From NCBI GenBank assembly GCA_038087875.1, contig CM075988.1, forward strand, positions 19,470,001 through 19,534,000: a stretch of 64,000 nt of DNA. Reading direction: 5' to 3'. Numbering within the stretch: the first letter of the stretch is position 1; each line of letters opens with the position of its first letter. The notes below the pieces were generated by a model. It had not been told where the DNA came from and did no database searches. It saw only the letters and a list, made by a program, of their open reading frames with translations. Made by a program: the position numbers and the translations under genes. Positions 1 through 64,000 of this stretch are shown piece by piece. The DNA comes from Malacoraja senta. Taxonomy: Eukaryota.

Positions 1-870
1 TGACTGTCCTCTCATGGAGGACGCCTGTGCGTGACTTTGTTTAACGTGGGGAGACTGGTGCACAGATGAAAGAGTTAGTTATTAATTGATTGTTCTCATA
101 TTTAAGCCTTCCTGTTGTAAAAGGCCAATTGTAATGCATGATGGGATTTGGAGAACTCCTATCATGCCAGGTTTTTTTCTTTTAAGTTGAAAAGTTCACA
201 GCTCTCTTGCAAGTTTTTTTAGGTAAGTTGAAGAGGTTAATCAGATAAGAAGGGGCCCAGAGGATGCCATTTGGGATGACTGGCTTTTGGCAAAGAGTGA
301 AAAACAACTCCATATTTGGAGGTGGATGATGGTTTTTGTACATTACATCGTGCAATTGGTTTTATATCTGTACGTATATAAACTCTGGAGATTCTGTACG
401 TATATTTTATATCTGTACGTATATAAACTGCTGGAGATTCAGACGTGAAACTGTTGCCTCTGGGTCTCTAGGTCTGCACCCGTCAGACGTTAAATTAAAG
501 CTTTGTATGGTCTAAAGAATTTGTACTTTGTCTATCTTTCTAAGTGAACTTTTTCACAGACAGCCACCCCATCTGTCCTTGACAGATCTGGGTCAGGATC
601 CAGTGGCATGGAGTCCAAGGCAACCAGAGACCCTTTTCTGCTGCAGCCTTCATCCGCCTTCCCAGCCGTTGTGACACTCCACTAAAGTCAGCCATCATCC
701 TCTGCCTGTTCCACCGTTGAGGTCTTGGTTGGATTGCTCTTTCTCAGAGACCTCCCCCTCGACCTTACCACCATGGATGGCCCGACCAGGAGCAAAGCTC
801 CAGACGGCATCGCTCTCAGGATCTCAGGACCACACAAGCTTCTCCACCACGACAAGGTGACAATCCACGT
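1..870 (-). mobile_element. RTE-clade LINE 5' region fragment, interrupted by a solo LTR at 67-556
   Basis: Minus strand reads CTTGTCGTGGTGGAGAAGCTTG...GCGATGCCG...GGTAAGGTC, resembling RTE/BovB-type 5' UTRs (recalled). Sequence is continuous across the 67-556 insertion. Confidence 0.6.
67..556 (+). mobile_element. Solo LTR (ERV1- or Gypsy-like), 490 bp
   Basis: Starts TGAAAGAGTT, ends AACTTTTTCA (9/10 inverted match, TG...CA). 4-bp TSD CAGA at 63-66 and 557-560. TATA-like GTATATAAA twice (~374, ~419) and ATTAAA at ~494. Confidence 0.8.
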
Positions 871-2567
871 GGGAGAAATCGAGGCTCGATTGTAATCATG
901 TATTGTCTTTCCGCCGACCTGGTTAGCACGCAACAGAAGCCTTTCACTGTACCTCGATGTGTTAGGAGACGGCACATGAGTGAGTTTCTCCACTTGAACA
1001 CACATTTTGGCACAGTCAGGAGGAGAGCAGTTATTGATCTGCAGCCGAAGAAGCAATCAATTCTCATTCGATTGAATTATACCCAACGCCCACCAACAAC
1101 GTTATAAAAACCAAGAACAACGAGATGAGCCGTGCAAACAAACGGCATGGGAATATGGAGCCTGGCACCAGCCATCCATTACTGCAAACTAATTGTTGCA
1201 TAATATGATTACATTCACAAGAAGTCAGGACTGCCACTTTATCCGCGGTTTAACAGTCCTTTATACGGAACTATAATGGAGTGGTTAAGGTTACTGTAAT
1301 CAGTTAATGCACTTAGCTGTCATAAACTGCCACAACATATTGCTAACAGCATTCATTTTGTATAAGCCAAGTGAGCACACACTGCTTACAATGGTTGCTG
1401 TTAACTGATTCAAGGTTTGCTGGAGGTTCAAAGCGGTGTTTGTTGAAATGTTACTCATCATTCATTGAAAAAAAAAACAGACGCTTTAATTACTCCTTGG
1501 ATTCAGACTAATAGAATTTCCATGGCTGTTGTACAAGTCTAATTTGTGTTGCAACCAATTATCTAATTACGCTGCTTGCAAATAGAATGGTTGCTCTGAG
1601 ACAAAAGGAACTGCAGGCACTGGAGTCTAAAGAAAAATACAAAGTGCTGGAGGAACTCAGCACGTCAGGCAGCATCTATGGAGAGAATGGACAGACAATG
1701 TTTCAGGTCGGGACCCTTCATCGGACACAAAATGTTGCTAGTTTTAACAATAAGCACATTTAAAAGATTTTCGGACAGGTACATGGACAGGAAAGGTTTT
1801 AAAGGAAAGGGGGGCAAATTATTATTTATACAGTATATTATATATTATATAAATTATCATTTATTATTGTCACGTGTACCGACATACAGTGAAAACCTTT
1901 TTTTTGTTGCGTGCTATCCAGTCAGCGAAAAGACTATAGTTCATTAAAATCACGCCATCCACAGTGTACAGATACAGGATGAAGGGAATGATTAGTGCAA
2001 GATAAAGTCCAGTAAGGTCCGATTGAGGATAGTCCAAAGGACTGTAACGAGGTAGAGGGTAGGTCAGGAGAGCGGCAAATGAGACTAGTTTAGATGGTGC
2101 ATCTGGGTCTGCATGGATGAGTTGGACTGAAGGGCCTGTTTCCATGCTGTCTGGCACCATGCATGGCAAGACAAATTTCACTACACCAATTGGTGTATGT
2201 GATAATAAATGTCCTTTGTCCTTTGTCCTTTGTCTCATCACTCTAGTTTCAGCGTGAAAGTCTCCCGTCAACCATCAGTATTTCAAACGAGCTCTTGGAT
2301 CTGCCCGTCTGTAGTAGACCCAACACTACTGGTAGAGCAGTGAGCACTAACGTGGCAAGGAAGGATGCTAGTTGGGCAGGTGGGGAGGCTCCAGGTGTGG
2401 TTGAACCAGCGGATATCTCAGATCCCTTCCACAGCATACCTGCAGCTCACGTCCAGTATCTTGAGAACAAGCTTGAGGAGCCTTGAGCAGTGCCGCTGTT
2501 TCAAAGGGAGATCGGCAACTGTTGGGTTCTTTGTTTCACTGAGAGACAGCTCACACCTGACTCACCA

Positions 2568-2874
2568 GCACGGAGGCACGCTGGTAGAGTTGCTGCTTAA
2601 CAGCATCAGAGACCCGAGTTCGATCCTGACTGCGGGTGCTGTCTGCACGGAGTTTGTACGTTCTCACCGTGACCTGCGTGGGTTTTCTCCAGGTGCTCCG
2701 GTTTCCTCCCACACTCCTGAAGACGTACAGGCTTGTACGCTAATTGACTTGGTAAAATTGTAAATTGTCCCTAGTGTGCGCAGGATAGTGTTAGTGTGTG
2801 GGGATCACTGGTCGACACAAACTCATTGGGCTGCAGAGCCTGTTTCCACGAGGTATCTCCAAACATAACTAAAA
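2568..2874 (+). mobile_element. HE1-like tRNA-derived V-SINE
   Basis: B-box GAGTTCGATCC, V-domain GGTTTCCTCCCACA, CR1-like tail GCCTGTTTCCAC. Confidence 0.85.
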
Positions 2875-3164
2875 ACGGAACTGCTCCTGCTATACAACCT
2901 GTGGGCTTCTTCACTTATCCATGGACCCTACAGAATCAACAACAATGATAAGATGAAATAGTGGAGAGAAATTAAGAACCTTATGTCAGGGAGCTGGTTC
3001 AATGATTCATAATTATCATATGTACCGAGGTACAGTGAAATTCTTTTTTTTGCATACAGATTAAGTACAAAGTATATAGAAATAGTCAGGTGAGACTATT
3101 CTCAGGTTTTTCCGCCACTTTGGGTTGGTTTAGTTTGGAGTTACAACATCAAAATTGCATCAGC

Positions 3165-3790
3165 AAAGTTTTCTTTCTTGAGCAGTGAAGAATATTCGGC
3201 GTGTACACAAGGATTCTCTCAAATATCTACAGACGTGCTGCAGGAGGTATTCTGATGGGACATATCTCAGTCAGGTATGGAAACCGCTCTGCTCTAGACC
3301 ACCTGAACCTGCAGAGAGTGGTGAACACAGCCCAGTCCATCACAGGCTCCTCACCTCCTTCCATCAGTCCATCTTCACGGAGCATTGCATCAGGAATCAT
3401 ACAAGTATCTTCAAGGGTGCCCGTCACCCTGGATATTCCCTTTTCACTCTTCTACACTCAGGGAGAAGGTACAGGAGCTTGGAAGCTCAGATGTCTAGAC
3501 TTAAGGACAGCTTTTCATCTCCCAAACCAGTCTCCTCTGTGCACAATCTTCCCGGAGATGCAGTCACGCAGTCGTACTCTTAACTCAACTTTGTTCAGTT
3601 CCTGTAGCTTAAATTTTTTTGCACTATGGAAAAATAGTTGTGCAACAATCACGCACCATTCTGCTGTTTTGCACTAATTGCGGTGTTCATTGTTGTATTT
3701 ACCATTATCATATGTATACTGTTTACTCTGTGAGCTTCATGTGAACAGGGAATTGATTGCATCCTGATGAACGCGACCATCGACCAATGA
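3165..3790 (+). mobile_element. Rex1/Babar-like LINE 3' fragment
   Basis: Degenerate C-terminal peptide (LQRVVNTAQSITG; HPGYSLFTLLHSGRRYRSL..SRLKDSF) shared with other copies in the window. Confidence 0.7.
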
Positions 3791-3956
3791 ATAGGTAATG
3801 GTTCCAAGCCAAACTCACTCCTGCAATAACAAGGAACTTCAGGTGCTGCCTTATACCAAAGATAGACACAAATTTTGGAGTAACTCAGTGGACTAGGCAG
3901 CATCACCGGAAAACGTGGATAGATGACGATATATCACCGATCCATGTTCTCCAAGG

Positions 3957-4897
<941 letters not shown>

Positions 4898-5668
4898 CTC
4901 CAAGGATGTCATCTGACCCGCAGAGTCATTCCAAACCCCAAACATCCATTCCATCTTTCTAGCTGCACATAAGCCAATATATTGCAACTTGTAGGCAATT
5001 GTTAACATTTTTGTGAGAAACTATTGATACTTGTCCAATAATTGTCGCTAATTGGCATTTGTTAAATATCTTTAATTGTTTTTTGAGTGTTTCGGTATTT
5101 TAAGTTTTCTTATTATTTCTTTAGGTGTTTAATATATGTTTAATATAATTTCATTGATTTTTAATAGACACCCAACCATTTTCAAAGACAGCTGTCAAAG
5201 CCTGCAGGTGTGAATTAACTGGCTATTTAAGGCTCTCCTGTAGCTGCCTCACCTTGAATACCATTATTAATCAGTTGATCAATTAGCTTTTTCCTTAAAT
5301 AGAAAATTATATAATTGGCATGTTATTAATTGCTTTTGCTGGCAGTCAATTCCTTATATGCTTCCATCCATGGGGAGAAGTGGTGTTAATTTGCAGATTT
5401 TACTGAAGGCTTGTTAATTTTATGCTTACTTCATTTGGTTTTGGGGGTCAAGATGGGAGTTAAATACTGTGGATTATTTATGATCTATTTTGCCTCCCTT
5501 AGGCTTTGGCAGAGATTTTACATGACACAGTTCCATTATTCCAGGTTTAAGAATTATACGCCACATCTTCCAGAAGAGAGTGCAAAAGCCAGCATGGACC
5601 AGAAACCATGATCATCAGGCTGAAACAACGAGGTTATTCCAACCGCCACTCGTGAAACCAGGAAACCA

Positions 5669-5974
5669 GGGGCGGCACGGTGACGCAGCGGTAGAGTTGC
5701 AGCCCTACAGCGCCAGGGACCAAGGTTCGATCCTGACTACGGGTGCTGAATATACAGAATTTGTACCCATTGTCCCCATAACCGCGTGGGTTTTCTCCAG
5801 GTGCTCCGGTTTCCTCATACACACTAAAGACATACAGGTTTGTAGGCAAATTGTCTTCGGTAAAATTGTAAATTGTCCCTAGTGTCAGTGTACAGGGAGA
5901 GCGCTGGTCGGCGCGGACTCGGTGGGCCGAATGACTTGTTTCCGCGCTGTATCTCTAAAGTCTGAAGTCTGAAG
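5669..5974 (+). mobile_element. HE1-like SINE, full length
   Basis: GGGCGGCACGGTGACGCAGCGGTAGAG head, B-box GGTTCGATCC, V-domain, tail TTTCCGCGCTGTATCTCTAAAG. Confidence 0.9.
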
Positions 5975-7319
5975 ACAACTCATAAACAGGGACAACTCAT
6001 GAACTGGGACAACTCATAGATTAAGGCAACTCATGAAGCAGAGGAACGATAATAACTTTAAAAATATATTAACTTAAAAAATATAGGTACCTGGGTAGGA
6101 AAGGTTTAGAGGGGTATGGGACAAACGAGGGCAAATGGGACTAGCTTAGATGGGGCTTCCTGGTCGGCATGGACAAGTTGGGCTGATGGGAGTGTATCTC
6201 TGCTGTAGGACTTAAATGTCTTCCGAAGTGACCACTCAGCCACTCAGTTCATTGATGCACAATAACACTGCCCTCAACAGTGATGCCCAGACCCTGGTAA
6301 AACAATTAAAGATTCTACTCGCACACAGAGTTCTACACATGTGGCTAAGCACTCCAACACACACATTAATTTGATGCACCGGACTGCAGTACCATCAACA
6401 AAATCACTGCAGTTACTACTCAAGTACTCCCAAACAGTGACCTATCACCAGTCAGTAGGGAAGCACAGGCTGATTGGGGAACACGACGGCTTGTTAGTAC
6501 CCCTCCATCCCATTTTTGATATATATATATATATCATTGGTCACAGAGAGTCATATAGAGTCATCCAGCATGGAAACAGGCCCTTTGGCACGTTGCCCAT
6601 GCTGACCAACATGCCCTGTGTGGTCCTTCAATGTTGTTCGGGTTGGACCCGAGAGTCCCAAACCCCACAGCTGTACCTTGACCAGCAGGGCAGCAGTGGT
6701 TAAGAGTGGGGAACAGTTAGGGGTGAGGAGGTGGGGTGGCCTTATCGGTGATGCTCTATCTCACAAAGGATTAAAGAGAAGATAGACACAAAATGCTAGA
6801 GTAACTCAGCGGGCCAGGCAGCATATCTGGAGAAAAGGAATAGGTGATGTTTCGGGTCAGGACCCTTCTTCAGACACAGGATTAAAGAGGATTGTGATGG
6901 ATGGCACGGAAGCTTCAGAGATAGTTTATTTCTTGGTTACAAAACCTTCAAAGCGGCTGTTTTAGCTTAAAAAATGTACTTAAACAGGGAATTCATGCAT
7001 GCCACTGAATATTCAATAACAAACATGCATTCAGACAGCAACACATTCGTTTTCAACTTGAACTGCTTAACCTTGAAGTTGGTAGTGCTACAAACTGTTG
7101 CTAGGCAATATTGCCACACATCGCATATGCAAGTAATAATCCCTTTGAATATTTCTGCGTCTCTCTCTCTCTCTCTCCCATCAGAGGGAAGCCGCTATTA
7201 CATCCTCAGTGATGCAGCTTTGCAGAATTTAACCTGGAAGATGTTGCTTCTTAATAGGTTGATGTTGGTTCTGTTTTGAAATCCTTCCTTTAGATTAACA
7301 GTACAACCTGTTCAATTAC

Positions 7320-7975
7320 TGGTGTTTGTATTGGTTTATTATTGTAACGTGTAGCGTGATACAGTGAAAGGCATTGTTTGTGTGCTATCCAGTCAAATCA
7401 CACACTGCATGAGTGCAATCAAGCCTTACACAAGTACAACAGGTAGTGCAAAAAGATAAATAAATGTAGTGCAGAACATAGTGTCACAGCGTAGAGTGTT
7501 ACAGTTACAAAGAAAGCGCAGGTAATTAAAAAATGCATACGCCGCAATGAGGTAGATTGGAAGCTGGAGATTTCATCCTTAGCATACGAGAGGTCCATTC
7601 AAGAGTCTGATAACAGCTGGGAAGAAGCAGTTTTTGAATCTTGTGGTACGTTCTTTTATATTTTTTGCCTGACAGGAAAGGGCAGAGGCAGGGATGATTG
7701 GAGCGTGAGTGTTCATTGATTATGTTGGCTGCTTTCCCGAGGCAGCGTGTAATGTAGATGGATTCAAGGTGGGGAGATGGGAGTGTGGTGGGGGAGACTA
7801 GTTTATTTCATGGACTGGGGATGTGTTCACAACCATTTCTTGCGGCCTTGGGCAAAGCAGTTGCCTTACCAAGCTGTGATGCATTGGACAGGATGCTTTC
7901 TGTGGTGCATCTGCAGTTATTAATAAGAGTGATGGGAGATATGCTGAATCTTCTTTGCCTTCTGAAGACGTCGTA
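7320..7975 (-). mobile_element. Rex1/Babar-like LINE 3' fragment
   Basis: Reverse complement matches the plus-strand copies (GCTGCTTTCCCGAGGCAGCG, GGATGCTTTCTGTGGTGCATCTG). Confidence 0.7.
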
Positions 7976-8004
7976 GAGAGAGAGAGAGAGTCAAGAGAGT
8001 GTTT

Positions 8005-8695
8005 AGCATAGAACATAGAAGAGTACAACACAGGAACGGGCCCTTCGACCCATAATGTTTGTGCCAAGCATGAGGCCTAGCTGAACTGTTCTTATCTGCC
8101 TGCAAATTATGGATATTCCTTCATTCCCTGCCAATCCATGTGCCTACCTAAAAGCTTCTTAAAGTGAACTATTGTATTCACTTCCATGACCATTTCTGGT
8201 GATGCGTTGTAAATGGAGTTAGAACAGAATTTGACCACACAGTTGAGAGTATAGTAAGGGCTGAGAATGCATCCTTGCAGGGCACCGGTGTTGAGAATTA
8301 TTGTGGTGGAGATATTCTCACCTATCCTAACTGATTGTGGTCTACGGGTCAGAAAGTCAAAAATCCAGTTGCAGAGTGGGGTGCTGAATCCCAGGTCCAG
8401 GGGTTTAGAGCTGAGTTTGGTTGGAATTATGGTCATGGTCATACAGCACGGAGCATGCTATTCGGCCCAACTTGCCCATGCAAACTAAGACGCCGTGTCT
8501 AAGCTACTCCCACCACCGCATTTTGCCAAATACCCCTCTAAACCTTTCCTATCCATGCACGAATGCAGCTGTCTTTTAGATGTTGCATTAGTACCTGCCT
8601 CAACTACCTCCTCTGGAAGCTCGTTCCATATACCCACCACCCTCTGTATGAAAAGGTTGCCCCTCAAGTTCCTATTAAATCTCTCCCCGCTCAAC
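8005..8695 (-). mobile_element. Cluster of CR1 3' fragments with an intervening Rex1/Babar-like RT fragment (~8210-8430)
   Basis: Peptides RVVGIWNELPEEVVEA (CR1) and [19 protein letters not shown]...[10 protein letters not shown] (RT). Confidence 0.7.
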
Positions 8696-8961
8696 TGAAG
8701 GCAGAGCTCCAGTCAATAAATAGTTTACATTGGTGTCCATGTAATCCAGATATTCCAGGGATAAGTGTAGGGCCAGGGAGATGGTGTCTGCTGTGGACCT
8801 AAGAATGACTCTTAAGAATGGTGTACAGTTTTAGAGCTAAGAGAGTAATATAATATAATTTGCATTTATTCCACACATTTACAGCTAAAATAGGAAAAGA
8901 GGAGAGCGTAAAAGATGGAGAGAGAGAAAGAGAGAGGGTGGGGAGAAAGAGAGAGAGAGAG

Positions 8962-9058
8962 GGTAGACAAAAATGCTGGAGAAACTCAGCGAGTGAGGCA
9001 GCATCTATGGAGTGAAGGAATAGGTGACGTTTCGGGTCGAGACCCTTCTTCAGACTGA
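8962..9058 (-). mobile_element. Penelope pLTR derivative with hammerhead-like core
   Basis: Minus strand CTGAAGA-A-GGGT-CTCG-ACCC-GAAACGTC; sequence matches the 3' end of the Penelope element at 39912-40725. Confidence 0.75.
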
Positions 9059-9099
9059 TCTGAGGGAGAGGGAGTGTATTGGAGTATTGTGTACAGATC

Positions 9100-10100
9100 T
9101 GGTCATAACACAAGGATATGGTGCCAATATAGAGTGTGTGTAGAGAGGTTCACCAGTGTGGAAGAAAATGTGGATGAGGTAAGTTTATTCTCACTGGAGC
9201 ATCGGAGGCTGAGGAGTGATTACCTTATAATCAAAGTATTTTTCCTAAGGCGGGGGAATCTAGAGCTAGAGGGCACAAGTTTATGGTAAGGGAAGACATT
9301 TAGAGGAGATCTGAGGGATAAGTTTTTCATGTAAAGGGTAGTGCCAGAGGAGGTGGTGGTTGTAGGTACAATTACAATGTTAAAAAGACATTGGGACAGA
9401 TATGTGGATAGGAAAGGCATAGAAGGATATAGGTCAAAGTCATTTCTGTGCTGTACAATTCTATGATCTTTGAGAGAAATTGAGATTGAAATTTGCAGGT
9501 TGTACAAGTATTAGACTCATAGAACTTGCACCGAATTTCGACCAGTAAAATCCATCATGGTTTATTAGATTGGAAGGTATTAGCTATATTGAGAGATTGG
9601 GCAAATTTATATTATTTTCTTTGAAGAGTTGAATAACTGAGGGGAGACGATGGAAGTAGATACAATTATGAGAGGCACAGATAGGGTGGACAGTCAAAAT
9701 GTTTTTCCCAAACACTAGAGGGCACAGCTTTCAAGTCAGAAGAGAAAAGTTTAATGGAGATGTGTTTTAATGGGCACGTTTTTTTACGCGTGCCTGGATG
9801 CCTGGAGGGGTGGTGGTGGAGGCATATGGAGTAAAGGCATTGAAGAGGCTTTTAGATGCACATGAATATGCAGGGAATTGGATAGATATGGATCACATGC
9901 AGGCAGAAGAGATTGGTTTAAGAAGGGTTTCGGCCCGAAACGTTACCTATTTCCTTCGCTCCATAGATGCTGCTGCACCCGCTGAGTTTCTCCAGCATTT
10001 TTGTGTACCTTTGGTTTAACTTGGCATCATGTTCAGCACAGACATTGTGAAATGATGGGTCTGTTCTTGTGCTGTACTGTTCTATGTTCCATGTTCCATA
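9100..10100 (+). mobile_element. Two degraded CR1 3' fragments; the second is interrupted by a Penelope pLTR insertion (9922-10010)
   Basis: CR1 3' motifs and tail TTCTATGTTC. The insertion is flanked by duplicated TTGGTTTAA at 9913-9921 and 10011-10019. Confidence 0.75.
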
Positions 10101-11799
10101 CAACACGTATCAGTAAATATTGCTCATCTTGGGCTTCCACCAAGGTTCACGGTTTCCCCCAGAGCGGGAATGTTTAGAAAAAAAATAGGAATCACTTTAA
10201 ATGTACTTGATGTGTCCAATCAGTTTGAACGTGACTGACCATAGAAGGAATATTTTCTCATCGGGAATGCCAACAGGTCCTTGGGCTCTGAGCAGCATTT
10301 CCACCTTCAACTACCAGGAATGTCAGAGTTCCACAAAGGTGGGCACAGATACTGAGGCTCTGAAATTTCTCAACGCTAATTGCCAGCGGTCTCCTGGCTG
10401 ATGCCTATCATTGGATTCCCGCGGTTACACTGGGAACTCTGCCGACAGAATCTGTGCCAAACTTCAGGCTGCTTTAATGACCACATCCGCTTCAACGGAG
10501 AGGAGTAGTCATGAGGGAGCAATGTAACATTCTTTTAATTCATTTTTTTTTCAATTAATTGAGTTGGAGACTGTATTTAATTATTTTCATGAGTTTCAAT
10601 TTTGCAAAAATATTTAATTCTAAATATTTGCAAATAACATAATTTAAAATAAATATTCTTCTTAGATTATTGAAAGCTTATCAATGCCAGAGAAAATATA
10701 TTTCACCGGTGTGTGTGTTTTGTTGCAGGTTTGTGTTCATAATATCTAGTCTTTCATGTTAAACACATAAATCGTCCAGTTCCACTGACGCAACCAAATC
10801 CCAATGTTAGAAGCTAGTATCACGAACAGCTGCTACTTTATCAATGCAAACGACAGATTATCCATTTCTGACACAGGACATTTTCAGAGGCTGCTTTTGA
10901 TGTACGTTCGAGGCATTAATTGTGGCTGTAAAGACAGAATGTAGCATTGGACGGTGCCAAATTGTTCCCCGATTTGGCTTGGGAACCAAACTTCCAATCA
11001 GTCTCACAGTAAATGCCTTGATTTAATCTTAGCACTGCATGATCTGCCACAAATTTCAAAAGAAACAACAGCATCGGTTTATTTTGTGTGAATTCTCAAT
11101 TAACTTACTTCATGAGGGACCTGTGAAGTGATTACTAAACCGTTTGTTAGCAGACGCATTGGAAAATGGCAGAGGCTTTGCGCAATTATTTGCCTTTTCA
11201 TTCTGTAAACGCTGTTTCACTGAGACGCAGAACCACCAAACGTGTCTGAAGTTGACAGCCCTTCTTGTAATGATATATTTTTCAACGGCCGGGATCTATG
11301 CTTTTCCTAAGGGAAACATAGGTCTTCCTGCTGTGCGGCACTGATATCCTCATTTTATTTTCAGGATCTGACACCAAGTTGTAGCCAAAACAACCCACTG
11401 ATTGACAACCACTGCTTTTGATTCAATACGTTGCATCCACTTGATATGTTGCATCTAGCGTGAATGTTGAATTCTCCAATTTCAAGTAAACCTTCCCACT
11501 CCAGCGTGTACTCATTTCATCCACCATCCTCTACACCTCCCCCCCCTGAGACACCTTGGCCCTTCTCCATCCTTTGTATGCTTCTCTCCCATCCCCAAGA
11601 TCTCCATAGCCCGTTTTCCCTCAATAGACAATAGACAATAGACAATAGGTGCAGGAGTAGGCCATTCGATCCTTCGAGCCAGCATCGGCATTCAATGTGA
11701 TCATGGCTGATCATCCCCAATCAGCACCCCGTTCCTGCCTTCTCCCCATATCCCCTCAATATTCCCCTCCCTTCTTGCCCCCTTCCACCCCATGGTGTC

Positions 11800-12390
11800 A
11801 AGTACTCCCTCAATGAAGGAAATGATCATCAACTTCAGGTAGTGGGGTGGAGGACACCCTAGTCTACATGCACGGTGCTGAAGCAGACATAGTCAAGAGC
11901 TATAAGTTCCTTCGTGTAAATATCACCAATAATTTGTCCTGGTCCATTCACATTGACTCTATGACCAAGACAGTACACCAATGCCTCTACTTCCTTGGTA
12001 GTCTAAGGAAATCCGTCACATCTCAATTGACTCTTACCTAATATATCTATAGATACACCACAAAAAGCATCCTAACGAGATATATCACAGTTTGGTAAGG
12101 CAACTGCCCAGGATAGCAAGAGTTGAGGATACAGCCAGTATGTCATGCCAACCATCCTCCTCATTAACTCAGGAAAGCAGCCAATGTAATCAAGGTCACT
12201 CCCTCTTCTCCCCTCTCCCAAAAGCTTGAAAAACATGTACCACTAGATTCAAGAACAGCTTCTTCCCAACTGTTATCAGACTCTTGAATGGACCTCGTAT
12301 GAACTAAAAGTGTACCCCTGATCTCCCAACTACTTTGTCATGTCCTTTTCGTTTTTTTATATCTCCAGTACCTCTGTAGTAGTAACACTC
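11800..12390 (+). mobile_element. Rex1/Babar-like LINE fragment
   Basis: Peptide VKSYKFLRVNITNNLSWSIH..KTVHQCLYFLGSLRK from the RT C-terminal region. Confidence 0.7.
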
Positions 12391-12829
12391 TACTCTCACA
12401 GTTAATTATACCTGGACAAAGTCATCCCAACTTGAATTGTACCCAGCTGAACGACAACTCGGGTCAACAGGCAAAAAAGATATGCATCTTGAAACAGACC
12501 CAGTTAAGAAAAAGTTGTTAAAACATTTAGAATTTTGGAACTAACAATCAGAAATTATTAAACAACAGAGATTGATTTGGAAGATTGGCTTTCTTTGCAA
12601 GAATTGTGTCAGCATTGAAATTATCCACTGCAATGATATTTTCAATTGGACAGGACCGAGCTCTGTAACTAAAGTTTAGACACAGAGAGTGACCAGACAT
12701 ACAATGAGATGGTGGCTCCATGCAATCTCAGTCAATGTACCTCACTGCTATTCTGTTTGATCTTCAGGGAGAAAAATGCAAAATAAAATTCTATGACATT
12801 TCAAATTGCAGCCAGCTTGTTACATAACT

Positions 12830-13093
12830 GACAGCACGGTGGCACAGCGGTAGAGTTGCTGCCTTACAGCGCCAGAGACCCAGGTTCGATCCTGACTATG
12901 GGTGCTTGTCTGGATGGAGTTTGTACCTTATGCCCGTGACCTGTGTGGGTCTTCTCTGGGATATCTGGTTTCCTCCCACACTCCAAAGACGTACAGGTTT
13001 GTAGGCTAATTGGCTTGGTATAATTGTACATTGTCCCCAGTGTGTGTGTAGTATTGTGTTACTGTGCGGGGATCGCTGGTCCGCGCGCACTCG
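12830..13093 (+). mobile_element. HE1-like SINE (3' truncated)
   Basis: tRNA head and V-domain present. Confidence 0.85.
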
Positions 13094-14429
13094 CTGAAAG
13101 CATTCATCATTAGACTCAAGAGAAGCTTTGTCCATTCTTTTATCAGGCTTCTGAACAGTCTTTCCATAAGCTAGGGTACAGTCCGATTCACCCCAAACTC
13201 ATTGCAGACATCTGGTACTGTAATGCCACAAGACTGAGAACTGTCTGAAGGAGGGTTCCGACCCGACCCGAAACGTCACCCATCCTTTTTCTCCGGAGAT
13301 ATTGCCTGACCCGCTGAATTACTCCAACACTTTGTGTCTCAACTAAAGGAGTGATGATATACAAATCTTTGGCATAACCGGCAAAGTCCATCAGGTGAGG
13401 CAGTGATTTGCCTTCCTCACTCAATCACCAACCCCTTCCTCGATTCTGATAAGATTCAGGTTTGGACTCTAAACGCCCGCCAAACCGTGCAAGGCCCAAG
13501 TCTTGTGAACGAATACAGCTTACAAAAATGTTTAAAACAGCCCCTGGCAACCCTCTCTGAAGCAGAGCTCATTATCACATTATTACAATATTTTAGCAGC
13601 ACGATTTACTCAAGAAATGTTAATCATGCTTGTATAAACATGTCTTGAGACTTTAAATCAAGTATTCTGCTGATTAATTAAAGGTTGACCAAAATCTCCC
13701 GCTACGTTCTGGAGACCTTGGATGAAGGTCCAAAAGACATTGCCCACCATGCTGATAACCTTCAAAGCAGGGATCTGAGTTATGGTGTATTTCTTTTTAA
13801 TTAGAATTTTCCTTATCCTAATCTATATGACATTTAACATTTAATTAATTCCATAAAAGTTTAATGAATGTTTGAAAATCATTATCTCACTCCTGTTGAC
13901 AGTCCTGGGTTTGGAACTAGTTATCCTCTTCGAGTTAGTATTACCAGTCCCTCTAATTGAGGGACACTGTGAGATCTATGACAGTGGGACATCTCTTATT
14001 CCTTGATATCTGGCTAAAAAAATGAAATGCACCAAAGCTGGATTAGACCACCCTCACCCCAGGGGTTAGCGACTGAAGCATCAAACAAACCACCGTCTCA
14101 GTTCACTTTGTGCAGAAAACACTGAGAAACAAGAGTTAAGAGTGTTTGCCATCTGTACCAGCAACAGAACAACAGAATTAACCGGCCCATAAACCCAATA
14201 AATCACAGATAAATGACTCCATCTACACTTCACACTGCCGCGGAAAAGCAGCCAACATAATTAAAGACTTGTGCCACCCTGGTCATTCCTTCCTCTCCCT
14301 GTTCCTGTCCAGCAAATGGTACAGAAGCCTGAAAGTGCACACCACCAGACTCAGGCTTCTTCCACTCCATTATCAGGCTTCTGAACCTTCCATAAGCTAT
14401 GGTATCGCCTGATTTTACCTGTCCAATGC

Positions 14430-14920
14430 AGCTCTATAGGAATTTGGTTAGGCCGCATTTGGGAGGATTGCGTGGAATTCTGGTTGTCCCATTACAGGAA
14501 AGATGTGAAGTCTTTAGAGGGGGTTCCAAGGAAGTTTACCAGAATATGTCCTAGATTAGAGGGTTTCAGCGACAGGGAGAGGTTGGAACAACTTGGATTG
14601 TTCAGAGATTGAGGGGAGATTTGATAGAAGGGTATAAAATTATGAGAGGGATAGATAGCGCAGACAGTCAGAACCTCTCTCCAAGGGTGGAAATATCCAA
14701 CACAAGAGGGCATAGTTATAATGGAAGAGGGGAAAGTTTAATTGAGATGTGCGGGTAAAGTTCTATACATAGACAGTGGTGGGGGCCTGGAATACGTTGT
14801 CAGGGGTGGTGGTGGAGGCAGGTACGATAGTACCGTTTGGAGGCTTTTCGATAGGCACATGGAAGTTCAGGGGATATGGATTATGTACAGGCAGATAAGA
14901 TCAGTTCAACTGAGATCATA
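14430..14920 (+). mobile_element. CR1 LINE 3' fragment
   Basis: Similar to the 3' part of ORF2 of the long CR1 copy. Confidence 0.75.
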
Positions 14921-15369
14921 GTTGCTGAGGTACAGTTGTGGTTAGTGTTGTGTAGTGTTCAAATGCCTAATGGTTGCTGGGAAGAAAATGTTCTTAAGCC
15001 TACATGCAAAAGACTGCAAATCTGAAATAAAAACAGAAAATGCAAGAGGTATCCAATAGGTCAGGCAACCTGAGCAATGAGTGGACTAGAGTTAATGTTT
15101 CAGATCAATGAAACTCTATTTCTCCCTCCATAGATGCAGCCCAACCTGCTGAGTACCACCAGCTTTTTCTGTTTTCAGTATAAACTGAAAAGACTTCTTA
15201 CACATCAAGATGCAGCTCCAATTCAAATTCTCAGCTGGACAGAGAATACATGAATAAATGGAGTGAGGTTTTGTCCATCTGTGCAGCCTAGGTTTGATAA
15301 TGGAAGCCACGAAACAGGTGCATGTCCTTGGTTAAGCTGGTGACGCTAAACAGATGTGCAGATTTTTTA

Positions 15370-15575
15370 AAACACAAAATGCTGCCGTACGTAGCTCAGC
15401 GGGACAGGCAGCATCTCCGGATAGAAGGGATGGGTGACGTTTCAGGTGGAGACCCTCCTTCAGACCTGAAACGTCACCCATTTCTGCTCTCCAGAGACGC
15501 TGCCTGTTCCGCTGAGTTACTCCAGCATTTTGTGTCCATCTTCGGTGCAAACCAGCATCTGCAGTTCCTTCCTGC
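15370..15575. mobile_element. Inverted pair of Penelope pLTR fragments (hairpin)
   Basis: Arms ACACAAAATGCTG...GGGTGACGTTTCAGGT and ACCTGAAACGTCACCC...CAGCATTTTGTGT. Confidence 0.75.
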
Positions 15576-16690
15576 AGATTTTTAAATACAGTCAGCTCTG
15601 TGATGTTGCGAAGTGAGCAAAGATCACTGCCAGCACTTCAAAGGAAGAAAGACCTCTGGAAAATAGACCCCCATAAGCCTCCACAATTCAAGGTTCAATC
15701 TCCTCTGACCTGCGGATCACAGCTGGGATCTGGAGGCCATTGATGTAGTACACAACATAAGCTGAGCTGGCATGTAGCTGAGCAGATGAGAGGCAATGAT
15801 GCAATGGATAGCAAGATCCTCTCAGCTCAGCACAGATTATTTGTAATTGAATAAAAGAATCCTCGCCAAAAAAACACACATCTCCTGTTGATAGCTCTAA
15901 ACAGATTATGTACTGTAGTGTTGACAGTACATTGTACTCAGATCCCATAGGGACAGTGTTTTCACTCGTACTGACCGGGGATGAATATCCTGGAAAATAT
16001 TCTGTCAAAGTGAAGCTATGGCCAAGAACGCACAGCAATGCCTTTCCCTCCTCAGATGACCAAGGAAGTTCGGCTTGTCTCCAAAGACTCGTACCAACAG
16101 ATGTACCGTAGAAAGCATCACACCTTGGTTTGGCAACAGCTCTGCCCGAAACCGTAAGAAATTGTTGAGTAGTGGATGTAGCCCAGTCCATCACACAGAC
16201 CAGACTCCCCACCGTCGACTCTATCTACACCTCATGCTGCCACAGGAAAGCAGGCAACATAACCAAGGACCTTTTTTCTCCACTCTGGCCAGTCCTTCTT
16301 CCCCCCCTACTCCATCGGTCTGAAGAAGGGTCCCAAACCAAAATGTCATCTGTCCATGCCCTCCAGAGATGCTGACTGACCTGCTGAGTTCCTCCAGCAC
16401 TTTGTGTTTTGCTCATGCCACTTTGATTGCTCGGGTTGGTGGATTCAAAACATCTGCCTATTGTGTCTGTGTCCCCCTGCATCTCTGTAACAACTCATTT
16501 CAAAAGTTAAAATTCCCTTTGGTTCAGGTTTAGCTAATTTTGTTTAAGGAGTTATTAAATCGCCTGTAGCGAGCCACTATCTCGCCCCTTTGATGTTGGT
16601 TTATCATGAGCTAAATGCATTCTTGCTACAGGCTTGGTTACACTAATTATTATGTTACTAGGTCAGATACCTGTAACTAATGCTTTTAAC

Positions 16691-17922
16691 CAGGGCCGGA
16701 TTTACGTATAAGCTAGACAAGCTTAAGCTTAGGGCCTCGAGATCTAGGGGGGCCTACTCACCTCGCTGCCTCACCGGACCCGTCGAACCTCGCCGCCCCA
16801 TCGACCATCCGCCCACCGGGACCTCCTACTCTTTGCCCGCTGACCCTCGCCACTCCACCGCCCTCCAGCAGCCTGCAGCCGTCGCCTTACCCGCAGCCTG
16901 GACTCAGCACCGGGCCCGAAGTTTCCACGCTGCAGATTCCCACTCCCCTGGGTTTGACTACGCTGGGTCCTAGTGCTAGTCCCCTAACCCTGGTAATCTC
17001 AGTGGCTGTTCCACTGAGTCTTCCCCATTCCCCTCAAACCATGTGACCCCAGCTCTTCCCCACCCACACTACAGTCCTCATACCCCCCTACCTCCTGACC
17101 ACACACCACCCCTCCACCAGACATCACCTTGGCCTCAGTCCACTCACCTGCCTTCCTCCGCCCCAACCCCCATCCCTGCCGTGTGTTCACCATCCCCCTG
17201 ACCTCCCACTCTCAGATACCGAATGGTCTGTCCTCAGCAGAGGCCTCACCATTGTCCCCCTCCATCCCCACCTCAATGAGTTCCGCGCCCACCATGGCTT
17301 GGAGCTCTTCTTCCGTCGCCTCCGCCTCACACCGTTCTTCCATGGGAAGGAGTCCTCGCCCCTATTGATGATCCCTTTTCCTGTCTCCAATGGACCCCCT
17401 CCTCTTGGACACAACCCTCCCCCCCCCCCCTCATGGCCATTGTTACAATGAAATTTGGGGGTCACCATCCAACGTCGGAACGGGAGAACATTCCCAGCGG
17501 CTTGGACTTCCGAATCAGCCACTTCCTACCGGAGACCGCGGCTCCCAAAGTCCACAGGCTGAGCTGGGCAGAGATTCACGCCGGCGGCCCTCGGCAAAGC
17601 AATCCCAGGGCTCCGCGATATTAAAATCAGCGCGGCCCGAGGCTGGGAGCTCCGCAAACCACAGCTCCATGATGTTGAAGCAGCAGGCCCAACACACCAG
17701 AGCATCAAACGGCGATCCTGGTAAGGCATGGCCCGCTCCATGATGAATCCAATATGTATTTTAAAACCAACTGTTTAATGACAACATACAATAGGATCTA
17801 AAAGTGTCACACTGTCACTGTCGGGTAGTGATGGTCCTCTAATCGTGGGGGTGGGGGATTGGGAGGGGGGGGCCTCACAAGTGAAATAGCTTAGGGCCTC
17901 TCTTCATCTAAATCCGGCCCTG
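16691..17922. mobile_element. Non-autonomous hAT-like TIR element, 1232 bp, containing a Penelope ORF fragment
   Basis: Perfect 14-bp TIR CAGGGCCGGATTTA. 8-bp TSD CTTTTAAC at 16683-16690 and 17923-17930. Confidence 0.92.
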
Positions 17923-18699
17923 CTTTTAACTCGTGACTGCATGCGTTTAAATCCACCATGATTTCTGATAATGATAATTGCTCATTTCGAAGCTTCCCCC
18001 CAGTCCAGTTTCAGTAAAAACACTGACAAGCACTTGAAACAACTACATTTTATTTTAACATTGCAGGACAACTACTGTACCTATCCCACCGCGGGTTCGA
18101 TCCTCGTATCTGCCTGTTCAAGCCCTCTAGGCCTCGCTCAGACAGAGACACTCCAGAAGTTCACGCAGTCCCAAGCGCTCTCCCAGAAGATCGACGTGGA
18201 CCTTGTGGTAGCGGACTTTATATGTCCCAGGACCTCAAAGGGCTGAACCACATGGGGGTGGTCTCTTAATAACCCAATTAGAGATATCGATTAATCCCAT
18301 ACATAACAGACATTTCCCTAACCCAATAATACAGCAGCTCAATACATTGTATTCAAATTGGACTTCGCAAGGAAGCCAACTTAGAAATATTTACTCTGAT
18401 TTGCCAGAAACCCAGACAAGGCTCAATACCTTCCTTCGCTCCATAGATGCTGCCTCACCCGCTGAGTTTCTCCAGCATTTTTGTCTACCTTCGATTTTTC
18501 CAACATCTGCAGTTCTTTCTTAAACAGATGAGACAAGTTGGTCAGTGTGAGCAAGTTGGGCCATGGGGCCTCTTTCTATTCTGTATAACTATGATTATGA
18601 CTCTACATCACCCATTTTCCTTGTGAATATCTATCACTCCCTCATAATCAATTATCTCACCTTTCTGTGGAGTCCCCTCTTCATTTGTCATTTGTGGGA

Positions 18700-19220
18700 T
18701 TGTGTACAGGAAGGATATTGGAGGCTTTGGAAAGGGTGCAAAGGAGGTTAACCAGAATGATGCCTGGATCTGGAGCTATTAGCTGCAGGGAGTGGTTAGA
18801 CAGACTTGATTGTTTTCTCTGGAAAGCCAGAGGTTGCCGGAGACCTGCTAGAAATATATAAAATTATGAGAAGCGTAGATAGCATAGGCATTCAGATCCT
18901 ATTTCCCAGGGTGGAAATATCAAACACCAGTGGGGAGAGCTTTAAGGCGAGAGGGGCAATGTTTAAAGGAGATATGCAGGGCAGGTTTTTTTACACAGAG
19001 GGTGTTGGGTGCATGGAACACGTTGCCAGGGGTGGTGGTGGAGGCAAATACGACAGTGGCTTTAAGAGACTTTTGGATAGGCACATGGATATGCAGGGAA
19101 TGGATGGATATTGATTATGTGATGGCAGATAAAGGTTGGTCTTGGCATCTTGTTTGGCACAGACATTGTGGGCCGAAGGGCCCGGTACCTGTCTTGTTCT
19201 ATGTTCTATGTTTTATGTTC
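18700..19220 (+). mobile_element. CR1 LINE 3' fragment
   Basis: Peptides ALERVQRRLTRMMPG and FFTQRVLGAWNTLP; tail (TTCTATG)n. Confidence 0.85.
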
Positions 19221-19541
19221 CATATTCTAGATTCTGAGACTGCCTCTTCCCTGTCCAGTACATGTATGGTGACATTAAAGAGGGAGCTCCACATAAAGGA
19301 GTAATAATTGATTATGAAGGAGTAATAAATATTCCCAAGATAAGTGGGTGACTTAGGGTCATAGACCTCTTGAATCATAGAGTGTGGAAGCAGGCCCTTT
19401 GGCCCAACTTGCCCACACACCGACCATCCTGCACACTCGCCCCCACCTGCCTGCATTTGGCTAATATCCCTCTAAACGTATCCTATGCTTGTACTTGTCT
19501 ACTTGTGTTTGTACCTGCCTCAATGGACTTCAATTGCCGTA

Positions 19542-19852
19542 GGGCGGCACGGTGACGCAGCGGTAGAGTTGCTGTCTTACAGCACCAGATATCAGGGTTC
19601 AATCCTGATTACAGGTGCTCGTCTGTACAAAGTTTGTACATTGTCCACGTGACCTGCGTGGGTTTTCTCCGGGATCTCCGGCTTCAAAGACGTACAGGTT
19701 TGTAGGTTAATTGGCTTCGGTAAACTTTTGTAAATTTTCCCGAACGTGTGTGTAGGATAGTGTTAGTGTGCGGGGATCGCTGGTTGGCACAGACTCGGTG
19801 GTCCGGAGGGCCGGTTTCCGCGCTGTATCTCTAAAATAAACTAACGTAAACT
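19542..19852 (+). mobile_element. HE1-like SINE, full length
   Basis: Head, V-domain and tail all present. Confidence 0.9.
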
Positions 19853-20582
19853 ACCTCCCCTCCCAGCACGTTCCATAAACTCACCACCTTGGTGTCACAC
19901 CCTTTATGTGTAAGTTAATGAAGAACCAGGAGGTAATGCTGCATGCTACAGTATATCGCCAGGAAAGTTTAAATTTAAATGGAAGCATGAAATAATTACA
20001 CCGGTAATAATGTTTCTGTTTTGATGAACATATGCACGTGTCTCCGAAATAGAAAAATTGCTTAAAGAACTTGTTAGACTTTAGATTAATACAGTTCTAC
20101 ACTTGTAGTGCACGGTGAGGTGCAGTAAATGCTAATTTTCCATTTTTTATATAAATCACTGTCTGATATCATGTCTCATTACATAATAAGCATGTAGCAG
20201 CGCAATAATTATAGCTCTGCCTTTTCTGTTAGAGGTATCAGGCAATGCTTCAGTAAGAGATGTCCAATAACTCCAATCTGTAGGAGAGTGCTCAAATATA
20301 GCTGGCTATTTATGGGATAACTCTTGTCATGGAAAATGTATATGTATATATAATACAAAATAATAAACAGATAATGACATCTGCTTTGTGCCCAAATTTA
20401 CGTTAATCATCTTGATTTCACCTGACTACATCCTTGTTCTTGTGTTTAATCCCGCATATTTTGCTGTTTAATGGCATCTATCATTTGAACAAATTACTGA
20501 AGGTGGCCAACATAAAACCACCCGGAAAATGTCCGATAGAGATATTATACTTTCCCTTAACCAAGAATAATCATAAAGAATC

Positions 20583-20805
20583 ATGATGTACAAAATCATG
20601 AGAGGATTAGATCGGGTAGATGCACAGAGTCTCTCGCACAGAGTAGGGGAATTGAGGACCAGAGGACATAGGTTCAAGGTGAAGGGGAAAATATTTAACA
20701 GGAATCCGAGGGGTAACTTTTTCACACAAAGGGTGGTGGGTGTATGGAAGAAGCTGCCAGATGAGGTAGTTGAGGCTGGGACTATCCCATCGTTTAAGAA
20801 ACAGT
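20583..20805 (+). mobile_element. CR1 LINE fragment (its tail resumes at ~21121-21156)
   Basis: Peptide YKIMRGLDRVDA...FFTQRVVGVWKKLP. Confidence 0.85.
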
Positions 20806-20807
20806 AA

Positions 20808-21125
20808 AGGGCCTGTTCCACTGTACGAGCTAATTCAAGAGTTCTCCCGAGTTTCCCCTGATTCGAACTCGGAGATTTACGGTAATTGCCGCTCGTAGGT
20901 ACTCGGGGGTCTCGTGGACACTTTTCAACATGTTGAAAAATCTTCACGAGTCTTCACGAGCTTACCGCATTTCCCAAGTACCTGCCGTTAGCGTTACGAG
21001 CCGCTAAGAGACGTCCCCGAGCTCCGACGTACCCGCTACGTACATTCTACGTGCTTACCACGAGTTTGATTATTTTTTTTTTACTCGGGAGAGCTCTTGA
21101 ATTACCTCGTACAGTGGGACAGGCC
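20808..21125. mobile_element. PIF/Harbinger-like MITE
   Basis: About 43-bp TIRs (GGCCTGT(T/C)CCACTGTACGAG...CTCCCGAGT, 3 mismatches). Preceded by TAA; right TSD lost. Confidence 0.75.
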
Positions 21126-21924
21126 TGTTTCCACACTGTATCACTCTATGACTCTAAATGAAATATGTTGCGGTTGAATTTTGGCAATTTTAACAATATA
21201 CCCTGAATAATCCTTTGAGATTTGGTGCTTCCAAGAATTTAAAAGCTCGATTGAAGAAGTGTCATCAACATCATAAACTTTGGACAGTGTACCCCAGCGA
21301 ATAAACAAATATTAAATTAAAACACAATTTTGTGATGCTGCAGGCAGAATTGTGGAGAACATGGATACAAGACATTCAGGCCAGGACCCCCCTTCAGTCT
21401 GAAGAAATGGCCTGACCCATATCTTCACCGGTCAATGTTGTCCAGGGATGCTGCCTGATCAACTGGGTAACTCCAGCACTTTGTGCTTCTTTTTGTAAAC
21501 CACCATCTGCAGTTCCTTGTTTCTCTATGCTGTTGCTGTCTTACCTCTTAAGAGGAACATCAGATTGGTTATGGTATTCAATAGACTTCCATTGAAGTAT
21601 GTTTTTCTACTTATACAAGTGAAATGTATTCGCCAATAATCGTCAGGTACCTTGTCCTTTCCTTTGGCACTTATTACAAAGCTCTGTACTTTAATAAAGC
21701 TTCGTAAATGAGGAATAGTGAAGAGGCAACGGCATTTTAATAAAAAATTAGAATTAGAAGGGGAGCAGAATTGACCAGGCAGAGTGGCACAACAAAATGT
21801 GGGAAGGGGGGGGGGGGGAATATTTTAATCATATTCTGAGAGGATCGGGCACAGCAGCAGCTGTGAACATTTTATTAGAAACATTTCCTTTAATGTTTCT
21901 GTTCTGCAGGTTATGTTCAAGATA

Positions 21925-22405
21925 TGCATTGATTTAGGAGGATGTTGCCAGGACCCGAGGACCCAAGCTACAGGGAGAGGTTGAGCAGCCTAAGACTTTA
22001 TTCCTTGAAGTGCAGGAGGCTGAGGGCTGACCCTTATAGAGGTGTACAAAATCACGAGGAGAATAGATAGGGTGAATGCAGAGTATTTTTTCCAGGTGAG
22101 GCTTATCAAGAACTAGAGAGCAGGGGTTTAAGATGAGACGGGAAATATTCAATGGAACCCTGAGAGGCAACTTTTTCACACAGAGGGTGGTGGGTATACG
22201 GAATGAACTGCCAGAGAAAGTATTTGAGACAAGTACAATAACAACATTTGAAAAATGTTGGACTGGTACTCGATTACGAAAGGCTTAGAGGGATATTAAC
22301 CAAACGTGGGCATGTGGGACTAGTGCAGATGGGGCATCTTGTCCTGCATGGATGAGTTGGGTCGAAGGGGCTGTTTCTATGCTATATATGACTCCATAAC
22401 TCTCT
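21925..22405 (+). mobile_element. CR1 LINE 3' fragment
   Basis: ACACAGAGGGTGGTGGGT motif and HE1-shared tail GGTCGAAGGGGCTGTTTC. Confidence 0.8.
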
Positions 22406-23384
22406 GACTAAGTTCAATTTTTTATTACATTGTGAAGTAAATAATATTAAGTCAAAAAATGGCAGTAACACAGAATGAGAGTGTATAAATGAGAATTTTA
22501 TTAATCTACTAATTTATTCCACATTTCTTGCTTAATAGGTTGAATTTGCAAAGGTCAAGCATCCTTAACAACACAGAGTGGATGATTTGATGTGAAGTAC
22601 TTCAGGAGCTCTGACCATGATATCCATCTAACACTGCAATCCATCCGGATGACATGACATCCTGCCGATAGTAGGTCTGTTTAAAATATTGCCCTTAGAT
22701 CATCTATTGTTATCATTTTGCTATTATTAACCATATAATACATTGCTTTTTTTTTAAATTAACAAGCATTCCTTACAAGTTGAGACACAAGGAACTGGAA
22801 TCTTGAACAAAGCACCAAGTGCTGGAGGAACTCAGTGGGTCAGACAGCATTTGTGGAAGGAATGGACTGACGATGTTTCAGGTCCTGACCCTTCTCCAGA
22901 CTGATGAATTGTCCATTTCACTTCAAAGATGCTGTCTGACTCGCTGAGTTCCTCCAGCACTGTGTTTTAGTATCTTGGCAGTGGTTTGGGTTTCCGACTA
23001 AGCCTCAGGGCTGCCAACTCTCACGCTTTCAGCGTGAGAATCACGCTTTGGAGCAAATTCTCACGCCCACACGCTCATGACCGAGTTCTCACGCTGAGTT
23101 CAGTCCCTGCACAGTTTGTCCCTTTGTGCCGCGTTCCAGGGATCTGCACGGTCTGGCGAAGCGCGTCGGTTGCCGGCTGTGAGTGACGTCGCGTCTCTTC
23201 TCTCCTGGTTGGATTTGCAGCCGCCGGGTGTCAGCAGCTCTATGTGCCGGCTGTGAGCGCTGCGCTGCCAGCCGCCGCTGCAGCCTCGCTCCCTCCCTCC
23301 CTCCTGCCCTTCAACTCACACGGCAGCGCCAGCGGCGCCAATCCACGCTACACCGTGTCCGCCAGACTCCCCATTGGGCGGCCG

Positions 23385-23644
23385 GGGAGAGAGAGGGAGG
23401 GTGGAGAGAGAGAGAGAGAGAGAGGGAAAGAAAAAAGGGAGGGATGGAGGCAAAGCGAGACAAGGGGAGGGAATGTAGAAAGGGGATGAATGAAGGAAAG
23501 GAGAAAGTGGAGAAAGAGGGAGAGGGAGGAAAGAGGGAAGGATGGGGTCAGGAGGGAGGAAGGGATGGATGGAGGGAGGGGGAAGAAAAGGTGTGTGTGT
23601 GTGTGTGTGCTTGTGTGTCTGTCTCCCTGTGTGTGTCTCTGTGT

Positions 23645-23716
<72 letters not shown>

Positions 23717-23717
23717 C

Positions 23718-23761
<44 letters not shown>

Positions 23762-23935
23762 TGTGTGTCTCCTGTGTGTGTCTCCCTGTGTGTGTGTGTG
23801 TCTCCCTGTGTGTGTGTGTCTCCTTGTGTGTGTCTCCCTGTGTGTGTGTGCATGTCTGTGTGTCTCCCCGTGTGTGTGCGCGTGTGTGTGTGTGTGTCTC
23901 CCCGTGTGTGTGCACGCGTGTGTGTGTGTGCACGC

Positions 23936-23970
<35 letters not shown>

Positions 23971-24000
23971 CCCTTGTGTATGTGTCTCCATGTGTGTCTG
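23385..24000. repeat. Purine-rich (GA/GGA) tract followed by a compound (TG)n/(TGTCTCCC) microsatellite
   Basis: Direct inspection. Confidence 0.95.
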
Positions 24001-24332
24001 TTATCACATCCTGGTCTTAGACAGGGCTGCCAACTCTCACGCTTTGAGAGTGAGAGTCACGCATTTCAGCCAATGCTCATGCTGATGACAGAATTCTCAC
24101 CCTGTCTTCAGTCCCTGCACAGTTTGTCTCTTTTGCGCCACATCACAGCGATCTGTGCAGTCTGGGGAAGCGCGTCAGTTGGCGGCTGTGAGTGACGTAG
24201 CATCTCTTCTCTTCTCTTCTTTCTTGGTTGGATGTGCAGCCGCCGACAACATGAAGCAGCCGGAGATAGAACTAACCAGGTGAATTGGTTGTATAACATG
24301 GGGGGGACCACAATGAGGCCAAACATCTAGGA

Positions 24333-24530
24333 CAGGGTTCGGCAACCTACGGCACACGGGCCGAATCCGGCCCGTAACCCGAAAAACCACGTTTTTTTTT
24401 TCAATTTGTTTTCACGGGGTCGGGGCAGGCGAGCCGACTTGAGAACTGCAGCCAGTCCCTGGGACGCGAGCTGATCTGGGAACGGCAGCCCGTCCCTGGG
24501 CACGCAGAATGCCAACTTGATCATTATGGA
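24333..24530 (+). mobile_element. hAT/Charlie-like left end fragment
   Basis: CAGGGTTCGGCAACCTACGGCACACGGGCCGAATCCGGCCCG after ATCTAGGA; no right end seen. Confidence 0.5.
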
Positions 24531-25249
24531 CAAATTGGGCCAGCCATGTACATGTTGTATAACTCTGACTCTATGCAGATCTGAATGGGCTTAGAATGAC
24601 CAAGCAAAATTACCCTCACTTTCCCCATTTTGATTCTTGAGATTAATATCCCTTTGCTCTGTTAACAGCGTTAAAGTACTTACGAGGTAGAGTCAGGAAA
24701 GGGAACATGTTATTTTCTTTTAGTTTGCTTTAATTTGTTAGTTGATTTTTTGTTGACTGCCATAATTTCTGAAATGGTCTTAATGTAACTTAACTGTTAT
24801 AAAGCAGTAATAAGTGATTTTTGTCCAAACAATTGGAACTTGCATAAAATGTTTGCATTATTAGCAGGGCTGCCAACTCTCACGCATTGAGTGTGAGACT
24901 CACGCATTTCACAAAACTCTCATGCTCTCACGCTGATCACAAAATTATATAATGAGAATAGGACCTGTTTTTGCTTAACAAATAGTGTAGGAAGGAATTG
25001 CAGATGCTGGTTTAAACTGAAGATAGACACTAAAAACTAGAAAACTCAGCAGGACAGGCAGCATCTCTGGAGAGAAAGAATGGGTGATGTTTCAAGTCGA
25101 GAACGTCAGCCTGAAGAGGTTGAAAACCAGCCATAAAACACAATGACTGGACATGTGTGTTATCCAACTAAGGGCAGAAATCAGAATCATGTGTTCATCT
25201 TTATTCACATGACACCATAATAAATATATTACAGAAAAAATAATTTAAT

Positions 25250-25460
25250 GGGGTGGCACGGTGGCGCAGTGGTAGAGTTGCTGCCTTACTACCACATGGG
25301 TTTTCTCTGGATATTCTGGTTTCTCCCATATCCGAAAGAAGTGCAGGTTTGTAGGTTAATTGGCTTCTGTAAATTGTCCCTGGCATGATGGATGGAATTG
25401 GTGTATGATAGATTGCTGGTCGATGTCGACTTTGTGGGCGGAAGGGCCTGTTTCCATATA
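25250..25460 (+). mobile_element. HE1-like SINE (internally deleted)
   Basis: Head, partial V-domain and tail. Confidence 0.8.
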
Positions 25461-25556
25461 TATTTTTACATATATATCTTAATTTCATTGAACCATATAT
25501 GATTGAATATGTGGCATTATTTTTGTCTTGTTTCTATATTCAAAGGGTAAGGTTGA

Positions 25557-25690
25557 AACCGTCTGAAGAAGGGTTTCGGCCTGAAACGTTGCCTATTTCC
25601 TTCGCTCCATAGATGCTGCCGCACCTGTTGAGTTTCTCCAGCAATTTTGTCTACCTTCGATTCTCCAGCATCTGTAGTTCCTTCTTGAAC
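25557..25690 (+). mobile_element. Penelope pLTR-derived short insertion with hammerhead-like core
   Basis: CTGAAGAAGGGTTTCGGCCTGAAACGTT. TSD AAGGTTGA at 25549-25556 and 25691-25698. Confidence 0.8.
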
Positions 25691-27142
25691 AAGGTTGATT
25701 GATTTATTTGTGCAGAACAATGATGGAAGTCTGACTTTTGCTTTGTTTCTCTGAGTTTTTCTCTCTATATATATATATACATAACAGCATGAATATAATC
25801 TGATTTCCATATATGAATACAGTCATTCATGTGCTGCACCTGTTGATCAGAGCCTGGCTCTATTGTGGAATATAATTAGGAATGTAATTTAGCTTAACCT
25901 TATTCATACCTAATCCAATTTAAAGCATAAATGTTGCATTCAAATGTAAGTTAAAAGACTCGCTACAGTATGCACCAGATTGCACAATTTCAAGCTGAAA
26001 AATGCAAAAGCTCCCTACACCCTCCCCCCCCCGGGTCGCTACATTCCCTCACAATTTCTCACTCTCAACTCTCACCCAATGTTGACAGCCCTGAAGCCTC
26101 CACTTTTCTGATTCGCCAAACTGCCCAAACGGAAGCTAGAGGAATATGGACGGAGTGTTTTAGATGTGTCTCAATGGCCAATTATCTCCTAGACTGACAA
26201 TCTGACAGAGTTTTTCCAAGATTAAGTCATCTCGGAAATATTCCCTAATTGCTCCAGTCTCTGACACCAATTTTTCCCTGTCCGACATAAATCAATCTCA
26301 CAGTGCATAATCAATTACATTCAATTTCTATTACTTGCCCAGAGTGTTATTTGGACCCTCTCCAATTCTTTAAGCCGTAAATTCCTTTTGTTTGCCAGGA
26401 AAGCTCAGAGATAGAGAGGACTACTGACTCCTACATTAGCTGGAAAATCTACGCTCCTCTCAACTAACATTTGACGGGGTCAACTCCAGCCATCTATTTT
26501 CAGGAGGTTTAACTCATGTTCCACAGTTCTGCTGAGTACTGACAAAGCTCCTCAATGTCGCAAGCCCACATCTGCTCCTTTATTTTGGTTGCACCAAGCT
26601 GAACAAGTCCCAAGTGCCATTTACAGTAGCCTGCTACTGCATTTTGAACCTGCGACTCCAACAGGCATAATCTCTTTCCTCAAGAGATATCTCGTTGAAT
26701 CCTGTTTTAATAAAAACAGAGAAATAAAATTCCTTCCAGCTTTATATTTATTGACAGAATCCTTTTGAGAAAATAATTTGACACTCAAAATGACAGACAA
26801 AGCTAAAAGAGGACAACCATTACTTTTCCAGAGTTGATCGAGGTCTCTGAGGTGGGGGGCTTTACATTTGGTAAAAATGTTGGGCAATATTTGATTCTGG
26901 AAGTAATCACAGGTTTTAAATTGATCGGATGCTGTTCTGAATGCAATTATCTTCAGGTGTAGTTTTGCCTCAAATTCCTGAAGGGGTTTCACACGGACTT
27001 TATCCGGGGGACCTCAATTGCACGAGGTATGAGATTGGAATGCCACTTACAAGCTCCAGAGGTAATTTGGATTCTCTGAACTTGATGCAGCTGCCAAAGA
27101 GTACAAGCGAAACTTCTTTCATTGGATAATCCAACCAATAAT

Positions 27143-27271
27143 CTGAAGAAGGGTTTCGGCCCGAAACGTTGCCTATTTCCTTCGCTCCATAGTTCCTGCT
27201 GCACCCGCTGAGTTTTTCCAGCATTTTTGTGTACCTTCGATTTTCCAGCATCTGCAGTTCCTTCTTAAACA
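27143..27271 (+). mobile_element. Penelope pLTR-derived short insertion with intact hammerhead-like core
   Basis: CTGAAGAAGGGTTTCGGCCCGAAACGTT. TSD CAATAATCT at 27136-27144 and 27272-27280. Confidence 0.82.
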
Positions 27272-27374
27272 CAATAATCTACCACACCTTGCTCACTTCA
27301 ACTGTGCTGAGAGTATATTGTTGCAATTTAAGAAAAACAAATATTTAATGATTGTCCAGATAAAAGGAATACAT

Positions 27375-27665
27375 GGAACATAGAACAGTATAGCACAGGA
27401 ACAGGCGCTTTGGCCCACAATGTTCGTACCAAACATGATGCCTATTTAAACTAATCTTTTCTACCTGCTCATGATCCCTCCATTCCCTGCATATCCATGT
27501 GCCGATCTAACAGACTCTTAATGCCATTATCATATCTGCCTCCACCACCATCCCTGGCAGCACGTTCTAGGCACTCACTACTCTCTGTGTAAAAACCTGC
27601 CCCACACATTTCCTTTAACATTCCCCCTCTCGCCTTCCGTCTTTGACATTTCCACCCCAGGGAAA
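27375..27665 (-). mobile_element. CR1 LINE 3' fragment
   Basis: Reverse complement of the CR1 3' end and tail. Confidence 0.8.
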
Positions 27666-27956
27666 ACAAAGCAGTGAATGTATTCAAGTTTGTCATCAGA
27701 AGGTATTTAAGAATATCCAGTATCTGATAGGATCCTTGAAAGGATCCTTAATAGGAAATGAAGAGTTATAATATGAAAGGGAATGGTCAGTTTGTGCAAA
27801 CAGTTGATTTACACAAAGATGAGACAAATGAGTGTTGCCATACTGGAGAAGGTTGAAGATGGTGTGGCCCAGTTTTGGTTCCATTGTGGTGCAGATACCT
27901 TTTGCTCACTATAGCCGAGCCAGCAAGAAAGAAAGCTCCCCACACTACTCAACGAG

Positions 27957-28218
27957 CGACACAGTGGCACAGCGCCAGAGACACAGGTCCATTCCTGACC
28001 ACGGGTGCTGTCTGTACAGAGTTTGTACATTCTCCCTGTGACCACGTGGGTTTTCTCCGGGTTCTCCAGTTTCCTCCCACACTCCAAAGATGTACAGGTT
28101 TGTAGGTTAATTGGCTTTGGTAAGTTGTAGAATGATGATAGTGCATGGGGTGATCGCTGGCCAGCACGGATTAGGTGGCCGAAGGGCCTGTTTCCATGCC
28201 ATATCTCTAAAGTCTAAG
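27957..28218 (+). mobile_element. HE1-like SINE
   Basis: V-domain and tail present; head degraded. Confidence 0.85.
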
Positions 28219-28859
28219 GTACTCCCACCTCCCACTCTGAGCTTGTAATTACAATTCTTCAGATGCTCATCCAGTTACGTTTTGATTGTATGGTTGCTTT
28301 CTACCTCCACCGATCTTCCAAAATTGTTCTAAATATCCCTACTTATTATTTTGGTTAAAGTAACGCTTCTTTAACTCCTCTCTGCACCTAGCAACGGTTG
28401 CTTTAAACCCGTTTCCCTCAGTAATTTTTCTATTCAATATGTAGAGATAATTTTGTGTTGTGCGTGAAGGATATTATTCCAACCCCTGCAGTCCACACAA
28501 TACTTAGGCAGAGCTAGAAAAGACAGAGGAGGTAATTGATGGAATGAACACACAGATGAAAGATCAGTTCAATACAGTAACGTTTGAGCTAACATGGTAT
28601 CATGGAGAGAGATGAATAACAACAGATGTATTGTCTTTCGGATGAAATATCATTTGATGAAGTACAATAACAACATTTACTCCTGTTATCACAGCAAATT
28701 CAAGGCCAAACATATTGCTTGCTGAGAGGGTGTAGGAGTGGGTATTCAAATCCTTTGTCCACATCAGCATGGGTGAGCTGGTGAACAAGTTGCTCATCTG
28801 TTGTGAGGCAGCAGGTCAGGAAACATTCTAAAGTGCATCTGCAGCAATTTGTTAGAGTA

Positions 28860-29410
28860 TGCAGAGACATGCCGAATCCTATCGGGAATGCACCACAGCA
28901 TGGTTTGGGAACAGCACCATCCACGACTGCAAGTATTTGCAGAGAATTGTGGACGCAGTCCAGGTCATCACGCAAACCGACCTCCCTTCCATGAACACCA
29001 TCTATACTTCATGCTGCCTCAGCAAAGCCGGCAGCATAATCAAGGACGAATGTCACCCTGGTCACTCCCTCTTCTCCCCTCCCCATCAGGCAAGAGGTAT
29101 TAAAACACACACCTCCAGATTCAGGGACAGCTTCATCCCAGCTGTTATTTGCAACTTGAATCACCCTCATCATCAACTAGAGAGTGGTCCTGACCTACCA
29201 TCTACCTCATTGGAGACTATCAGACAATCTTTCATTGGACTTTACTGAACTTAATCTTGCACTAAAGTTATTCCCTTTACCTGTATTCTTACACTGTGGA
29301 CGACTTGATTGTAATCATGTATAGGCTTAATGCTGACTGGATAGCATGCAACAAAAAGCTTTTCACTGTACACATAGATCGGTACATGTAACAATCTAAG
29401 CTAAAGCTAT
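28860..29410 (+). mobile_element. Rex1/Babar-like LINE 3' fragment
   Basis: Peptide TAWFGNSTIHDCKYLQRIVDAVQVITQTDLP..CLSKAGSIIKD..HPGHSLFS..TSRFRDSF followed by the shared 3' UTR. Confidence 0.8.
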
Positions 29411-30359
29411 TTAAACATCTAAGTAGAGGCACTGGGAGCCTTCTATGTTATTGCATCCTTGTGCTGGACCCAGGACAAGTCATCTGAGATGTTAACGGCC
29501 AGGAATTTGAAGCTTCTAATTCTTTCCACTACCGACCCACTGATGATAACTGGCTCATGGGCTCCCGACTTCCCTTTTCTGGTCATGGATCAGTTGCTGA
29601 ACGGTAATCCATGGTCGGCGTGGACTCTGTCATTGTTATTGTGGCACCACTCATCCAGGCGTTCTACCTCTCTCCTGCACACTGACCCATCGCTCATAGC
29701 AATCATACAGCTGCAATAACAGTCGCTGCAAATGCCCAGCAGAGCTATGGAGCTTACGTTGCACAATAACGAAGGAAGATGTTTTATTTGTGCTAGATTT
29801 TCCATCGTAAGGTCCATTTGTGAACAAAGTTACTAGCACCAAACTCCCATGTAACCTACAGCATCTGAAATCAGCAAACTTTCCTTCTTGGAGGTGCTCC
29901 ATTCTATTCTTAAAGACCACGTTGAATGAAATGGGGTGGTGAATTTGTGGATATATTGCCACAGAAGGCTATGGAGGCCAAATAAATGGATATTTTTAAG
30001 GCAGAGATAGATAGATTCTTGATTAGTACGGGAGTCAAGGGTTATGGGGAGAAGGCAGGAGAATGGAGGGGAAATAGATCAGTCGTGATTGAATGGCGGA
30101 GTAGTCTTGAAAGACCAAATGACATCATTCTGCTCCTATTACTTACGAACTTATGAACTGTTGATATCTTGCACGTATACAATATTAGTGTCCATAGAAA
30201 GTTTCCAACAGCTAATCCCAGACTGAAAACTTCCAATTTCTGTGCCTGAAAAGCCTAAGCTTGACTATTCAGACACAGAAAATTGCTGACAAGTTTAGTT
30301 TTAAAATGTGGACGAAAGGATCATCAATTCTGACTTAGATATCATTTTTCCATGGTGAG

Positions 30360-30520
30360 GGGTGGAGATAATGCATTGGGGTGAAGGATAACATGCTTCC
30401 ACTGCCCTTCTGTGGTGTTGTGGTGCCTGAAGAGGCCATTCTGGGACCTGCGGACTCTGCCACAGTTGCAACAGGAAGTACTTGATGAGGCATGGAGCTG
30501 AAAAGCCTTTGAGGTTGAAT
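30360..30520 (-). mobile_element. RTE-clade LINE 3' end relic
   Basis: Peptide CCNCGRVRRSQNGLFRH resembles the RTE C-terminal CGRxCxSRIGLxSH motif. Confidence 0.55.
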
Positions 30521-30909
30521 CAAAGACGTGTCCCACCCCAGTCATTCCATCTTCTCCCTGCTCCCGTCCAGCAGAAGATACATAAGCTTGAAAGCATGCA
30601 ACATAAGTTACAGATTCACTCTACTTAACCAATAATATCTTGATGTTTCAACCACAGTTTTAAATTCATCATCAATATTATGACTCGTTTAGCTTGGTCT
30701 GCATCCTGGACCATATAAAATATAAACAAACAAGATTTTTTATGTGGATTTTTGTTTCTATGTGGTAATAATTAGTTGATTTCAAGTGAATGGAAGAATA
30801 AAGACTGAGATTGGTCAACTAATTTTAGTAGATTTAATTAATACATATTTAATTTAACTTATTTCATTGTTCAAATGATGCCATTAATTGATTGATTGAC
30901 CAAATTGAA

Positions 30910-31820
30910 AGATACAGCATGGAAACAGGCCCTTCGGCCAACCCAGTCCTCGCCAACCCCATTTGATTACTCGTTTATATTAGTTTCTGTGTAATGCTGC
31001 TTTTGCATCCACTCCCTACACACTGGGGGCAATTTACAGAGCCCAATTAACCAACAAACCCGCACATCTTTGGGAAATACATGGAGGAAATCCACGCGGT
31101 CACAGGGAGGACGTGCAGGCTCCACACAGACAGCATCTGATGTCAGGATCGAACATAGAAACATAGAAAATAGGTGCAGGAGTAGGCCATTTGGCACTTC
31201 GAGCCTGCACCGCCATTCGATATGATCATGGCTGATCATCCAACTCAGTATCCTGTACCTGCTTTCTCTCCATACCCCCTGATCCCTTTAGCCACAAGGG
31301 CCACATCTAACTCCCTCTTAAATATAGCCAATGAACTGGCCTCAACTACATTCTGTGGCAGAGAATTCCAGAGATTCACCACTCTCTGTGTAAAAAATGT
31401 TTTTCTCATCTCAGTCCTAAAAGATTTCCCCTTTATCCTTAAACTGTGATCCCTTGTCTGGACTTCCCAACATCGGGAACAATCTTCCTGCATCTAGCCT
31501 GTCCAACCCCTTAAGAATTTTGTACGTTTCTATAAGATCCCCCTCAATCTTCTAAATTCTAGCGAGTACAAGCCGAGTCTATCCAGTCTTTCTTCATATG
31601 AAAGTCCTGACATCCCAGGAATCAGTCTGGTGAACCTTCTCTGTACTCCCTCTATGGCAAGAATGTCCTTCCTCAGATTAGGAGACCAAAACTGTACGCA
31701 ATACTCTAGGTTTGGTCTCACCAAGACCCTGTACAACTGCAGTAGAACCTCCCCGCCTCCTATACTCAGATCTCTGGCTCTGTGAGGCAGCAGCTCTACC
31801 AGCTGTTCCACTGTGCCGCC
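30910..31820 (-). mobile_element. HE1-like SINE split by a CR1 insertion
   Basis: SINE body at 30910-31153 and head at 31769-31820. Confidence 0.8.
31154..31768 (-). mobile_element. Young CR1 LINE 3' fragment
   Basis: Nearly identical to ~63320-63929 ([27 protein letters not shown]...). Confidence 0.92.
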
Positions 31821-33344
31821 TTTAATGCTATCAGTATAGTATGCTATCAATTGATTGGCAGGAATTTTCTTCCACATTTAAATTTTCCACATAAAAAAAT
31901 TATTTCAGCCATACATTTATAAAACTGATGCATGTTCTCTGCTCATTCACACATGCAATCAATCTGTCCCCAATAAACATTTAAAGATTTGATCATAAAG
32001 GAACTAATCATTTAGCATGAAAGGATTGAGGAATTTTAATATTTATTTTATTTAATAGGAGTGCTGAGGATTTTACAATTAAAAATGTCCCTGATTTCTT
32101 TATTGATCTGTTGTTGAGTAAACTGTCTGAATAGCAGATGGAACAAGGTCAGTGAATGTAAGATGAAATGGATGTAATGATATATGTCGTTTGGCAAGGG
32201 TTGGTTTGTTTTCTCAATTGGCAAAGTGGTTGCTGAATTATTGAAATACTGAACCAACAAGTATAGTGGGTTGGTTTTATTTCCCTGTTTGGAATAATTA
32301 AGAAAGTAGATTCAGTACATGGTTAGAAATGCAAGTGGATTATTGAACAGACGGACTAGGATTTACTCACACCCTCTCTGCCCAGCGCTCTCTCCTCTCA
32401 AACTATATAGAAACAAAGAACTGCAGATGCTGGTTGATAGAGAAAAGGACACAAAGTTCTGGAATAACTCAGCACGTCAGGAGAACAAGGATAGGTGACG
32501 TTTCAGGTCTCACCACAGTCACACCTTCTTTTCCCTACTCTTGCCTGGCAGAATGTACAGAAGCTTGAAAGAGTGTGCCACCAGACTCAGGAACAGCTTC
32601 TTTCCCTCTGTTATTAGGACATTGCACTTTGACTAAGGAACTAATGCGCTACAATGCCGCGAATGATATTCTGCACTCTGTATTGCTCTATCTATTATAC
32701 TTGAGTTTGACTTGATTGTACAAGTATGGTATAATCTGATCTTCTTGGATAGCATGCAAAACAAAGCTTTTCACTGTACCTCAGTGCACATAACCATTAA
32801 TAAACCTAAATTGTACCATATACAATACAATCACCAAACAAATTATTTGATGTTTTGTCACAGAATTAATCACCTCTATTAGTTTAATCGCCCTATTAAT
32901 ATTTGGCACCAGGATGCATCAGCAACAACACTGCACTTATAGGATAATATTTCAGAATTCCTCTTAATAACTAGAATTAATTTGTTTAAAGTTCACCTCA
33001 GCCAAAGTAGATACCAGTGAATAATTTAATTTACAATTATTTCCAACGTGCCTAAAATTAAATAAGAGGTTTTAAATCTAAGTAATGCGGTATTGTAAGG
33101 AGATTTGTATGTGTAACTGTAGCAGTAGCAATTGATCATGTGGTGTTAAAAGGAACATTAGGGTCAGATGTGCTATTTACATGAGTGATTCATTGATTGT
33201 GTGAAACTAGGTTTACAAAACAAACCCTTAAAGATGCAAGCATTGTCCCAGACATCTCACCTTTCAATCTCTCAAGATGGATGGTGTTCCATGACCCTGA
33301 GCCAACATGGCAGATTGAACTAATACTCATGGAGTTTCCTTTTT

Positions 33345-33640
33345 TTAGAGATCCATTGTCGAAACAGGCCCTTAGGCACAGTGAGTCCACGCTGACCTGT
33401 GATCGCCCAGTACGCTAACACTTTCCTACACACTAGGGACAATTTTTACCAAAGCCAAATAACTGCAAACTTGCACATCTTTGGAATGTGGGAGGAAACC
33501 GTAGTACCCGGAGAAAACCCATGCAGTCACAGGGAGAACGTATGAACTCCGTACAGACAGCACCCATTGTCAGGATCAAACCCGGGTCTCTGGCGCTGTA
33601 AGGTGACAACTTTAGCGTACCGCTGCACCACTGTGCTGCC
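33345..33640 (-). mobile_element. HE1-like SINE
   Basis: Reverse-complement head, V-domain and tail. Confidence 0.85.
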
Positions 33641-34502
33641 GAAAACAAAAAGATTTCGGACAATAGATTCATTCAGGACTGGGTATTTTAATGAAAGTGC
33701 ACGGTGGGGCAGGAATACATCCTTGGGTGCTTCTGCTAGGATCATCGTCCAAATCTATAGCTCCCTGCAATTAGTGACGTAAGTAGATAAAGTGGTAAGA
33801 AAGAGTATGGTGTACTTGGCCTCATTGGTAGGGGTATCAAGTGTAAAGGTCGGAAACTCATGTGTTGCAGCTTTATAAAACATTCATTAGGCTGCACTTG
33901 GAGTATTGCAAGTAGTTCTGTTTGCTCCATTACAGGGAGGATGTGGAGGCTTTGGAGAGGGTGCAGAAGAGACCACCTGGTTTGGTTGGTGTTAAACATA
34001 AGAAGAGGTCAGACAAACCTGGATTGTTTCTCTTGAGCATCAGAGGTTGAGGGGAGACCTCAGAGAAGTATATAAAATTATAAGAGGCACAGATAGGGTA
34101 GACAGTCAGAACCATTTTTCCAGGGTGGAAATGTCATTGACTATGGCATTGCATTGTGGTCTGAGAAGGAAAGGTTAAAGTAAATGTGCAGAGCGTAGTG
34201 GGTGCCTGGAATGTGCTGCCAGGAGTGGTGGAAGAGGTAGATCTGATAGTTAAATTGAAGCTTTTAGAAAGACACTAGACTAAGTGGGACCCATTGGGTC
34301 CCATGTTCACACGGGAAGGCTGGTCCCCCAACACAATATTCCACCTCTCCACCAATTCCAATATTGGTGGCCAGTGGGGGGGCTTTCTGGAGCGCTGGTA
34401 TGGGTTCTTGGGGTGGCAGCACAGTCCTCAAGCCTAATGTGCTGGCAGCTCACTCACGGCTGGAGGGCTGGCAGTTGACTCACGGCTATTCCTTGAAATT
34501 CC

Positions 34503-34895
34503 ATTTCAAGCAGAGTGCAAGGCCACCAAATTCAATCCATTTCCCTACCATTTCAAGCAGGGTGCAAGGCCACCAAATTCAAGTGCAGTTTCTTACCTCT
34601 TCAAGCAGGGTGCAAGGCCACAAAATTCAAGTGCAGTTTCATACCACTTCAAGCAGGGTGCAAGGCCACCAAATTCAGGTTCAGTTTCCTACCACTTCAA
34701 GCAGGGTGCAAGGCCACCGAATTCAATTGCAGTTTCCAACCACTTCAAGCAGGGTGCAAGACCACCAAATTCAAGTGCAGTTTCATACCATTCAAGGAGG
34801 GTGCAAGGCCACCAAATTCAAATGCAGTTTCATACCATTTCATACAGGGTGCAAGGCCACCACATTCAAATGCAGTTTCATACCATTTCAAGCAC
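34503..34895. repeat. 48-bp minisatellite, ~8 copies, inside the Helitron
   Basis: Unit TTCAAGCAGGGTGCAAGGCCACCAAATTCAAGTGCAGTTTCATACCAC. Confidence 0.92.
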
Positions 34896-35279
34896 GGTGA
34901 AACCACCATAAAACCACACAAAACACCACACTCACAGTCCAGTAGACATTCAGTGTGTTCAGTTGATTCACAGCTCAGACAGAGTTGTGACCTCTCCCTC
35001 CCCCATCATACAGAGACTGAGCCACACCCACACTTCCGGTTTTATAATACCTCCCCCTTCCACCGGAAAAGGTGTGGCCTTCATGGCGTGATTGACGGGA
35101 GAGAGATTCTCAACATTTTTTAACACTAATAACACATTTATTTTTCATTGATGGGAAGAATCCCCTGCACCTGATCAGCGGAGGGGGACTGAGTAAGATG
35201 GGCAAAAATCACAGCCTTAAGTGGTAGCGTTTTACCTAAAATCAATATAGTGCAAACAGAAAGTTGTCAAGTTTAGACG

Positions 35280-35825
35280 TTGCAGTGCCTTTTCACTTCA
35301 ACCCAAAACCCACCCAAACAACCATTTGCAGTGCATTTTCACTTCTACCCAAACAACCATTTGCAGTGCATTTTTATTTCAACCCAAACAACCATTTGCA
35401 GTGCATTTTTACTTCAACCCAAACAGCCATTTGCAGTGCATTTTACTTCAACCCAAACCCCTCCCCAAACAACCCTTTGCAGTGCCTTTTCACTTCAACC
35501 CCCCCCCCCAAAAAACTACCCTTTGCAGTGCATTTTTACTTCAACCCAAATGACCATTAGCAGTGCATTTTTACTCAACCCAAACGACCATTAGCAGTGC
35601 ATTTTTACTTCAACCCAAATGATGACCAGCAGTGCATTTTTACTTCAACCCAAATGACCATTAGCAGTGCATTTTTACTTCAACCCAAACGACCATCAGC
35701 AGTGCATTTTACTTCAACCCAAACGACCATCAGCAGTGCATTTTTACTTCAACCCAAACGACCATCAGCAGTGCATTTTTACTTCAACCCAAACGACCAT
35801 CAGCAGTGCATTTTTACTTCAAATC
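35280..35825. repeat. ~35-bp minisatellite, ~15 copies, inside the Helitron
   Basis: Unit AGTGCATTTTTACTTCAACCCAAACGACCATCAGC. Confidence 0.92.
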
Positions 35826-36974
35826 AACCATATTTTTCATTTTCAAACCACATTAAGGGCACTCACAGTTGAGTAGACATGTGTTCAGTGTTATTCAGAG
35901 CGACGTGAACCTCTCGCTTCCTCCATCTTGCAGAGACTGAGTGAGGCACACCACTTCCGGGTTTTATAGTCCCACCCCCCTCCCACCAGCAGGGGCAGGT
36001 GAGAGAATGGCAAAAAAATAAAAACATTAATATGTCTCTGATTTTTCATTGATGGGAAAAATCCTCCAGTCCCGAAAGGGGGAGGGGGGCTCTGAGCGAG
36101 GTGGCCAAAAATTACGGCCGTAGGTGGCGGCGTTCTCTCGGAAATCACGCCACAGCGAGCCAAAAGCGGTCAAGATCAGAGTTTTAGTAATATAGATAGA
36201 TAGATAGATAGATATGGATATGCAGGGAATGGAGGGATATGGATCACATGAAGGCAGAGGAGATTAGTTTAACTAGGCATCATGTTCAGCATAGGATGAA
36301 GGATTGCACCTCCATTTGATGTTTCCACTTGCAATGGCAGGCAATAGCAGCAACAGCAATTGTTTGTGTCCCCTACCTACTTGCGTTTGAAATATACCTG
36401 GAATTTAAGGACTGACTGACAGTAACATCCTCTTTCATTGCCAGAAAATGATGGCATCATTTATCTTGCAACACACCATCAGATATGTAATTCTTCATAG
36501 ACTGTGCAAAAAAACAAACAGGAGATGCTCCAAAAGTTTGCCTGACTAAATTATTGATTTTATGTAGAATAAATAGGCTGTACATAGATAACACCTATTA
36601 GCTGGAAGAAAGGAGAGGGGGGGGAATAAAAGAATTTGCTTCGAGCCAGGGGAAAAGAAAACCAATTGAGGAAGTAAAAAGAATGGTTTGCGTTAACCAA
36701 ACATTGTTTCAGCTTTGAGGAACCAGGAAGACGCCATTCAGCGCATCAAGCCTGTCCCCCATTCAGTGGGATAGTGGCTGATCATTCACCCAACACCATA
36801 TCTGTCTTTTCTCTTCAATAACACTTAAGTTATTTACACAGAGAGTGGTGGGTGCCTGGAACAAGCTGCCAGTGATTGTGGTGGAGGTAGATATGATAGT
36901 GTCATTAAAGTTTTTAGTTGGATGTGGATATGCAGGGAATGGAGGCAGCTAGAGCACATGCAGGCAGAAGACAG

Positions 36975-37252
36975 GTCAGCATGATGGCGTAGCGCTAGGG
37001 CTACTGCCTTACAGCGCCGGGTTCAATCCTGACTATGGGTGCTGTCTGTACAGAGTTTGTGCGTTCTCCCAGTGACCTGCTTTTCCTCCACACTCCAAAG
37101 ATGTACATGTTTGTAGGTTAATTAGCTTGGTATAAATACAAAATAAAATTGTCCCCAGTGTGTGTAGGGTAGTGTTAATATGCGGGGATCGATGGTCGGT
37201 GCGGACTTGGTGGGCCGAATGGCCTGTTTCCGTGCTGTATCTCTAAACTAAA
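36975..37252 (+). mobile_element. HE1-like SINE inserted in a CR1 fragment (36835-37345)
   Basis: SINE motifs present; CR1 sequence resumes on both sides. Confidence 0.8.
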
Positions 37253-39976
37253 AAAAAGAGAGATTAGTTTAACTTGGCATCATGTTCAGCACGGACATTG
37301 TGGGCCGAAGGGGCTTTACCTGTGCTGTGCTGTTCTATGTTCTGTGAATAACAAACATTTATTTTCTCGGATTTGAGGTGAACTTTTGATACAGCTTCAG
37401 AAGTTGTTTGCAATGGAGAATTCCAATTGCCTGCACAAGGAAAAAAAAATAGGTCAGACAGTTTTGGCAGTGATAATTGCAAATAGTCCAAAGGCCATGG
37501 ACATGATTAAGAATACTGTGTGGCAATTTATATTGTTAAACAGCACACACCATAGAGATGAACATTGATTAAGAAAACAAGCTTAAGAACTCATGTTTAA
37601 TGGAATGCCATTTCACCTGAATCTACTGAAGAAAGGTCACCGACCAGAAATGTTAATTGTTTCTTCCCCCTAATGCTTTTGCACCTGTTGAGTATTTCCA
37701 GAATTCGCTGGATTTATTCCAGATTTCTCGCATCCTCAGTGATACGCTCTTGCAAGTCCGGGTTGTTACTGCTTACACTGAATTGTCAGCTCCAAATGTG
37801 GAATAACCAAACTGCACCCAGATATGTCATCTTATTGATAGGTTCTTGATTAGGAAGCATGTCAAAGGTTACGGGAAGAAGGCAGGAGAATGGTGTTGAG
37901 AAGGAAAGATAGACTAGCCATGATCGAATGGTGGAGGAGAGAGTCGATGAGCCGAATGGTCTAATTTTGCCCCTATGTCTTCTGGTCTTATGGAACACAA
38001 TCCCGTGACTATTTAAATGAGGTCAGCTGTCTTCATAGAATATAGAACGTACAACATGAGAACAGACCTCTCGGCTCACATCATCTATGCCAAACATGAT
38101 GCCAAGTCTAACTCTTATCTTTCTGCACATGATCCATATCCCTCCATATCCATGTGGTGTATCCATGCGCCTCTCCAAAAGTCTCTTCAATGCCACTATC
38201 AATGACAACCCCCAGCCAGATATGAGAATGACAATGCCTTGTGAACTTTCACATCTATCTGCTCAATGTAGAACAATGTCATGTGCCGCAGGTCAGATGG
38301 CACCAGAATGAACCTTCTGCTCCACCCCTAACCTCACTGCTGAGTGCTCTCTAATGTTCCCAAGCTGAGAGTCCCAGAGTATCCCCTAACACACCAAAAA
38401 CTGAGGAGTGGGATGCACTTCTCATCTGGCCCCTCAGCCTTGTGCTAGCAACAAGTGGCACCTTGCAATTCAATTAAGTCATCAACCTTCACTAAAAAGA
38501 TGCCTTTTTAACTTAGTTTCAGTTAATATCACTGTTTCAATCTCCATCAGCTAATGTCAATTTATCCTTCTGTAACTTTAATCATTTTAATTTTAACTTT
38601 GCTGCCCAGGCAATGGAGTGGTGTATCACATGCAGGGAGAGAAGATTAGTTTATCTTGGCATCATGTTCGGTGCAGACATTGTGGGATGAAGGGCCTGTT
38701 CCCATACTGTACTGTTTCATGTTCTTTGTACCCCCATGTTATAAGAAAATATCTCATCAGCCAAACCATGATGACATCTAAGCAATCTTTGGATGCACCT
38801 TGGTTTTGCCATTGTTTGAAACTTTGCAAAAGGCACTGACATCCGGTGATTAAAATAAGGAAGAAGTTGACTGTCCATTTTATGTTTTAAAACAGATATT
38901 GCCTTTGCTAAGGAGATAAAAGTAAAAAAATGAAGAGAAAGCTCACTGAAGCCTTGAAAGAAACATTCAAGAATGAACATCAGAGAGGATTATAAGACAG
39001 TAAATAATATAAAATTCATGACTTCAGTACCATAAGCATAGACTGAAATGATTGAAAGACAAATTCAGAACCAGTTTCTTCATCAGGAGTGTGAAAACCA
39101 TTTGAAACAGACATCAAATAGAGACGCCAGTGGAACAATAATTAGAATCAAAACAAGCTGCCGGTTCGGGCAAAGGGGGAATGGAAATTGCGGATCTGTT
39201 GGCTCTGGGAACATGGTCAGAGATAAACAGACCAACTTTTCACGTCTGTTTACCTACAGTTTTATCTGATGACGTAACAAAGTGTTATCCAGAAGCAATT
39301 ATGCAGAACCATAATGAGGATTTTAAATAAAATGTGAGCCACTCATAACCAAAAGAGGTGAGCACTGGATGGTTAGTGCTTGTTTAAAAACTATTAAAAT
39401 ATAACACCTTTCCACGAGCGTCAAAAAATGTGTTAGGTAATTTAAAGGTGTCATATAATCAAAATAATTTAATATAATGATCTATTTATCACACAACAGG
39501 TTTGTGTGTGCCCAAAGCAATAAAAGGTTCAACAATAATTTGTTTGAAGAAAGTGTATGATTTTCTGAACGGCTAACTCACTGTAATGATAAAATGCAGC
39601 GACACGGTGATTAGCAGTGAGCATATAAGTGGTAATTTCCAAACACAATCCGTGAAGTGGGGAGATCAAACGTCAAATATGTCAAGGGCCTGAGGGAGTT
39701 ATCAAATACTCTTCAGCTATGCAGTAGTCTTGTGGCTCTTGGTTCTGGGAGCTCTTCCAAACAAACAGAAAATCAGCAGAGTTTTATGCTATCTCTTTCA
39801 CAGGAATACAGGGAGGTATTTCACACAACCAACCATGTCCCTCCGATGAGATGTGGCCCAGTGTGGAACCTGTGAACCAGGCACACAGAAGCCAATTGAA
39901 CTACAAACCTAAGGTACACAAAAATGCTGGAGAAACTCAGCGGGTGCAGCAGCATCTATGGAGCGAAGGAAATAGG

Positions 39977-40005
39977 TAACGTTTCGGGCCGAAACCCTTC
40001 TTCAG
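39977..40005 (-). ncRNA. Minimal hammerhead-ribozyme-like motif in the Penelope pLTR
   Basis: CUGAAGA-A-GGGU-UUCG-GCCC-GAAACGUU; stem I is weak. Confidence 0.6.
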
Positions 40006-40121
40006 ACTGATAGGGGGTGGGGAGAAGAAAGGAAAAAAGGAAAAGGCGGAGGAGGAGCCCGAGGGCTGGGGGAGGGGAGGAGACAACCAGATGGCTGATG
40101 AAGGGGAGGGGACAGCCAGGG

Positions 40122-40688
40122 CTAGCAGAATTGGGAGAATTCAACGTTCAGGCCACCAGGATGTAGACTGCCCAAGCGGAATATGAGGTGCATTTCCTCC
40201 AATTTACGGTGTTGCTCGCTGTGGCCATGGAGGAGACCCAGGACAGAGAGGTCAGATACGGAATGGGAGGGGGAGTTGAAGTGCTGAGCCACCGGGAGTT
40301 CAGGTTGGTTATTGCGGACCGACCGGAGGTGTTCGGCGAAACGATCGCCAAGCCTCCGCTTGGTCTCACCGATGTAGATCAGCTGGCATCTAGAGCAGCG
40401 AATGCAATAGATGAGGTTGGAGGAGATGCAGGTGAACCTCTGTCGCACCTGGAACGACTGCTTGGGTCCTGGAATGGAGTGGAGGGGGGAAGTGAAGGGA
40501 CAAGTGTTGCATCTCTTGCGGTTGCAAGGGAAAGTACCAGGGGAGGGGGTGGTATGGGAGGGAAGGGAAGAATTGACAAGGGAGTTACGGAGGGAGCGGT
40601 CTTTGCGGAAGGCAGACATAGGGGGAGATGGGAAGATGTGGCGAGTGGTGGGGTCACGTTGGAGGTGGCGGAACTGACGGAGGATCAC
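40122..40688 (-). CDS. Penelope-like ORF C-terminus: Cys-rich linker plus GIY-YIG endonuclease (partial)
   Basis: CNRKRCNTC, FTCISSNLIYCIRCSRCQLIYIGETKRRLGDRFAEH, VAQHFN..H, terminal PGGLN. Confidence 0.9.
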   Translation of the reverse strand: MILRQFRHLQRDPTTRHIFPSPPMSAFRKDRSLRNSLVNSSLPSHTTPSPGTFPCNRKRCNTCPFTSPLHSIPGPKQSFQVRQRFTCISSNLIYCIRCSRCQLIYIGETKRRLGDRFAEHLRSVRNNQPELPVAQHFNSPSHSVSDLSVLGLLHGHSEQHRKLEEMHLIFRLGSLHPGGLNVEFSQFC

Positions 40689-40737
40689 TTGTTGTATGTG
40701 ACGGCTGGTGGGGTGAAAGGTGAGGACTACAAACCTA

Positions 40738-41022
40738 GTTCAGTTTAGAGATACAGCACAGGAACAGGTCCTTCTGCCCACCGAGTCCACGCCGACCAGT
40801 GATCTCTGCACACTAACGCCATCCTACACCCACTAGGGACAATTTGCAATCATACCAAGCCAACTAACCTACAAACCTGCCGGTCTTTGGAATGTCGGAG
40901 GAAACCGAGCACCCGATCAAAACCTACGCAGTCACAGGGAGAAGGTATAAACTCCGTACAGACAGCACCTGTAGTCAAGATCAACCCGGATCTCTGCCGC
41001 TTTAAGGCAGCAACTCTGCCGC
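40738..41022 (-). mobile_element. HE1-like SINE
   Basis: Reverse-complement SINE; its tail is adjacent to the Penelope insertion site. Confidence 0.85.
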
Positions 41023-41499
41023 TCATTAAGGAAGCACAAGTTGGTTTATCCTGATTATGAAACTCCTAGACCCCTACCAGAAGATTTCAGTAATCCAATC
41101 CAAAGAAAATAATTGAGGGAAAAGCTTGCAGAGTTGTACGCATATAATGAACATACTGCCAACGTTCACTCATTGTGAACTAGTGGGAGAGTCTAGGACC
41201 AGAGGCCATAGCCTCAGAATAAAAGAAAGGAGATGAGGAGGATTTTTTTTTTGTCAGAAGGTGGTGAATCTATGGAATTATTTGCCACAGATGGCTTTGG
41301 AGACCAAGTGAATGGATATTTTTAAGGCATATAGATGGACAGATTCTTGATTAGTACAGGTGTCAGGGGTTGTGGAGAAAGGCAGAAGAATGAGGTTGAG
41401 AGGGAAGGTAGATCAGCCGTGATTGAATGATGGAATAGACTGGATGTGCCCAATGGCCTAATATCGCTCTTGTCACATGAACCTATTGCTGACCACTGC

Positions 41500-41699
41500 N
41501 NNNNNNNNNNNNNNNNNNNNNNNNNNNNNNNNNNNNNNNNNNNNNNNNNNNNNNNNNNNNNNNNNNNNNNNNNNNNNNNNNNNNNNNNNNNNNNNNNNNN
41601 NNNNNNNNNNNNNNNNNNNNNNNNNNNNNNNNNNNNNNNNNNNNNNNNNNNNNNNNNNNNNNNNNNNNNNNNNNNNNNNNNNNNNNNNNNNNNNNNNNN
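41500..41699. other. Assembly gap (200 N), followed by an (AATGAGAG)n repeat
   Basis: Direct inspection. Confidence 0.99.
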
Positions 41700-42589
41700 A
41701 ATGAGAGAATGAGAGAATGAGAGAATGAGAGAATGAGAATGGATAAAAGGATGTGAGAGTTACAAAATGCAGAGCAGGTTGATATGTCCTGTGGGTCAGG
41801 CTGGGCTTGTTTCCTCCCACTTTCCCAGAGAGAGAAAATAAGAAGAAAAAGAAGAAAACACAGAAGATAAAAAACAGATAAGCTGAGCCAATATCAGGAA
41901 TGTTTTATTACCATATGTCCCAAGACGGAACAATGAAATTCTTACTGGCAGCAGAACAACAGACTGTAAACATAGTACACCTAGTATTCTGTAAACATAG
42001 ATGGACGGATGTTACAAAGATTTTTATATTTTAATTCAACATTTAAAATACATCTGGACCGGTACATGGATAGGATAGGTTTAAAGGGATATGGCCTAAA
42101 CCAGGCAGATGGGATTAGTGTAGATGGGGCATCTTGGTTGGCATGGGAAAGGTGGGCCGAGGGGCCTGTTTCCCTGCTGTATGTCTAGCTATGACTCTAG
42201 CGCAGGTGAACAAAATGATTCAGAACGCGGCGCACGAAATTCAAATTTATTTTTTTGGCAAAGGAAATTGTGAAATTGCCTATTCTTCAGACTTTTTGAT
42301 GGTTGCCCATAAATACCAGAGACATGAGAGTCTGGAGTACTAAAAATTCTGGCACTTGATCACTGCAGAATATTAACTACAACCCTTCCTCAGAAACTAT
42401 GATCTACCATGGAGTTTTGGTTGCATTACTGACTTTGGTTTTGCCCATCATGGTTAGTTTACCGACTATCACTGATTGTTAATGTATCCTCGTATTGATC
42501 ATCATATATTGATCTGGGTGTTTACGAGTCTTCAAAGCTACAGCAAGCAAGAATTGGATTGTTCTGACTCTCTTGAAATTCAACATAAA

Positions 42590-42895
42590 ATAGTGGCACA
42601 GAGGCAGAGCTCCTGCCTTGCAGCGCCAGAGACCCAGGTTTGATCCTGACCGTGGATGCTGTCTGTACGGAGTTTGTACGTTCTCCCTGTGACCGCACGG
42701 GTTTTGTATGGGTGCTCCAGTTTCCTCCCACATTCCAAAGACGTGCAGGTTTGTAGGTTAATTGGCTTCTGTAAAATTGTAAATTGTCTCTAGTGCGTAG
42801 GATAGTGCTAGTGTACGGGGTGATCGCTAATCGGCGCAGACTCGGTAGGTCAAAGGGCCTGCTTCCGCACTGTATCTCTAAAGTAAAGTAAACGA
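42590..42895 (+). mobile_element. HE1-like SINE
   Basis: Head, V-domain and tail. Confidence 0.87.
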
Positions 42896-43489
42896 AAGTG
42901 GTGCGAATAATAGTAGCTTAAAGGATTTTGAGTGTTAACTTTGTTTCTCTACAATGCTGCCTGTCTTACAATGTATTTATTGCGTTTTCAGTTTCATTTG
43001 TCAGAATTTCTAGTGCAATGGAAAATAATGCACTCATGAATGTTGTGGTGCTAAGAGATTAAGTTAGCATCTGAGTTCTCTGAGTTCTAAGAACAGGCTC
43101 CACGCTTTCATGCTCTTGTTGGGTCTGTGATGTATGTTGCCGATGATCTACCAATGTCCCACCCCAAGTAGTCAGCCTCAAAGCTGATAAATTGGACAAG
43201 CAAAACATTTTGATTTCAGAGACTGTCATTAATTATTTTAGCATAAAACAATCCATTAAATATGAATAAGAACTAATGAAAGCATTAATTCAATTAGGTT
43301 TCAAATGCACGCTGTGGAAAGAGAGCAAGAATCGGAAGTTGAGGGCAAGTAAACACTGCAGTAATTATTTTATGGCCTCAAAAGTGTATCAGACAAGGGA
43401 GTGGAAAAGTGTCTACTTTAGCGCAAAGAAGCAGTAACAGCCGGAAATGGTAGAACTGGTTATGAATCACTGCAGAGTGGTCGCCTTCA

Positions 43490-43890
43490 TCATAGAGCTG
43501 AACAGCACGGGGACAGGCCCTTCAGCCCATCTGGTCCATGCCAGCCAAGCTGGCTTACTATTCTAGTCCCATTAACCTGCATTTGGCCATTGTCCACCAA
43601 ACCCTTTCTATCCATACATCTGCCCAAAAGACTTTAAAAATAAACCCCCAACTGTATCTCCATCCATAGCTTCTTCTGGCAGCTCATTCCATATACAGAC
43701 TACCTGCTGAGTGAAAAGGTTGCCCCTAAGGTTCCTCTTAAATCTCTCCCACTTCTCCTGAAGCCCACGACCCTAGTTTTCGAATCCTCTACCTGAGGGA
43801 AAAAAGTGTTTGCTTTATCCATGCCCCTCATAATCTTGTACGCTTCAGTAAGGTCACCCCTCAGCCTCCTACGCTCCAAAGGAAAAAGCT
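43490..43890 (-). mobile_element. CR1 LINE 3' fragment
   Basis: Peptide LERRRLRGDLTEAYKIMRG. Confidence 0.8.
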
Positions 43891-44252
43891 CCAACTGCAA
43901 CAGGGTACAGTTCATCTATGCTTTTAGAAAGTGATCAACTTTATTTATTACCCATGAACAATTCCCCCCTGCCAGGAATTTGAAGCTGCTAATGTTAAAT
44001 TAATACACAATGACACTAAATAGAATGATTTTCAGCATAGGTTTGATTCTCCTGCAGTGATTATTGCTTCAGAAGGTTGGCCTGTGTCTCGATGGTTCCA
44101 TGGTAAAATCTTCCATTTCCCGCACTAACGTTATGAAAGAATTCCCTGGCTCTCACTTGAAAAATTCAAAGTAGCCATGCCTGTGTCTGCTGCCTAGGTT
44201 CGCCAGCTCTGAAGAGTTGGCTGGGCAGTCACATTCTCTTCAACAAATAATA

Positions 44253-44580
44253 GGGCAACACAGTGGCGCAGCAGGTAGAGCTGCTGCCGCACAGTGCCAG
44301 AGACCTGCGTTCGATCCTGACCTCAGGTGCTGTCCGTGTGGAGTTTGCACGTTCTCCCTGTGACCACGTGGGTTTCCTCCAGGCGCTCCGGTTTCCTCTC
44401 ACATCCCAAAGACGTGCGGGTTTGTCGGTTAATTGGCCTCTGTAAATTGTCCATAGTGTGCATGCACTAAATGCACTAGTGGATGCAAAAATGCAATAAC
44501 ATGAAATTAGAGTGAACAGGTGACAACATGGACTTGGTGGGCCGAAGGGCCTGTTTCCATGCTCTATCTTTCAATCAATT
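44253..44580 (+). mobile_element. HE1-like SINE
   Basis: Head, V-domain and tail. Confidence 0.87.
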
Positions 44581-45907
44581 AATACATGGAAAATACTTCA
44601 GAAAAATGATGATTCTGAGGACAAATTATATTATTCCTCAGGATCTATTCCCTCCTGATAACTTAGATTGCTTTCTCTCGAACATCCAGAGGTTGAGCGA
44701 TGACCAGATAGAAGTGTATAAAATTAAGTGAGATAGGTTCTGATTGTCGTACTATCTATCTCCCAGGGTTAAAATGTCACAGACCAGAGGGCATAGCTCT
44801 AACTGAGAGGGACAAAGCTTCAAGGAGATATGTGGAGCTAGTCTTTACACAGAGAGTAGTGTAAAGTCCAACTGTGATTGACCTTCCAACACCCTTTCAG
44901 GTTATCCATGCTCACTACTCATGGTTCATGCCAAACATAAAGTGCTGGAGGAACTCAGGGGGTCAGGCTGCATCTGCGGAAGTAAATGGACGGTCAACAT
45001 TTCATATCGACACCCTTCAAAAGACTGAGTTCCTCCAGCATTTTTTTGTTGCTCAAGATTACTGCATCTGCTATCCTTTGTGTCTCCTTTCCTCATTCTA
45101 GTTCAAGACAATAAGACCATATGACATCGGAGCAGAATTAGGCCATACAGCCCATCGAGTCTGCTCCACCATTCAATCGTGGCTGATCTATTATTCCATC
45201 TCAATCTCATTCTCCTGCCTTCTCCTCGTTACCTCCTCACCATCGCCAATGAAGCCATACACAAGTACAACAGGTAAGGCAAAGAGAAAAACACCAGAGT
45301 GCTGAATATAGTGTTCCAGCGTTACAGTTTCAGGGAAAGAGCAAATAAAGAACTAAAAAAAATCCTCAGTGAGGTAGAGATCAAGATTGCACCATTAGCT
45401 CATGAGAGGTCTGTTTAATTGTATTATAACAGTTGGGGTGAAGTTGTGCTATATTACATAAGTTTAACAATGGGTAGGGTTATGTTGATTATGTAATGAA
45501 ATGAAAGCAAGCATACATAGATCAATACGTTATGGATTACTGCAGAAACCAAACGTTTCTGACTGGCAGATAAATTATCTTACAGACAGTTCTCGGAAAC
45601 AGAAGGCCTCCTAACCCGAGACTGCCCGCACTGCCCATGTGCCTTCTCCAGGACTCTGCATCCCAACCTTTCCACGTTTTTACCTATTTTCTTCCCTGTA
45701 GCAATAAACCTAAACTTACACCCAAGGAACAGCTTCTTCCCATTCTATTACAAGGCTTTGAACAGTCCTTACATAAGTTAGGGTGTGTCCTATTCACCTC
45801 TACCCCATTGCGGACATTGGACTTTGTCTGTGGAACTGATGTACTACAATGCAGATAACTATATTCTGCACTATGTATCTTCCCATCTACCCTACCTATC
45901 GTACTTA

Positions 45908-46377
45908 GATACATAGATACATAGAAAATAGGTGCAGGAGTAGGCCATTCAGCCCTTCGAGCCTGCACCGCCATTCAATATGATCATGGCTGATCATCCA
46001 ACTCAGTATCCCGTACCTGCCTTCTCTCCATACCCCCTGATCCCTTTAGCCACAAGGGCCACATCTAACTCCCTCTTAAATATAGCCAATGAACTGGCCT
46101 CAACTACCCTCTGTGGCAGAGAGTTCCAGAGATTCACCACTCTCTGTGTGCAAAAGTTTTTTCTCATCTCAGTCTTAAAGGATTTCCCCCTTATCCTTAA
46201 GCTGTGACCCCTTGTCCTGGACTTCCCCAACATCGGGAAAAATCTTCCTGCATCTAGCCTGTCCAACCCCATAAGAATTTTGTACGTTTCTATAAGATCC
46301 CCTTTCAATCTCCTAAATTCTAGCAAGTATAAGCCAAGTCTATCCAGTCTTTCTTCATATGAAAGACCTGACATCCA
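45908..46377 (-). mobile_element. Young CR1 LINE 3' fragment inserted in a Rex1/Babar-like 3' UTR
   Basis: ORF 46003-46374 is near-identical to the C-terminus of 62276-63838. Confidence 0.92.
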
Positions 46378-46899
46378 GTTTGATTGACTTGAGTTTAATT
46401 TGATTGTATCTATTCAAGGTATTATCTCATCTGTTTGGTTAGCATGCAAAACAATACTTTTCACTGTACCTCAGTACACATAATAATAGACCTAAACCTA
46501 AACCTATGGTGTCATATTTTTTCAACACTCTCTGAATACAACCCATAACAGAAGAGTTTGTTGGTTATCTTTCAGTAGTGAACACCCTGGACTGAATTTT
46601 CTCAAGGAATGAGAAATGAAATTAATTCAAGCTGAGAACAGCCAATTCAGAGCATGGCAATAATCAGGCCTGTTCCTCTCCTGATTCATATGACTTGGGA
46701 TAATGTTTCCTATTGGCACATTAGGGAACTCACACTCTCTCACCCCTGGGAGTTCTATCATCATTAACCACTCATGATTTGCTTTACACATTTCCACATC
46801 ATTAGACCCATAAAGAACCTATTTAGTTTGAGGCAATGCTGTGAGTAACTCTATCAAATGGAACCAGACAAGAGAAACCTCATACACAGGCTCGATGTA

Positions 46900-47515
46900 T
46901 TGGTATTGCTTTATTATTCTCATGTGTACTGAGATAAAGTGAAAAACTTTGTTTTGCCTGCGTCCCAGTCAGATCATACCATGCGCAAGTACGACAGGTA
47001 ATGAGAAGAGAGAAAGGAAACAGTACAGGATATAAAGTTACAATTTCAGAGAAAGTGCAGATAAAAAGTGCAATGGCCGCAACGAGGTTGAGCGGAAGAT
47101 CGGGAAAATTCCTCCTTAGCATGTGAGAGGTCCATTCGAGAATTTAATATGTAGTAAGGAACTGCAGGTGCTGGTTTACACTAAAGATAGACGCAAAATG
47201 CTGGAGTTACTCCGGCATTTTGTGTCTATCTTCAAGAGTTTAATATAGCAGGGAAGAAGCTGTTCCTGAATCTGGTGTTACATGCTTTCAAGATTTTGTG
47301 TGTTCTGCCTGACGGGAGAGGGGTGAAGAGGGAATGGCCTGGGTGTAGGTGGTCCTTACTTATGTCGACTGCTTTCCTGAGGCAGCGTGAAGTGTAGGTG
47401 GTCGATGGTGGGTGGGGGAAGTTGGATTGTGTGATGGACTGTGCAGCGTCCACAACTCTCTGCAGTTAGTTCCTCAAGGTCTTGAGCAGAGCTGTTGCCA
47501 AACCAAGTTGTGATA
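46900..47515 (-). mobile_element. Rex1/Babar-like LINE 3' fragment
   Basis: Peptide AAQSITQ..CLRKAVDISKD..HPGHSLFTPLPSGR..RFRNSFFP. Confidence 0.78.
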
Positions 47516-47884
47516 TGAAAAAAGTGAGCAAATTCTCACCTTTGACTTGCTGGGGCTGCCTGATCCTGTGGCAAACCCCTGAAGCAGAACGCTCGAGTTA
47601 TATATTGTGCCTTTGCCAATATCTTTAGTCAGAGGATGGTGAATCTGAGGAATTCATTGCTACAGAAGCCTGTGGAGGCCATCAATGGATATTTTAAAGG
47701 CAGAGATAGATGGTTTCTTGATTAGTACGGGTGCCAGGGGTTATGGGGAGAAGGGGGTTAAGAGGGAAAGAGAGATCACCCATGAATGAATGGCAGAGTA
47801 AACTTGATGGGCCGAATGACCTAATTCTGCTCCTATCACATGAACTTCTATCCATCATTCAACCAACATTAAAGGAAAAAAAAT

Positions 47885-48025
47885 AACAGATGATATTGTG
47901 CTAATCACATGGGAACTTGCTGTGTGCTAATTGGTTGCCATGGTTCCTACATTACAATTGAGACTAATTCATGGACTGCAAAATGTTGGGGGAACTCCTG
48001 TCGAGATGAAAGCCTCTATAAAGAT
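47885..48025 (+). mobile_element. Old Deu-domain SINE (SacSINE1/AmnSINE-like) 3' relic
   Basis: GGGAACTTGCTGTGTGCTAATTGGTTGCCATGGTTCCTACATTACAA...GAAAGCCTCTATAAA resembles the recalled consensus. Confidence 0.55.
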
Positions 48026-48788
48026 ATCTTAACCAGGGAGACCCCACAGGAGACAAGCCCCCTCAGTATAGCTTTGATCATTACGCATGTGAACTCCAGC
48101 TTCCACTTGCTCCCCAGTCCCCTGCTGACACGTCCCAGCAACATGTCCTGCCCCATACTGCTTTCCAACAAAAATAAATCACTGAGGTTGTCAAGGATAC
48201 CACAGAGAGTTTTCAGAGAAACTAATGAACCCTACACCCACCGCAAAAAAATAACTATATGGTTGAACGTTGGCAATTTGGATGTTATTTAACAAAATGC
48301 ACACAATTTCCACACAATTAATTTTTACAGCACTATCTTGTGTAAACAAAATTAATTGCCCATAGTTGCTGTTATCACAACGTTGCTCTGAAAATGAAGC
48401 TTTGATGCATCGTCAACATGTCTTGATGCGATTAGTTACTAAGCTGCCCCTGGTCTGTGTGATTAAGTGAAGTTTCCCTCATCTCCTTTACAGTTTGAAC
48501 TAAGATTTTAAATCAGGATTCACTAGTCTAGGGTGTTGATGGAATTTCAAAAGATCATCCGTTTTTCCAAAGTTATTTGGTAAATCACGTAACTCAAATC
48601 ATGAACCAGACCCGGAGATTAACTAAGTGCCAGAAGGCAGAAAGTGTGGACGATGGGAAGATGAGGTTGGAGTTTGGACTTCTTGAGTTTGGAAGCTGGA
48701 CTCATCTAGCCAAGCAGAGGGAATCCTATCATATTGTTGACTAGTAGATGATGGAGAGGCTCTGTGGTGCTGGAAGGTTCAATCACTT

Positions 48789-49075
48789 TGGCGCAGCGGT
48801 AGAGCTGCTACCTTACAGTGCCAGAGACCCGGGTTCGATCCTGACCACGGGTGCTGTCCATACATAGTTTGTTCCTTCTCCCTGTGACCGCGTGGATTTT
48901 CCCCGGTTGCTCCGGTTTCCTCCCACATTCCAAAGACGTACAGGTTTGTATTTTAATCGGTTTCAGTAAAAATTGTAAATTGTCCCTACTGTGTAGGATA
49001 GTACAGGATTGTTGGTTGGTCTGGACTCGGTGGGCCGAAGGGCCTGTTTCCGTGCTGAATCTCTAAACAAAACTA
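48789..49075 (+). mobile_element. HE1-like SINE
   Basis: Head, V-domain and tail. Confidence 0.87.
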
Positions 49076-49574
49076 GACAAACATCGAGGACACTCATATA
49101 GGTAGGAATATATATATAGGTAGGAAAGAACTGCAGATGTTTAAGGTCTGGTGCTCGTCTGTGGGGTCATGGTCCATGGATAAGTAGGAGGAGGTCTCGA
49201 CCCCATTCCTTCTCTCCAGAGATGCTGCCTGTCCCGCTGAGTTACTCCAGCATTTTGTGTCCATCTTCATCTTTATACATATAAACTTGCATTGCATGCT
49301 CATCATATGAATGGACTTGTTATGTAAAATGGTTGCTTGTATAAGGACAGATTCAACTTGGGGTTAAAGTAGAAGTTTACAGACATTACTCTGGCTTGAG
49401 GAAATGTACAAAATCCTTTGTTATTCACAAAGCACAGATGGATGAAAACGTCTCAGACAGACCGGCCATATAATATCGAAGTTTCACCGCCAGAGCAAGC
49501 TTTGAAAAACGTCCTTACAATTTACTGATCACTCAAATGTCTGGCCTGGTTTTCTACAACAAACCTGACCAACA

Positions 49575-49990
49575 CTCTGGAGTTTAGAAGGATGAGAGGG
49601 TATCTCATTGAAACATATAAGATTGTTAAGGGCTTGGACACGCTAGAGGCAGGAAACATGTTCCCGATGTTGGGGGAGTCCAGAACCAGGGGCCACAGTT
49701 TAAGAATAAGGAGTAAGAATAAGGAGTTAGAACGGAGACGAGGAATCACAGAGAGTGGTGAGTCTGTGGAATTCTCTGCCTCAGAGGGCGGTGGAGGCGG
49801 GATCTCTGGATACTTTCAAGAGAGAGCTAGATAGGGCTCTTAAAACTAGCGGAGTCAGGGGATATGGGGAGAAGGCAGGAACGGGGTACTGATTGGGGAT
49901 GATCAGCCATGATCACATTGAATGGCGGTGCTGGCTCGAAGGGCCGAATGGCCTACTCCTGCACCTATCGTCTATTGTCTATTGTCTATA
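49575..49990 (+). mobile_element. CR1 LINE 3' fragment
   Basis: Peptide RGYLIETYKIVKGLD..ESRTRGHSLRI; tail (TCTATTG)n. Confidence 0.88.
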
Positions 49991-52589
49991 ACAGCAGATA
50001 ATTTTGCTACTAGTCTGTTGCTCGCTGCTGTGGTCGCTTTCCAGGGGTTTTATTTTCTTCCTGAAATCTGCGCTCAATCCTGTTTGAAAGCGCTGAACAT
50101 TTTAATCGCTTGCTCGTTATGAAACTCGCAGGTGCCCTGGCCCCACACTCTGCTCACAGTCAAGCAAATCTGCCGGTAAAATTACTTCCTTTTCCCAGCT
50201 GGTAGTGTGCCACCGTTACTGCCTGAAGCGATGAGTGTGCTCGACAAACCAACAGTTCCCGCACTGACTCATACGCCTGAACTGTGAGGCAGATTCTCGA
50301 CCATAATTATGAGCACACATGCACTCAAATAGTAACAGGTCTCAGGGAAAGACTGTAGCTTTGTGCAAAAAAACTAACGCCCGCTAAGCTGATTCTCCAA
50401 CACAAATCAGCACACGTGCGTAATCTTTTCTTACATGCAAGATTCCTGCGAGGTTTAAATATGGGGTTTTTTTAGTGACTGAGTCACGTTCGTCACAGAA
50501 TCACTGAAGAATTATTGAGCGGTTACTGGGCCCAATGTCTCAATGTCGGCCAAAAGAGGTAGCGTTTAATTTAATCCATCCCAGATTTCAGGCTGTGGAT
50601 TGCGATTCTTCAAGTACTCCTCCAGGACCTCTGGTACTGCCTGTAATTACTCAATCCATCCTTTAATTCCTTTCAGGCAACTATACCTCATTAGCCACGT
50701 TCCAGGCCTCTAGTACATGCCTGTCGTCAAAGTGGATTGGAAAATGATAGCTGTAGCCTAGCTGTTTCCTCCCTTGTGCATAGCAAGAGCCTTGGAAACA
50801 ATTTACGCCAATCTGGCAGTGCCCACATGTAACGATGGCAGAGTCCATTGTTTTCACATTGATAATTCCAGTATTTAACATTTCATCTGCCTCAACATTT
50901 CTTCTGCCTGAGGAATATTAAGCTCCTCTTCTCTGGCAAGTCTTCATTCTCCCAGTTATTCCCTCTTTTCTCCTCTTCCATCAGGCAAGAGGTACATAAC
51001 TGTGAAAACGCACTCTTCCAAATTCGGGGGCAGCTGTTGTCAGGCAATTGAACCCTCCTCTCACCAGCTTGAGAACGGCACGGACCTCCCATCTACCTCA
51101 ATGGAGATCTCGGACCATCTTTAATCAGATTTTACTGGACTTTACCTTGCACTAAACTTATTCCCTTTATCCTGTATCTGTACACTGTGGACGGCTTGAT
51201 TCTAATCATGTATAGTCTTTCTGCTGACTAGATAGCATGCAATAAGAAAGCTTTTCACTGTACCTCGGTACACGTGACATTCAACTAAACTAACTTACAA
51301 TTTCATCAAGTTACTGTTCTAACTTGGAACATTTCACGCCAAGAGTCAAGTGGGAAGCTGTGAGTGTCAAGGTGCTTGGTTGGAAAACAAGTCTAAAAGG
51401 TTTGAAGGACGAGCTGTTCTTGCTTTGTTCGATGTGTCTCATTGTTATATGTACCGCAACAGAACAATGAAATTCTTACTCGCTGCAGCATTGCAGGCCG
51501 GTTAACACAATAACACACAGATTAAAATATATCAATTAAAAATGCAATGAACATACAATAAATAAGCAGCCTGGAAAATATTTTTGCACAATTGTTCTGT
51601 TGAGCAAAGGCTCATAAAGTGGAGAAATCTGCTTTAAAATAAAATAAAGAATTTGCGATTTATGCAAAATATACTCATCAAGAAAATGAATAAAGGTAAC
51701 ACTCATATCCATTATGTTCCCTTCCGAACCAGCTACTTGAACTCTGTCAGAGAACATTCTGAAATATTGGACTCACTACATCATAGGATGGTTTACAAAC
51801 ATTTGTAAACAGCCATGGGATTAATGGTGTAGAAGGAACAGCAGATGCTGGTTTAAACCGAAAAGAAAACTCTGGAGTAACTCAGCGGGACAAGCAGCAT
51901 CACTGGAGAGAAGGAATGGGTGACTTTTCGGGTCGAGACACTTCTTCAGACTAATGGTGCCAGGAATCAATGGTGCCACGTCACACCAAATGTGCCAGAG
52001 TGTGTGAGGCTCCAAGCTTCCCTGATCCTCCTCTGCCATCGTAAAACTACAATGAATCATAAGTTCACAAGTTATAGGAACAGAATTAGGCCATTTGGCC
52101 CATCAAGTCTACTCCTCCATTCAATCATGGCTGATCTATCTTTCCCTCCCAACCCCATTCTCCTGTCTTCTCCCCATAACCCCTGACACCCGTACTAATC
52201 AAGAATCTGTCAATCTCCACCTTAAAAATATCGATTGACCGCCATGGGTGACTCCACAGCCTTCTGTGCCAATGAATTCCACAGATTCACCACCCTCTGA
52301 CTAATGAAATTCCTCCTTATCCCATTTCTAAAGGTCTATTAGGCGAGTTGTCGCATGTTTGCACATGCCCACTCTGTGCAACGTGACTGCAGGAGTCAGG
52401 CGCAGGAACATACTTTCTGCTCATTGGGTTTATAGCATAAGTGCCCACTTAAGGAAACTGATTGCAGCACTTTGTTGCAGCTTGCTAGCTGAGTGTTCTG
52501 ATCAAAAACAGCTCCCAGAGTGGAGATTTGGCTGCTTCCTGACTATGATAAATGAAGGGAAATGTCCCTTGTTGAATTTCAATAGTCAA

Positions 52590-53180
52590 GAGTATTCAAT
52601 TGTCATATGTACCAACGGCAGTACAAAGAAAATCTTACTTGCTGCAGCATAACAGGCCTGTAATTGCATTAATACACAACAAATATATATATATATATAT
52701 AATAATCAATAAAACAATAAATTAATAACTGCAATATCAGGTAACCAAAATGGTGCAAAACCAAACTCCGTAATGCAACCAAAAACACAGTCGATAGAAG
52801 ATCACAGTTGCTGAGGTTAGCGTTATGCAGTGTTCAAGAGCCTGATGGTTGCTAGGAAGAAGCTGTTCTTGAACCTGGAGGTCACGGTTTTCAGGTAGCA
52901 GCGGGATGAGACATTGGCCAAGGTGATGTCAATCTTTGCTGATACTGGCGGATTTTTGAGGTCGCACCTTCTATAGATCCCTTCGATAGTGGGGAGGTCA
53001 GTACCCATTATGGACCAGCAGAATCTACCACTCTCTGTATTCTCCTTTATCCTGGGCTTTCGATTTGCTGAACCAGGCCGTGATTCAACCAGCTAGGCTG
53101 CTCTCTACGCTACATCTGCAAACATTTAATAAGAGAATTTATAACGTAACAAAACTCCTCTGTCTTCTAAGGAAGTAGAG
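52590..53180 (-). mobile_element. Rex1/Babar-like LINE 3' fragment (a similar copy lies at ~55060-55460)
   Basis: Peptide GTDLPTIEGIYRR..TSRFKNSFF. Confidence 0.7.
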
Positions 53181-53197
53181 ATAATGAGGAGTAATCT

Positions 53198-53512
53198 TTT
53201 AGCCTTTGGAGATGCAGCACAGAAACAGGCCCTTCGGCCCACCGAGTCCGCACTGACCAAATATCACCCGTATCATAGCACTATCTTACACACTAAGGAC
53301 AATTTACAATTTTTCTTTCCAATTTTTACTGAAGCCAATTCATCTATAAAACCTGTAAGTCTTTGGAGTGTGGGTGGAAACCGGAGCACCAGGAGAAAAC
53401 CCATGCGGACACAGGGAGAAAGTACAAACTTCATACAGACAGCACCTGTAGTCAGAATGGAACCTGGGTCTCTGGCACTGGCAACTCTACCACTGCGCCA
53501 CTGCTCTGCCCA
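53198..53512 (-). mobile_element. HE1-like SINE
   Basis: Reverse-complement SINE motifs. Confidence 0.85.
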
Positions 53513-53697
53513 CAGATGTTGGTGAGCTTTCTTTGCGACTGCATCAATCCCTTGGGCCCAGAGATATCTTCCTTATTTGCAAATCTTAGCCTAACTTCAA
53601 AACCAATTGCAAAAGACAAGACACCAGGACCTACAGATGCTGGAATCTTCAATAAAACACAAGCTGCTAGTGGAACTCAGCGGGTCACGCAGCATCT

Positions 53698-54010
53698 TTT
53701 AGCTTAGAGATATAGCGTGGGAACAGGCCCTTTGGCCCACCGAGTCTGCGCCGACCAGCGATCCCCACATCTTCACACTATCCTACACACACTAGGGACA
53801 ATTTACACTTATACCAAGCCAATTAACCTACATACCTGTACGTCTTTGGAGTGTGGGAGGAAACCGAAGATCTCGAAGAAAACCCACACAGGTCACGAGG
53901 AGAACATACAAACTCCATACAGACAGCACCCATAGTCGGGATCGAACCCGGGTCTCAGGCGCTGCAAACGCTGTAAGGCAGCAACTCTACCGCTGCGCCA
54001 CTGCGCCGCG
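53698..54010 (-). mobile_element. HE1-like SINE, young, full length
   Basis: CpG-rich with intact A and B boxes. Confidence 0.9.
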
Positions 54011-54609
54011 CTCAATATGGAGGATAGACACAAATTGCTGGAGTAACTCAGTTGAGTAAATTAGGTAGCATCTCTGGAGAAAAGGAATAGGTGACGTTTT
54101 GGGTCGGACTCTATAGAGTCTGCATCCATAGAGGGAAACGGATAGACCTTGTTTCTAGTCGGGACCCTGTTGCAAGAAAAGAGGTCAGTTTGAATCATAA
54201 ATTTAGGCCACATTTTGTCAATCTGGATCACACTTATACCCATTCAGATTAACGTGGGAAGTATCGGAGGCTGCTAGAATCCATGCCCAGATGAAGTGGA
54301 GCTCGTCAGTTATTGCAAATGGAATTTCCATGTAAATTTGAGCGATAAGGAACAATAATTTCAGATAACATATTCCCTTAAATATCGAGAAACCAGCTTC
54401 TATTGTACTGCCATCAATTGACTGACAGTGTACAGACTAGTTATAATGCGTTACATCACAGTCAGGAAGATGAAGCATGACTGCAGATAATTGCCTCACC
54501 CCAAATGCTTATAATTGACTCGGCTATGATTTTATGTCCACTGCCTTCAATAATATTCCATGCTGTTAAACACGTATGGAGATATGTAAGCTTGAAGATG
54601 CGGCGGAAT

Positions 54610-54760
54610 TGATGCTGTGTTACTGGATTAGTAATCCAGAAACCTGGACTAGTGATCCAGAAATGCTTTACATCTCATCGTTACAGGTGGAGAATTTTAA
54701 TTTAGTTAATTAAATAATCTGGAAATGACAGTCTGAAATCAGTAATGGTGGAAAACCATA
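54610..54760 (+). mobile_element. Old tRNA-derived (LF-SINE-like) SINE relic
   Basis: ACTGGATTAGTAATCCAGA...GGTGGAGAATTTTAATT..AATAATCTGGAA..CAGTAATGGTG resembles a recalled elasmobranch SINE consensus. Confidence 0.5.
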
Positions 54761-55609
54761 GCGGGAGCATTAACAGCACAAAATCTTTCTGACTGCCAAC
54801 CCTAACATCATTATTTCATTCAGTAACCGATAGCATTGTACCTCCAATGGAGAGGTCCTTAATTTTGGTGGACAGGCAGCAGTAGAAAAGAAGGCCGTGG
54901 AATTAGTCAATGTCATTAGAAACTCATCAAACTTACTAATGCTCCTCATAAAATGGAGTCTCTGTGTTTAGAGATGCAATAAAGTGCAGATGCTGCAGTC
55001 TTGAGCAAAACACAAAGTGCTGGAGGGACTTGGAAAATTGTATTTATTGTATCTTTTTGTCTTTTTTGAGAAATACAATAAATTAATAACCATAACATGA
55101 GATAACCATAATAATGCAAAAGACAAAATCCATAGTGGAACCAAAGCCATAGTCCATAGTTACTGAGGTTAGTGTTGTGCAGTCTTCAAGAGCCCAATTG
55201 TTGCCTATTGTTGCCAATTGTTGCCCAATTGTTGTCTTGAAACTAGAGGTCACGGTTTTCAGACTCCTGTACCTTCCTCCCGATGGTAGTAGTGAGATGG
55301 GATCGTGGTCAGAGTGGTGTGGGCCTTTGATGATATTGGCTGTCATTTTGAGGCAGCCCTTCCTACAGATCCCTTCAATGGTGGGGTGGTCAGTACCCCA
55401 GATGGACTGGGCAGTGTCTACCACTCTCTGTGGTATCCTTTGTTCCTGGGCATTAGATTAGATTAAGTCAGGCTGGTGATGGAACTCAGATGTTTCTCCA
55501 TGAATGCCGTGAAACAGTATTAAAGTTGTAGCAGTTGTCATGGTGAGAAAACATAGTTAATTATTTACTTGCAAATCTCCAACACGTTCCAGGCTGTGAA
55601 TGAGGAGAA

Positions 55610-55900
55610 ATGGTAGAGTAGCTGCCCTACAGCGCCAGGGACCTGGGTTCGTCCTGATAATGGGTGTTGTCTGGATGGAGTTTTCACATTCTCCCTGTGA
55701 CTGTGTGGGTTTTCTCCAGGTGGCCCGGTTTCCTCCAAGGACGGACAGGTTTGTAGGTTAATTGGCGCCTATAAAATTGTAAATTATCCCTAGTGTGTAG
55801 GATAGTGCTAATGTACAGGTTGATCATTGATCCGCGCAGACTCGGTGGGCTGAAGAGCATGTTTCCGTGCTGCAGGTCTAAAGTCTAAAAGTATAAAGTC
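55610..55900 (+). mobile_element. HE1-like SINE
   Basis: Head remnant, V-domain and tail. Confidence 0.83.
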
Positions 55901-55977
55901 CAAAATATAGGAACACATGTGGTCTTGGATGGAAACACAGAGGTGAGAACAATAATTTAAACGTCTCATCATCTGAT

Positions 55978-56045
55978 GGTTCCTCAGATACATCAACTCT
56001 TGATGTATCTGAGGATACATCAAGAGTTGATGTATCTGAGGAACC
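55978..56045. repeat. Perfect inverted repeat (32-bp arms, 4-nt spacer)
   Basis: GGTTCCTCAGATACATCAACTCTTGATGTATC-TGAG-GATACATCAAGAGTTGATGTATCTGAGGAACC. Confidence 0.95.
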
Positions 56046-56124
56046 TTCGCAACGCATTTAAAACAAATTATAGCTGGCCCATCATTGGAGCAACATTATT
56101 TAGTTATGTAGATACAATGAAATT

Positions 56125-56665
56125 GTAGATAGACACAAAATGCTGGAGTAACTCGGCTGAACAGGCAGCATTTCTGGAGAGAAGGAATGGGTGATGTTTC
56201 GGGTCAAGATCCTCCTTCAGTCTGAAGAAGGGGCTCGACCCAAAACGTAGATATGTCTGAAGAAGGGGCTCAACCCGAAACGTCGCCTGTTCCTTCTCTC
56301 CAGAGATGCTGCCTGTCCCGCTGAGTTACTCCAGCAATTTCTGTCTATCTTCGGTTTACACCAAAATCTGCAGTTCCTTCCTACATATTTCCTGGGTTGT
56401 AAGCTGCCCAAGCGAAATATGAGATGCTGTTCCTCTAATTTGCATTTAGCCTCACTCTGACAAGGAAATGGCAATGCTGGTTTACACAAAAAGGCACAAA
56501 GATACTGGAGTAGCTCAGCAGGTCAGGCAACATCTCTGGTGAATATGGATAGGTGACGTTTCGGGTCAGGAGCCTTCCCAAAAAGTCCCGACCCGAAACA
56601 TCACCTGCCCACATTCTCCAGAGATGCTGCCTGACCTGCTAAGCTACTCCAGCACTTTGTGACTG
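56125..56665. mobile_element. Cluster of Penelope pLTR hairpins plus a short GIY-YIG C-terminal fragment (~56385-56465, minus)
   Basis: Two inverted pLTR pairs; peptide KCKLEEQHLIFRLGSLQP matches the end of ORF 40122-40688. Confidence 0.78.
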
Positions 56666-57440
56666 CTTAGTCATAAATCTTTGACGTGGAAACGTTGGAA
56701 AAATCTTGTCACTGGTGCATTAGCCAAGTTTAAAGACAAAATGTAAACTGAATCCAATCTGTGACAACATTTGGGACTCACTTCAGGTGATGTGCAAGAT
56801 AAGGCTGCCTCCCAGCACGGTTTCATGCAAGGATTATTAACCACAATCTTTTAATGCGTAATGCTAATTCCTCTGGGACACACTGACAGAGAAATAATTA
56901 GAGGGCAGACGGACAAGCAAATTTGCAAATATGACTTCGAATTTAGAATGTTTAAATTTCCAAGCCCAACGAAAAATATATTTGCAGAATCCTCACTGAC
57001 AGTCGATGATGCATTTGTCCCAGAGAAAATGTGCAATCTTCACCATTCCCTTGTCCAAAGAAAGCAATCAACATGTTTCCCACAAAGATGAACTTATTTT
57101 CATAAAAACAGAACTGTCTCAGTTGTGAACCTATTTCTTCACCAGACTGTATTTGACAAATCTACAACTATAAACTCCAGTGTGTGGAAACATTAACGAT
57201 GGTTATTTTGAATAAGTGTCAGTCATTATAAAAGGTGTTTTTATGTTTTAATCGTGCTCTTCAGATATGACATGTAGATTCATGTTCAATTAATTAAATT
57301 CAAAGACTTTACAAGGAAGAGCACACACAAAATCCCACAGGTAAGAAATAAACAAAATAGTAAAAATAAAACAAAGTGCTGGAGGAACTCAACCAGTCAG
57401 GCAGCATCTGAGGAGGAAATGGATAGACCACATTTCAGGT

Positions 57441-57742
57441 CAGGGTGACACAGTGGTGCAACAGGTGGAGCTGCTGCCTCACAACGCCAGAGACAGGGTT
57501 CAATCGTGATCTTCGTGTGCTGTCTGTGTGGAGTTTGCATGTTCTCCGCATGGGGTTTTCTCCATGTGCTCCTGATTCCTCCCACGTCCCAAAGACATGT
57601 GGGTTTGTAAGTTAATTGGCTTCTGTAAAATTGCCCTTAATGTGTAGGGAGTGGATGGGAAAGTGGGATAACAGAGAACTAGTGATGAACGGGTGATGCA
57701 TGGTCAGCATGGCTCATTTCCATTCTGTATTTCTAAACTAAA
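57441..57742 (+). mobile_element. HE1-like SINE nested in a Penelope pLTR hairpin
   Basis: pLTR arms at ~57370-57440 and ~57760-57875. Confidence 0.78.
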
Positions 57743-57959
57743 TCTTTCTACAGAACCTGTCCGAAGATGGGTTTGTCTAAAACATCATCTGTCCATTCCA
57801 CAGATGCGGCCTGACTCATTGAGTTCCTCCAGCACTTTGCAATTTGTTCAAGATTCCAGCATCAGCAATCTCTAGTGTGTCTGAGAAATAACAAACCAGA
57901 GCAACTGCATCTGTTGGTGGTTGTAAGATAAATGTCAGATTACCAGGTACAATCTGCTT

Positions 57960-58164
57960 GTGTAGGAAGGAACTGCAGATGCTGGTTTAAATCAAAGATA
58001 GACACAAAATGCTGGAGTAACTCAGCGGGACAGGCAGCATCTCTGGAGAGAAGGAATGGGTGATGTTTCAGGTCGAGACCCTTCTTCAGACTGAAGAATC
58101 ACCCATTCCTTCTCTCCAGAGATGCTGCCTGTCCCGCTGAGTTACTCCAGCATTTTGTGTCTAT
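57960..58164. mobile_element. Inverted pair of Penelope pLTR fragments (near-perfect ~66-bp arms)
   Basis: ATAGACACAAAATGCTGG...GGGTGAT / ATCACCC...CCAGCATTTTGTGTCTAT. Confidence 0.82.
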
Positions 58165-59221
58165 ATACAATCTGCTCATCTCAGATTGGGATCAAGTGAT
58201 CTGTAATTTGTGTAAGGGCCTCTGAGAGAGCTGGATTATTTCCAGGATTATTGCAAGATCCTGGATTATTACCTCGGACTAGTTTTGATCGGACTTTACT
58301 GGCTTTATTTTGCACTAACCATTATTCACGTTATTTCCTTTCTCATGTATCGGCACACTGTCGATGGCTCGATTGTAATCATGTATTGTCTTTCCGCTGA
58401 CTGGTTCGCACACAACAAAAAGCTTTTCACTGTACACGTGACAATAAAATTAAGTAAACTAAATAAACATCGTCTCCTCCTACTTTTCCAATGACAGGGT
58501 CATGAGTCCAGCTTATTATTTTATTCACAGCTGAGAATTAAAATGACACTATGACTTCATCCAATAGCTCTACAAAATGCTTCTCTTTTATTTGGACTCT
58601 TTAATAGCTTTTATGCATGATATTTATGGCCTTCAATACATCATTGCTTAAGTTTAATAAAGATGATTCAAAGACAATCCAAATATTGACATATAGATCA
58701 CTATTAATTTATGAAGAGGTTTTTATTTGTCATATTTGAAATTCTTGATGTTTTTTTTTTAAAGCAATTGAACCGTCACAGCCTGAAGAAAAATATTGCT
58801 TTAGAGTTGCAATACTGAGCACCAGGGTTTAATTAAGTCAGGGGTCTGAGGAAGATGTGGGTCTGGGTGAGGGAGCAGGTACAGATTGCATAAATCTCCA
58901 GAAACTAACTAATGCAGAAAGTTTAGTTCATAAGTTCATACGTTATAGGAGCAGAATTAGGACATTTGGCCCATCAAGTCTACTCCACCATTCAATCAGG
59001 GCTGATCTATCTTTCCCTTTCAACCCCATTCTCCTGCCTTGTCCCCATAATCCGTGACACAAAGAAACATAGTGTGAAACCAACATCTGGTGAAATGAAG
59101 ACATTAATCAATATATCCATCCTGCATTTTCCTTGGTTGGATGGCCCAAATACCTTCACACTTCCCCACTGTGATATTGAGCCTCAGCTCAACACACCTC
59201 CCACTGGAAGGTGCTAAGCCA

Positions 59222-59645
59222 CAAGGCCACCAAACTCAATTTCACAGCATTTCAGGCAAAGTGCAGGCCACCAAACTCAATTTCACAGCATTTCAAGCAG
59301 AGTGCAGGCCACCAAACTCAATTTCACAGCATTTCAGGCAGAGTGCAGGCCACTAAACTCAATTTCACAGCATTTCAGGCAGGGTGCAGGCCACTAAACT
59401 CAATTTCACAGCATTTCAGGCAGAGTGCAGGCCACCAAACTCAATTTCACCACATTTCAGGCAGAGTGCATGCCACCAAACTCAATTTCACAGCATTTCC
59501 AGCAGAGTGCAGTCACCAAACTCAATTTCATAGCATTTCAAGCAGAGTGCAGGCCACTAAACTCAATTTCACAGCATTTCAAGCAGAGTGCAGGCCACCA
59601 AACTCAATTTCACAGCATTTCATGCAGAGTGCAGGCCACCAAATT
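59222..59645. repeat. 41-bp minisatellite, ~10 copies
   Basis: Unit CAGAGTGCAGGCCACCAAACTCAATTTCACAGCATTTCAGG. Confidence 0.93.
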
Positions 59646-60005
59646 GCCAAACAACTCATTGCATTGTCATTAAGGGCTAACAAATAATTTATTGCTAGTA
59701 CATTACAGACTCATAGTCCAAGCATTACAGCTTAGAATCACAGTTGTGGACTCTCCCTCGCGATCTTCCAGAGTGACTGACTCACGTCCAAGCATCCGGG
59801 GTTTTATAGATCTGCCCCTCCCCCTCTCCCCCCCGGAGGCGAGAGGACCAATCAGCTGATCTCAGGATTTTTTTAACACTCTGAACTTTTTTATTTTTCA
59901 TTGATCGGAAAAGTCCTCGGGGCTGCCTCAGCAAAGGAGGACTGTGAGTAAGACCTCCATCTGGTCAGGGAGAGCGAGGAAGTCATAGAGAGAAGTTACA
60001 GAGAG

Positions 60006-60767
60006 GTGGTCACTCCAAGACCCGAGGAGGCAGGCAAGTGGGTCACAGTTAGGAGGGGCAAGGGGCAGAGGCAGGGACTAGAGAGTACCCCAGTGGCTGT
60101 ACACCTTTACAATAAGTACTCCTGTTTGAGTACTGTTGGGGGGGACAGCCTACCTGGGGGTAGCAACAGCGGCAGGGCCTCCGGTACAGAGACCGGCCCT
60201 GTTGCTCAGAAGGGTAAGGAAAAGAAGAGGAGGGCAGTAGTAATAGGGGACTCTATAGTTAGGGGGTCAGGTAGGCGATTCTGTGGATGCAGTCAGGAGA
60301 CCCGGATGGTAGTTTGCCTCCCTGGTGCCAGGGTCTGGGATGTGTCTGAACGTGTCCAAGATATCCTGAAATGGGAGGGAGCGGAGCCCGAGGTCGTGGT
60401 ACATATAGGTACCAATGACATAAGTAGAAAAAGAGAAGAGGTCCTGAAAGGAGAATTTAGGGAGTTAGGAGGAGAGTTAAGGAGAAGGACCGCAAAGGTA
60501 ACAATCTCGGGATTACTGCCTGTGCCACGCGACAGTGAGAGTAGGAATGGAGCGAGGTGTAGGATAAATGCGTGGATGAAGGACTGGTGCAGAGGGCAAG
60601 GATTCAAGTTTCTGGATCATTGGGACCTCTTTTGTGGAAGGTGTGACCTGTACAAAAAGGACGGGTTGCACTTGAACCCGAGGGGGACCAATATCTTGGC
60701 AGGGAGATTTGCAAAGGCTACTGCGGAGACTTTAAACTACAACGGTTGGGGGGAGGGACTCAAATAG
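60006..60767 (+). CDS. CR1 ORF1 C-terminal part, SGNH/GDSL-like esterase domain
   Basis: Motifs VIGDSIVRG, CLPGA, HIGTND, DGLHLN. Confidence 0.9.
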   Translation: MVTPRPEEAGKWVTVRRGKGQRQGLESTPVAVHLYNKYSCLSTVGGDSLPGGSNSGRASGTETGPVAQKGKEKKRRAVVIGDSIVRGSGRRFCGCSQETRMVVCLPGARVWDVSERVQDILKWEGAEPEVVVHIGTNDISRKREEVLKGEFRELGGELRRRTAKVTISGLLPVPRDSESRNGARCRINAWMKDWCRGQGFKFLDHWDLFCGRCDLYKKDGLHLNPRGTNILAGRFAKATAETLNYNGWGEGLK

Positions 60768-60783
60768 AGAAAGCTAGTAGACA

Positions 60784-62249
60784 ATGTGTGAGGCAGGAGG
60801 CAGAGAAGGGAAGCACGCAGACCCAACATGTAGGGGGGAAAGAAGAAAAAATAATAAACAAAGAATAAGAGGTGGTGGGTTTCTTAAATGTGTGAGCAGA
60901 GAGACAGAGGGGTGTAAAATGAGGGTAGAAGCAATAGGTAGCAAGGTGAAAAGTAAAAGTGGCAGGCAGACAAATCCAGGGCAAAAATCAAAAAGGGCCA
61001 CTTTTCAACATAATTGTATAAGGGGTAAGAGCATTGTAAAAACAAGCCTGAAGGCTTTGTGTCTCAATGCAAGGAGCATTTGTAATAAGGTGGATGAGTT
61101 GAATGTGCAGATAGCTATTAATGATTGTGATATAGCTGGGATCACGGAGACATGGCTCCAGGGTGACCAAGGCTGGGAGCTGAACATCCAGGGATATTCA
61201 ATATTCAGGATGGATAGACAGAAAGGAAAAGAAGGTGGCATAGCGTTGCTGATTAGAGAGGAGATTAACGCAATGAAAAGGAAGGACATTAGCTTGGAGG
61301 ATGTGGAATCGATATGGGTAGAGCTGCGAAACACTAAGGGGCAGAAAACGCTAGCAGGTGTTGTGTACAGGCCACCTAACAGTAGTAGTGGAGTTGGGGA
61401 TGGCATTAAACAGGAAATTAGAAATGCGTGCAACAAAGGTAAAACAGTTATAATGGGTGACTTCAATCTACATATAGATTGGGTGAATCAAATTGGCAGG
61501 GGTGCTGAGGAAAAGGATTTCTTGGAATGTATGCGGGATAGTTTTCTAAACCAACATGTAGAGCAACCAACGAGAGAGCAGGCTATTCTAGACTGGGTTT
61601 TGAGTAATGAGGAAGGGTTAGTTAGCAGTCTTGTTGTGCGTGGCCCCTTGGGCAAGAGTGACCATAATATGGTTGAGTTCTTCATTAGGATGGAGAGTGA
61701 CATTGTTAATTCAGAAACAAGGGTTCTGAACATAAAGAAAGGTAACTTTGAGGGTATGACGTGAATTGGCCAGGATTGACTGGCAATTGATTTAAAGACT
61801 GCATGGATGAACTACAACAATTGTTCATCCCAGTTTGGCAAAAGAATAAATCAGGGAAGGTAGTGCATCCGTGGATAACAAGGGAAATCAGAGATAGTAT
61901 CAAAACAAAAGATGAAGCGTACAAATTAGCCAGAAAAAGCAGCCTACCAGACTGGGAGAAATTCAGATTCCGGCAGAGGAGGACAAAGTGCTTAATTAGG
62001 AAAGGGAAAATAGATTATGAAAGAAAACTGGCAGGGAACATAAAAACTGACTGCAAAAGTTGTTATACATATGTGAATAGAAAGAGATTAGTTAAAACAA
62101 ATGTAGGTCCCTTGCAGTCAGAAACAGGTGAATTGATCATGGGGAACAAGGACATGGCAGACCAATTGAATAACTACTTTGGTTCTGTCTTCACTGTGGA
62201 AGACATAAATAATCTGCCGGAAATAGCAAGGGACCTACATTTGTTTTAA
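60784..62249 (+). pseudogene. CR1 ORF2 N-terminal part (APE endonuclease plus linker), frameshifted
   Basis: LNARS, ITETWL, VYRPPN, MGDFN, SDHN. Frame breaks near 61760-61800 and 62235-62270. Confidence 0.9.
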
Positions 62250-62275
62250 CTAATGGAGTTAATGAGTCAAATGAG

Positions 62276-63838
62276 ATGGAGGAACTGAGTGAAATCCAGG
62301 TTAGCCAGGAAGTGGTGTTAGGTAAAGTGAATGGATTAAAGGCCGATAAATCCCCAGGGCCAGATAGGCTGCATCCCAGAGTACTTAAGGAAGTAGCCCC
62401 AGAAATAGTGGATGCATTAGTGATAATTTTTCAAAATTCCTTAGATTCTGGAGTAGTTCCTGAGGATTTGAGGGTAGCTAATGTAACCCAACTTTTTAAA
62501 AAGGGAGGGAGAGAGAAAACGGGGAATTACAGACCAGTTAGTCTAACATCGGTAGTGGGGAAACTGCTAGAGTCAATTATTAAAGATGGGATAGCAGCAC
62601 ATTTGGAAAGTGGTGAAATCATTGGACAAAGTCAGCATGGATTTACGAAAGGTAAATCATGTCTGACGAATCTTATAGAATTTTTCGAGGATGTAACTAG
62701 TAGAGTGGATAAGGGAGAACCAGTGGATGTGTTATATCTGGACTTTCCGAAGGCTTTCGACAAGGTCCCACATAAGAGATTAGTATACAAACTTAAAGCA
62801 CACGGTATTAGGGGTTCAGTATTGATGTGGATAGAGAACTGGCTGGCAAACAGGAAGCAAAGAGTAGGAGTAAACGGGTCCTTTTCAGAATGGCAGGCAG
62901 TGACTAGTGGGGTACCTCAAGGCTCAGTGCTAGGACCCCAGCTATTTACAATATATATTAATGATTTGGACGAGAGAATTGAATGCAACATCTCCAAGTT
63001 TGCGGATGACACGAAGCTGGGGGGCAGTGTTAGCTGTGAGGAGAATGCTAGGAGGCTGCAAGGTGACTTGGATAGATTGGGTGAGTGGGCAAATGCATGG
63101 CAGATGCAGTATAATGTGGATAAATGTGAGGTTATCCACTTTGGTGGCAAAAATAGGAAAGTAGACTATTATCTAAATGGTGGCCGATTAGGAAAAGGGG
63201 AGATGCAACGAGACCTGGGTGTCATGGTACACCAGTCATTGAAAGTAGGCATGCAGGTGCAGCAGGCAGTGAAGAAAGCGAATGGTATGTTAGCATTCAT
63301 AGCAAAAGGATTTGAGTATAGGAGCAGGGAGGTTCTACTGCAGTTGTACAGGGTCTTGGTGAGACGACACCTGGAGTATTGCGTACAGTTTTGGGCTCCA
63401 AATCTGAGGAAAGACATTCTTGCCATAGAGGGAGTACAGAGAAGGTTCACCAGACTGATTCCTGGGATGTCAGGACTTTCATATGAAGAAAGACTGGATA
63501 GACTCGGCTTGTACTCGCTAGAATTTAGCCGATTGAGGGGGGATCTTATAGAAACTTACAACATTCTTAAGGGATTGGACAGGCTAGATGCAGGAAGATT
63601 GTTCCCGATGTTGGGGAAGTCTAGGACAAGGGGTCACAGTTTAAGTATAAAGGGGAAATCCTTTAGGACCGAGATGAGAAAAACATTTTTCACACAGATA
63701 GTGGTGAATCTCTGGAACTCTCTGCCACAGAAGGTAGTTGAGGCCAGTTCATTGGCTATATTTAAGAGGGAGATAGATGTGGCCCTTGTGGCTAAAGAGA
63801 TCAGGGGGTATGGAGAGAAGGCAGGTACAGGATACTGA
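62276..63838 (+). CDS. CR1 ORF2 reverse transcriptase domain (open 520 aa, disconnected from the upstream part)
   Basis: PGPD, NYRPVSLTS, QHGF, LDFPKAFD, GVPQGSVLGP, FADD. Confidence 0.95.
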   Translation: MEELSEIQVSQEVVLGKVNGLKADKSPGPDRLHPRVLKEVAPEIVDALVIIFQNSLDSGVVPEDLRVANVTQLFKKGGREKTGNYRPVSLTSVVGKLLESIIKDGIAAHLESGEIIGQSQHGFTKGKSCLTNLIEFFEDVTSRVDKGEPVDVLYLDFPKAFDKVPHKRLVYKLKAHGIRGSVLMWIENWLANRKQRVGVNGSFSEWQAVTSGVPQGSVLGPQLFTIYINDLDERIECNISKFADDTKLGGSVSCEENARRLQGDLDRLGEWANAWQMQYNVDKCEVIHFGGKNRKVDYYLNGGRLGKGEMQRDLGVMVHQSLKVGMQVQQAVKKANGMLAFIAKGFEYRSREVLLQLYRVLVRRHLEYCVQFWAPNLRKDILAIEGVQRRFTRLIPGMSGLSYEERLDRLGLYSLEFSRLRGDLIETYNILKGLDRLDAGRLFPMLGKSRTRGHSLSIKGKSFRTEMRKTFFTQIVVNLWNSLPQKVVEASSLAIFKREIDVALVAKEIRGYGEKAGTGY

Positions 63839-64000
63839 GTTGGATGATCAGCCATGATCATATTGAATGGCGGTGCAGGCTCGAAGGGCCGAATGGCCTA
63901 CTCCTGCACCTATTTTCTATGTTTCTATGGCCAAAAATCTAGCGATATATGGTAGCGTTTTTTCTAAAATCAATATGCAGCGCAGACAGGAAGTGGTCAA

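Follow-up and report, generated by a model that had tools for sequence, protein, structure and literature searches.

Three diverged front ends of a non-autonomous Helitron family share a conserved promoter-like arrangement of motifs

Helitrons of the HLE1 group are characterized by a 5' TC, a 3' hairpin followed by CTRR, and insertion between A and T (PMC11417382). The same source counts 11,154 HLE1 copies in the batoid Leucoraja erinacea, 4,818 in Mobula birostris and 1,651 in Hypanus sabinus, and mentions Helitron-1/2_AmRa as listed in Repbase. In bats, the non-autonomous HelibatN3 of Myotis contains a promoter, a short first exon and a splice donor, which give it exon-trap potential (PMC4778049, PMC4224331). 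Bat Helitrons also gain new 3' ends beside 5'-truncated Helitrons (PMC4778049), and HelibatN539 is a compound Helitron (PMC4224331). Two elements of Xenopus are also relevant. HelenXT233 of X. tropicalis possesses a doubled, diverged left end consisting of two non-identical LTSs in direct repeat (PMC11417382), and the presumed promoter of the autonomous Heli1Xen1 of X. laevis is marked by ChIP peaks and accompanied by a 5' UTR (PMC12001565).

The locus described here lies in a 64,000-nt stretch of Malacoraja senta DNA (the whole stretch analysed, below called the window) and resembles each of these systems in part. It shares the TC, the hairpin with CTRR and the A-T insertion site with canonical HLE1 elements but is without the RepHel gene (PMC11417382). 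Like HelibatN3, it combines a predicted promoter, short first exon and donor in a non-autonomous Helitron; however, HelibatN3 captured the NUBPL promoter and its exon trapping has been shown, whereas the present unit runs on from the left end without a break, is represented in three lineages with 56–68% identity and is known from sequence motifs. As in the compound bat Helitrons, the 5' end of one element appears joined to the 3' end of another, with support from an empty site, but here both partners bring related front ends, so that the promoter-like unit is present twice. The doubled left end recalls HelenXT233, which in contrast is an autonomous HLE2 that uses both LTSs, while the present element is an HLE1 whose second front end has no terminus. 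In Heli1Xen1, likewise a vertebrate Helitron1, the presumed promoter and 5' UTR also lie at the 5' end (PMC12001565). Since promoter-bearing and compound Helitrons have been described in bats, the kind of element is already known. What is useful here is the footprint: three diverged front ends mark the exact bases of what is likely the Helitron's own promoter.

The coordinates of the features are collected in Table 1. The sequence at 34275–36212 starts with TC, ends in a hairpin with CTRR, is inserted between A and T and belongs to a dispersed family, which places it in HLE1; its termini and empty site bear out the assignment to Helitrons made in the earlier note. When the element is excised in silico, its two flanks together form a dispersed LINE-remnant repeat, which runs uninterrupted through the paralogues at 19087 and 27496, and the empty site rebuilt from these paralogues gives an A-T junction with no target-site duplication. 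The 3' hairpin has a fold z-score of only -1.0, computed for the 56-nt end alone. There is no long open reading frame (ORF) in the element and hence no RepHel transposase ORF, which makes it non-autonomous. Its order from 5' to 3' is terminus, module A, 35-bp minisatellite, module B, 48-bp minisatellite and a unique 3' part. Within the Helitron, the TC terminus has grown into a (TCTA)5 microsatellite at 36193–36212.

Table 1. Features of the Helitron, its second copy and the interrupting LINE (window coordinates)
Feature	Coordinates	Strand	Basis or detail
Complete non-autonomous Helitron (HLE1), best read as front end A combined with a 5'-truncated unit B	34275..36212	-	1938 bp; 5' TC, 3' hairpin + CTAG, empty site A-T
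5' terminus: (TCTA)5 then TATTACTAAAAC	36181..36212	-	sequence
3' end: 8-bp hairpin, 6 nt, CTAG (34275-34278)	34275..34303	-	sequence and fold
Module A: terminal region, promoter-like motifs, predicted first exon, donor	35861..36180	-	sequence comparison
Module B: second Helitron front end without extreme 5' terminus	34930..35279	-	sequence comparison
5' part of module C, truncated at the end of the window; 75 nt align with B at 80% identity	63927..64000	-	alignment
3' part of module C, with TATA 59802-59808, Inr 59775-59780, ATGAGT as dead donor 59709-59714, CCAAT near 59853	59709..59953	-
35-bp minisatellite behind module A	35280..35822	-
48-bp minisatellite behind module B; homologous to 41-bp unit of copy 2	34501..34899	-
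41-bp minisatellite of copy 2	59224..59643	-
TATA box A, TATAAAA, nt 245 of Helitron	35962..35968	-	motif search
TATA box B	35040..35046	-	motif search
Initiator-like TCAGTC A, A at 35938	35935..35940	-	motif search
Initiator-like TCAGTC B, A at 35018	35015..35020	-	motif search
ETS-like CCGGAAG in A	35954..35960	-	motif search
Predicted first exon A, 72 nt	35867..35938	-	motif positions
Donor-like ACT/GTGAGT in A, nt 347 of Helitron	35861..35866	-	motif search
Donor-like ACT/GTGAGT in B; predicted exon 34936-35018, 83 nt	34930..34935	-	motif search
CR1-type LINE inside module C	59954..63926	+	SGNH esterase ORF1, AP endonuclease, reverse transcriptase (541-aa RT frame)

A module of ~300 bp had been described as occurring twice in the Helitron and again in a second copy. 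Three homologous copies do exist (A and B in the complete element, C in the second copy), but it is the whole front end that is doubled and not an internal cassette. The alignment of A with B begins at about nt 30 of the Helitron, B missing just the terminus, and C resumes terminal-region sequence beyond the LINE that interrupts it; all three are therefore Helitron front ends that reach from the terminal region to the donor, a length of about 350 nt. As judged from these alignments, the repeated module consists of the first ~350 nt of the Helitron itself. Pairwise identities are 210/322 (65%) for A-B, 166/297 for A-C and 216/316 (68%) for B-C, with an overall range of 56–68%. Module B resembles C (68%) more than it does A (65%), and has its minisatellite in common with C, not with A. 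The 48-bp and 41-bp units behind B and C are homologous, as none of 2,000 shuffles scores as high, while homology of the 35-bp unit behind A to the 48-bp or the 41-bp unit is not significant (120/2,000 and 963/2,000 shuffles, respectively). A minisatellite does follow each module of the complete element, as reported before, 35-bp units after A and 48-bp units after B. The view of the module as a duplicated cassette did not survive these comparisons, given the greater likeness of B to C, their common minisatellite and the doubling of the entire front end. The reading that we prefer for the Helitron is that an intact A front end was fused to a 5'-truncated element of the B type; a single empty site shows that the two moved together as one unit. 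Divergence after an old duplication within the element would be expected to leave a similar picture.

All three modules contain, on the minus strand, TATAAAA followed by the Initiator-like (Inr) TCAGTC. Every coordinate given previously for TATAAAA (35968, 35046 and 59808) and for the A of the Inr (35938, 35018 and 59778) proved correct; TCAGTC of module C starts at 59780. The spacing from TATA to the Inr A is 30 nt in A, 28 nt in B and 30 nt in C, which is the spacing of a core promoter, the consensus TATA position being ~28–31 nt upstream of the Inr A. The ETS-type CCGGA(A/T)G just downstream of TATA was likewise found in 3/3 modules (CCGGAWG starting at 35960, 35039 and 59799), but shifted in place; for an ETS site, a position wedged between TATA and the start is unusual, and at the ETS-like word of A, CAGGAAG accounts for 73% of the depth placed from sequencing run X5. 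GTGAGT stands 72 and 83 nt downstream in A and B, and ATGAGT in the third copy, just as had been stated. In C this ATGAGT starts at 59714, its GT is lost, and the exon equivalent measures 64 nt. The YY1-like CAAGATGG claimed for one copy is present in only 1/3 modules, namely A (35930), so that it is no feature of the family, and about half of the plus-strand reads differ at 35923–35929.

The promoter, first-exon and donor motifs all lie inside the Helitron termini. A strict TATA with TCAKTY 25–34 nt away and a donor arose in 1/20,000 dinucleotide shuffles of A and 3/20,000 of B; with the looser human Inr BBCABW the corresponding counts were 12/20,000 and 28/20,000. The modules are homologous and do not represent three independent draws. 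In the whole window the strict TATA-Inr pair occurs four times, three of them inside modules A, B and C, and the loose pair occurs 29 times. A scan with a bacterial promoter model, which is not applicable to this DNA, returned no match. Module C has two sites of its own, absent from A and B: a CCAAT (NF-Y-like) box at 59846–59853, which precedes the Inr by ~70 nt, and an AP-1 site at 59778–59784 that overlaps the Inr. Module B, downstream of the donor of A, contains two acceptor-like sites and an AATAAA (35189, 35171 and 35142, minus strand), so that a transcript from A could splice and end within the Helitron.

The first exon had been considered non-coding, which is uncertain: although an exon is predicted as claimed, an in-phase ATG precedes the donor in each of the three modules (35880, 34949 and 59725, minus strand; 14, 14 and 11 nt ahead of it). 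The peptides from ATG to donor would be M-S-T-Q in A, M-S-T-G in B and M-L-G in C, each plus 2 nt, and the Kozak context is weak. A fourth variant of the module, seen in loose ends of RNA reads, has ACG where the modules have ATG, a difference that may be due to CpG decay. The ATG could represent the start of RepHel or of a captured gene.

The motifs had been said to persist in otherwise diverged modules, and a comparison of motif and flank conservation in the three modules of the window agrees. Among 291 gap-free columns of the alignment, 142 are identical in all three modules. The invariant columns include 7/7 of TATA, 6/6 of the Inr and 5/6 of the donor, that is 18/19, compared with 124/272 elsewhere (p = 1.5e-5 by Fisher's exact test); 133 of 200,000 random triples of windows of equal size do as well. 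The test comprises three aligned modules, and the motifs were chosen by a reader who had seen all three. With such an excess at a module identity of 56–68%, we consider the TATA-Inr-donor footprint real, and its conservation points to a core promoter and first exon that would have been under past selection. Constraint maintained through 32–44% divergence implies selection on lineages that kept transposing, and selection during the divergence of the family accounts for the invariant motifs better than neutral carriage does.

The longest block identical in 3/3 modules is not a core-promoter motif. This is the 13-nt ATCAATGAAAAAT (36041–36053, 35140–35152 and 59893–59905), located 85–106 nt upstream of TATA and overlooked in the earlier note; a site for an upstream factor and a transposase site are its candidate roles. 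Since neither this block nor several others further upstream belong to the core promoter, transposase binding may account for some of the constraint. In A, ATCAATGAAAAAT is part of an 8-bp palindrome (36040–36063); the palindrome folds only in module A and was rejected as the conserved feature.

The family is widely distributed in sequence archives. Of 34 words sampled from module A, 38–62% are present in 14 runs from 8 studies and 6 organisms, and in 7 studies and 5 organisms when the best holder is left out; no RNA run is listed among the holders. Reads of four runs were placed on 35823–36230 at 80% likeness, with 36183–36230, which takes in the 5' terminus, skipped as a repeat; the placement covers module A. 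Run X5, whose type is not on record and which was treated as DNA, contributed 7,850 contig pieces, the depth of which was not used as copy number. Only two of six runs with a small share, X15 and X16, were used; the RNA label given to them is conjectural, and X16 probably consists of DNA reads. The placed depth in X5 peaks over the donor and over Inr-ETS-TATA (1.0–1.4 M vs 0.06–0.34 M in the troughs), and also at 36089–36130. None of the 40 variants listed falls on TATA, Inr or donor; 137 more lie outside the listing.

The polyA run X22 (organism E, a carrier of the family; ~6% of the run read) placed 918 of 7,335,232 reads on the module A region. As 632 of them are less than 90% alike, the reads stem from other copies of the family. 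Their depth on both strands spans the whole module: 200–300 at 36075–36172, 344 and 328 immediately before the Inr, 251 and 174 beyond it, and 170 vs 156 across the donor. In this one library of fragmented RNA there is no pile-up of starts or ends over module A, and none of the six loose ends listed (38–124 reads each) lies at the donor; 344 further loose ends over all runs fall outside the listing. In 124 reads the sequence runs on upstream from 35979, beyond TATA (median 53 nt); 61 reads at 35895 represent a further variant with the donor hexamer kept and unspliced; and 78 reads pass from the intron into the minisatellite. The ratio of plus to minus first mates, in a library whose strandedness is not on record, is 1.3–2.2 upstream, 3.2–4.8 at 35935–36018, 2.0–2.9 in the exon and 1.5–1.6 in the intron, a small step at the donor. 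The plus excess peaks over and upstream of TATA, where it coincides with the rare variant 35950 A>G (123/253 plus reads, 2/71 minus reads, 4.6% of the X5 depth). Strand excess and variant together would fit a longer transcript that contains a single copy or a few. For module A, this polyA run showed neither starts at the Inr A nor, among the loose ends listed, splicing at GTGAGT. The proposal that the family may spread a Pol II promoter found no support in this weak test of one library, in which there is no start pile-up and the best-supported loose ends are unspliced at the donor or extend upstream of TATA. The X22 result speaks against widespread promoter activity in that sample, with activity possible at a minority of loci or in other tissues.

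We lean, with modest confidence, towards an origin of the unit from the Helitron itself. In an autonomous ancestor, the first 350 nt would have comprised a TATA-Inr promoter together with a short first exon that was spliced to RepHel. The A, B and C lineages would then have diverged while keeping the motifs, held in place by selection for transposase expression in autonomous masters as the spacers diverged by 32–44%. Internal deletion would have taken out the RepHel gene and passed the promoter and first exon of the parent transposase gene on to non-autonomous derivatives that kept the front end; minisatellites would have expanded in the former intron 1; and end bypass or composite transposition would have fused A and B, with B supplying the 3' end. 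That TATA and the donor fall at nt 245 and nt 347, in the region expected of a 5' promoter, argues for a native promoter, as do the donor hexamer kept in the fourth RNA variant and the X5 depth peaks over the donor and Inr-ETS-TATA. The presumed promoter of the autonomous Heli1Xen1 (PMC12001565) offers a precedent. The link of the modules to RepHel is one that we infer, and no Helitron Pfam family had a match among 149 scanned ORFs of the window (of 268 unmasked ORFs of at least 45 aa). Module C without its GT, the strongest conserved block outside the core promoter and the lack of a start pile-up in X22 count against a native promoter. We regard as rather doubtful a further possibility, namely that the TATA-Inr-donor unit was kept even in non-autonomous copies because transcription through the left end aids mobilisation, that compound elements stack two promoters, and that alternative first exons of host genes in germ line or embryo have arisen from thousands of copies. 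If true, a native vertebrate Helitron promoter would for the first time be mapped to the base, and promoters would have a way to disperse without capture.

The same unit could have come from the host, an ancestral non-autonomous Helitron having taken up a TATA promoter, first exon and donor behind its left terminus, from which A, B and C descend. The layout is that of HelibatN3, with promoter, few codons and splice donor (PMC4778049), Helitrons with captured promoters or 5' ends attain higher copy numbers (PMC4224331), and the in-phase ATG before the donor in all three modules would suit a captured gene. We nevertheless consider capture unlikely, if credible: homology is unbroken between the terminal region and the promoter part, the fourth variant carries ACG instead of ATG, and retention of the motifs through this divergence needs ongoing selection, to which a passenger promoter is not obviously exposed. 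The capture in bat style that had been proposed finds no support, homology reaching to within ~30 nt of the 5' terminus. Alternatively, the conserved blocks could be transposition signals bound by transposase or a host factor near the left end, their promoter look being partly coincidence. This would suit the 13-nt invariant run and the blocks at 36089–36130, which are not promoter motifs, the resemblance of TATAAAAC to the terminal CTAAAAC, the requirement for the LTS in Helraiser transposition (PMC4778049) and the absence of RNA starts over module A in X22. It is nonetheless improbable in our estimate, since what determines cleavage in Helraiser is confined to the terminal 40 bp (PMC4778049), far from nt 245–347, the palindrome folds in A alone, and the TATA-Inr spacing stays at 28–30 nt despite nearby indels, with a textbook donor after it, in an order that 1–3 of 20,000 shuffles reproduce. 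Pure chance, that is motif-like words in a repeat shared by descent only, could draw on the 29 loose TATA-Inr pairs and on there being only three aligned sequences; against 18/19 invariant motif columns and the rarity of random triples reaching that figure, it is very unlikely. Whichever origin applies, many copies might act as mobile promoters today, starting transcripts and splicing them into host exons. The motifs are intact in A and B and the first-mate ratio takes its small step at the donor, but the strand excess peaks over and upstream of TATA together with the rare variant, reads extend upstream beyond TATA and from the intron into the minisatellite, and no listed loose end of X22 lies at the donor. 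We therefore view such present-day activity as not probable.

Comparable mapping was sought in published work. A literature search, with subscription journals and Repbase reports mostly outside it, found no paper that maps TATA or Inr of a native Helitron promoter, and no mapping of core motifs of the Heli1Xen1 promoter was found in the available part of PMC12001565. Three motifs of the present element do not occur in the five supplementary files of that paper, nor do two motifs of the element in the available portion of the HELIANO supplement text (PMC11417382). A pattern scan yielded no true relative in viral and none in prokaryote genome contigs; its sole match, in a gene-dense metagenome contig (L001), shows no similarity past the motifs and is attributed to chance. 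If confirmed, the native promoter could provide a handle on the expression of Helitron transposase, and the family a large set of promoter-donor units to screen in transcriptomes of the lineage.

The second Helitron copy is interrupted by the LINE at 59954–63926, and its module continues at 63927–64000. No hairpin with CTRR was found within 3.2 kb past its 41-bp minisatellite, and nothing in this copy matches the unique 3' part of the complete Helitron. The LINE, which we take to be CR1 from its domain set, is nearly full length and precisely inserted; 3' fragments of the same type, 94–96% identical, lie at 31154–31756 and 45912–46376. About 40% of the window is self-repetitive. The 149 scanned ORFs (of 268 unmasked) include no host coding exon, their Pfam matches being retroelement domains and two weak ones below cut-off, and the window may therefore be intergenic or deep intronic. 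An Rfam match to sroE (18 bits vs a gathering threshold of 51) is ascribed to chance. An ORF fragment with a GIY-YIG domain just under the Pfam cut-off (40125–40739, minus strand) presumably belongs to a Penelope-like retroelement. A GC-rich stretch occurs twice, at 23000–23350 and 24020–24250, flanking a GT-rich microsatellite; both begin with CAGGGCTGCCAACTCTCACGC, which is also found at 24866, and they probably constitute another small repeat family.
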